Positions 1 to 64,000 of a stretch of 64,000 nucleotides of DNA are shown here, one piece after another. The stretch is from positions 33,604,001-33,668,000 of the forward strand of contig OZ260667.1 in the NCBI GenBank assembly GCA_965285935.1, in the 5' to 3' direction. The notes under the pieces were generated by a model. It saw only the letters and a list, made by a program, of their open reading frames with translations. It had not been told where the DNA came from and did no database searches. Every line of letters starts with the position of its first letter. Position 1 is the stretch's first letter. Origin of the DNA: Ophelia neglecta (lineage: Eukaryota). The translations under genes were made by a program, and so were the position numbers.

Positions 1-679
1 CTCCTTGTTACAATTAACCCCATTAAGGGGAGATAGTTTTTTTAAGTGATTTATGTAAATCTTGAGGATTTTTTAGTATTCTTTCCAATCGAGCAATATA
101 AAAGAAAATGCAGCGCTACCTAAGATTCACAATCACCACCAAGGTTTAGATTCAGTCTTCCCTGAATGGAACTATCACAGCCGCTGGCGAAGGATGAATG
201 CCGAATTTAACTTGTGGGGAAATTGAGCTGTGATGGTTCTGATGTAACCTGAATGGGTGTCTTTGATTAGATCAGCCGTGCCGGCGATGTACTGCTACTG
301 GTATGTATGGCGGCGGATTGAGTTCCAGGAATCCGGCACCCTGGCGCTACAAAGTCAACCGCCATTATCGTATATTCTCGGCTAACATTATTACCGGAAA
401 AGGCCAAAAAGGGAATTAGTGTCGCACTGACAGCTTGCAAGTTTTAACATTTCACTGCTGGTTGAGAATTTTTCGGTACTTTCCTCACATTAAGTGGATC
501 CATGTTCATTCGTCCGTTAAGCTGTTTGTCATCTAGCCTCAGCTTGTTCAATATGGAACTACTTGCAGCCATTACAAAATCGCCAGCCAGAGTCCATGAA
601 TTAGAGAAAACAGCCATGCAGGTTTAGTGTCGTCTGGGGTCGAGATGTGAAGAGGGACTTAAGTTTAATAATTATAATT

Positions 680-1350
680 AAAACTAAAACAGATGAAAAC
701 AAGCTAGTAGGAACTCTCCTTAAATCGAGTATAATATTTGAGGCAAGGCAGAAGCAAGGGGAGTGGTTTTCTCATAGGCCTACTACAGTAAGGCAGAAGT
801 GACGACCAGGTGTTCTTCTACAATACAGTAAGGCTTAAGAAAACAAGGAGGACTTCTCATTTAAAACAAAATGACATAATTAAACGAGTCCTCCTTTAAT
901 TAAAGCAGTAAGACAAAAAACGAATAGGGTTCTTTTTAAAAATCGTTATTCAGTGGAAAAGGAATAGAAATTCTCCTCTGTAATAAAATATGCCAGAAGC
1001 AAACTCGGAGGAAATCTCATTTTAAGTTAGGCAAACGAAAACGGGAAAAAAGTTTCCCATAAAACTGCAAGGTAAAAAAAAACGAAAAGGAATCCTTTAC
1101 TTAAAACAGAACTGCGAAGAGGGCGACGAGGAATTCTCCGTTGATACTACAAGGGAGTAGAGAACGATGAGAACTTCTCCATCAACGTAGTAAGATATAG
1201 GAACGAGAAAGAGAGTGTTCTGTTTGAAAACATTATTATGATTAAACGTAAGTCAAAATAAAACGAGGATGACTTCTCCTTCAAATTAGTAACTTGGAAG
1301 CCAAGGAGCAGGAATACTTCTTGATAAAGTAAGGCAGAAAGTAATGAGGC
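680..1350 (+). repeat. Very degenerate purine-rich ~40-bp tandem array
   Basis: Recurrent cagtaaggcagaa...cgagga..ttctcc motif; cagtaag occurs at 786, 826 and 906. Confidence 0.7.
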
Positions 1351-4300
1351 ATTGTCGAAGAATATGAATATATATTTATCCCCGTGTTTGCCACCATGCT
1401 TTTCCCAGTAGGAAATTACTATCCGTCCTTATGCCCAGTCAATAAGCTCTTTAAATTTGTTATTTGTGATACCGTTAAGTAACATTTAAGACATAGTGCT
1501 GCACTATGTATGGTGTATTTCTTACTGCTTATGTTCCATCTTTCATAATTCCCTTGCTTTACCTCTAAATATTTGTGTTAATATTGCACCAAGTCGGTGC
1601 TGTTTGACAGCATAAAATAAGGAATTACCTTCTTACTTCTGAAAGATCATCAACGCTCAACTTGTTGCTACAATTGACTATATTCTGGCTTGCATCTGCG
1701 CCAACGTGCCTCGAGTATTATTCAATCAGCTAAATTCACTTTAAAGTCTAAATTGAATTTGTTGACTGTTGGCCCTGATTTTATTTAACTGTCTTGATTG
1801 AAAGGTGGACAAAAAGAAGCGACACTCGATGAATCACCTTGCCACTTCCCTGTAAACTGGCAAGGAGTATGGCCTCTGGCACTTCCGCCTAATACTCTTG
1901 AGACTCAGTATTGTGCCCAGGGATTTTCTTCCCATAACGGCTCACTGAGACCCGATCTTCCGAAAATATTAAAACGGCTCATCTAGAAGCATTGGTTTTC
2001 GATTTTGCGATAACCCTTTGGAAGCAGACGACACGAAATGATGATTGACAGTCTTGAGTCGCAAGAGAAATCCGATGGCTGATCACGTGATAACCGGAAG
2101 CTTAGAAGTTATATCCTTGCGCGCCTCGGGGAAGTGAAGCGGTCGATATCGACTTTTACCAGTCAGAAGCCGGGTGCATTGGCGTGAAGGGTGTAATCAG
2201 GGTTGTGTGATCTTTGAGATGCTCCAAGTGGTCTGTTACCATGATGAGAGGCACAAAGTTTAGGGGTGAAAGCGATGGGCCATGGCGATAAACCAAACCT
2301 ATTGGTCACCAAGTTCTCGTCTCGACCGAGCATGTGTCTGGGTAGAATATTGATATCCCGGACTGTCTTGGACATCGGTTCCTGCTCTGTGGCGCTCTAT
2401 CCCAGCCTCTCAACTGGACGAAATGTTGATGAACACAATCCCGATATCAAATATTGCCGGATAACTTAGTTTCGTCTGTCAGCGGCTCTAGCGGTCCCCG
2501 GGGACGGCGTATTTTTATATTAGGTTATGGATGGCTTGTAGACATTTAACTAGCTGCGGTCCAGGCTGATGAGGTAATGAACTTAGGACAGTGGGTGATG
2601 GTATCTTGGCCACAGGAGGCCCGAGTACCGGGGTCCTCCTCTCGGAGATGGTCTGATTACCGTGTCCACCGACAACTTATCTACCTCACCCACCCGAACT
2701 ACGTTCTACATCAGCTTACCCAACTGGGACCAGGGTTAACTAAACCTTACAGCCATATAATCTATACAAATTGCATTCTAGCGATTATGGTAGTGATAAA
2801 ATTCCAGATCTCGGTGAAAGTACGAAAGTATTATCTTGGACTTATCGGTTTTTATTTATCGTCCTGATTTATTTATTTGAAAATGTGCCCTTTTAAAACA
2901 AAACACACCGACGTGGATAGCCGGCGCCCAAAGATTCGTCCGATACAAACCATACTTTTAATTACCTTGACACTGGATGTGAAATTTCAATGTTCGTCAA
3001 AATGTGATCATAACATGAGTGGGGCTGTCAGCTACAATGGGAGGAAGGGGGGGGGGGGCTAAATAAAGGGGGTCAAGGTATTGTGACACCATCAGATGGG
3101 GAGAGGGTCATAAAAACCAAATCACACATCAAAATGGATATGATTATTATACATATTTTTATTGGTATTATTTGTTTGCGCTTCGCGAAACGTTAAAAAA
3201 AAAATTCCGTCCATGTTGCAACAAATGCCTATTGAACTTGAAGGTTTCCTAAAAAATGCCATTACTGTTTGTATATTAGCAATGCCTTTAGGCATGCAGT
3301 AGTCCATTTGATTTATAGAAGGTTTGTTGTTTTCAACGACAAAAACATCCGTAACATGCATAAAAGGTAAGCATGTATTTAAAAAGTAACCTTATATTTA
3401 ATTGCACCTTCAAGGAGATTATATAGGTCTCAGCGCACTGCGAAACGAAAGCGTATAGTGTGGGGCAAATAATTAAACCGTAGAGGGAGAGGGGGGGGGG
3501 GGGGGGCACGATAATCATACCAAGCCAGCCCTAGCTACAAGCCAACATATAAACCTAATAGCGGCATAACGAATTTTTTTTAGATTAGTGTTTCTTCTCC
3601 ACTTTTATCACAATAGAAGATATCAATACCTCTTAATTCACAATTATCGAACTCCCCGCTTTGAATCATGCAATCTGCCCTTATTTAAGCTTCATGAGAT
3701 TAACACTGCCACCGCTGAGTCTGTGCAACGTAATATTAGTTTTTATGTCAAAGAAACATATGAGAACTATTGATTAACTGGTATAGTTAATCTTTTGATC
3801 AATTGTAAACTCTATAAAAAAGACTGTCGTTTTTGTTGTTTTTATTGCTCTCACCAATTCATTATTTACATTTAGGTATATGAGGAGTGGGCAACTTTTT
3901 GCTATATTGGCCAAGTGTTCTCGTGACACAAAAGAAAACATACGTTTAATACGAACACACCCGATCGATGCAACCCGCCTGCGTCTGTCTGCATATATCA
4001 TCTTCGACATTGCGAGTTTAACGGATTCTGGGCTATACCTCAGAGGGCAGTATTTCTTACATCATATATGTATTCAAAGGCCATTTTCACTTAGAAAAGC
4101 ACTATAGCCTATATTTTGGAGAGAGCAACGGTCCTTGAAATAAGGTATATTAACATTATGATTGCAGGTGTCCGTTTGGAGTTGTAGGAATGCAATTAAT
4201 TCCACAGCCAGTGTGAAAAAAACAATAGAACTGTAACATGTTTCGTTTAGTCTTTCGGAGATAAAATACACAGCGCTAATATTCAATTACTTTAGTTAAC

Positions 4301-4723
4301 TCCCAGATAAGACGAATGTTCTAGAAATCGCCCAGTTGTGAGTACAGTGCAGACTAGATATACTTTCATGGCTGGGCATGCTCCCCCATGGCTCGCACAT
4401 TCATGGGAATTGAGATAGCTTTTATGATCAGTCTTCTCCTGTTCTTTATAGTTATACCCCCCAAACAGGATTGTATACCCGACAGAGAAGCAAACTCTTC
4501 AATCAAGTATAGTCTTATAAGGCGGCCCGAAATCTTCAGGGTCCGTTAGCAGCAGGCCCACAAATATCAGTCTTCCCTAGTGAGCCGCCGTTTTTGTCCT
4601 ACCTTAACCACAGACATGGTTGTTGAACGTGTTTGTCTCTCATCCATTTAATCTCTGGGCCATATTCCTGTAATTTTTTACTAGTATACCATCGTTATAA
4701 TGTCTCTAACTAGTATATTATGG

Positions 4724-5410
4724 TTATATAAGTATAGGTAAACCGGAGCTAAGAAAAAACGGAGGTCGATACCCGGTAGACAATGCAATATCATTAGTCA
4801 AGAATAGTTCATTAAATCGGTGAAAAATCATCAGAAACTCTGGCCATAGGCCCACACACATCAGCACATCTTGAAGGTGACTGTCACCGAGGTATTTATT
4901 ATTTAGTTTTTCCACCTGATTTAATCGCTAGTATTGGACTGATTATGTGTGCCGGGTATCCACTGCTGTTTTCAATCGTGATATAAATGCTATATAAGTC
5001 TATCTTATCATTTGGTGCTTCAGAAATTTATCATTAATCTGTGGTTGGGTGACATTTCTTTGAGTACCGTTGCACGACGTTTCAAGTGAAGGCATGTTAA
5101 TCTCCTGTTTATAGCAGTTCATGAGAATGAGAAAGCAGTGCTAACAAATAAAGCGATGGGACACTGTTACGAATTGTATTTAGGACACTTTATGGATAAT
5201 CGTATTACCCCGCATGGCACTGCTCACAAGAGCTCCGCCAGACGGGCAGTAACCTATTGAGGATTGTGACCTCTGCTATTTTGATAGGCTGTGAGGTTAT
5301 TGGAGACCGCTGATTGGGTCAGTATGGCTCTAGCTCCACTATGCCTTTCGAAGTCTCCAGTTCATGCACAATGTCGTCTGGTCCTAACTCCGGCCGCCCT
5401 GCTACCGATT
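4724..5410 (-). mobile_element. Highly decayed Gypsy/Ty3 LTR-retrotransposon integrase remnant
   Basis: Minus-strand translation gives, in the expected order, WRSSCEQCH (CxxC of the HHCC finger, ~5210-5240), QVEKLN (cf. QVERLN), WPEFL and STGYRPPFFLSSGLPIL (cf. STGYSPFFLMFGRHPRL), with stops. Confidence 0.5.
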
Positions 5411-8400
5411 ACCTCTTTGCCCGCTGGCGTGATGGTGACAAAGAACCATGTTCCCCTGGCTGAACATATCTATATTTAGATGGGCACGCCCCAGAATCCC
5501 TCACGTTCCGCGGCTCGCCGCTACCCTATATGGATTGCCAGTAATGACTCGGTCTGGCAGGGATGTCTTTTAATTTCCTCTAGCAGTCTTTATCCACAAA
5601 AGTGGTTGCTGGTCGACGGAAGCGCATACATTAACGAAGGGTTAATTTAGTACTGGTATTCGCTCGGCCCACAAATCACCACGACCCCCGCCCTGCTCTA
5701 GAGCCGTCGTTCAATAAGTATCTCATCTCACCGCCTCTGTCCAAATCAACGGAACCACATACCATCCCTTCTAAATAATATATGTTTTTTTGCGGTGACA
5801 ACAAAAGTGCACTGTAATCACCATGAAGGTCCAATATTTCTTATGACCACAAAATGGGGCCTGGCTGTCATATGTGCTGAGAATAAATTGCTTCCTGTAA
5901 TGATTGTCATGGACTTGCGGATTCAAAAAATATAATGTCATGCAATGGAGCCTTCAAACTTGCACCTTGAAACACATTATGTACTGACAGCCTTCAAGCA
6001 ATTATTCAGTCGCTTTGATGCACTCGCGTCTTAAATTACATCTTAAACATTTTGTCTCCACCTGCTCGATTAGGCGCTTCCTCTGCACCACTTTGCATTA
6101 CGTCAGCGTTTAGGCGTTAACGAAAATCCTGGTAAATTCGAAGTCATTATAAAATTGATCAGTCGTAACATCACTGGTGTTATCACCAAACTTTGAACTC
6201 TGCGGGTCTCTTGAACACGTTGGTATTCCCAACGCTAGGAAGATTAATGTCATACAACCTTTCGGATCAAACGCTTATCGATGTGAGTAGCGGCCTTATC
6301 AAGTGCTGTGTACACCTTTTCTTGTCAACCTTTGAAAGGTAGGAGCGCCATTTTTGATGGTCTGTTAACACAAATTTCACCTCCCTGACCTTTATATTTA
6401 CTCCTTATTAGGCTTATGAGGTATTAAGATGTTATTGGTTTTAAACAGGTTCATGAGATTATCACAAGCATCCGTAACATGCATTCATCTCAGTCTCCAG
6501 TATGTCTGTGATGTACTAAAATGAGATGTACTATTGATTCGTTTGGTGGTTGTTTTTTTGCTAACCACTGTCAGGGTTAGAACCTGGCCGAGGTGAATAT
6601 ATCTCTTCCACTACCACAGGTTCAAATACCTAAATTTGAAGGTCGATAAATATAATTGAAATGTTCGTTCGTATCTTCTCTTATTACATACACGTGTTGA
6701 TTTTGAGACAAATTCAATTGCAAAACATTATCGGATAATGTAATTTAGTGTTAGTTGAAATCATGAGAATAATTATTTTTTCAATCACGAAAAAATCCAT
6801 GAAATAAATAGTTGTAGTCTCTTATGTATAAAAGGTATAAAGGTAAAGTTAGCTCCAGTGCAAACGACATATTCTAGACCAAATATGATAGAAGATAAAG
6901 AATGCTGAAAATGTGTCACTAGCATGCCACTCACATTCAACGTACACTTTAGTCTATTACTGGCAAGTTCCAAGCTGACAAGCTATAAATTCATACAATT
7001 TCACCTGAAATTCCTTAAATAGACTTCTGTTTGGCCTTCTACTCCTTTATTTCACTCGTTCATTTAGCGTCCTTACATAATTGGTTGATGCCTTTTATCC
7101 CTCGCTACTGCGCGACTGCATCTAACACGACTTTCCCTGTATATGCGGTCGGGCCCCAAAGAAGAGAATAACCTCTAAGGCGCCAAAGGCCAATGAAAAA
7201 ATGAACTGGACACCCGGCAGACAAAGCGAAATTATATATACAAAATAGTCCCTTATATCGGTCTGCATTTAACCAACATTCTAGGCCTACACTACTCAAT
7301 CGCCAGCGCCCAAATATCACAACAACTAGTAATGCAAATAAAAAACGTAAAAACTTAAAATTGAACCAAAAATTTTCCATGATGCGTGTCACCTAAAGCA
7401 CAGTAAAAACGAGTCCGTTTTTAACGTAGGACAGAGACAACATAATACTATGTTACTGGAGAGCGAATAATGGGGTAAGCTCTCTCAAAATTAAAGAGCA
7501 AAGTATGAATTTGTGCCAATAAATAAAAGAATGGGAAGGCTGAAAATATGCTTGCATTCTTAAGAGAAAAATGATATTATATCTCCTGGATAGTGTAATG
7601 AGATTTAAACTAATTAAAGTGAACTAGTCATGCTTATATTGTGATTGAACATGTGGAGCTGTAACATAATATTTCATTACAGTAGAAAGTAGATGCACAT
7701 GGCCCCTAGTCCTAGGATGAGCGGGATAGATCACTTAAAGCGAGAAGATGGTCATTAATTGAACATGCGCTCCATCTTTCATGCAGTCATGGAATGCCTT
7801 GAATCTGCGCTTGTTGTGACCAAAGTGCTCTGAAAGAAACACAGTATATTTTCAAGCATATCGTGATATTATGATATATTTTTCTTCCTCACAAAATAAA
7901 TGCGTATCACTTCATTAGTAAATTAAGCTGTTAAGCAGTAAAAAAATGCCCATCAGTTCTTTTTATGGCTCTCTTCCTTTAATGCATATGATTTTGTAAT
8001 CATATGAGCAGGAAGCTGCTTGCTATGAATAATTTAATTTCCTGTTCGAATATGATTATTCATAATGTGATAAGTTTACCTTGGTGAGGCCTTGGTGACC
8101 TGATTCCGACAGTGTTTTCGATTAGTTATGATGAAGATCAAAGTCCAGGTAGAATATCAAACGTTATTTTCATTTCCGTTCGACAAACCTTTGCTGACTC
8201 TACATCAGTATAGGAGGTACATAATTGACATTGTTCTCACAGGAGAAGACGTCATATTCCGAATTACGATTCAAGCCATCACCACTGCCACACTGCCCTG
8301 CACCCTTCTCCAACCCCCTTTGAGTGTTCTTGGAAAAGAACTATAAACTGTGGTTTGAAAAGCCGCAACTTGTATATAACCAAATAATGCAATTCCTAAT

Positions 8401-9531
8401 TTATTTCATTTGCTTCATTTATGTGTCGCTCTTGGCATGACAGTTTCCGATTTCCATAATTTGGTAGTTGATTTCGTTCCATTTGACGGTCGAAAGAACT
8501 GTTTCAGCGCACATCAGCGTGCGTCGATTTAGATTCTTGCTGACGAATATTGTCAGGTGGAGCAAAGACCTTGATCACATAAAGTATGGACCACGAAGAA
8601 AGAAGTTAACCAGTGCTGGAATTTAAAATGAATTCGGCGAAAGCGTCCCTTGTATGAATTTCCCTCCGGCAAATATTCAAATTTTTATTTCCTTTATCTA
8701 TTTCATTACCAGTGATTTTTATTCAGTTATCTTAGATAACAGAATTATGCTAATTTTTAGAACCAAAATGGCTCATTCAGCCACATTTCACAGTGGAGAC
8801 AATCGATTGATTTTTAAACAATTTGCAAGCTGTTTTTTCGCTGAATATTTGCTCAGTGCTCCGTGGGAGGATGCTCCAATTCGTTAAGAATTGCACTAAT
8901 CGCACTAAATATGTAACCTACCGTCGTCTTACATTGAATGGTTTAATTGATTCCTTATGTCAACCAATAGGCGCTAATGCTCCCAACGTGGGCGCCACCA
9001 AGGTTTTCAGCGACCACTTGAACGCTTGACCGACAACTAACAAAGTGGTGGGCCCAACGCCATGTACTCAGAGTGAGCAGACGTCTTCTTCAAGAAAACC
9101 AGTACCATCCAGGCCTTTGGCCATATTCAGGAATAATGAAACTGATTAAACGCCTTATCCCTGTGCAGAAAGTGTCGCATGTGACTTCCGTTTTCATGAT
9201 ATGCCTTTTCTGGACCAGTTGACACTATCTAAACTAACGTGATGCGGACATGCAACTGTTTTTTATCAATTCTCTGTTTTTAATATAACTTAATGGGAGT
9301 GTGGGCCAATAAGTCGGCTAGTCGGCAGAAGGAAAGGGTCAAAGACATGTTCTCGGTTGCCCTGCTCACGTTGATAGCATTGCGGATCTCTTCCTACTCA
9401 ATGAAATCTCTCCGTCATTACCTGTATGATTCTTTGAGTGGTTAAATATCATCGTTTATTTCGTCATCTATTTGTCAGTAATAGCCTTTGCTTAAAAATA
9501 TGATGAGCCTGTACCTAATGTTTTATTCCTA

Positions 9532-9645
9532 TGTTGTGAAGGGTTGTCAACTCTCCCCACTGTCTTCACCCCGACCCCGAGTGTTGTAGAGGGTTGTCAA
9601 CTCTCCCAACTGTCTCCACCCCGACCCCGAGTGTTGTGGAGGGTT
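9532..9645 (+). repeat. 50-bp tandem duplication (~2.3 copies)
   Basis: tgttgtgaagggttgtcaactctccccactgtcttcaccccgaccccgag repeated with few mismatches. Confidence 0.9.
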
Positions 9646-11029
9646 TTGTCGTCTGTGTTGTGAAGGCTTGTCGCGTCTGCGCGCTGTTCTCGGTCAGTCC
9701 ACACGTGTGGTGAAGGACTCTTTCATCTCCGCGCTGTTCGCTGTCGGGTCCTATGAGTTATGGAGTGCTGTATCTGCTTCCTGCTGTCCAGTTCCGGCCA
9801 ACGCATTGCGACGTTTGATTCGCGTTGCCGTTGTTCCCGGCCCGGACATACTTTTTCACCTGTCACCAGCTCATCCTTCATCATTCACCGTTACTCTTTT
9901 GACTTAATGCAGGTGCTATTCATTATTGCTCCCTTTTAATGCCAGTTCGTGGCGTTCTTTTGGGGGCACACATCCATGTAAAATTCATGTCATCGGGTTG
10001 GCCAATGGGTGCCAGGAAATGTCGATCCACCGTTAGACTGCTGAGTGGCGTATATTGTAATGACGTTTATCAGTTAAATTGTCACTATTGTTTAGCAACT
10101 GTTCTCGCCGCAGAATGAACTAATACTGTCGCTATTGGCTCTTCAATTGACGGACATACATGTAATATATATATATATGTGTGTGTAAGTTTTATGAGTT
10201 GCTCCTCGGAATGTGGCCGATTGCATTTATGAGACAAGAAACACAAATGCAGTGTGCTAGATAAAATACTTTTTATAGTATTCCATATTGTTATGAAGAG
10301 ATTCAAGGAAAAGTTACACCAGTCAATGAAGCTTGACATTGAAAGTTTCAATGCAACAATGATTCTTGCAATGATTATCTCTATTTACAGCCTCTCGTTT
10401 GAAATCTTTTACCTATGACATGCTATACTTACCAGTGTGTTTGGCATAATTAAATTCGGTAGCGTTGTATATTTGACGACAAAATGACAAACGAAGCCCC
10501 TTGGCTTCTTTAAATACACCAGGGCATGACATGTAATTTATTTGAAACAATTTAGGTCGTAGGTTTATTTTCCGTTATCCCTGTAGATAAAACAAACAAG
10601 TGAGAAAAAAGGGCCCCTATTTCACTCTCATGCTGCACAAGAACTTGGAGAACCAATACAACTTAACCATGTGAAATTAGGCTAGTATTTGTTTATTGCA
10701 TATCATTCCGCAATGATATAGGACGCATAAATACTGAGATGGTCAGTTGAAGAAGCTATTGCGCATGTCTAGGTCGGCGGCTCGTGAACATGTCGTTAGC
10801 CTAAGCAAAGCCGACATGCCACGAGATTTAACGAGATTTCTGTCGAACGTCGACAGCCGTAAAGCCAGCATTTAGTATGATCCAATGTCTTTATCATTTC
10901 CGCGTGCGTTCTGTCGATGACGTATGGCTGATTGAAATGGCACCGATTATCACTCATCACAGATGATCAATTATATCATAGAAGTTAGCAAGATTTATTT
11001 ATCATTGCCTGGTTTTATCCGATAATCTA

Positions 11030-11510
11030 TATTAACCGCCATTCTAAGATATTATTATTCCCCAAGATGGAAAAATCAATAGCAAGGATATCAGGGATGT
11101 TCCGGATTAAATGGCTAAAGTTATCACTAAGGATTTCCTCAGACTCATGTGTATACGTTTTATCAATGTGAGCTATATGGCGTGGAGATCGATACCATGG
11201 TTCGCTCTTATCAAACAAGCAATATTGCCTTTAGATGTGCTTTTCTCAATGATGCTAATGATTTCACAACAATTGTCAATATTTTCATCGGGGCATTTAC
11301 GAAGTTTTTGTATGAAAATACGATGATAACGTTTTTACGAATGTTTCCTAAATCTTATGAAAACACATTCTTTTGTGAACGTGATCCCTTGCATAATGGG
11401 GATCTACAGTTATTGAACAAGTGGACCAAATTAGAAGATCTGTTGGGGATTGTTTCCTCTTGTCAACCACGGATTACCCTCGATCTGTTACAGCCCTTTT
11501 GGCCCCTTTA
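11030..11510 (-). mobile_element. Decayed L1/Tx1-type LINE reverse-transcriptase fragment
   Basis: Ordered degenerate motifs on the minus strand across frameshifts: LVHLFN..SQ, PMKILTIVVKSLAS..HLKAIL (cf. PISLLNxDYKILAKxLAxRLK), RHIAHI and NIPDILAIDFS (cf. NIPGxLLxIDFEKAFD). Confidence 0.5.
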
Positions 11511-14500
11511 CTGAATGAAAATTAGAAAGGTTGGATCGAAATCGTGAACACAGTTAAGATTGCTGCTTAGGTAACGCAGAATTTACTGTAGTCATAAATA
11601 CCTCTGACGTACGTGTAATTATATGTTTACATAACACATTTCCACTTGACGTGCGGTATCCCATACTTAACGTACTACTATAATTATTGCACCTTGGGGT
11701 TTTGTTTTGGTGGCTATATAGTTTTTTACTTATGGCGTTTCCAATGTCAGTATATGGTATTGTGGCGGTAACTGAGGGTTTGGCTGTGTGTTGGTCAGGC
11801 AGTGTAACGGGCCTGCCTGTCACAATCCGTGGGAGCTAGCTTAATGTCTACCGTTATCACAACAAGCTTAATAAAAACATAGAACTGACCTCGATGACAT
11901 GGCACTAGGCTACAAGGACAGCAGTCCGTCGCCCATTGCCCCCCCCCCCCCCCCGCCACCCTCCCCACCCTAACCGCCCCGCCCCACAGGTTTCCTCTCC
12001 CAGCCTATCTACCCTCTCCAGGATACGACGAACCCCCGTATAAATCCATCTTCTCTCCTGGCAACAACTGCGAGCCGTCTTTGGACCTGTTCTCCATCTG
12101 GCACAGTCTTATGTCGAGTTAGCCTATGCAGTATTATGTCTGCGGGCGGAATCCTTGCAAATCTTGCGGATGTCTCAGCGTCTAAAAGAATTTCAAGGAG
12201 GACTAATAGTTGCCTGTCGTCTGCGCCCAGATGAAGACGCTACCTGGAGCGAGAAAACCTGCTGGAAGTCGGATTTAACAATCTTCGAATGGTTACCCCT
12301 ATGGTGGAGTGTTTGGAACGACAGCCCGCTCTTATTGTTCCATACGTTCATGTCACATTTCACCTTCATGCATATACAGTTATTGAGCCTGGTTAAACTA
12401 TAATTACAGCCAAAACAACGGTATGTCAATAGGCCAGCCATTCTTACACGGTCCTTATAACCTTTAAACGAGCTCAAACCAGCTAGAGGTCACCCAGGCA
12501 AACAAGGACAGTGCCTAGAGCCACAGTTAAAAAAACAGATGTTCACTGGCTTGAACTGGGATGAACCAGGGGCGACTGCAGACAGTGACCATAAACAAGA
12601 CTTGATGTCACCCCCCCCCCCCCCCCGCCCACGTTATCGGCTGCTATAGGCTATTACACCGTAAGTTCCAGTTTTCTGTCCAGTTTTCAGGCGCAGTGAT
12701 TTCACATTTTAAAAGTCAACGATCAGCGTTTCTTACTCTCAACAATAATATTCGAATTAATATTCCAGCACTTTTTCTTCGTGGCAATCCGCTGGCAATA
12801 TATTGGATTTTTTAAAGGGTTAAATATGGCGAGACAGGCAATATGAGCTTTTTCTTGTCAAGGTCATTGGCTTTCGTTATAATACTTAAAATCACGGGTC
12901 AAGGACGCCGTAGAAAAGTTGTTGGTCGTCTGCTACTCAGGGCTAGTTTGGCCTCAAATCAGACCATTAGCGTTCTGTCACGCACCTTCTCGGACAGAGA
13001 GCGGCTTGACATGTACCGACAACGACGAATCTGAGCTGGGCCACTGATCAAAACCTCATTCATCTGGATCAACTGTCCTTCATGTCTGCTAACTACAATA
13101 CTCTGAGCCTCCTACAATAAACACAGCAATTCGACCAGCGTTGGTCATTATTGACCCTGTCGCTTAAAGGCGGGCACACGTTTGATATCACGTAGAGGGC
13201 GCTAATCAAAGGCTAGAAGACTCACCCAGGGTAAAGTATAAGGTATTTTCACCGTCAATCGGATAAACAAGAAGGCTAACAACTGTGCCATTCTTACTAG
13301 CAATGACTACACAAGTAGTATCCATAACTGTGGTATAGATACAAACAAGACACAAAATGAATAAACCCAATACTGAAGACCCATCTAAACAATCGAAATT
13401 TAATGTGCACATATCTTCCAGGATTGCAAACGATTATAATCAATTATCATGGCATTGAAAAATTGTTTTGCCATCAATGTTCTTACGATCAAAGAGCTAC
13501 CTAGAGGTCACACTTTGCCTCATTGCCTGATAAAACCCGTACTCTACTCTAGGCCCTATCTGTGGGCAAAGGGGCGGATATCTCTACCATGCAGTTGGAA
13601 ATAGTCCAATTCACCGGAAACCCGCACTATATTTTGTCGCGCAGTGCATGGTCTGCTTATATTGGACAGATAATATTCCTTCTGTCGTTGTATGAGCAAT
13701 CGTATTTTCTTTGCCTTGTTAGATACTTACAGCATCAGGGACATAGCATATCACAGGCTTTAGTCGACCGGGTGGCATTCAGCATAAAAGTCGACAGAAA
13801 CAAAAATGGTTTCTCTACCTTTAACACATTATTTGCTGCACTGCATATTTTTTTCACTGGCATCGATCTGCAGGAAATTGTGGTGTTGTTTTGCTCGAAT
13901 TTCAACCTGACAAATTGCACCAGGAAAAGACCAACTGAAAGCGTGTATCGCTTGATCGGATTTGGCTGAAATTCTACAGTCAGGGCAAATATATTGCAGA
14001 TGTTGTTCTTGCAATGTGGCAGTTGTTTTTTCTGTGTCTTTTAAGTGGTGTATGTTCGCCAACAATGACCTAGTCGGATTGGATCGACCAGGTACAACTA
14101 ATAATGGCGGTTACTACTTTGATCGGGCATGAGTTGTATCGACACTGCGAATGATAGTGAGGATATTAAGTGTAAACGCTCTGCCTTTGACACCACAGGG
14201 CTCGGTTGTTGATCTTTCTCCAATGCATATTTCACCAAAGTAATATTGATTCAATCATAAGTCTAGAAGCAGGAGAGCTCTACAAGTGAGGGCCTCCGCA
14301 GGGAAATAAAGTTGCTTGTCCGCGATACAAGTGGATTTCGGGCCAAATAATAAATGGCCCCGTTTGCATTAATTTGGTTCCATTGCGCAGGCTCCCTCAG
14401 AGTTAGTTAGTGACTAATTGCTAGATTCTCATTTTATCGCCTCCCTAGCCATCCCCTCGGACAACGCGTTTCCAAAATAAATGAAATATTCAAATGGTTC

Positions 14501-16584
14501 ATAAAGGTGGCTTTGACCGTAACCTCGTGGGTAGAATTCATAAAATTCCTTTAGAGCACAGATTGTAAGCAGACACGTGTCCCGTATATTGAGGAAGCAA
14601 GTTTTTAATGCAATATATATTTGTAGTGCAATGATTATTGTATATAATTTACATCAGGTTTGTTTTAAGAATAAGATGTGATTGCACAGATGCATGACGA
14701 TATTTCATTTTGGTTTACCGACATACTAAAGGCGGAACTCTTCATCGAGCGATGAACTGGCTTCGAGCAAAAATAGTCTGTTGTAAAAAAAAATGTCGTC
14801 CTTGACTCTACGCTAATGAAGAACGCTGGTTTAGTATCGATGGAAAGAGTATTTAGTGAAAGAGCTTTTAAAGATTCGATAATGGCTGTCGGTGAAGCCT
14901 TTATCACTAATTTGAGCTGTCAATGCCGTTTGATACTCGGTGTCCTGTGTTTTTCTTGCACGAATTTATGATGAAGCATAAAACATAAAGATATTACAAG
15001 AAATTATTCAACGACATGAATATTGGGCTCAGAATAATCCACTAATGAAACCTTCTGCATTAAATAATTATTCAACTCCAAGCACACATTTCGCTGATTT
15101 GATGCATGATGCAGGCATATATGACGTCAAACACAACTGAATGTGAATGCCAAGCATCACGTGCGCCTAAACTCATCTCAATGACTGGGTGTAATCTATC
15201 CGGGGTCGACGGTCTGGCTCCACCCTGAGTCTCGAGTCCGGAGTCGCCTGAGGTGAAGTTATTTCACAACAGATCCAGTAGCAACTTACGTCAGTTATAA
15301 GGTAATTGTTAAGAAAACTGCGTATGAATGGTGACTTAACTGTCCAGGTCAGCGCCAGGTATCCAGCTATGCATCTAGTTGCCCTGCTCAGCTGGCTCTA
15401 TAAAGTTGAAAAATCATGCAGATAGCGACTCTGTCATCTAAGTGAATACGCCGGCAAGTGTTATCAAGTTTATGTTTTCTTTTTTTTTTCTATTTGCATT
15501 ACAAGTTTATTGACTGTTTGATCTTGAGTTGGATGCTTTGAAGTTTGATTGAGGGCCTGTGTCTGGTGGTTACTGGTGATCTCAGATCGAGGATTGTACT
15601 ATTCTAGTGGATCGATTTCGTTTTGTCTGTTGTGTATCCTTTCCCGTTATTCACTTGTCAAGCTGAGGGTGTATATTTAGTCAGCTCCTCTTTGCCACGG
15701 AAGGCTGGAGGACTACGTCTGAAAAAAAAGCCTAGCCCGATGACCGCGCTAGTGTTAGCACGAGAATACTCTACCTCCGGCCCCACACACCCCGCTATCA
15801 ATCGACACAGGGCAACCAGGATGTCCGCAATCCTACTGTCGTCTTATAGCTTATTATTGAAATAAACAATCCTACATTACGATCAAGAGACGCTTGTGGT
15901 GTGTTGCTGATAAATACGCTAGTTCTATTCTCACTCCTACCTTCATACTAGCCATGTGAATATAACTCAGCCACCCAGCTGGCGTCTTGAACAACGAAGT
16001 TAAAATATGGTTTTTCAGCTTCAATCAATTTGTAAGGCATAGAACCATAAAATACTATGATTAGCAAGCCATTGTTTTTAGAGGGAATTTAGGAACATAG
16101 GTATTATTCATTGACACGACAACAAGCCAGCACGGTGTTTTGACCTTTCAGTTATGAGGTCAAGTATGCCTTAATCAAGTTGTGTCGTAAAGTATAAAAT
16201 AACAATTGTCGTTTGGTTTATGAGCCCTGTGCAACCATAATCAGTCTGCTCCTCCTACTTATTGCCAATAAAATACCACATATTACACTCCTATCAGTAA
16301 AGACATCTACCGCGCATCATTACTCGTTTATTGGTTGTTGTAGATATCACTTTTATGTAAAGTAAAACAGCATGGTATACGTCTGTTGTGATGTTAGTAA
16401 TTCACTTCTTCATACAAACTATATGAATCGATTCTTGTGCCTGATCTATGATTTTTAAACATAATATCATAGATTTTTTTTTTTTTTTTTTTTTTTTAAA
16501 CATAATAACCCAGCTTGAGAGGGCTGTTTTCAACCTAACCTTTTGTCGGGGGAGTGATTCATCAGACCTTCGCCTCATCTTTCC

Positions 16585-16652
16585 CCCCTGTCCCGATATG
16601 ACCACTCAAGTGTTGAAAGGGACGTTAAAACCCATACATTTAACATTTTAAC
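16585..16652 (+). mobile_element. 3' end of a tRNA-derived SINE
   Basis: gtcccgatatgacc...tgttgaaagggacgttaaaaccc followed by a short A/T repeat tail, similar to the 3' end typical of mollusc SINEs (recalled pattern). Confidence 0.5.
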
Positions 16653-18927
16653 ATAATATTAAACCTTCCTTGAAGGCAAGATATTTACAATAGCTGTTAA
16701 ACAATATCATAAAACACGGGAAGATTTAGAGCCAACCATCTATCAGCCCGTTGAAGACCTACGGTCAGTATTTGTAAGGAAAATGCTACTTGTTTAATCG
16801 GCCCGAATAGTTTGGAAGGATTCCATTAATTGGCGGGATATGATTGTAATATATGTATTTTTATGTCCGTTTGGCGACCTTATTAATTAGAAGTAATACC
16901 TTAGCATCACAGTCCCTGTAGGTTCTACCCTTCTTCCGATCGAGTTGCAGTAGCCTATTTTTCCAGCTTGTCCTACAAACGCGTTATCTTGCCTATCACA
17001 AGCAGGTGTCGAGCGGCGCTACATGCAGACGACATTTGCCAACAAGGGAGCATTCACCACCATTAACGCCGGATCTTAGTCTCTAGATCATAATTGGATC
17101 AGTTTCGTCGTCAGTTTTTGGCTCATCATTCAACATCGAGAGCTTTTTTGTCCGATGGCGACGTGCTCATCGCTTCTAGAACCTCCGTCCCGTGGCTTAC
17201 GCTTGGTAGGCTCCATGTAAATTGTAGGCGCCTTAGTTGTAGGAGAAAGCTTTAGGTCTATTCAACAGTCACTGAAACTTAGATAGTCCGCCATATTTAA
17301 CACTCGGAGCACGATATGTATCAGCTCTGAGCTCGCAACTTTTTACTGTAATCGAAATTTACTCCCTAAACCATCTTAAATGTAGACATGCAGTGAAAAA
17401 ATGTTTTATTAACCATCTATCTGAAACTCCAAAATTATGGTGCACGTGGAAGTTTTTGTAATGCATTCAACAACAACATAATTATATAAACATAATGCCG
17501 ATACATTATGTATAACAAAGACACTCGCATCTATCGTTTTTATAGGCCTACACAGTCCACCCTTTACTTGGATGTATATAGGTATGCAATATTTACGTAG
17601 ATTCTCGGAGAGAAACTGAAAAAAGAACATTGGTCTGTTAAACTGCGGTTTTTAAATAGGCGCCGACAAACCACAGCAGTATAGATGGACGTGTGTACCT
17701 GGCGTCTAAAACAAAAAACAATTTCCTACCGACATGGGTATACGTCTGCTAGAGGCTATCGTGCCTTGTCTGTTGTATTTTTAAAATGGGGTTCCAGCTT
17801 TTAGTTTTGTCCCAGTCGTGGACCTACAATCATTCTTCTTTAATGGGCAAACGTAAGTTTAAAGTTAGACATAAAAAACAAAACGCGAGGTGAGTTATTG
17901 GAAAGAGAGCCGATACCACCAAATATATTGGCTTTTTTTTCCCCTAAAGCCATTCTTCTTGGCCGGATCATCGGTAGGATATGGGTCCTTGAACATGGCC
18001 GCTATACTTCACCATACATCTATTAATTTTGCCTAATTATATGACGCGGCATTTGTTTGTCTTGTGATTGGGGTATTTTTCATTTACCTTAGCTTCACCG
18101 CTGAGGTCTGGCCGTGGCTGGTACCGAACTGCGATTACACGCGTCCCTATACGTTCATGATGACAAGAGAGAAGCTATCTGATTAAGCAGACTTTGATGT
18201 CGGCCTTTCCGACAGAGTGGGTCACAAACCCAGTGATGTGTGTGGTAGTCAACCAATATATTATTGAACATTACGTTGCGCAAATTGGTCAGTTACCCGG
18301 CGCGCGCCCATTTGATGGGACGTAAGCAGTATGATGTTTTTACCTCCTCAAGGAACGTCAACTGGCGACATATTTTTATTCCTTTGATCCAGTATCACCA
18401 TGCCTTACACCGATTCCTTCAAGAGTTTGCGATTAAGACTATTCTCCCCCCATATATAAGCCTTTAGTATAATATAATCGTTTCCATTTTTAATTCGTCT
18501 AATTCTTACAGTAGGCTAGTAGTATACAACAACCACATCTGGGCTGCACGCCGTTCCTGGTTATAACACCCGGCCATGTCTTTTACCTTTTTATGTGCTG
18601 TTCGACTAGTTTACTTTGTCTGGATTTATTTTTCGCTGGCTTCGTAGTTGACAAACGACAGCCATTAGACTAGTGGTTGGTTATAAAAGTGTCCCAGTGG
18701 CACAAATAGCGATCTCAAGGCAACTCTAAATCCTACACTCACCGGAGTGTCAACGCAAGTTTGTGTCCAACTTGTACGTTCTACGGTCACAAATCAACGA
18801 CTGAAGCTAAATTTCCATAATCTTACCATTCCGTCGTATTTCCCCGTGGGTTTATAAACCATAGAAAATAACGTGTTGGGGTTTAGCAGAGCCCCTCATG
18901 GTGTGTGCCGATTGCTCCGCTGACTGA

Positions 18928-19250
18928 CTAGCCCACACTGTGAACCGTGGACCTATCGGAGAAGTAGCTTCTGTTAACATGAATCCGATACACAAACTGT
19001 GTGATAGGGATGGCGGCAGTTTTAACGGATTTCTTTTGAGCTCTTGCTATCTGGCAGAAGGAAGATCGAGGGCCAGCCACAATGGCTTTCATACCTTCAC
19101 ACTCAAGTTTTGTTCTCACCCGTCTCCTCATCGATCCATCACCGTGCTACTTATCGAGAGCAGGCAAGAGAATACCACCAAATTTAATTTTCAATATTTA
19201 CACAATTGCTATTCCTTTTCACGGCGCTGGCAGTACTATTTTTGTGGCCG
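18928..19250 (-). mobile_element. Decayed LINE ORF1 (L1-type RRM/Transposase_22-like) fragment
   Basis: Minus frame KIKFGGI...V...L...QIARAQK...PITQF...YFSDRSTV resembles NLIFxGI...IxRAHR...PIIVKF..YxDRExV. One in-frame stop. Confidence 0.4.
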
Positions 19251-19861
19251 ACTGCAGTGCTGCTACCGGCGTTTGTTTTCAAGACCCGGAGAAGGATTGA
19301 TGAGTTTCCGATACCCACTCCCAACCCGTGTAGATCAGTCTCGACAGACGCTGATGCCAGCGATCATCTCAGCCAAAAGGTCAAGGTCGCCCCCATTGTC
19401 TGACTCCTCAAAGCAGCCACAGCTCATATCAGGTATTGTCAGCTTTGGGCTTGTGTGGACAAAATTGAGAAGAAGAGGGAGCTTGGAGTATTTCTTTCTG
19501 TGTTAGACTTGGAAGCGATGTGATTGCAGTTCCTCGTACATAGATCCAACTTTCCTTCGCCCTCTCGTCTATTACATGCTTTCTCGCGCCAGATCGAATC
19601 AAACAGGGAAACTGTGTGATAATCAGGCCATTAGGAAGTACTATTAGAGATAGCGGGGGGGGGGGGGGGGAGCATGATGATTTTCAAGAGAAGAAAAATT
19701 GCTTTGGGAGAGATAAAAGGTTCTTTCCCAACTAGATTCTATTCTGTTGAGAAAAAAAAGTGTTTTATCGGGCCGCTGTTTAAACAACACGTAAGTTTTT
19801 TACAAAAATAATATTAAATAACTTTAAAAAAGTTAGTTAAGTTAGTCAGTTGTCTTCTAGG

Positions 19862-19940
19862 CACTTCCGGTACCTCGAATACGTTTCCCTTACACTAATG
19901 TACCCCGCCATTTGGAGCTATCTGTTTACAATCACGTGAT
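19862..19940. promoter_or_regulatory. Promoter-like motif cluster (ETS, YY1, E-box)
   Basis: cacttccggt (ETS), ccgccattt (YY1) and atcacgtgat (palindromic E-box) within 80 bp, upstream of the heptad-repeat ORF. Confidence 0.35.
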
Positions 19941-20451
19941 ACTTGTACTAAATGGGTGTTTCTAGTTCATTATTTCTCCGGGTATTTTTTCCAGACATGG
20001 GCTCGGTTTCATGCAGTCTGTCACCTCCTAAGTCTCTTTGCCTTGAGTGGACAGCTAGCGGGCAGGAAATTACTCGTCTCTGTTCGCTGGGTGTCTGACG
20101 AAGTCATCTCTGAATTTATAATCGAGCTATATTGGCGGAGAATAATGTAATTCACCCCTTATCTGGCAGTGACAGCAGATAAACCGACTTTGTCCAACGC
20201 TTTCGATGCCGTTTTCAATATGTTGTCTCCCAGACATGTCCCAAAGACGGACCTCAAAGACAAGCCACAAAAAACAAGTCTCAAAGTAAGAAGTTAGTGA
20301 TTCACCAGCGGGTCTCCAACAAAGGTCTATGGTATTAAAGACTAGGAGGCGTGTCCTCAAACAGCTAGGTAACTGCCGGGATCATCTTAAGACGGGTCTT
20401 TATGCCGAGGAAACTGGTCCCAAAGACATGTCCAAAGCAGGTCTCCTTCAC

Positions 20452-20729
20452 TCAGAGACTGGCATAAACGACTCACAGAATGGTATAAACGACTCACAGA
20501 CTGGTATAAAAGACTCAAAGACTGGTAAAAAAGAATCAGAGCTTGTTATGAAATACTCCGAGAATGGTATGAAATATTTAGAGGATGGTATAAAAGACTC
20601 CGAGACTGGTATAAAAGACTCAGAGACTGGTATGAAATACTCCGAGATTGCTATAAAAGACTCCGAGACTGGTATAAAAGACTCAGAGACTGGTATGAAA
20701 TACTCAGAGGATGGTATGACAAACTCAGC
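20452..20729 (+). repeat. 21-bp tandem repeat (~13 copies) open as the heptapeptide SETGIKD/SETGMKY within ORF 20329-20772
   Basis: Unit tcagagactggtataaaagac. No indels or stops across the 13 units in this frame. Confidence 0.9.
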
Positions 20730-21294
20730 GAAGAATCGTAGACGGCTTGAACGGCTGGTTGCAGATTCTTAGAGCCGGGCTTCAAAGACTCAGGGACAGC
20801 ACTGGTATCGAAGATACTAAGCCGTCAACATGATAAAAAACAGTATTAAATATTCAAAGCACTTAATGTTCAGTTATAACATGTGACTATTTTTGTAGTA
20901 GCTCTTCACATGGTAGGCGTAGTGGCATGATAGTTTTTCTGGGGCGAGTTTAACATGAGGATTTGTGTAGATTTACGTCAGTAGTGATTAAATGTTGAAG
21001 ACTTAGGCAAGTTGGAAATCAGTCGTTATATCAAGGTCCGTAAATGAATTGACCGCTTGAGAAGACTTGAGTTCTGCCAACATATTGATCCAATAACTGC
21101 AGTTGAACAAGGCATAAGTCTCACGAGAAACTGCGTTCTATTGCCATGAAGTAAAATTTGTCCATAGGCTTCAGAAATACAATTACAACCATGTGATCGA
21201 TCAGAATCATAAGGGATTAGCCCTCATGCTTGTAAATGAGGGTTGAAGAAATCACCGGGCGCAGATATTAGATATAAGCATATTGTAATATCTG

Positions 21295-21340
21295 CATTTT
21301 CGGCAGATTTGTATGCATGCATACAAATCTGCCGAAAATG
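21295..21340. repeat. Perfect 46-bp palindrome with no spacer, abutting the truncated left TIR
   Basis: cattttcggcagatttgtatgca|tgcatacaaatctgccgaaaatg, axis between 21317 and 21318. Confidence 0.95.
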
Positions 21341-21643
21341 TAAAAAATGCAGAACACCCAAGAACGGCCGATAACACATTTTTAAACACCTTTTATGAAA
21401 CACTTTTAGAACGCATAAAATGCGTTATACGTGTTCATTTTGCATAGGGTTCTTGTTTAGAATGTTTGATGTGCTATTTTAGAACACATAATTGAATTTG
21501 AATTTAAAGCGTGTACATGCCGATACGGTCAGGTGTTGTTCACCCTGCATGCTGGAGGGGGTGGTAAATTGATTGAAGTGGACCGACATTTGGACGCTAT
21601 ACCACATTTACCTCATAATAATTGTTCCTTATAATGATTGTAA

Positions 21644-21997
21644 CTAGTCCTCTGTGACATCTTCCTGGATTTTAAACGCCCGAGTGCCAGTTTTGACAAA
21701 AAATTTATATTTGGCTGACGTATCGGCCTGATACGTTTGATTCATAATAAATGTCTGCAGCACAGCCAAAAACATGCTGTATTTCTTGGGGTACGCAATG
21801 TCAAACAAATAATAAATGGCCAAAAGTGTCAAAATAGCGGCTAGGCTGTCTTTATGTTTGTCCCCGGCATCCACAACGCACTGGTCGCTAACCACATAAG
21901 CTCCTGCACATTTTCCTTCGTCTAAAAAGAAAACAATTCTTGGGGCCTCCCCTTCCTTGGTCACGAGACGATCGCCCCACTCATTTTGTTCCATGTC
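21644..21997 (-). pseudogene. Last exon of the EnSpm-associated accessory ORF (SAMD3-like C-terminal domain)
   Basis: Acceptor attactttcag|GAC, open to TAG at 21644. The motif AILTLLAIYYLFDIAYPKKYSMFLAVLQ matches the YYxFxxxYP signature of animal CACTA second-ORF/SAMD3-like proteins. Confidence 0.75.
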
Positions 21998-22489
21998 CTG
22001 AAAGTAATATGGAAACATCCGTTGAGAGCGCAGTAGAAATTTTTTCCCTATAATAATATATATGGCATTTTAAATATAACACGCATCATCTGCTTATATA
22101 GGGGGGAGTCATTAATTATCAATGGGGGTGGTATGGGCTGGTGGGGGTCACAGCACCCCCCCCCCCTCTGACAGGGGCTTCATGAAAGCCCTGTGATGGG
22201 AGTGGTCATAAAATCCATGGAATGAGGGGGAAAACCACAAAATAGTGCTTAAAATGCACAGAGCATATATAGATTTTTAAAATTATCCCGGGTGGCTCCC
22301 GGACCCCTTAGCATGCAGGCTCACCCTTTAAAGTTGACTTTCAGAAAATTGAACCCTTGCTAACAAAAACCGGCTATGTGCCTGTAGCACATATGCCTAT
22401 ACATATAAATAAATTTTGGTATAGGAAAGTTGGGGATCATTCATGCTTCCTACTTCACGCAGATAGATAATTAATTATCAGTTTCTCAC

Positions 22490-22550
22490 TTCAAACACTG
22501 TCATGATTGGCTCTTTACTGCCTTATTCGCCATCCATACTACCTTTAGGC
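22490..22550 (-). pseudogene. Penultimate exon of the same accessory ORF, with an in-frame stop
   Basis: atttgtatag|g CCT AAA...TTT GAA|gtgaga translates as PKGSMDGE*GSKEPIMTVFE. The phase-0 donor matches the phase-0 acceptor at 21997. TAA at 22523-22525. Confidence 0.5.
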
Positions 22551-22981
22551 CTATACAAATAAACGGCCGGTTAATTCTCCATCAAGTAGTGGCACCGTTT
22601 CTTACAAGAGCCAAAGCACTAATTACTCTAGGCCTATAGTGTAGTCAAAAACACCTGGGCCTACTTAATAAAATTTCATTGCAGGGCCTGCTGCCTCGTG
22701 AATGTTTGACGCGAGTTGCTATTATGTCTAGGCCTATGGTAATGCCGGGGACATTATCAATTAATTCGCACTTAAGAAGATGCCTCGTCATATGCTCGAT
22801 GTTTAAAATGGATATAATGCAAATGATGATTTTGTATTGATGTGATTGAAGTCGATTTGGACCCTACCTTACACTGATTCCCGGCGTCCTCCAAAATGAT
22901 CTTCCCGGAAAGGAATCTATAGAACTTCCGGTGCACGTGCAATTCTGAAACAGTCTCGCGTGCTTTTTAACGCAGAGTGTT

Positions 22982-23012
22982 CAGATTCAGAACACAATGT
23001 GTTCTGAATCTG
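22982..23012. repeat. 31-bp hairpin (15-bp arms, 1-nt centre) in the CACTA subterminal region
   Basis: cagattcagaacaca-a-tgtgttctgaatctg, an inverted pair of the element's AGAACAC motif. Confidence 0.9.
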
Positions 23013-25869
23013 TACGCAACATACGCGGTAGGCTACCATGTTATTTAGCGACAAATATATCAAACACATGAAGTCATATCTCATAGAACGCATCGGTTCT
23101 ACAATAGAATGTTATCTGTTCAAAAAGCATTCATGCATGGATATCAGCAATTGTTTGTGTGCAAATGTCGAGTTGTTTTTTTAGACTTTTTTAATTGTGA
23201 GCTATGATACTATCCTTAGACATTCGTCTGTGGTCAGTATTTTATTTCAAACATATTTAGACTTTAAATAGATATTAATACCATAGTTAAACCACGCACG
23301 CTTTCAAACGGAACGCCCCGTCGTCAGAAAGTTCACATTATTATAATGAACATTCAATTTCTAGCCATAAGGTAACGTATAGCGTTAGCATTCAGATCAC
23401 ATAAAACGTTGAAGAACGCACACTGATCTGATGGTGAACGCTGCGTTTTACTCGTGTTCCTCAATAGAACGCAGATTACGCGTCAGGGCGAATACACGAC
23501 GTTTTGTCCGTTCTGCATTTTTTACAGTGCAGTCAGTAGAATGTCACTACAATTATCCATAGAATCACAGCTGGTGTCAACCACATTAAATGCTCGATCA
23601 AGATTAAATGTTGTTGGTAGCCATTATTTATTTGGGGTGAAGGGCGGCTTTCTAACCCTTACAACCACTTGCTCTCAGAACCACTACAATGAGGTAGGTC
23701 CAGCTCTGCTCCTTCGGCGAGTTAATTGCCAGCTTGACCAAAGAAAAATGGAGCTAAAGTGAAGCTATTAGGGTAAATGATTTGTAGCCACACGGCCAGT
23801 CGCATTCCAATTTCTTTAAGGAGCAGACCATAGTAATTAAGTTTTCGAGCAGTTGAGGAACAACTATCAGGCATTTAGCGTCCACATTGGCCTGCAATTG
23901 GACATTTACAATACAACGACTGTATGCCACCGGCATCTCCACATCGACGGGTCATTTGCGGTCATACTGGATTTCATTCTGGCTTTGTTTACTAGTAACT
24001 TCCATGGAAATTAAAAAATAATAATCCTGACTGGAATATTACTATTAGAGAGAGAATGACCGGTAGTATACCACCTGCACCTCATACCAGACAAATCCTT
24101 CTTAAAAAACGAGAAAATGGATATTCCGAACAGCTTAACAGTTCCCACGAAGTTCAACCCTGTCTGGACTGCCAAACATGAAACAACAAAGTCGCAGCCG
24201 GGCCAGCCACAGTGGTGTGTGTTGAGAAACTATCACTCAACATGGAACCAACAAGGCATTACGTTTTATCGGGTAATGGACACAATTCATCAACTGTTTG
24301 TTGACACGTTAATCTTATCAAACAAAGGAGAAATCTTGTTTGAATTGAAACCTGCCAGACGCTGTTTGTAGACTGTTTTAGACTTGTAGGTATGTTTTGA
24401 TATGGCTGTGAGCGTGTAATTGTGTCTTGAACTATACCAAATGTCACGTGCGCCTGTTCCTGCAGTTGTTTTCATTTCGTCGTATGTTTACTTGTAAAAA
24501 AATGTCATCCGCATTGCTCATCCGCCGTGGTCTGTTCTGTCTAACAATCAAATAGGGGTGTGATGAATTTATCCAACAGCCATTTTAAGAATTCTCATGC
24601 TTCGATTTCTTGTTCGGATATGCTTTGTTCTATTTATGCCCAGAATACTTTCATAACTGAACTATCTGAAAAGTCACAAGACATGGTGGCGCTAACTTTT
24701 AAGACTTTTTAGACGGTGGTAGGCGATGGTAGAAAAATGGTAGGCGGTGCGCATGGTAAGCGATGGTGAAATGTGGTAAGCCGTGATATAAAAAAGGAGG
24801 TAGTGTTTTGCGATTGAGATACAAGGTTATAATAGGACTTATAGGCGTTGGTCCAAGTTGGCCTCTTCAACACTGCATCTGGAATTTGGAAATTTTCAGC
24901 ATGAATGAAATTCGATTGACTGACTCCATTGTGACCGCAAGATGGCACTTTTTTGATGTTGTCTGCTGTTAGAATGTTCTGATAGCATTTCATACGGTAT
25001 TCTTCATATGAAGAACGACCAATCAATTGTTACATCGTATTCCGTGAGTATTGCCAAAAACTGCTGCAGCTATTTACTAGAACAATCGCAATTACTTTAT
25101 GTTTGTCACATTTTATCTGATAATTTCGGGGTGTTTTTTTTTAAATACGGTGTGATAGATGGCACGAAAATTGGTACCTGGCTCGCTGATAATACTAGTA
25201 ACTGACTAAGTGCGTCTCTTTCCTGACATCAAAGATAACAGTTTGGCCTCGTTGAAAAGTTCTTTCATATACTAAATCGCTTTTCCCTTTTGTTCGCCAG
25301 ACTTGAAATCGACACTATTAAAGGATGTCTGGTACTTCCTAGCCTCAGTCGATTCAGATTCCTCCATTATCTAAGCTATTGACTTTATTAGATTGGAAAG
25401 CTTCGTGCCATATAGCCAATATATCTAGTTGAGTTTTCACATCTCCCACTCGCCGGCCTCTATTTGTTATCAGTCAGAAGTTCACTGAAGCTGTTCGTTT
25501 AACATTTATTTTATTCTCCCCATTATCTGTTGCTGACTACAATACAAACATATATGAGTATTGGTGTCAACTGTTCACGTAAACTATGACGTTCTTTAGA
25601 TCGCTTGACACCCAAACTATGGCTAATTGCGAGGCTTCATGTTTTGTGTATATGGCTATTGGCCGATACCTCGTGTTTGTCTTCGCAAACAAGGCTAATG
25701 TTCGTCTGAGTAGGAGCCACCGCCCATAAAAACATATTACCCGACCGCGTCTGACATTTAATAGTGTTTAGTGAATTGAATCCAATGTTTGCTGAATTGT
25801 TTCTTGTTAGCGACATGTACAGGAAACGATTAGGGCTAACAGCAACTCGTATAGAATGAATTGTTTGTG

Positions 25870-26002
25870 TCAGTTGGAGCGAAACTACATGAAAGGATTA
25901 GATAAAAGATGGACGCGCGCGGAAAATCATTCTGCCAGAGCATGCATTGAACTAAGTCATGCCTCTCGTATCAGTTCAGAATAACTATCGATCTACAGGC
26001 GT
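25870..26002 (+). promoter_or_regulatory. Candidate TSS and non-coding first exon
   Basis: Two TCAGTT initiator-like motifs (25870, 25971) and a GTGAGT donor at 26003, 133 nt upstream of the strong acceptor at 26135. Confidence 0.3.
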
Positions 26003-26135
26003 GTGAGTTAGCTTGTTATTACCGGTGTGCTTAATAACTAGACTTTGGTAAATATGTAGGTACGTATTAATTTACACATATACATCATCCATAAATGATT
26101 AACTACATAATTATACTTATTTTTATTTATTTCAG

Positions 26136-26175
26136 GTACGTACCTTTTTAATGGCTTGCTTAGAAATCAACATTG
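26136..26175 (+). CDS. Candidate small exon containing a start codon (ATG 26151, MACLEINI + phase-1 base)
   Basis: Strong acceptor ttatttttatttatttcag| and donor ttg|gtaaga. A candidate upstream non-coding exon ends at a GTGAGT donor (26003). Confidence 0.45.
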
Positions 26176-28066
26176 GTAAGAATTTATAACCTAACATAAT
26201 TTATATAAAAAAGTAAAAATAAACAATAGTTCTGTCACCTATTGATGGCATTTTAATGTAGCGTATGCCCGCCAAGGCCGGTCGATGGGGATGTGTGTGT
26301 GTTTGCTCTTTTCATTTTTGGGTTAGTAAAACTCAGTGGCCTATCTACGCACCATCTAATCGATAGAAGGAAGCTTGCCTATATAGGGGCATGTGTCTAG
26401 CCGTGGGGCTGATATGTTATCCAGTTTATAATGTGCTTGTTTCATCGTAGAAATATATTTGTAGAAGGTAAACTATTGTTGTATAACGACTTTAACATAA
26501 ACGGTATTATGGTCTTTTTCTGGCCTTCAGTAAAACATGTATTAAATTGCATTATCAACTAGTGCAATGGATATATATATGGCCTATTAAGATACTCGAC
26601 TCTCAGCGCGGCCTTCCGGTTCCGCAATTCATTATGGTACAGAACCTCGCCGACCACGTTAATATGTCTCACGATATCCTTGTGGGGTGGTCTATAAAGC
26701 GCAGGACATTTTTTTGCCGCTCGTTAATATGTGATTGAAGGTGCAAATCCAGACTTTAGCCAAGCAGCGTGTTAATAGATAGCCGGTTTTCCAAAACTGG
26801 TGATATGTCTCCCAGCTGAATGTGGATTAAGTACATGTTGCCTATAAATCGGCATTATCTGTCTCTGCGCAGGGGCACCTTGTTCAATTCCTGGCAAGAT
26901 TATTCATGCATGCGAATGGTAACTAAATATAAGCCTATCGACTGTTTGTAATTGTCTGTGGGAAATGAGAAGCCAGGTGCGAGGGACAAACTTTTGTAAG
27001 TGTCATTGATCAGTAAGTCAGCCATTGTCTTCCCGTGTCGATACTACAACTACTACAATTCTTAAGATAAAACAGGTAAGCAAATATATGTCCAATGACA
27101 TCACCCGTAGTTTGTTTGATATATCCATGTTGGTCAGATACGTGAGCCTTTTTTCAGGAGGGCTTACTGTTTATTGAACGGGAGAGTGGTCGATGGCCAG
27201 TGACGGGCCGCGATCCAGTGTCGGCCACGAACGGGTGTGCTTAAAGGCGCAGTTGTGGAACCAGTGGTATCGAGCCATCCAGGCCAACTCTACCGACAAA
27301 TAAAGCCTAGTGGCCCGTGCATTCGGCTTCAATTCTCACTATATATCATGTAGATTACTGTCGTATTGTTAATACCAAGCTAGATCTATGTAATTAAACC
27401 ATTTCTCCAGACTAATACAACCGGTATTACATTAAAGGATGCTGTATGTGTGTATCTTATATAACTATGTGTATTTTGCTACAAAAAGCACCAAAAATTG
27501 AATGAATTATCATGACATATTTTCAATCTTCCCCTGGCGTTTAGTAGGCTATACTGCTTTTCCCCGCAGGAAATTTAATGCTCTTTATCAGACTTTACAA
27601 TCTAGTCTTTTTTACGCGCAGAATCACTTCCTGCAACAATTCATCGCCATTTTGTCATGTCGCAAATAGGCATATTTCGTACTCTATGGTAGAATCAGTT
27701 TTTTAGCTAAAAATTAAGTAGCTTAATTCTGCGCTATTTCGCCCACATGGTAAGCCTGAAAACAAACAGTTTTTGGCATCGTTTAATTTCGCGCAGTAAG
27801 TAGCCTAGTATTTATCCGCAATTTACGTGCGCGGACTTAGCCTACGATTACTGCACGTTATTAAACTATGCTCGGAATTAGGCCTACCCGTCTTAATCCT
27901 ATAATACCCGTCTTTATTTTTACTGGTATTGGTCTATAGCTATAGTATATGCCTGTATTGGTGTATAGCCCTATGTTTTGCCGGGTTCCTGGTTATTGGA
28001 CAGTGGTACACTGATATCGATTTGACAACATCAATCAGTCCCATACACGGTGGAAGCCCCCACCCC

Positions 28067-28092
28067 CACACCACCACCACCACCACCACCAC
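28067..28092 (+). repeat. (CAC)n microsatellite
   Basis: caccaccaccaccaccaccaccac. Confidence 0.9.
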
Positions 28093-29069
28093 TAACACAA
28101 TATCCATTTGGGTACATCACTGGGGGCCGGCCAAGAAGGATTCATGGCTTCTCTTCCGTGTCTCTGCTTCCGACCGCAATCATTTCTTCTGTTTAGCCGA
28201 CATTTTGAGAGATCTGCTCACAGTAAATATGCATATTATTCTGCTACTCGTTCCTCTTTGCTCTTAATTTAGGAACCTATTTTACCAGTCAAGATTTAAC
28301 ATGTTTCATTACTGGCTGTTAATGGTATTTAGGAGATTCCAAGATGAAGCCTTCTATTTCGTTAGTTTATGTCGACCAAAGATATACTATTGGGCAAGTT
28401 AATGGCTGTAAATGCCAATATGTAATTCCGGTTTTCGTTGTATGTCACCCATTATAGCTCTTTAGACTATAATCGATGGTTTCCTTATAATACAAGCACA
28501 GAAATGTTGTGGTCGATACGACAGAAAGTTGAAGTACAAGTTGGAGATATGGATGGCTGTGAAGCGAGCAGCCCTCGGCCCGCCCCCAGTCGGCTGATCA
28601 GCCCTGATCTGTCGGCCGGGTCAAAATCAATTCCTCCCCGGCATCCTTTTCACTGGCTAAGTCTAGGAGGAATCAGACGACTCGAATCAGGTTTTGAAAA
28701 CGCTTGATTGAATCTGAGTGCCGGACAAAGGCAGCGGGGTTGTTAATCTGTATCTGATGTGACTGTGTAGGGTTCAGGGGCCTGACGTCGACCCAGCGGA
28801 CGCTCGTTCCCCGGGCTCCTCGGCGGCAGGGACACGGTCCTTCACCCCAGATCGATGGCGAGGTGTACGGCGGCGGGCGCCTTGATTGTTAGGCGTGTAC
28901 CATGAGGGCAGCTCTGCTTTGTCAGATATGATTGGTTTGAGGCTCCTACACACGAACTCGCTGATGGGGTACATTTCGGGACTTAACCTTGCCTGGCTTA
29001 CAGCTTCACCTATCACCGACAGGCCAACCACATATGATTGGTAATCGGGGGCTGCATTCAACATACGTT

Positions 29070-29285
29070 TATGTCCAATCTCGCCGTCGCGATCTGGCAA
29101 AAATAACACAGGGCTATGTCCTATCTCGCCTTCACCATCTGGCAAGAAGCGGTGACAAAGAACCATTTAACCCACATGCAGCTATGTCCTAGCACGCCGT
29201 CACCATCTAGCAAGAAGAGATGACTCGCTAGGAATATAACACACCCGGCCATGTTCCATCACGCTGTCGCCATCTGATAAGAAAA
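29070..29285 (+). repeat. Four degenerate copies of a ~35-bp motif (spacing ~45, 68, 68 bp)
   Basis: ctatgtcctatctcgccgtcaccatctggcaagaa-like motif at about 29070, 29114, 29182 and 29249. Confidence 0.75.
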
Positions 29286-32200
29286 CAATCATTATGAACA
29301 ACAATAAAACACTGATTAACAAAACATATAATTTACACAGACCAATTCGTCTATCGACATATTCGTGTTTATCTTCAGTGAGTAAAGTTCAGCCATGTTA
29401 GCGTGTATCTTTTTGTAATTGGATCAAACACATGATGTAAATACTAAATTTAATATTTAGCTTAATATATTGACTTGCAGCGACCATGATATATAATATC
29501 TGGTAATCGAATTCTACCTTTGGAACATATAAGATTATATCGTCAGAAATATGTTTCACGCCATCTGTGACACGTTCAGCAATACACCTGCTCTATTTAT
29601 TTCCTTGTATTGTACACTTTCCAATTTTATACATGCTGCAACACTTATTATAATAACGATTTAAAAACTGCGACCCATATTGTTTATGTAGCATCGTGAA
29701 TCAATTATAATACTGATTATTTTGTATACAATATTTTAAATGATAATTATTATACCATTGGCCTATAAGCCTATTTTTTTGTCCAGGGGTTTTTTGTTGT
29801 TGTTTTTTTAAAAATAAGTATTCATGTTTGACGGTCAAGTTTGAAGTAACGGGAAATCCTATTTTTATGAACTTTTTCACGAGAAGTTTCTTTGTTTGAT
29901 AAAAAATTTGGACCATATTGCTTCTCAATTTCTTTGAAATATAACAACTAAAAAAAGAGGAAAGGGGATAAACTAGTCATATTATAACGAGGGAAGCTTT
30001 GAGTTTCAATCCTGCTGTGTATGTGGAACTCGCTCGAGGCAGTGTGTATATCTGCCTTAAAGAAAAAACGCTACCATGGCACACATTAATATTGTAGAAT
30101 CTTTCTGTACTACTTTAGTTGTTGATTTGTGTAGATGTTCAGTTCCTTAGGCGAAATATTTCCTTGTTCGTAACCAATTATGGTATCCTGAAAGGCTTGC
30201 AGTAAATTTAATTTGCTGTGAAAAATGCTATCAAATTCCACAGAAAATTTGAATATCTATACCTCAATGTTACCCTTGACTATTTAAGAATTATTTCATA
30301 ACTTTTACAGGATAAAACCTTCCATTTTAAATCTACCAACAGTCTATGATAGAATTCGACATAACGAAGATCTCAGTGGTAACAGACAAAAAAAACGTCC
30401 ATCTTATTACTTTGATTCGACCTTCAAATACAATCTGTGTTTAGTAGAAATATGAAGAAATGGCAATTTTTCATGACATGCCATGGCTGACTGATTAGTC
30501 CATTATTTGACTATTCCTTTACCACGAAGAGTTTATATATGTACTTGTCCGGGGTAGATGTTTTATATTCTGGTGATGCATATTCTTGTTTGATTGAAAA
30601 GGCTGCGAATTGGAGATTTGGTAAGTCCGCTGCACCTGCTGGTCAAGCTCAGTTTGTAACTGGCTCAAATATCATACGCTGTCGACCAATAAGATATGAG
30701 GTTGATCGTCTTTCAGCGATGATAGCTGACAGACGCCAGTTTACCTGTTTATTCGCATGCGATAGGCGTGTTGGCCAGTATTACTTCTACCCCCCTGAAC
30801 CACTATACAGGGGCTCTTCCAGCTAGAAACAGGGCTAAATCAAGTGAGCTGAAGGATCATTATAAATATATTCGAATGATATGAAAGGATGGTCACCTTT
30901 GTCCGTGCTATTTGTGTCGCTATAACATTTTTACGCGTGTATAGATCTACACGCGTCCTATTGAGCTCAAATGGACAGATCAGTCAGCGCTGGCTTGTAT
31001 CAAAGACATTCGATACAGTCATCTCTTTCACGGTGACCGGATATTTATCAAAACACTATCTTATATATAGATCCGACTTGATGCTGACCTAGTGACCTAT
31101 ATTACACATTAAAAGAAGTTACCTGCAGTAATTAGTCGTAGGGAAAGTGTCTAATTGCAACCTGCGATCCCGGGGAGTGTCCGTGTCATTAGAGAGTTTA
31201 AGATTTCTATGACGTGTCTGTCTGTACTAACCGAAAAAGGAAAAGGCTGGAATTATAAATCGGGTTTCTAAATTCCCTGGTACTTGAAATCAAATAGTTC
31301 AACCCCCTGGCTTACTACGAAGCTATATGATTTTTTGCTTCCGTTGTCAAAATATTGCACTTCTTGTCCGTCCGTGTTGGGTGACACCATTTAGAAGAGA
31401 TCTTAGAGCAGGTGTCTTGTTCTCACGAACAGCCCGCCTACTCGAGAATGGAGAGTACTCGCGTCAAATAATGATCTCTGGCGTCCAGTGGCATTGATGT
31501 AAAGGCCGCCATTCTTCATTCACCTACACACAAATATCAGAAGACTTAATCCCAGTCCTCCGCTTTATTGGTATTGAATTCTTATTGTGACATTTAATCA
31601 TTCTTATTATGATATTTAATGAGTATATTGGCTCATTGTGATGGCGACGTAATGTTTACGGTATGAAAAAATAGACATTGATAGACTATGCTTGAGTTTG
31701 AATACGTCACTTTGCGGACATGAATACCTGATAATTATATATTTGATATGCATGAAATATGTTTACACATGAACTATGACTTGACTTATAATCTTCATTC
31801 ATACGAAAGAAACTAATTAGGCAATGAAAGAGCTTTATGATTAGGAACGTTGTTAAAATAACAATCTCAACGCATTTGTAGCTATGTCACGAATCGTTTG
31901 GCCTTTTGGTCGTGTAGTGTGGTAAATATATTTTGTGTCTTCTGCAGTTGTTATTAAAACACTAATAGGGACATTTTGCATATATCAAAAGTGGGGAGAT
32001 GGTACAATGCTCTAACATGTCGAACAAACGGCCATATTCAATTATAACGATGCACATGTCATAATTTAGGTTTTAAACTGTCCAGAATAGTGTACAACGG
32101 AAACTTGGTATGACCAGCCAATTTAGCGATGATATTAGACACCATTATGACTAACAATGTGATACCTAAAGACCATTTTACGACAGATACGACCAGTTGA

Positions 32201-35200
32201 CGGCACTTATTTGAATCCATTCCTGCGAAGGGATTACCTCAGCATGACTCGTAGGCCAGGCTGCCTAAAACCTATAGATTATCCTAATTGCCATAGCCTT
32301 TGCATTAGATTTGGAATATGCCGTGCGATTCTAAGCAATTTACCGGAATCGAATATTGGCGTGGATTAGAACTGAGCATTTTGCTCCGGCAGTGACCTCG
32401 CTCGACACAAGTATGAATGCTGGGAATTGAGTAACACGGCCAGAAGTAATCCCTATGATTCTGAGAGCGATTCTCGTCTCAGCCACCAGTACAGCGACAC
32501 CGGTCGCCATGTGCGTATCGCCAGACTCGGCCTGCTGAACGTGGGCGGGTTTTCTGCTTAAGCACGACGTCCCGTTGTTCCTAAGCCTTTCCTCTTACCG
32601 GGATTACCAAGACTTACTTTGGAGCAAAAGTGATCTGCCCTTGTCAACATGGAGATCAGCGTTCCAATATCTTAAAGCACGTTTGTACAATCACCATGTT
32701 TATACCAAAATATAGGCCTACTTCGAAACGCGTTCCTCTACACTAGGGCAAGCTTCCGGAGAGGAAGTTGTCCATGATGCAAAATTAATTCTCTTCTGAT
32801 CTATTTCAAGAAGCTTTTATGAACAGGAACTAAGATGTCTTCAAATATTTAGCAATAAGCTCGGGTGTCTTTAAGTATACATTAAATGCCTTGGAAGAGC
32901 CTTGTTCCTAGACATGCTTTTGTCTTGGGGTGTTTTACTGGGAGTAAAACCCCTCCGATGGAATAGCCGTGTGAAACGAGACTCGAAAAGGGCGGACATA
33001 TAGCTGATGGCACTAAACACCATAGGGAGGAGGTAGACCTGGCCCGGCTGAGAAAGGCGGGCGGGAGCGGGAAGCAAGCATCTGTCTCGCCGCGAGGCCC
33101 GCAGCTCTCTCGGGGCTCGAATAATTCAGCCCTCCTTTAGATGAAAGACAAACATACAAGACGAGACGGTCTCTATATCGCCTATGGCGCTGAATTCTAA
33201 TTTAGGAGCTGGGCTGCTCTGAATGCTGCCGGTAGGACGTTGGGAACGGAATAAGAGTGCCGGAGAATAGCTCCGCCGGGCGACGACATGGCCGCCCGGG
33301 TGACAAATGTATATGACCTCCAACGGAAATTCTATTTATAACAGCACGGGCGATAACACAGGCATGACGAATGTCCCAAGCATGGGCTTTCTATAAACTT
33401 GCAGTCTCCCCTACAGACTTCCTTTTGGGCAATCCTCGTCGATCTTTAGCAGATCTGGGCTAGTTTATGGTAAACTTAGGATGAAAACAGCAACATCCAA
33501 CCCTCAAGTACCTCTAGAACCATACCTACCTACAATCGCTTTTTATCTGAAGAGATATCTACGTGACATTAAGTTTCCCTCACAAGACTTTCTCTAAGGA
33601 GATCTGGGCGGTTCATTGTGCTTTGGTGGGAAAACAGTGAATGCTCAGAGAGGAAACGCTTCATAATGAGCGATCTGGCCCTCAGATCGGACGATTGTAC
33701 CTGTCAGATGCCACGATAAATGCTGTCTTCTGATCAAACAGGCTAGACTGTCTCCCAGTAAGTAGGACTCCCACATCGACACCACTCGATAACCCCGCTG
33801 ACTGACATCCTTTAGGTCTCTGCCCGTCGGGAGCGCGGGGGTTCACATCCGATTGACCTCACCAGGGCACACATCAAAGAACTTTAGTGTTCAATTTATT
33901 AAGTCTTACATTCGAAAATTGTAATCTAAAAAAAATTAGGAAAAAAACGAGAAATGAGATGAAAAATGTACCATTTCCAAATACTCTAGTGACGCTATTC
34001 GACAATAAGCCTCGGCATTCTCATCTCAACCGGATGGCAGAAAGTCACCGGGGAGAATTCGCCGCTTAAGACCCGACCAGATTATAATCAATTTTGGAGT
34101 TGACCCCTTGAGTTCCATGTTGGCAGTTTCCTCACACAGTCATAGTTTATGGAACTGGATTAGAAGTTTACTGAGACCAATATATGCCATTCTGTGTTTG
34201 GCTGCAGCTGGTCCTCCCACTTTATGGCAATGCTGGGTATTATTGGTTTCCTGACATGCGCAGTTTGTAAATGGTTTTGTAAGCAACAGATACAACAAAG
34301 GGGCATAGTGGTCAGTTATCTGCCATTAGAGACATGCTTGGTCACAAGACGTATTATGGAGCAGTGTGGAACTGAGTGAGATAAGGTTACAAACACTTTC
34401 ATATGACATTGACTTTATTAATATCTCCATATCCTGGAATATGTGTCTTGTAAAGAGCAGCAAAGCGAATGACACACTTAATGTTAGCTTTAAATTGTGA
34501 AAATCTGCATTGCCATAGATGAGCAATGCTATGAGATGTTATTCTCGCCCCCGCCCACCACCACCACCCATCGCAAGATACACGCAATGTAGAAGGTCAT
34601 TGGCCCTAAGACAAGTCAGGAATGCATCATGTAAAGCATTTCAGTTGCACCTTATAGTCCTTGTCATGGATAAACTCAAACCTCTCTCAACATCGGTGAA
34701 AAAAGTATCCTCTTTAAATTGCCATCTAAATGTCACTTCATCCAGTCTCTGTTTCCGTGGGTAGAATTGGGAATGGGTGATGTGCTCTCGGCTCCATTGG
34801 TGCCAACTTAAGTGTCCCAGGCGATGTGGTATACGAACCGAAACCAAAGGTTTCAAGGCGCTAATCTGACTTGGCGGAAACCCGTTTAGCACGCGTCTGT
34901 ACTGCAGGGACCGTCCACTATTAAGCTAATGCATGGGAAAGGTTCATTAGCTTCGCGTTTGTGCGAAATTTCCAGTTTTCCCTTTCAAGTAAAAGTGTAA
35001 AGCACATTACAATGTAATGTTTGTTGTCAGCCGTTTTATGATTTCAAGATGACTACAAAAGAAATTGATCTACTCTGTATTAAAATAAATATATGCCCCA
35101 GTTCAAATTTGATTTGAAATGTGTGTTTATAACCTCTTTGGCAGTACATGTATGTATTTCAGCTGGGAAAGAATTGTGTTATTATCTGGATATAACAGCC

Positions 35201-37368
35201 ACTGAGACACATTGGGGAAGCTTCATTGCTAATCCTCATCCCGCTGCCGTGTGCAGTATAGTCCCGAGACTGCATGGCGTGAGTCAAGTAGTGCGCCTAA
35301 CAGGGGGTTCTGCTCAGATGGAGATGGGCTCATGGCCAATGTGCCTCAGGGAGGGATTGGCAACAACAAACGGGGGTGTTGTATAGCAAATTTCTGTGAT
35401 TATGAATGTGATGATAGCGGAGTCTAATTATTGTCAGCCAATATAACGGAATTGTTAGCTATGGCCTCCCTAGGATCTAGGCTTTAATTGCTTAATATAT
35501 TATTGATAGCGACATGGTGGACATATGGAGCATTATTAGGCTGACCATACAATGACCGGTTAGATTGATTTGCTCGGCTACTCCGGTTGTGTTTGTTTTC
35601 GTCTCTCGGTGTAAAATAACCGGAAATACGAGATACATTCACATGTTATGATGGCGGCTGAGGTCAGTGTCAAAACCACGTCTGTAGTTTAGGTCGATCA
35701 AACCACAATACTGGCGATTTGCTTACCATAATTTTTCATTAGTGTCGGAGACCCAATGCAAATGTTACGCCAGTGTACATTATCAGAGAGTTAATGAAAT
35801 TTGAATCAGTGAACGAGCAATTCTTTTCTGCTGCTTGTGAAATCGATTTGCTTTCTGGGCGCCGAGTGGCATGAGTTGCTCAACATCGATCCAAGGGGGT
35901 GCATTTCGACAAAAGCGTTTGGTATGCTCTAGCCTGTCTTGGTGCCTACCTTTATTTGCTTCCAATCAAAATAATATTCACAGTCTGCCACCAGCAGGGA
36001 AAACAAGCATGGGGCTGAATATTCCATAATGGGGTATTGTTGTGAATTTGTGCCGACTTGTATTGAAAGACATATTTCACGATTTTCCGGTTCTGTTTGT
36101 TTTCTATCATGATTTTCGTTGTGAAGTTGGTTGTATTGAGGAGATGAAAAAAACCTATCGATCCGGTAAATACATTTGCTTTAATCAACGTTATTGAAGC
36201 ACTTCGTTTCTGCTGCGGCTCAAGGAAGATTGTTCATGTTGATTCGTACAATGCACTAGCGTATAATGAAAGACGCCCTGGCAAAAATCAGTTCGTTTGT
36301 GTTAGTAAAATTTGTTCATCAAATGCGGCTTGCCCGGGAAGAGTTGTCAAGCCCCTGAGTGCTTTGTTAATGATTCTTGCAATATCTCTTAAAAGCTTCG
36401 TAGTGTTGTGTTACAGCCTTTGAAAATCTCGTCTATTTTTCAAGGGCCTTATCGGCAAAACTGGTTGTGGTAATTGCGACTTGGGAGTGATAATAGCAGG
36501 CGCTGCATTCCACTAAAATAATAGTAATCTGAAACCTGAAAATAGGCAAATAAATAGCTGACAATGGGGCAAGGACACTGCAGGAATGTTTGTGAATTGA
36601 TACGTTGGTTTTGCGAGGGTATATTGCTTGCTTAAAAGGTACCTCGGTCACATGGCCACAATTTTAAGTTAAATACAAACAGACTTTCCTGCATGTATGG
36701 TGGATTTTATCGGACTTTGGGACCCATGTCATTTTGCATAAGAAAGTCGACCTTTTTATGAACTGCGCAGTGGTTCTTTATACACGTCTGCCGCATGCGC
36801 CGGTTATTTCTATAAGCTAATACACTGTCGGCTCAGTTTCGATCGCAGGTACTTGCCACCTCGTAATCATGGACTTGTCTATCGAGAATTATGTTTATTA
36901 TGGATGCATTGATACGAGTTTGAGTGATAATGTGATGTTAGTATACGGCAGTCGGCACCGAGTCCAAGTCACTTTCCAACATTCTTCTTTTAAGGAAGGA
37001 AAAAGAAGCACGGAAATATTAGAGGGGCGCAGTAAGAGTGTGAACCTTTGCAATCTATTTATGTAGTAAATTCACATGTAGAAATAGCTTGTTCCCTGTT
37101 GCTTTCAAAATGTTCGCGATAAGATATGAGATAACTTATGTGATACAGGTGTGTTCTTGTCTTGACGACCAAGTGGGACTGACAGTACATCAGGTGTGAA
37201 GAAGCTTAGATTTCCTAGTCTGACAGTCACTCCTGTTGTCCCATGGCTTTCTTTCCCCATATGGTGCGGGTTATAAGATATACCACCAAGGTTCCATAGT
37301 GCATGTATCCAGTTCCGAGGTAGCCTTACTTTTGACCATAGAAACACTAATCATGTGGCTAGTCTTAC

Positions 37369-37530
37369 CTGAGTAGCAACTGGGACCGACTTCGGGCGAA
37401 TCTGCCAAGTTCACTGGGCCTGTGCCCAATATCACCAGCATCAGCGGAAGTGGCAGGTGCGCAGGTGAACGCCGTGGCATCCGTCGCAACTCAATATTAA
37501 CAAGTAACTATGGTGCTTTGCGTAGGCTCG
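37369..37530 (-). CDS. Candidate exon with short 5'UTR and a signal-peptide-like start (ATG 37480: MPRRSPAHLPLPLMLVILGTGPVNLADSPEVGPSCYS, phase 1)
   Basis: On the minus strand: acceptor atatgtcaattttcag|, donor cag|gtaaga, and a basic N-terminus followed by a hydrophobic stretch. No downstream exon is securely identified. Confidence 0.3.
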
Positions 37531-37599
37531 CTGAAAATTGACATATGTGCCTTTCTGAGTCTGAGGGAAGTGCATCACTAGTAACAAGTTATTTGTTCC

Positions 37600-38670
37600 T
37601 GTTGTACACAGACGTATCTGTAGCGCACACATCTATCAGCAGACGAACAAGAGTGGACCCGCATACAGACACACAAACGCAGACTCGCAGATATATGCGC
37701 AAAACCGCAGATGCTCAATCGCAAAATAAATTTATGAATTCGTCCATGTCCGGTAAATTGAGGGAGAGTGGAAATGTAAAAGGACCAGCCTGGCAGATTG
37801 AGAATGGGTGGACATGTTTAAGGAACAGCCTATCAGATTGAAGGAAGGTGGAGATGTTAAAGGAATAGCCTGACAAATTGGGGAATGGTGGACGCATTAC
37901 AAAAAACAACTTGGCAATTTGAGAGAAGTGGAGATGATGGAGGAACAAACTGGCAAATTAAGGAAAGGTTGACATGTTAAAGAAATAGCAAGGCGGATTG
38001 AGATGAGGCAAACTTAGAGCAGAGGCCTTCAGTTCAAAAGTGTTACTTCAGTTTAAATATAAACACCGATTCCAAGGATGCCTGGTTTACAATATACTAC
38101 ATTTCTCTTTACTCATTTAAACTTGCAGTCTAAATCTACTATTTGGAACTAGACTTCCAGGTTCTACCAAGATCTTTTGAACTAGTTTCGGTATAGAAAG
38201 CAGTATAGTATGAAATAAAATGCACGTAGTTGTATTGGAACCATCGCCAGATAACAGATCAATGTTGAGCATGCGGCTCTTTTAATAAGTTTGATCTACC
38301 AGGCATTTAATTTAGTTGGTAGAACTTCCCAGCATGACAACATCAATTAATAATAAGAAAGGTAGATCTTAAAAGTAGCAGAACCTATAAATCATATAAT
38401 GTTACATAAATTATGTAAAGGATATTCTGGAGCTTCAACTCCAGAAGATGTTTATTAAAGGCTTTGGTTATTGACAATCCTGTACATTAATTTACCAGCT
38501 AATCAAAAAATCAATCGATTTATTTGCCTTTTACTTCTGCGGCAAAGCTGTGTGCGTTTGCGAATCTGCGTCTCGATCCGAAAAGGTGTGGGTCCGCATC
38601 TGGGAGCCTGCATATACGACCACGCGCATAATATGAGTCTGCGAACCTGCGTCTGCATAAATAGGCCCTA
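37600..38670. mobile_element. Old MITE-like element with long degenerate inverted ends and an internal tandem array
   Basis: 37600-37732 and 38518-38670 are inverted copies (ggacccgcatac/ggacccacac, acgcagactcgca/acgcagattcgca, ccgcaga, gcaaaataaat/gcaaataaat). The right end reads tagggcct on the minus strand. Confidence 0.55.
37750..38010 (+). repeat. Degenerate 40-bp tandem repeat (~6 copies)
   Basis: Units such as aaggaacagcctggcagattgagaaaggtggacatgtt start at about 37780, 37820, 37860, 37901, 37940 and 37980. Confidence 0.8.
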
Positions 38671-40028
38671 TGCTGATAAGCCTTTTCCGTGACATTGAAA
38701 GCAAAACAAAAAGTAAGAAGAAAAGAAAAACCAACCTTTGTAAATTCTGTTATCGTTTTTTTCTCAGATCCATGTTAGTTGGTTGCCTTGATAAAGCTTG
38801 TTATGCTGGGTATACCTACATCGAGATCTTTTTATACTAGCCAGTATTGTATGGTCGGCTTCCGCGAACCGGATGTACTGGAGGAGGGTTTGTTTCTATG
38901 TGTACTCTGTCCTGATTATCCCCGGAGACTTGAGGACTATCACGTCTGAAGAGTTCTCGCCTGTATACATAACCAGTTGGAGACTATCACAATCGATAGG
39001 ACGCTCGTCTCGACCATTTTTTATAAATCGAGTTGAAACTGTCAATACGATTATGTCCATTCCGCGATTGGGGTTTGTTAGGCTTGCTCTTTAGTCCAGC
39101 AACAGTACCAGTAACCCTGGATTAGGTGTTCCTTTCAAGGGTTCACCAACATGCCCTGTAATGTCTCATAGTCTCTAATGTACCTGTTCCTTAGCTTCTC
39201 GCAGCGTCTTAAGGTGCTAGAAAGGCCGATGTTCTCGACCTTGGGGTCTCATCACTGTCTACAGATCACAGCAGGCAGGTGCTCCCGATCCAGCCACTGC
39301 CATTCCATTCGTTTGAAAAAGGCTGGCGCTTATCTGCATACAAAATGTAATCATATAGACCATGAATGCTTTTTACCCAGCTTTGATCTTCCTGAAGAAA
39401 GAGTTTTTTAATTGTACTTTTCTTTGTCATCTAACCTTGGGCATTGGTCTGTATATCTCTTTTATCATTGAGCGTGCGTTCTTTCTGGCTTCACTGTGCA
39501 GCACCGCAGGTATTTATCTAAAGTTAAGGCGATATGGCAGGTTCCGTTCGTGTTTAATAAACGACGTTCTTTAGTAGATTCGTTCAATCTTAAACTTAAT
39601 TGGATGTTTTAAAGCTGAATATGCCTATATTCAATATTTCGAATTCATCCGAATAGAAGGAGAGGGATACCTTGGTTTATTATCGTTTTCTTAAAGACCG
39701 TTTTATTATGATACTTCAAGGCGTACATTATAAACTTAAAACAAGTCGACTGGGAGTGTCTCCACATTTACCTGCCATAAGGATTGAGAAGGGGTATTTC
39801 AAATGATTTGAGTAAAGACATTATAAAGGGGTCCTTAGATGTCCTTAGATGTCAAAACACTGCCTGTATTTAGCAGGGAGGAATGAACGTCGTACGATAG
39901 TGGGCAAGTTTGTCTTGAATAAACAGTTCGGAAACAGTTTAAACGAAATATATATGTCCGGCAGGACAATGTCGGACATTATACGATATATATGTCCCCC
40001 ACGGAGGGGTGGGTAATTCATATATGCA

Positions 40029-40758
40029 GTGTTAACGTTTGAGGATTGGGTATTTCCTTGATCTGCAGATGTTGGGGGGGGGGGGGGTGTTTACGTTTGA
40101 GGAGTGGGTATATCCGTGATGGGTGAATGTTAGGGGGGTTTTGTGTTAATGTTTGAGGAGTGGGTATTTCCGTGATGGGCGGCTGTTAGAGGGGGTTTGT
40201 GTTAATGTTTGAGGAGTGGGTATATCCGTGATGGGCGGATGTTAGAGAGGGCTTGTGGTTACGTTTGTGGAGGGGGTTTTTCCGTGATGGGCGGATGTTA
40301 GAGGGGGTTTGTGTTAATGTTTGTGGAGGGGGTATTTCCGTGATGGGCGGATGTGAGAGGGGATTTGTGTTTACGTTTGTGGAGGGGGTTTTTCCGTGAT
40401 TGGCGGATGTTAGGAAGACCTTGTGTTATGTTTGAGGAGTGGGTATTACGGGGATGGGCGGATGTTAGGGAGACCTTGTGTAAACGTTTTAGGAGCGGGT
40501 ATTTCCTTGATCTGCGGATGTTAGCGGGGGTTTGTGTTAATGTTTGAGGTGTGGGTATTTCCTTCATCTGCGGATGTTTGCGGGGTTTTGTGTTTACATT
40601 TAAAGAGAGGGTATTTCCGTAATGGGCGGATGTTAGAAAGGTACTGTGTTTATGTTTGAGGTTCGGGTATTTCCGTGATGGGCCGATGTTAGAGGGGGTT
40701 TGTTTTTACGTTTGTAGAGGGGGTATTTCCGTGCTCGGCGGATGTAAGGAAGGCCCTG
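40029..40758 (+). repeat. 56-bp G/T-rich minisatellite (~13 copies)
   Basis: Unit gtgttaatgtttgaggagtgggtatttccgtgatgggcggatgttagagggggttt; starts at 40143, 40199 and onward. Confidence 0.95.
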
Positions 40759-42308
40759 CGCTAGACTAATCTTGCCTTTACCTCCTGACTCATGTGTGTT
40801 ATGGGCATGCAATATCCAGGGAATGAATGGCGCGGTCACAAGACAAAGTGCCTATGGAACCTTCCAGATCGCCTTAAGGACCAATTAATGAATTCGAAAA
40901 CGTATTACGCCTAAGACAGTATCAATTATTACTGGAGTATATAGTCATTTGCAATAAAAACTGGACTGTGGCATTGGCCATTAAACAAAACTAGAATTAT
41001 CATTTCATTGACTGCTTTGCACCACAGCTGAAGTATAAAAAGAGTATATAGCTTCATGTATTCATCAATCACTTATGGACTGGCTTTCCATATACCTCAG
41101 TCGTTATTGGCAGACGATAAATTGCTTTTAAAGGCGGTGAATTACCTTGTTTATTGTTCTCAGCCTTGAGGAGGACGTTTTCATTGGGTGCAGGATTGAC
41201 CGTCTCTTCTGCAGCTCTCATGTAACTGGCTACGACGTTCTAGCTTAAGCGGAAATATTAATATCCGTCTATGAGCTAATAGGGTACTTATGTATATAAG
41301 CGTAAGATTCCATATATCTTATTGTTTACCAACGACCATTGTTAGTATTAGCATATTAGAACTAACATGCAGCAATACCTTGTACATAAGCCTAGAGCGG
41401 CAGGACATTATTAGCAAAGTCACAGGCAAAACGATTATTCTATATAATATAGAGCTGTAATTTGAGCTTTGTCACATCGTTGGGGGGGAATAATGAGTCT
41501 GAAAACACATATTTCCTTAATAAATGGATCGCAAAAGGAAATTAAAGAAAGGTGGGATATCAATATAGCATCGAAATTACCCTATAGAGTCGTTGATTAT
41601 GGTAGGCGAGTACGATTAGCGGCTAGTTAGATGTCTCAGCTCACGGATAACGTCCTTCAAGACGCCAAGACGAAGGCGGAAGACTTACCCATTAAGTCAA
41701 CTTTTTTATTAATGTGACAAACTTGACTTACACACCTATTGCTTATTTTTTCAAGCGCTCATATAAAGTGCCACATTTGAATTGGTAATTTACCATTTGA
41801 TAGTCAGAAAAACACACAGCCCATCAGGGTACAAGTAATAATTACTTGCCTATTTTGAGGTGCTTTTAAGTTGAATATTTCCTTACATATCTTACTTATA
41901 GAATGTAGCTGTGAAAAGGTCACAAGAATCGCCATGAAAATTTCGTTTTGCAGGGCTTTAGATCTCTTTTCTTTGCCAAATCAGGCAAATATTGTAGTGC
42001 GTGGTTTAATATATTAATTTCAATATTTCCAGGTACTATATTTCCTATTAAATTTATGTTACCCTTTGAGGCCCTACTTGCTAAATGTTAAGTTAACTCA
42101 GGCGGAAAATATCAGCTGTTATTTATTGCGGCGGCTTGGTTATGATTTGTAGCTTTTATTGTCTTTATGAATATCAATATTTATCGACTGACATTCAAAA
42201 TACTAGTCGAGTACATTTCGGCAATGTCGTAATTCTGTTCCGTTGTTGCCAACAATTTTGTAACGCTGTGTTGGTTTGTGTGTGTGTTGTCTATCGTCTG
42301 CTTGCCAG

Positions 42309-42407
42309 CAGGCGTATCGATCTCAATCCCGTACCACTTACGGTCCCGTCCGCACAGCGGAGGACTGCCCGTTGGTTACTACTCCAAACGCGGTCGACTG
42401 TCGTCTG
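42309..42407 (+). CDS. Candidate internal coding exon (phase 1-1): (A)GVSISIPYHLRSRPHSGGLPVGYYSKRGRLSS
   Basis: Pyrimidine-rich acceptor gtctgcttgccagcag| (NAGNAG, starts at 42309 or 42312), GC-rich open frame, donor ctg|gtgagc. In frame with the 26136-26175 exon. Confidence 0.5.
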
Positions 42408-45400
42408 GTGAGCAACAGTGTGTATATCATCCAAGAAACAATCTTGAAACAATGAAAGCACTTCTGAGACTGGACAGGGCCATAGCAACCAATTGATGTT
42501 ATAGGAAAGGAAGCAATAAGCTGGATATAGAATGTTGGCCCTTGCTACATAAAGTAGACTTAAGTTGGATATTCTCCACAGCCAGTGTGATTCAGGTCGC
42601 CATAGTTCCGCCGTTTAGCTACTTCCGGCCCGCCTACAAATTTTTTCGGAAGAAGTTTCTCGAATTCAGCCGAAGTTAATCCACTTTGCTTTATTGGCAA
42701 TCACATGGGAAGCAACTGTCTATAGTTAAACACTTCTCAAAAACCTGTGCCGTCTGCCGATTATATAACACTGGCCGAGAGCCCGTGCAGAGGCTAAAGG
42801 TGACTAGTGACAGGCGCACTATAGCCGGATGTACCTACCTTTTTCGGATTTTGTGGCAATAATAAAAAAAATTACTGGGTTGTAGACAATAATTCATGCA
42901 GTGACTTGAATAAAACGATGCAGCGCTCGATAAACATGCTGATGTGCGTTGACTAGGCCTATATGCTGAACTCGCTTACCATGCTGGCCAGTCAGTGTGC
43001 CCTCTCCCTGGGACCACCTTAGTCCCTTCCTACCGGTTCAGAGCCCAGTGGGCAGAACCGTTTGATTAATTGTGTCAATCTATTGCTAATTACGTTCTAG
43101 TAGGAATTCCGGACGACATGAAATTAATCGCCCACACTCAGGGCGGGGTATAGGAGGGGGGCTCAGTTAGAGTGGGGCCCAATGGGGTCAGAGTTGCTTC
43201 CATGCACGTTTTAGCGATGAAAAAACTATACCATGATAAGGTTCAATTCCTGACCGAAATCCTACAGTGAGGTTTCTCCTTTCCTATTGTCGAGTACTGA
43301 ACCTACATTGACATACCATGCAAGCCGATTGTCCTTCTTGTTTAGGTCGCTCGGATGTGTGAAAATATCACCACATGGCTTGGAGATGGTAGACTTGTTG
43401 GCATGTGGGTTCTTGGCTGAGTACAGGGCGGCAGTTGTCGGTTTATGAAACCGCTTATCCCTCTGGCAACATGAAATCATAAAAAGCAAATACCAAAAAC
43501 CTGCCATAGTAAGTCAATAATAGCTGCTTCATCGTGCTCTTTATTTACGATACGAAATTTGGGAATACCCCTAAATATAGTGTCACGTGTAGTGATTGGA
43601 AAGTCGGCCAATTACTTTAAATTGTAACACTGCCAAATATTCGAACAGCGTATCAATGAATTGCGATGATCTAGAACCGCCACCATTAATATTCTGGCAA
43701 AACCCACTCTACATCTTGTATATCATTGATTATTGTTTTTGTGTTTTCCTTATCAATAGCTTATACATATATGATATTGATAAATGACATGAATACCCTG
43801 ATGATATGAGTTGCAGGATATGTGCCAACCGGAAGACCCTGTCAATTGTGATAGATCTACGGCGAAAACGACAGCACCCACTGAAACCAATACCTGTACT
43901 ATTAACGAGACATGGGACAAATAGCTATAGACATGATGATACTAATTGATAATGTGAATAATAAGCTCCCATCACAAGGTTTGTGCTCTCGAGCAATCAA
44001 CCAGGTGCTAGTTAATAAGGATATATGGATGTCACACCTTTGACGAATAGGGATCTGTCGTGCAATGGGGCTTAAGTGTCCGTCCAGATCAATGCGCTCT
44101 GTAGGTGGGGTCGAGATTAGTCTAGAAGACAATGAGCCCATCAACTGGGAACTTTCACTCCAAAAAGCAGCGCGTAGATAGGAAATATTGCGTTGTTTTC
44201 TTTCGGCGGCTGGCTGGCTGCGTCACGCGTCCGCGAGGAGCTCCCACATAAAGCTTGACACCTTTCACCTTCCCATGTCATATCTTGTCTGGAGGCTAAG
44301 GGTGAGGAAACACAGCCATCTGGAGAGAATTATTGCTATGCTTACTATCCTGGGAACTTCCTAAAATGTCTATAAACACTTTCGGTATTTCTCTTAAGCG
44401 TGTGACTATAGGTATTTTTGATGGCTTTAGTGCAGCAGCTAGTTGAGACTTCCTCGGCCTTTAATATGGCTAACTTACTCAAAGGCTCCCTGTGGTCGGA
44501 AGGGGATGTTTTGTGTGTAAAATCTGCAGACAGAATAGACTAGTTATTCGTTTTATAAACAAATCTTAATTTAGATATGAAATCATAAATGTCAAACGAA
44601 GTATCCGCCAAGAACTGTTTTGGTGAAAACAAATCAAGTCAGTTGGTCGGTCACATGAGTAGAAATCATTTTCCGACTACAGTGTCTAACATGATAATAC
44701 ATTGGGACAACTGCCTATCCGTGTGTCTCTAACGGAGTAAGTTGTATTTTGACAATAACGGCTCATAATGTATGTTTCCTAGAGATGAACCACTGTTGGG
44801 GGAAAACCTTGGGCAAAGAATGCTTTTTGACACCGAAGAACGACCCATGTATATGCACTATAGCTCGGGATAATGTGCATGTTGGGTCAAAATGCGTTGT
44901 GTTTACCACCTGACGCCATCGCGTGTAAATACTCAACAGAGAATAATCCTAGGCAGGCTGATAAACGACACAAGGTCGCCAGTAAACCGGAAGAGCGTTC
45001 GGACCCAGTCATTTCTTGGTAATTGTCAGAGACCGGACCTGGCCAAAGGCGCGTTTTCCGCTTTGATAGTCGCCAATTCCGACCTGTCAGATTCATGTAG
45101 AGATCAGAGAGGCATCCTGACTGAGTTGGACATCCAATTATCAGAACAACAGCCCGGAGAAACAATGTTCGAGGTACACGTTACTTTAACACCAGTGTGA
45201 GTAGTCAATAGCACCATCAGCCCCACCTGGTGAACATCCTGAATAACAAGATGGCGGTAAGATGCGACGAGGCCAAGCAGATTGGCCTGGCAGTTCAGCC
45301 CTTGGAGTAAGTACCAAGGCTGAGTAGCGATGTCACGATCCCATGTGTTGACGGACCTCAGGACAAGTTTGTAACTGGTTGTACTCTAACAGCCTAATGT

Positions 45401-45560
45401 GATAGGCACATCTTATCGCTTCGATCGCATTCTCTTACATGGTTTTGAAGCGCTGAGAGCCTTTGATAGGTTGCTGAGTAAATTGACAGGGTGCTCAACC
45501 CGGGGATATTAGCATTGGCTTTGACATGTGTCCATTCTGCAAGAACCGGCAAATCACATT

Positions 45561-45680
45561 ACCGGGCCGACCATGCCGAGGGCTCCAGGAGACACGGAGT
45601 GAGCTGAACCGACCCGGGAGGTTAACCGGGCAGACCGTGCCGAGGGCTCCAGGAGACACGGAGTGAGCTGAACCGACCCG
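45561..45680 (+). repeat. GC-rich 64-bp tandem duplication
   Basis: accgggc(c/a)gacc(a/g)tgccgagggctccaggagacacggagtgagctgaaccgacccg at 45561 and 45625. Confidence 0.95.
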
Positions 45681-48564
45681 TGATGGCGGGCCCGTTTACA
45701 TTCTTTAAGACATTCACTCTACCTATTAGGCCACATCCTAGAATAAGGCATTATTCCTTCAGCTTGTATCTAGAGGCTGGCTAGAGCAACCAGTAGAAAT
45801 ACTGATAGATTTCCTCCCACTGCCACCCCCCCACCCCCCACCCCCCCACCCCCCGCCACAGAAACACACACCCATTACATCCGGTACAGAACACATGCCG
45901 GCTCAAATAGTTCTTTCATCCGTGGTGAATATAAATTAGATTTGGTAGGAATGCTTTATCCTAACCCGTTTTTCAACCTTACCCCTTCCTGTGACCAAAA
46001 CATATTATTACCTAGTTGACAAGCGAAACGAAAGTCATTTAACTTCTAGTTCCCCCCTGTGGTTGTGGCATTAATCGCACTGGTGCTCTCTGCACTACTA
46101 ATACACCATAATTACACCTTTTATATGCGGTCATGCCTAGGCCAATTGAGTATTGCTCTGAAGTAACCGAGGTGTGTTCAAAGTGCCTCTCCAACTGTTT
46201 GTATCCGATCAGATATAGAAGAATTTTGCTCGCTCGCCGCGGTCCGCTATTAAAGGAATCTGTGATAGGCCTATTAATAGAATTGAATTGTTCTAGCCGT
46301 CTATACGGGAGTATTAATGGTCTTTAGGCCCGGGTTTACCGATTAATGATATTTGGAGAATTGCAGGGAAGCCAGATAGTGGGATGCTCGGCTTTTATTG
46401 AATTCTTGCCGTACGCAGTCTCCGTGTGACAGCAGAAGTGCACAATGGTCAATTAATGGGTGTTCGGTTCTGGACCACGCGGCCGTCCTATTGGCGGGCG
46501 GGTTATTGGGAGTGATGACGTCAGGCAGGTTCCATATTTTGTCTATATATTCGGTTTGGGCGATAATAGGTCAATGGAACGTGTTCAAATGCCACCCGAG
46601 CAGATGATAAGGTTTGGCAAGAGAGTGCTACACTTTCACCACCAATTACTCATACCTTGGCGACCACTTATGTCAGTTTACGCGATAAGACTTTCCTTGG
46701 CAAATAGCGAGAGGGCATTATGTCTTTGGCGTGATGGGAAATCGGTCAAGAGGCAGGCAGAAGTGCCCTTTCTTCATCCCGTCTATGTGATTGATATACT
46801 CGGATCGATAGTCAGTTATCGGCGTTTTTCTCAGATCAATGAGTCGTAATATCGTGATTCCACTGACTAAATACCATTGGCATTTCGTCAGCAAATGCTT
46901 GGTCGTGCAAGTCGCCGTTTTAGTCTGAAAGTCGGCTGAGCCAAGAAATGCCAAACTTAAAAGGATAAAGATTACCGTCATGCAACCATTAGGCCTATAC
47001 ATTTGCTCGATTAGATTAAAAACTTCACGGCAGACGGCATTCTTCAGTTCGATCAGCTAGAGCGAGGCAAATCGTAAACAGTAATGGGCCTCTCTGAATA
47101 ATTCACTTGCGTAGCGCAATGGAGGCCAGCGGAATGACGACATTAAATTTTGGTAACTTAAATATGATATTGGCGGAGAACGAAAATAGAAGACTACAAA
47201 TTAACGTACAAAAATATCTCGTTTGTTGTCCTTGGCAGTTCCCTCGACGATCATTAGCTGTTGCCACCGTAGTAGTAATTAAGTTAAACGCCGTTTAATA
47301 CATTGTAAAGTGATCTATGCCACGCTGGTCGACAGTGATGGGTGTGGTTGGCTGGTTGGTCCTTGCCCGTATGGAGGGGAGACGGATCGGTCGGGACCTG
47401 TCAGCGAATAGTCAGTGCTCGTTAGGTCATGAACGGATCTTCCTCGCATGCCACACTGGCCTTTTGACTGATTACATTTGTGGCCGACCCGCTCCTTAAA
47501 ATCACAGTAATCTTCATTATCCACTTCCGCTAGCGAGACTGACCTATTGCAAATGTGAAAGGCCATCGGCATATTTATCAACCTCAATAATCAAGGTAGG
47601 GAAGGCTGAGAGTGTCCTTCCCTTCCGGAGAGGGGCTCTTTTATCCCGGGGCTGCGACGACCTGAGACTTCAGAAGTGCACACAGGTTACATACACGATT
47701 AATATTTAAATAGCCATTTGGGTTCAGCGATCATATCTCAGCACTGGACGTGTAGGTATTAACGGCTGGACTAGAAGTCCCCTTGGGAGGGTGTTATAGG
47801 ACTGGGTTAGAAGTCCAGGACGGCGTTTTAGTGTTGGCGCAACATCAGCACAATATTTGTTTAGTGTATAAGTAGTTTATTAGTAAACATGTTGTGATTC
47901 CGTTGACTTTCCACCGTACTAGTTTACACAAGCTGTATACCCGGAAGTGTATAAACCTTATCGTTCTCACCGCTGTCTTGATAGGGAGCAATCCTCAGGC
48001 TAAACTGTAAGGTGACCTAACCATAATTCATGTTTCTGGCCTACCGGTCACATTACATGCATTTTGATCAACAGAACATAAAGGTGACATTCCAACGATG
48101 GTTGATTTATGTGTTTCTGTCTTTCCGATTGTATCTCCATATTTCATAAATGGATGGAGCATGGTGTTTCCTTGTTTAAAGTCATATGAATCTTCACGCT
48201 CAACGCCGTGCTAATGGATGTTGGTCATTTGCAAAGTACCTTATTGGCCGACGTCTGTATGATGGCGAGCGTGGGAGCCGGGCAGTCTTATCATCACGCC
48301 TGACTTCCCGCCAAATCACCCTTTGCCGTCTGCAAATTGTTAAATGACGGGAGGCAGTTGGACGAAGGGAGATTAATGAAGGCTCGGCCTCGCGTAAAGC
48401 ATTTCGACCTTCCACGCTTCCAGTGCAAGGTATTAATAAAGTTTACAGCAAAATGTGCCAAAGTAAATTATTGCCAAGGGACCGCCTATTATTATATGTG
48501 CAATGTTTATATGTACTTGAGACATGTGGGTCCGTGCGGATGACGTCATTCGCTATCTTCTCAG

Positions 48565-48603
48565 GCTTCAGGCCCGCAGACGACACCGACGCACATCGCC
48601 TAG
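48565..48603 (+). CDS. Candidate 39-nt symmetric (phase 1-1) exon GFRPADDTDAHRL
   Basis: Acceptor ttcgctatcttctcag|, donor tag|gtatgg, open frame compatible with the 42309-42407 exon. Confidence 0.35.
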   Translation, partial: ASGPQTTPTHIA

Positions 48604-50070
48604 GTATGGTGTTTGCATTTAGCGCTGTTGCGAGGTGAAGTGCTGCCATCTGGTGCCACCGAATGAGCATATCACGTGGTGTAGGGCGAGGTTATCTGGT
48701 TACTATTCAGGCTTATTTATCGCCGCAGCACAGCACCGTGCCGAATACTGGCAGCTTTAGCCGAAAAAGGTCTCGGGACGTGCGGATTATTTGGAGTGCC
48801 CTGCTGGAGAAACTCCGATAGCGACATGTTTTGTCGAAACCACCTGCAAAACTATATCTATATCACATTTGAGTCATGAGCGAGTGCCAGCGGGCTCCTA
48901 TATCTGTCTGCTAAATATAGGCCTATGAACGTTGAGTTACTGCCTACTTGTCTTGTACCTATAGGGTGCTGGCAGCTGTTGTGGTCGAGTTTTTACAGGT
49001 AAACAGTCGTAAAACGCCCGAGACACAGATCAAACGTCACCGGTAATTCAACAAGGTTCTAGACCTGTTTTCGTCTCTCTCCGGGGAGCCCTAATTCTAT
49101 TGCCTAGCCGGCCTTCCAACATGGTCGAGACTCGCTCATCAGAGACCAGATCAGACTTTCAAAGGCTCGATTCCATTACTGACTTTGTCTGTTTATAAGA
49201 CTGGTACCAGAGGACAGTTGAGCCTTAACGCGAGTCTCGTACATGAATAGCCCGTTCTCGGGTGAGCCTTTCGAGCATGACCCACTAATTTCTTCAATTT
49301 CCATGTCAAAATCGGGCCGTATGGCTTCCACCGGAAGTACTGGGATTGACAAAAGAAACAACAGCAATAATGGCGATCCATTTTGAAACGGAGAGAGAGT
49401 GTGGAATTTTTTTTGGTTATTGTAAATTACGATGTTCAATTGCGACAGCAGACTTTCCTATAACACGCAGTCTTTAAGATGGACAACAATGCTCTATATC
49501 CACCTAATTTATTTTTTGGTAAAACTAGCACGCTCCGAGCCGGCTATAAAATCGAACCAATGCAGTAGAGTCACCTATGCCAATCATATTGGCCTGCTCT
49601 TAGAAGGTTGAGCAATGTGGGGTGGGGGATGGGGGGGGGGGTTGCTATGTTAATAATTTAGCTGTAGATTTTCAATAATATTTTTCTTCGTATATGCCAG
49701 AACTGTCTAACCAGTAATCTCATCTTTCACTAACAGAAGGAAACTCGGCGAGTTTAGCCAATTATTCTACTAACCACAGTGTGCCGCTCTACTTAATGCT
49801 GTTGACGGCCTGTTTGTATGCAAATCGGCATCAAGTTGGTAATACCTTTGGGAAATGAGCTGGACATTTTAATTAAAGAGCTCACTATCCCGGACTGTTT
49901 TCCTTCATACTAAGTAATTATGTTCTTTGGGTGCTTGATGCCTTATGGAAAACTCCTGCCGACAGGGGGAGGGCGCTTTATGTCCATGGAATGCATTGTT
50001 TGAAGAAGTAAACTTATAAGACCTGTGCTATTCCTTATACCAATTTGTGGTTACCTCAGATGACACCGTT

Positions 50071-50911
50071 GGTATGCCGTGCAAGTCAGCCAGGTAGACC
50101 AGGTATTCCTTGCGAGTCAGCTTGGTAGACCAGGTATGCCGTGCAAGTCAGCTAGGTAGTCCAGGTATGCCGTGCGAGTCAGCTAGGTAGATCAGGTAGG
50201 CGTGCGAGTCAGCCAGGTAGACCAGGTATGCCGTGCGAGTCAGCTAGGTAGACCATGTATGCCGTGCGAGTCAGCTAGGTAGACCAGGTATGCCGTGTGA
50301 GACAGCCAAGTAGACCAGGTATGCCGTGCGAGTCAGCGAGGTAGACCAGGTATGCCGTGCGAGTCAGCTTGGTAGACCAGGTATGCCGTGCGAGTCTGCT
50401 AGGTAGACCAGGTATGCCGTGCTAGTCAGCTAGGTAGTCCAGGTATGCCGTGTGAGTCAGCTAGGTAGACCAGGTATGCCGTGCGAGTCTGCTAGGTAGA
50501 CCAGGTATGCCGTGCGAGTCAGCTAGGTAGTCCAGCTATGCCGTGCGAGTCAGCTAGGTAGACCAGGTATGCCGTGCGAGTCAGCCAGGTAGACCATGTT
50601 TGCCGTGCGATTCAGCTAAATAGACCAGGTATGCCGTGCGACTCAGCTAGGTACACCAGGTATGCCGTGCGAGTCAGCTAGGTAGACCAGGTATGCCGTG
50701 CGAGTCAGCTAGGTAGACCAGGTATGCCGTGCGAGTCAGCTAGGTAGGCCAGGTATGCCTTGCGAGTCAGTTAGGTAGACCAGGTATGCCGTGCGAGTCA
50801 GCTAGGTAGACCAGGTATGCCGTGCGAGTCAGCTAGGTAGTCCAGGTATGCCGTGTGAGTCAGCTAGGTAGACCATGTTTGCCGTGCGACTCAGTCAGCT
50901 AGGTAGACCAG
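50071..50911 (+). repeat. 31-bp minisatellite (~27 copies)
   Basis: Unit ccaggtatgccgtgcgagtcagctaggtaga, highly homogeneous. Confidence 0.97.
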
Positions 50912-53900
50912 CTGAGGCAGCGGATTTGCTATGACTGTAGCCCAGATATACCCAGCTCGTCTGTTAAGAAGCGATGACCTCTGCCTAGAGATTAGTAAGC
51001 CATCTTCTTGTCTCAGCTTGAGTAGTCGCCTTATCTGCTCCATGACCTACTTACCACTTAATTGCATTCACATCCGAATGTTCTACCAAACAATTAATAG
51101 GCATAGTGGTGTGTTCGTTACAGCTGACACCTGGTTCCTTGCTTGGTCCTTCATCACGCGATGAGTTGGCTGCTGGCCCGCATCTCGGTCGATGCCAGCA
51201 CCGGAACCTAACCAGCTTTTTGCGTTATGCTTGGGTTGTTATACAAACTGCACTAATTTCAATGAAGATGATACATAAGGATTGTTTTGTAAAGTATACC
51301 ATGCAGTTGCGTGGACTGTTTTTGTTTCTAGCGTTGATTGGACATTGTCGGAAACGAACTGAGTGTAATTATGGGGGCACATTGTCCCTTTCGTCCGCGC
51401 CTAGGCTTTTAATGATCCCATGAACAACTTTTCTTGTGGAGACAACCCGCTAATATGTATACGAATCATTTATATCCAACGTCTCATAGAGAGAAGATGA
51501 GAAATGACGACGGCTGATAAACAGTGTTGTCTCTTCCCATTGTGTTGTTCATACAGAGAAAACTATAGGCATTCATCGCGGCTTGGCATGTTTACCATCA
51601 TTATCACTTTATCACAATAGGGCAACTGCGTCTTAGAATCCTCTCGAGGTATAGCTTTTATAAGGACCAAGCTATTAAACAGCTCCTGTCGTTTGCATGG
51701 TTGTTATAAAGATGCAGAAGACAAAATTGCCTTAACATGACAATGGATAACGAGTTATAGATAGCCCTTTTTCCCATGCATATAACAATATACAAATTAT
51801 TTTATTTTGTCATGGATATAAGTTTCATTCGTGGTATAATTTCTCGGTAAATATAATAAGACAACTTAAAGTATAGCACTTTGAGAAATCTTTCACATTT
51901 TAATCTGTTCTATATCATAAGTTTAACCTTGAAAGCAATGCTGAGCTTATCAAATCATTTTGGCATCCTCTGGGTGCCTCTCGCTCTGTCCATCCGTCCA
52001 TCTTCTCAAAAACGTATACATGACAATTGATATGTGGATCTGTGCATATACCTACATTATTAAACTCCTATCATCTCAGATGTGAATAAAATAGGTCACT
52101 GCAATGATGCAATCTATATATTCTACTGTAAACGGGATTATACGTGCATACAAAAAGGGACACCAAATATGCTTTTCCACGTTCCTTCCTTCAATTATAT
52201 TAAATCAAATTTAATAAACATCCAAATTCGCATGGTCCTGTCCGTGCGTTGTGGCCGCATGATTCGTGCAGAAGTGTACCAACAGTTCGTATCGAACGAC
52301 CATGTTTGTGTGTTTTTGTTACCGAACCCGAGGGTTTTTTTTAGCTGAATCGCATCAAAGTGCGGTTTTATCCCAGCACGCAATATACAAAACATATGTT
52401 TTTGTTTGCTCCTGAAAGATATGTGTCTCCATGCAAACGACACAAGAGACACATGAACAATGGCCTGATGAAAGAAGGCCGAGCCTGTTGGACAGGCTGA
52501 CCTCATTGGAGCCTGTCCTTCGCCACTTATTATATATGAGCAATTTGACGTCAAAGAAAGACGTCGACTGTTCCCTCTTGATTATATATCCGTGTAACAA
52601 GCTCTACTTGGAGGTCTGCCAGATTTATTTCGCTAACCCTCTCCCCAATATGGCCGGTCTAGAAAGGTTATTATATTAAGGATCCAGGGGCTAATTCCTA
52701 TACAATATATATTCCTATTTGCACCGGATTGATAAAGTAGTCTGGAGTTAAGTCTAGATGGGTGCATTTTGAGGACATTTGAAGGTGTCAGGTTTCCAAA
52801 CTCATTTACTTTATTGATATCGAAATCGGTTAAACTGCGGAGGCCTTTTCGAACTCATTAAATAAATGAAAATAGTGAGTGGCTTTGTATCAAGGCGCGT
52901 CCGTTTTACAGCATAATATATAATTCATCCAAATTAAAGTTAGAGTTTATCAAAAACCCTATTGTCAACAGAATTTCGGGTCATTTATATGAGTTGCAAT
53001 TCTGTGTACTTTTCTGATGACAGCACACCAATTCTTCTCAAAATCTGCTTAGGAAAATGAGAGCCTGGCACAAATATCCGTTCATTATACTTCATTAAAC
53101 AGTGCTTAATGGCAGGTTAATTATAATGAATTAGCAGTATTAAACCTAGTAAGGACTATAAAATGTCAAAAAATATCGACAAATAAAGGTTTTAAGAAAT
53201 TAAAGAACCAGTTGACATTTTTTTCTGTCACAAAATCAGTCACCAAATATGTTTGAGGTGGCGTTTAAATTACTTCGTTTGCAGTCCTTACAATTAGTCA
53301 GACTGGTGATAAGATTTCAGTGACCCGACTAGCATGAATTTCGACTTTTTTGGCATGGCTACTTCTTTCCAAAATGCAGCTTTCAGCCCTATTTCTGTCC
53401 AGTTTAATAATAGTGAATTCTGCAGATTAATATTATGTAATTAAAAAACGATGTAAAGTTTGATCACGAACAGAACAACCTCAAATGTGAAAACAAAAAT
53501 AAAAGTATCAGCTATATATACGAAAATTAAGTATTTTTTCTAACAAACTTATCAGTCTCATTTCAAGCTTTTTCCAACTCAATGTATATTTTGAATTGCA
53601 GTGAATGTTATTGAGATAGATTCACGTACTGCATGTCACTAAAGCTAAGACTCCGTGTACTGGCTTCGTCATATATCCCCGGCGAGTTATATGAAGGGAA
53701 TACTTTTAGAATTCCTGGTAATATGACTAAGGTATGGATATATCCTATTGGTACACTTGCAAGGAAACATGCCAAACGGTGTCACTCAGAAAAGATAGGC
53801 AGGCACTGTTTTTATCTTTCGAAAACTGGTTCGTATCTTAATTAAAACATGACATAAAGCTTTTCAAAACTGCAAGAATCGACCCAACGGTAGGAAGAAT

Positions 53901-56900
53901 TCTTAGCCTAAAGCCTTTTTGTTAAAAAGATGTTTTGCTGCAATAGATCCTTTACGCAAGGCAATTGGAATTTAATTCTTTGGGTATTGAGGTTTTATAC
54001 CATGAAGACTTTCTTTTGAAGGAGCAGTGAAAACATAGCTGTCATGCATAACTGCAAAACAGTCTTGGCTTTACACTTCCTCAGATCAACTGCCTATACC
54101 TGAAGGCGATCGACCACTTGATTGTGCCAGCAGGGATTTCTCTTTTAATACAGACATGGAGGAACGCTGCACACACAATGACAGTTTGATCGAATTCCCG
54201 CGCGCGCGAATTTCATAGCAGTCCTGCACCATTGATCGTCGTTTCTATAGATCTTATATTCAACAGAAAGATATCCAAAGAGACGATTTTAATGACGCAA
54301 GTCGGCTTTTACCGAAAACCGAGTAGTCGATAATGTGATTATATCAGAGTTTGCATTTATCAATAGTATATATAAAATAATTATGATCTAGCGGCCTGTT
54401 TCTTCGATTTCAAAAAGCTGTCTGCTCACTAAACCCGGACCTATTCAACAATGTGCTGTAATATTCGAACTCATATATCATGATCATCAGAATTTGGAGC
54501 AGTGCTCTGACATTTACTGGATGGGCTGCAAAATATATTCAACAAAACCGATAACCACTACCTCAAGAATTGGTATGAAGAGATCTAATACACATAGCCG
54601 AAACTGGTGGTGAAAAACATAACTAAGAAGGTCAAGAGATGTTATTTAGGCTGAGCTTGGTAGAAAAATGTTTGTTTTCTATGGTGGTTAACTAGGAAAT
54701 GTGTATATTCCTTCGAGAATTAAATATGATATAACAGGTGCAACATATCCCTATTTATATTAATGTTAGATAAAATAACAGAGCCAGACGAAATCCTTTT
54801 TTCTACAAACATTTAATACAATAGTATACAGTTGCCATTTCACAATTCTTAAGTATTATTGGGATCTCACAATCAGCGACAATAACATTTTACTGTATCT
54901 CCAGTACGCTAGGCAAATATGGGAATGAATACCGGGCCGACAATCTGAAATCACCAATTATCTATTAATTTGGTTCGATGACAGCTGCAGCCACACCTTA
55001 TATAAGAAAATATATCAGAAATGAACTATTAGTTTAAATGAACTTAACCGTAATGAAAGTAATTTTTTTATGCAAACTTTTACACATCTTATTCCTAGTT
55101 CCAAACGGATAAGGCCAAAAGGTGCAAATAGCCGATTACTCTCCTAAGATTTTAATTAAACAGTAAATCAAATGTGGGAAAAGGGCAAATTAAACAATGT
55201 AATTATATTAAAGCAATATACAAACCATGTCTTTGAAACTATATAGCAGCTATCTCAAAGTATATTTGATATTATATAAAAGATGTATTTAGTCTACTTA
55301 GACTGGATGCCAATAAAAATATATATTGTGCTATGTAATTTTATGACATGTTTATAATATTTGTATTGGATCCACTTCACTGCATCCCCTTGTCTTTCTT
55401 ATCAATACGTTCATTACCTACAAAACTTAAAATGGTCAAATAAGAAATAGTCTCCTCTGGAGTTTCGGTCAAATGCAACGGTCTGACTACTAAATCCGCC
55501 TTGAAGAATCTCGTCCATCGGTTAGAAATACTTTTGGTGCGATATGAGTTTCACCAAAGTAGTAACATTTGATTGAGCTACTTCAGATAAGCCCTATTTC
55601 CTATTTTTTCTCTGATGGGAAATTATAGATTGCATTAGTGACATCATGGCAGCTGCTGTCTGTCATATAATGATAATATGTGCCATAATATTCTGTCATA
55701 ATAGCTCATTATTTGACACCTGAAAGCTACTTAAGCCGGTTCATTGCCCGCCTGAATAATTTAGTGCTCACCAAAGTGATTAACTGGTAATACATAAAAA
55801 CGGGAGCGTATTGTTGAGTTGCAAATCTATGACCCAGATCAGAATGACAGATGGTTTCGAGGTACCAGTTTAATGCTTCTCTTGCCACAACGCTCCATCA
55901 AACAAACAAAGGAAGTCGGTACAACAAAGTCACTACACTAATTTTGAATACAGAAAAACATCTGCTCGCATCCATTACCTTTTGTAAGCATTCGATTGGT
56001 AAGATCACATCCGGTAAGTCATCTTTCACGCCCAACCCGAGTCCCCGGATAGCTTAAGGTGTTCAGTGGGTCTTAACTTGTACATCATCGAGAACACAGA
56101 CACCGATGTTTAACTGAAAATCTCTGCCGATAACTCAACTTGTGTTCTTGCCATTAGAGGCAGACGATTGCTGAAATAGGTCCCATTAAAATGGTAATTC
56201 GCCCGATTTTACTTGTCAAATCCATTATGCCGAGCAAGCTGTGATCAGTTTTTGCGCAGCATCCGTTTTGCTGAACGCTCGCCAAGGTCGACAGATCAGC
56301 GGTGGGCTAATCTGTATACGGCAGCCCCAGCCGTGATAAATATTAAAACCAGCCTGCCTCGTTTTTATGTAATTGTTCACAGCAGACACTCTGCTAGGTT
56401 ATTTATCATTTTGAGTACACGAACCATCTCAATAAATCACAACCAACTATCCCCAATTGAAATGATTTGACAAAAATATTTGTTCTCGGTGTCTATAGCA
56501 ATAGCAGCTTGAATCACTGTTTACAGCTCGACGTTATAAATCTGTTTGGTGGCGTTGCTCCATACATGAAACCATTTGTAGATTGTTGGAAAACATGACA
56601 AATTATGAGCGGAAACTAATAAACAAAGACCCAATCGAATTACAAAAAAAAACATGCAGGAGCCTGGAGCATTGGAAACAAACGTTATGGGGTAACTTTC
56701 AAACATTAGTATCGCCTGCGAAAGTTACATGCATATAAAAATACTGTGGAAAATTTATTTCGGTCGATCAGAGATAGCAATCTGCGTGAACAAGTTTGAA
56801 ATTAGACATATGCGGTAGAGAGATCAAACAGACACCGGAAGTGTTTGCCGAGATTAGTTCTAACTGTGCCAGTTGGGTAAAGAATTAGATTTGGATCGTA

Positions 56901-58755
56901 TTAAACGTTTCGGCATGTCTTATTTGACCGTTTACTGACTGCATGGCAGATTGGCATCACATCCAAAGATTCTAAAAGTAGAGACGCCCGCCCGCGGATT
57001 GCTCCATAAAAATTCTTCACTAAGACGAAAATAGTAAAATGGGCTCAAAGGACTCGTTGATAGATAGGTCCTCTCATTAAACCCGGCCAGATTCCGTGAG
57101 CACTGATATCGAAAGTGCCTAAACGACTCACAAACAACCGGTTTCCATGCCAAAGAAATCTCGTTAGCGACAAATAAGACGGTACAACGGGCTTTTCCAC
57201 AATGGACCGAGCCTTGTGATCACCGGGCAAAGTGATTATAAGACCCTCGAATCTGTGGAATGTATTAGCCCAACTTTTTATTTCCTGCCCTGATTGTGAC
57301 TTCCTCCTTGTTGACTCACTGCCATGAATGATAATATTTGATAGGGAACAGACAGGCAACTAAATATGTTTCGCATTTAAAGACTTGTATAGCTAAAAGT
57401 GACAGAAGACACAGGATGTATGCTAAGTGATTAGCGGTAACCGGACATATTTCGAGAACCGAGCTTTCCATATTATACCGTCGTAATTCCAATGTCTTCA
57501 AAAATACATTGACCATCTGAGGCCAATAAGAAGCCAATTAAGTTAATTTGAAAACCTCGATTAAGTAATTAATTTAATGGTAAAAAAAAGTTCCGAAATG
57601 GAAAGCTAAAGCGCAATTTGACAGAGAGGCGCGTAAAGATTTAAAGCATGTAGAGGGTAGACATACGACAATTAAGCATGCATGGTAGCCACATGATCCA
57701 GGGCTAAATGACTAAGTGTATATTTCCATGTATATTACATTTCCATGTTTATATTTCCATGTATATTATGATGAAAATATTCTGAGATTAGTCAATCACC
57801 GCTCACGTATTCATAACCAAATATCTCCTATGTCGTTGCTTTTATTCAATGGCCATAGTCTATTGGTTCTTTTTTCCCCCTAGTGGGAGATTACTTTGTG
57901 GCTATATTTAAAGACAAGCAAAAATGTTGGTTTAAATTGATACTAAAATAACCTAATTATGACCCTCCACAAACAGTTGTATGATATATGCACATTGCGA
58001 ATTTAATTTCAGACCAATACGGAAAATCTAAAATGATCTCAGGAAATCGACGTTCGAATTTGTGATAAAGAAATGTGAGAGAGAGCAAAACAATCTTTCC
58101 ACATTCTCAACTAAACTGCATTATATTGGAATCGACTACATCCGAATTAATGTAGGCGATTCAAGAATGTAGACTTTCATCTAAATATGGTGGACTGAAA
58201 TACCTCGGCTTGCGTTTTCCTCGCGACGAAGATGAGATGTAATAAATGACTTATTATTTCGACATTGACAAATTACTGCGCATGCCTTGCTATATGATCT
58301 GTTTCCCATCGTTCAGGAAGTACGGACGTCTTTAATTAACTATTATGGGATGGCTTGATGAAGTGCTAAGTACCAATTTTATCCCAAGATTTCCTCGAAG
58401 TCATAAATCATCCTATCGTTTCTGGCTTACCTCGTACAGTTAACATGACGGCGTAGTGTTTGCAATGCTCTTCAAGTATGACAATTTAATCTTTATGAAA
58501 CTTGTAGGAGCCCCAAGGAATTACTACATTACACCACTTCCCAATAGCTTTTTGCCGTGTGTCTTTGCTACTTAAAACCTTTTTCTGTCAATTGCTGTCT
58601 AATATTTTCGACTAGTTGCTTATTACCGGAGATCACGAGTCTCATGATAGATTGGACGTGGTCACGCACTCTGGCCATAATACAGTCGACTAAGAACACG
58701 GTTGCGTGTACAAATGCTTTCCGTCACTGATACAGTCCCCCGGCTTTCTGTAAAC

Positions 58756-58937
58756 GGCGAAAGCGAAAGCAGCTGCATTGGTACAAAACAGATAATCAAA
58801 GTATTTTTATAACCCAAACCTAACCTATACATTCCAGCTTTTACTGGGCAAAAAATTGGGTTAGCGTAAGGTTAACATTATGTTTATTTTATACAAAAAG
58901 TGGCAGTGCTGATTTTACGATAGCTTTCGCTTTTGCC
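58756..58937. mobile_element. Small (~180 bp) MITE-like element
   Basis: Terminal inverted repeats ggcgaaagcgaaagc / gctttcgcttttgcc (14 of 15 match), with internal aacctaac / ggttag motifs in opposite orientations. Confidence 0.45.
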
Positions 58938-60485
58938 ATAAACACACAAAGACCCCCCCCCCCCCGGGCCCCTCCCTCCAGTCCTCTCAACAGCTGACAT
59001 TTATGTTTCTTTGAATGCATCCCTACACCCTGGGGCCTTGGAAGTGAAAGCCCCAATTTCAGGTCTGATTTAACGTGTTGCCGATATCTCGCCTTTGTTA
59101 TTTACACAAAACTGAGACTCGGTTTTTTGCGGGCTAATCGTCACCAATGGGGTGAGGGGGTGCCCTTTCTATCTCCAGTCTGTCACTGGTGTATTTACCG
59201 CGGAGTGTAGGGTATTTAAGGTGACAAAACCCATCTTGGTGGTGTCCACTGGGACCTTCTACTAGTTCCGGGTCTGTCCGATTTCATTTCACTGATGTCT
59301 GTAGCTGGACACCGGATTTACATTTATATAGAAATTTACGAAAGCCTTTGCATGATCTTACAGTTTGTTTACTTTATTTTCTCGTTCGAGAAGGTGAAAG
59401 GAGCCCCATCGTCTGTGTTTTGCTTTACTATACACCTATTCGTGACATCTGACATCATAAATGTGCCCCTTATTATCGCTGAGATGTGCTTCAGACGACA
59501 GCGTGAGGGTATTGGAATACAGGCTAAGTCATCTGCCGTCACGAGCAGACGGCCATATGCATTCAATAGGAGGAGGGTAATTATTTAGCCGAGTCCCCAC
59601 ATAAGCTGATAGCAATTATTGATCGCCTGCCCATTCGTGTAACGTGATAGCAATTAGGCTGATTTAGTTTGCCATAGAATACCTCCTGGCGTCCAATACT
59701 AACACGGGTTTCCACAAGCTAAATATAAAGGAAATAACCGGACCGAGTTGACATTGATTTACGTTACATACAATTATTTTGTGTCCTGACGTTGACTACG
59801 CTCAGAATCAAGCTGGCTATATTGTGGACTTCTGCGGCCCCGGGGGAGGTGATAATGGGTAATTCCCGCCTGCCTTAACATCCACTCAATATCATTCCAC
59901 ATTCAGCTGAGTCGCTGACAGAGGGACAGTGGTGTTTATCAATTAATCTACATCGATTAATGGCAATTGTCACCGTGCGAGAAACTGAATTGATCCCGCG
60001 TTTGGAGGGACAAAAGATATTTCTAAACTGATATCAGCCGCTCATGACGCTCGCTAATTGACTTCTGAGAGAAAATGACCACGCCTCCAGCATATAAACA
60101 CATGTTTTTATTCTCAAAACATACATAATGTTTGACTTCACGACCCCGCCTCTAAATAAAATGCAAATATGGCCGTGACGGGGCTATTTGACAGGGGCAC
60201 TCTCACATTACGTAAACTATAAGCCTAAAAAGGCATTTTTTCAATATGCTTTGGCGTAATGCCGTTTTTTTTGCAGTAGATACATGTGCGCGAATGAACT
60301 TCAAAGAAAAAATAGCAGAATCTCGGAGACGAGTCCTAATCAAACTGTGTCATATGGTCTTCTTACCACCTACGCAGAGCCTGGGTGATATATTTAACCC
60401 TACATAGTACATTACAGCAGGACATTGTTGCTTCAGTAATGGTAACATGCGTTACCAGCATACGGCAGGGCTGTTTTACACCAAC

Positions 60486-61866
60486 GGTGGGGGTTGGAGT
60501 CTTTGACCGCTGTGCCCGTGGGTGGGGGTGGAGTCTTTGACCGCTGTGCCCGTGGGTGGGGGTGGAGTCTTTGACCGCTGTGCCCGTGGGTGGGGGTTGG
60601 AGTTATCGACCGCTGTGCCCTTGGGTGGGGGTTGGAGTCATTAACTGCTGTGCCCGTGGGTGGGGGTTGGAGTCTTTGACCGCTGTGCCCGTGGGTGGGG
60701 GTTGGAGCCATCGACCGTTGTGCCCATGGGTGGGGGTTGGAGTCATCGACCGATGTGCCCCTGGGTGGGGGTGGAGTCATTGACCGCTGTGCCCGTGGGT
60801 GGGGGTTGGGGTCATCGACCGATGTGCCTGTGGGTGGGGGTTGAAGTCTTTGACCGCTGTGCCCGTGGGTGGGGGTTCGAGTCATCGAGCGCTGTGCCCG
60901 TGGGTGGGGGTTGGTGTCATTGACCGCTGTGCCCGTGGGTGGGAATTGGGGACATCGACCGCTGTGCCCGTGGGTGGGGGATGGAGTCATTGACCGCTGT
61001 GCCTGAGGGTGGGAGATTGGGGTCATTGACCGCTGTGCCCGTGGGTGGGGGTTGGAGTCTTTGACCGCTGTGCCCGTGGTTGGGGGTTGGAGTCACTGAC
61101 CGCTGTGCCCGTGGGTGGGGGATGGAGTCATTGACCGCTGTGCCTGAGGGTGGGGGATTGGGGTCATTGACCGCTGTGCCCGTGGGTGGGGGTTGGAGTC
61201 TTTGACCGCTGTGCCCGTGGTTGGGGGTTGGAGTCACTGACCGCTGTGCCCGTGGTTGGGGGTTGGAGTCACTGACCGCTGTGCCCGTGGGTGGGGGTTG
61301 GAGTCTTTGACCGCTGTGCCCGTGGGTGGGGGTTGGAGTCACTGACCGCTGTGCCCGTGGGTGGGGGTCGGAGTCACTGACCGCTGTGCCCGTGGGTGGG
61401 GGTTTGAGTCACTGACCGCTGTGCCCGTGGGTGGGGGTTTGAGTCTTTGACCGCTGTGCCCGTGGGTGGGGGTTGGAGTCACTGACCGCTGTGCCCGTGG
61501 GTGGGGGTTTGAGTCTTTGACCGCTGTGCCCGTGGTTGGGGGTTGGAGTCACTGACCGCTGTGCCCGTGGGTGGGGGTTGGAGTCTTTGACCGCTGTGCC
61601 CGTGGGTGGGGGTTGGAGTCACTGACCGCTGTGCCCGTGGGTGGGGGTTGGAGTCACTGACCGCTGTGCCCGTGGGTGGGGGTTGGAGTCACTGACCGCT
61701 GTGCCCGTGGGTGGGGGTTTGAGTCTTTGACCGCTGTGCCCGTGGGTGGGGGTTGGAGTCACTGACCGCTGTGCCCGTGGGTGGGGTTTGAGTCTTTGAC
61801 CGCTGTGCCCGTGGTTGGGGGTTGGAGTCACTGACCGCTGTGCCCGTGGGTGGGGGCTGGAGTCAT
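60486..61866 (+). repeat. 35-bp G-rich minisatellite (~39 copies)
   Basis: Unit gtgggggttggagtc(tt/ac)tgaccgctgtgcccgtgg. It accounts for all long ORFs called in 60433-61831. Confidence 0.97.
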
Positions 61867-63442
61867 TATCCGTTGGGTCCTTTTGTTTGTCCTGCTATAT
61901 AGCGTGCAGAGTTTCCGCGAAGTGATTCTGCCGTGTTTTGCGAGTTCACCTGTCTAGCCTCATGATGCTCTGCGAGACATCCACCATAGCAGACAACAGG
62001 TTCGGTCCACCATCGGTTCTCGGTACACTAGGCAATGTGATCGCTATCAATCACTTACCTCATCAATTGAGACAGTTCGACCTTTAATGCCGAACTTGGT
62101 TTCTCTCGTCGAGTTAGCCACACATTCGATGCTCAAGGGCGGGTACGTCCGAGTCAACCAGTCGCTTTGGTACCGCAGGTTCAATACGGCGGTTCACTAT
62201 TATCAGTTTTATACAAATCCAATCGATCATGACCTTTTTCTTCATTACCCCTAGGCCCCAACCCATTTAACCAGTTTATTATTAATTTAGTTAGAATAAT
62301 TGGTCCAACCAGATTCATTACTTTGATAAATAATAACTTAAGGTTATCATAATGATCCTGAGTATAGAGTTTGGTGTGACCGATAGCTCTGTAATGGTAC
62401 CGAGCCTCATGTTTATGGTCCCCACATGACTGTCAAATGGGTTTCCATACTGCTCAAAATCAATACTGGCAGCATTGGAGTTATTTTCAAACAGCAGCCT
62501 CCCGTTGTGGTCAGCCATTGCTTCAAGCGGTGCAAGTCAAATCTTGTTTTCCCGAGAGGTCGGGGGGGGGGGGGGATCCGATCCACTGGCAATTGAATAG
62601 TGGTTGTATGATATGTCCGTGAGCAATATCGTCAAATATGGACGTACCACAAGGGAAGAGCTGAACGCTCATAAGCCAAGGGGCCATGGCTCAGCCATTA
62701 GCCATGAAGCATTCCCCAAGGTTGCAAATTATCGTCTGCTGTGTAGCGCTGCTGCAGCGGTTGCACAGAACTGCGCCGGCAGGCTCAATGCGCAGGCGCG
62801 CTGACTATAATCGCTGCCAATTGCGAATACACTGCTCAATTCAGAGAAAGACGACTGCTTGAAGGCTGTCCCCTGCATACAGCTCTTCAGTGATCGAACT
62901 AGATGTGGCCGATACCCACTGGCCTTTGATGCCAGCCTTATTTTATATGAAATCATGGATAGAAATCGGATTAAATACCATTTTACGGGAATGTTTTCAG
63001 TGATCTTTACGCATACAATTGAATTACCAGCGGGTGATCCAATATGAAGGTGTTCTATCATATGTGCCGAAACTGAAGGTGTGTTATGTTCCTACCAGTG
63101 TAGACTCGGTTTCCCCTCAAAGTGTGTAGCCAGTGTACTTTCCGCAGAAAAGGATTCTCGCCATATTACTTTCCTGGATGTTTGGCACACTATTGTGTTG
63201 TTGAATAGGCTTATATTGGGCTTGGCCAAATGTTTCAGTGGGCCAATGCAGATTTGGGACCACCCTGAATAGATATTGCTAGTGTTTCCCCTGACCTGAT
63301 CTTGGAGACAATACAGATTGGCAGTAACGCTATGTAAGAAACAATCTCCTGTTCAGGCTAGTCATAACACAACATAAATCCTAATCGGATTTATCAAAAG
63401 CCACAGTAAAGCGATTTGTATCGCTACAAAACAAGGTTAACT

Positions 63443-63868
63443 ATGAAAATGCTTGCTAATAGGTTCACCCAATCTTTTGTGGAGCACCACCAAAGACCTG
63501 ATAAACAGCAGACGGGTAACGGTAGTGTAGGCTCGCACGGCGGGCTGGACAAGCCCCCTCCGCTGCCCACCAAGGGAATGCCACCCCCGAACTTTTACCA
63601 CCACAAAGGTCCCGCTCCCCCGCCTCCGAGACCGGGCTTCTTCCGTAGCCCCTCCAGCGACTCGGGCTGCTCAGACGTGTTCTTTAACCGCGCCGACACC
63701 AGCACCAACACGACCAAGACTCCGTCTTATACATTCTCTGCTTTTTCTTCCTCCTCACAGGAGATGGTCGGTGTAGAAACCTTCATTGACTTTGTAAAGA
63801 AAAGGGACATTGGCAGAATCAAGTTCGCTATACGAGAAACAAACTTCGATATTGACTCCCAGGATGAA
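63443..63868 (+). CDS. 5' coding exon of an ankyrin-repeat protein, KIDINS220/ARMS-like, with a Pro-rich N-terminal extension (gene continues beyond the window)
   Basis: ATG at 63443 gives 142 open codons with GC-rich, codon-like composition, ending GAA|GTAAGT (phase 0). The C-terminal part MVGVETFIDFVKKRDIGRIKFAIRETNFDIDSQDE resembles, from memory, the first ankyrin-like segment of KIDINS220 (VINYVEEENIPALKALLEKCKDVDERNE). The exon is well supported; the family call is tentative. Confidence 0.75.
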
Positions 63869-64000
63869 GTAAGTATAACATTCATTTATACTTCATTATA
63901 CTATTACGCAGCTTGTAATATGTTTTATTTTCAGATTCCTGACTTATTGGTTGATTTTATATTACAAATTTCTGCCAGTTTCTACTGAATCGGATCGATA

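Follow-up and report, generated by a model that had tools for sequence, protein, structure and literature searches.

Flank hairpins and their repair in described systems

RAG1-type enzymes nick DNA exactly at the CAC border, and the 3'-OH of the flank then attacks the other strand. Elements of the hAT type leave palindromic footprints, whose centre is taken to mean that the nick falls 1 nt inside the flank, and inverted duplications adjacent to Tam3 are known with the element still in place. Hairpins on the flanking DNA have been demonstrated for hAT elements, Transib, MULEs and V(D)J recombination (PMC5499845), and the last of these also yields open-and-shut joints, where the signal end is reattached to the very coding end from which it was cut (PMC2118463). 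P nucleotides usually number 1-4, and hairpin opening by Artemis takes place 1-4 nt from the tip (PMC2175297). At blocked ends, MRX-Sae2 cuts the 5'-terminated strand at a distance of 15-20 nt; it also processes hairpin-capped ends (PMC6315862; PMC5795779). For the EnSpm/CACTA-CMC branch, we found no published account of the cleavage chemistry, and no literature report of flank-hairpin cleavage was found for the EnSpm/Mirage/Chapaev branch.

Here we describe a locus of Ophelia neglecta at which the left border of an EnSpm-like element is occupied by a long perfect palindrome. In our preferred reading, which we hold with a probability of roughly 0.6, this palindrome is what repair left behind, as a scar of the "open-and-shut" type, after a transposase had cut the left end of the already inserted element. 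As in the open-and-shut and hybrid joints of V(D)J recombination, the events would comprise a RAG1-type cut at CAC, a flank hairpin, an off-centre opening and rejoining to the own end (PMC2118463; PMC2175297). Unlike in those joints, the setting here would be the germline and a mobile element, the insertion would measure 21-23 nt instead of 1-4 nt, the element end would have lost 3-5 nt, and the enzyme would be EnSpm-like. The locus also resembles the footprints of Ac/Ds and Tam3 (hAT), which contain palindromic flank-derived insertions and joint microhomology, and for which flank hairpins have been invoked (PMC4561436; PMC5873905). However, hAT footprints are found where the element has left an empty donor site, and their centre is the complement of the base adjoining the element (PMC5873905), whereas here the element is retained and the axis lies at its border.

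A perfect palindrome at the left border of the element

The window, i.e., the whole 64-kb stretch of DNA that was analyzed, contains the following features at this locus (all coordinates without a chromosome label refer to the window).

21295..21317, plus strand: left palindrome arm; the flank originally to the left of the insertion, single copy in the genome, with the final CA (21316-21317) as left copy of the 2-bp target-site duplication
21318..21340, plus strand: right arm of the palindrome; exact inverted copy of 21295-21317, with no other family copy adjoined by the same arm
21339..21355, plus strand: remainder of the left TIR, without the initial 3 nt, CAC, of the family terminus CACTGTAAAAAATGCAGAAC
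21341..23509, plus strand: element body; 2.19-kb non-autonomous copy, 96-100% identical to other copies
23510..23529, minus strand: right TIR; intact, ending in ...ACAGTG (TTTTACAGTG to 23529)
23530..23531, plus strand: right copy of the target-site duplication (TSD), CA; the length of 2 bp is taken from two fully intact copies on C9

Together, the arms form a perfect palindrome of 46 bp (21295-21340), with 23 nt in each arm and a spacer of 0. The left arm has the 3' end ...GTATGCA, with CA at 21316-21317, and the axis (between 21317 and 21318) follows immediately after this CA, which matches the right-flank CA at 23530-23531. At the centre, the sequence reads TGCA/TGCA (TGCATGCA), i.e., TGCA is doubled and no microhomology was used at the axis. 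The right arm terminates in TG (21339-21340), which is also found at positions 4-5 of the family terminus CACTG. Judging from the letters, this TG could come from the arm or from element positions 4-5, which would amount to a microhomology of 2 nt. The left end of the element begins TGTAAAAAATGCAGAAC, with two mismatches to the terminus at the first three positions, and 21339-21355 form a 17-nt perfect inverted repeat with 23510-23526. A sequence-only reading of the locus had described an intact right end followed by CA, a left end without CAC and an axis at the flank CA. All of this was confirmed, and its coordinates for palindrome and element were correct when the sequence was rechecked.

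An axis scan of the 64-kb window found no second perfect zero-spacer palindrome with arms of at least 9 nt. A further ~124 kb of unique sequence from the same genome contained no perfect palindrome with arms of at least 9 nt except (TA)n, so that ~190 kb of the O. neglecta genome (window and extra sequence) were scanned in total. As nothing comparable was present in the window or in the ~124 kb of extra sequence, we regard the 46-bp palindrome as a mutational product and not as the result of chance. Folded as single-stranded DNA, it reaches -23.5 kcal/mol (z = -9.6 versus shuffles). In a genome search, the full arm sequence was present at the window locus only, and it is not a member of a repeat family.

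Part of the arm (21299-21316) is an 18-nt exact match (TTCGGCAGATTTGTATGC) to a multi-copy repeat, which is present in more than 20 copies at C5:111.3-115.9 Mb and also at C1:136.25-136.36 Mb. Chance alone would give about 0.02 such matches across the genome; the similarity stops there, and the palindrome is absent from those copies. Approximately 550 nt to the left of the palindrome, a tandem array (20450-20728; 13.3 copies of a 21-nt unit, with 81% matches) is contained in an ORF of 147 aa (20329-20772), for the product of which no record was found. No Rfam match (structured RNA) was obtained in 20500-24500.

Three other identities of the palindrome or its flank were ruled out. Neither the element nor a longer TIR includes the palindrome, given that at seven other left ends the terminus is immediately preceded by an unrelated flank. 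A 10-nt match to the TIR (TCTGCATTTT) and a 16-nt match at 21128-21143 prompted us to consider the left flank as the degenerate end of a second family copy, but local alignments of flank and element scored within the range of shuffles. Finally, a small palindromic MITE flanked by a TG TSD does not account for the palindrome, because the genome is without such a family and the implied flank does not match the right-hand CA.

Both flanks of the window copy are single copy in the genome. A paralogous empty site was ruled out, since neither flank has a second copy. The empty-site joint (...GTATGCA followed by GTCAGTAG, with 21317 joined to 23530) was present in no contig of the one sample described below, and the unrearranged allele (...GTATGCA followed by CACTGTAAAA) was not seen in this sample either. 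A protein look-up with one neighbouring ORF returned no record of other assemblies of the locus. As no palindrome-free allele, empty or unrearranged, was seen, we infer the order of events.

The element family and its target-site duplication

The window copy is a deletion derivative of a 9.4-kb copy on C1, and lacks the 6.7-kb coding interior as well as a segment of ~480 bp. When both ends were searched against the 762-Mb genome, the family, which is young, was found to comprise ~9 loci with 12 exact termini. Matches to the family terminus with one mismatch were no commoner than in the control. The TIR is ~20 nt in length. Among left ends, six other copies have CACTG and one has CATTG; right ends read CAGTG in four copies.

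Two copies on C9 (~1.57 kb each) are intact at both ends (CACTGTAAAAAATGCAGAAC...GTTCTGCATTTTTTACAGTG) and have TA/TA flanks, which gives a TSD of 2 bp and excludes 3 bp. Other copies are flanked by CA (C8:34.66M, left), by AT (four C8 copies, left) and by AT (C1, right), and the 2-bp TSD is therefore not confined to TA. For the window copy, the TSD is CA/CA if the axis is the element border. The sequence-only reading had anticipated CACTG ends with 2-bp TSDs, and the ends (CACTG...CAGTG) and the duplications (TA/TA in both fully intact copies) bear this out. Likewise, the palindrome is absent from all other family copies, the arm sequence is unique to the locus, and the window flanks resemble the element no more than expected by chance.

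Tc1/mariner was considered on account of the TA TSDs, and was rejected because other copies are flanked by CA or AT and because the transposase is RAG1-like (Z 5.0 for Mos1, see below). The TSD of Transib and ProtoRAG is 5 bp; the family TSD is 2 bp and does not have this Transib/RAG-like length.

A RAG1-like transposase core

Only one copy has coding capacity (C1:140827778-140837135). Its left end is truncated and starts at family position 69. The transposase frame of this copy is split, by frameshifts or introns, into three overlapping ORF pieces (L036 7764-9762, L040 752-1177), which lie on the strand opposite to the left-to-right orientation of the element. By inspection, the pieces contain in order NTDD, LADT...CRIC, DPMH, HFMVH and RFEAK, corresponding to D, D, C(2)C, H(3)H and E. 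Residues H380, H384 and E404 are nearly invariant in alignment A1 of the homologues.

Pfam searches with the C1 ORF pieces gave no match even at E 10. A database search with the 374-aa piece identified 46 homologues, including proteins from limpet, acorn worm and fishes. A few of the homologues have Pfam matches below threshold, to Plavaka (PF18759; 24.7 bits, cut-off 26.3) and to DUF4218 (PF13960; 16-20 bits, cut-off 27). A language-model atlas feature search listed Plavaka, Transposase_21 (PF02992) and RAG1 clusters.

For structure prediction, we used a natural full-length homologue (P0004 of alignment A1) and left the C1 pieces unjoined. P0004 is collinear with two of the C1 pieces (38-49% identity), and its model has a pLDDT of 89.1 and a pTM of 0.91. 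In a Foldseek search against the PDB, the top 45 matches of the model were all RAG1, BbRAGL (amphioxus) or HzTransib (Helicoverpa), with a best E-value of 3.8e-10 over ~440 columns. An independent alignment of the P0004 model against representative structures (VIA-align) gave the following scores.

RAG1: Z 16.0 (387 residues, rmsd 4.8)
BbRAGL: Z 14.6
P element transposase: Z 9.9 (next fold)
HzTransib: Z 7.8
Hermes: Z 6.2
Mos1: Z 5.0

The family transposase, as predicted from its modelled homologue, has a RAG1/Transib-like core, which together with the order of the motifs places the family in the EnSpm/Mirage/Chapaev/Transib/RAG1 clade. The members of this clade with known biochemistry, RAG1 and Transib, cut at the CAC border and leave the flank as a hairpin. 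Residues ~452-580 of P0004 form a C-terminal beta-barrel in the model, which matches the BAH domains of DNMT1, ORC1, TNRC18 and MET1 (Z 8-10, ~100 residues). The C1 counterpart of this C-terminal region is located at L036:7764-8888 on the minus strand. The modelled barrel suggests a chromatin-reader-like module fused to the RAG1-like core.

Like Transib and ProtoRAG, the family has CAC termini and a RAG1-like catalytic core as judged from the model, and a flank hairpin has been shown for Transib (PMC5499845). Unlike these elements, it has a 2-bp TSD, and the C1 pieces have no match to a RAG1 Pfam domain. Members of the CMCT clade have C(2)C and H(3-4)H motifs, CA..TG termini and 2-5-bp TSDs in common (PMC12730594), and 2-bp duplications together with CAC...GTG ends have been recorded for animal CACTA elements (PMC6004678). 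The elements used for comparison were the animal EnSpm/CACTA (CMC) elements ENS1_Cis and CMC-NA MITEs and, within the CMCT clade, Plavaka and ESTA; the weak Plavaka and DUF4218 matches occur in homologues of the family. The family is a CMC/CMCT-clade (EnSpm-like) member of the RAG1/Transib clade. For what the sequence-only reading had labelled a "CACTA family", CMC/CMCT-clade, EnSpm-like, is the better name, as the Pfam matches are below threshold.

Origin of the palindrome

According to the preferred reading, that of an open-and-shut cut, the transposase would have nicked the top strand exactly 5' of CAC, and the 3'-OH of the flank would have attacked the opposite strand. The flank, with a complete CA/TG duplex, would thereby have been sealed into a hairpin, and the element end left blunt. 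A nick in the 5'-terminated strand, at a distance of 21-23 nt from the tip and not at the tip itself, would then have opened the hairpin, which would have unfolded into a 3' overhang with the flank sequence in reverse complement. The terminal TG of this overhang may have paired with the element end after the latter had lost 3-5 nt, with fill-in and ligation closing the joint. The right end would never have been cut, or would have been resealed exactly. Having lost the terminal CAC, the element can probably no longer serve as a substrate at the left end. The sequence-only reading had already proposed a flank hairpin opened ~21-23 nt from its tip and rejoined by microhomology to an element end trimmed by 3 nt; this interpretation is partly supported, and we regard it as the best one at hand. 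That the cut was "one-ended" and its effect "immobilising", as had been proposed from the sequence, are points that we infer. The right arm is read as a P-type (palindromic) insertion of 21-23 nt.

Several features of the locus argue for this course of events. With a RAG1-type nick at CAC and attack by the 3'-OH, the flank should be reflected about its very last base pair, and the locus fits this expectation to the base. Where the arm meets the element, CAC has been lost and the TG belongs to both sides, which amounts to trimming by 3-5 nt together with a 2-nt microhomology, similar to Ac/Ds footprints (PMC5873905). The full CA and TG are present on both arms, which indicates cleavage after a completed insertion, since in a one-ended insertion the top strand ends before CA. 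The flank end TGCA is self-complementary, yet it is doubled, and for this reason a covalent link from strand to strand is expected, and not a primed switch or annealing. Flank-hairpin chemistry of the family gains indirect support from the RAG1/RAGL/Transib-like fold predicted for the homologue. The more specific view that an animal EnSpm-like (CMC-branch) transposase left a germline fossil of its open-and-shut cleavage at this locus, with a CAC-border nick, a flank hairpin and clipping ~21-23 nt from the tip, has in our estimate an even chance of being correct.

Given the usual P length of 1-4 nt, an insertion of 21-23 nt is unusual. From this length, an opening 21-23 nt from the tip would seem to resemble clipping by MRN-CtIP/MRX-Sae2 more than an opening of the Artemis type, and a nick ~15-20 nt along the folded-back strand would leave such a 3' extension. 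A parallel is offered by the work on hairpin-capped breaks and inverted duplications in mre11/sae2 yeast, in that a hairpin-capped end undergoes clipping of the MRX-Sae2 type ~15-20 nt in, which matches the insertion length (PMC6315862). However, the yeast hairpins form by fold-back at short inverted repeats, with a spacer left and with large duplications or dicentrics, whereas the reflection in the window is without a spacer, measures 23 nt and lies at a transposon border.

A template switch, or fold-back synthesis without a covalent hairpin, would require that replication or break repair came to a halt where flank and element meet, perhaps because of a transposase nick or of bound transposase. 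Approximately 21 nt of flank would have been copied from the wrong strand, and the return at the TG microhomology would have replaced CAC. New inverted repeats are known to arise by short template switches, and the return junction does have a microhomology of 2 nt. Moreover, hairpin-mediated inverted duplications in yeast arise from breaks via pairing of short inverted repeats (PMC6315862). The switch point, in contrast, is without microhomology, and primed switching would give a single TGCA at the centre. An intrastrand fold-back also needs a loop, but the spacer is 0, and an axis located exactly at the TSD/element border is unexplained unless the transposase made the lesion. We therefore consider a template switch unlikely.

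Still less probable, in our view, is an origin of the palindrome before the element. In this case a palindrome of 42-46 bp would have existed at the target, the element would have inserted at CA on its right edge, and a later deletion of 5-7 nt (CA+CAC, in a CACAC context) would have taken the left TSD and the tip of the element. A small deletion within the CACAC run is a plausible slip, and some transposases of the clade favour distorted or hairpin-forming targets, as has been reported for RAG transposition (PMC1618415). On the other hand, long perfect palindromes are very rare (no other was found in the ~190 kb scanned), the palindrome is not a repeat family member, and three coincidences would be needed: a position 0-2 nt from the element, an exact deletion, and identity of the arm dinucleotide with the TSD (1/16).

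An aberrant insertion is very improbable. In this case normal integration would have been confined to the right end, a hairpin would have formed from the nicked target, and end joining would have attached the left end. Target hairpins are known from RAG transposition intermediates, and the events would resemble a RAG-type resolution of a single-end strand transfer. However, the top strand of the target would end before CA, so that the hairpin could not carry CA and TG on both arms, and the centre ...GCA/TGC... needs a completed, filled-in TSD.

The palindrome in read-derived contigs

We compared Logan contigs of three public runs (X1, X2 and X3) with the window over 20700-24100. The runs come from one sample, and the sampled animal may be the assembled individual. 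The X1 contig (693 nt) spans 20700-21368 and thus both arms and 28 nt of the element, with two mismatches to the window, 21264 G>T and 21332 C>T. The X2 and X3 contigs both end at 21332, 15 nt beyond the axis. As the k-mers starting at 21302 and 21303 are mutual reverse complements, a k=31 graph must break at 21332. By this reasoning, the X2 and X3 contigs stop because of the perfect palindrome, and the stop is itself a signature of the palindrome. A T at 21332 breaks the symmetry of the arms, and X1 alone therefore crosses the palindrome. The C>T change at 21332 in the second arm, found in the X1 contig only, may be genuine and interrupt the palindrome on one haplotype; otherwise it is an error path by which the contig came through.

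The palindrome was accordingly carried by independent read-derived contigs of the one sample, with X1 running through it and X2 and X3 breaking as expected. Chimeric long reads can generate palindromes, but a fold-back chimera of sequencing or assembly is highly improbable here, as contigs of three other runs include the axis and at least 15 nt of the second arm, and one of them enters the element.

Other damaged family copies

Four copies of 4.4 kb are located on C8 (C8:33057500-33064500, L037, and C8:30.27M, 36.72M and 50.97M). Their flanks are identical, which means that they sit in a segmental duplication. The right end was found without the terminal GTG in three of the four (none was found for C8:36.72M), and reads ...TTTTTTTACA, TATAT, ACACAGGG. 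This junction (...ACA/TATAT/ACACAGGG) could represent a 3-nt loss with a short palindromic addition, and is ambiguous in the TA-rich flank. An empty site for these copies was sought in the recurrence of the right flank at C8:33.15M and on C7, and was ruled out because the homology begins at ACACAGGG, the edge of another repeat.

Another copy (C8:34663500-34668700, L038, referred to above as C8:34.66M) has the left end CATTG, with one substitution in CACTG, and has lost the entire right TIR. Its right joint reads ...GTCCG followed by an 8-nt palindrome, TGCATGCA. By their sequences, the joints of the C8 copies and of C8:34.66M are compatible with P-type additions but ambiguous, and no clear second example emerged among the other damaged ends of the family.

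Implications for the transposase clade and for hairpin repair

The pattern is known from a single locus, and we take it as a single-locus clue to cleavage by this transposase group, which has received little study. With its axis placed to the base on the TSD/CAC border, the scar, together with the RAG1-like core predicted for the transposase, points to hairpin chemistry in the EnSpm/Mirage/Chapaev group. If the preferred reading of an open-and-shut cut is true, the locus would be in vivo sequence evidence that the CMC branch, like RAG1 and Transib, places its nick exactly at the CAC border and hairpins the flank. This fits the view that hairpin cleavage at the CAC border is ancestral to the clade that yielded RAG1.

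The length of the palindromic addition, in turn, hints at how the germline cells of this animal open hairpin-capped breaks. If the same reading holds, then without tip opening of the lymphoid type a hairpin would be clipped ~21-23 nt from its tip, and the resulting P insertion would be at least 5 times the usual length.
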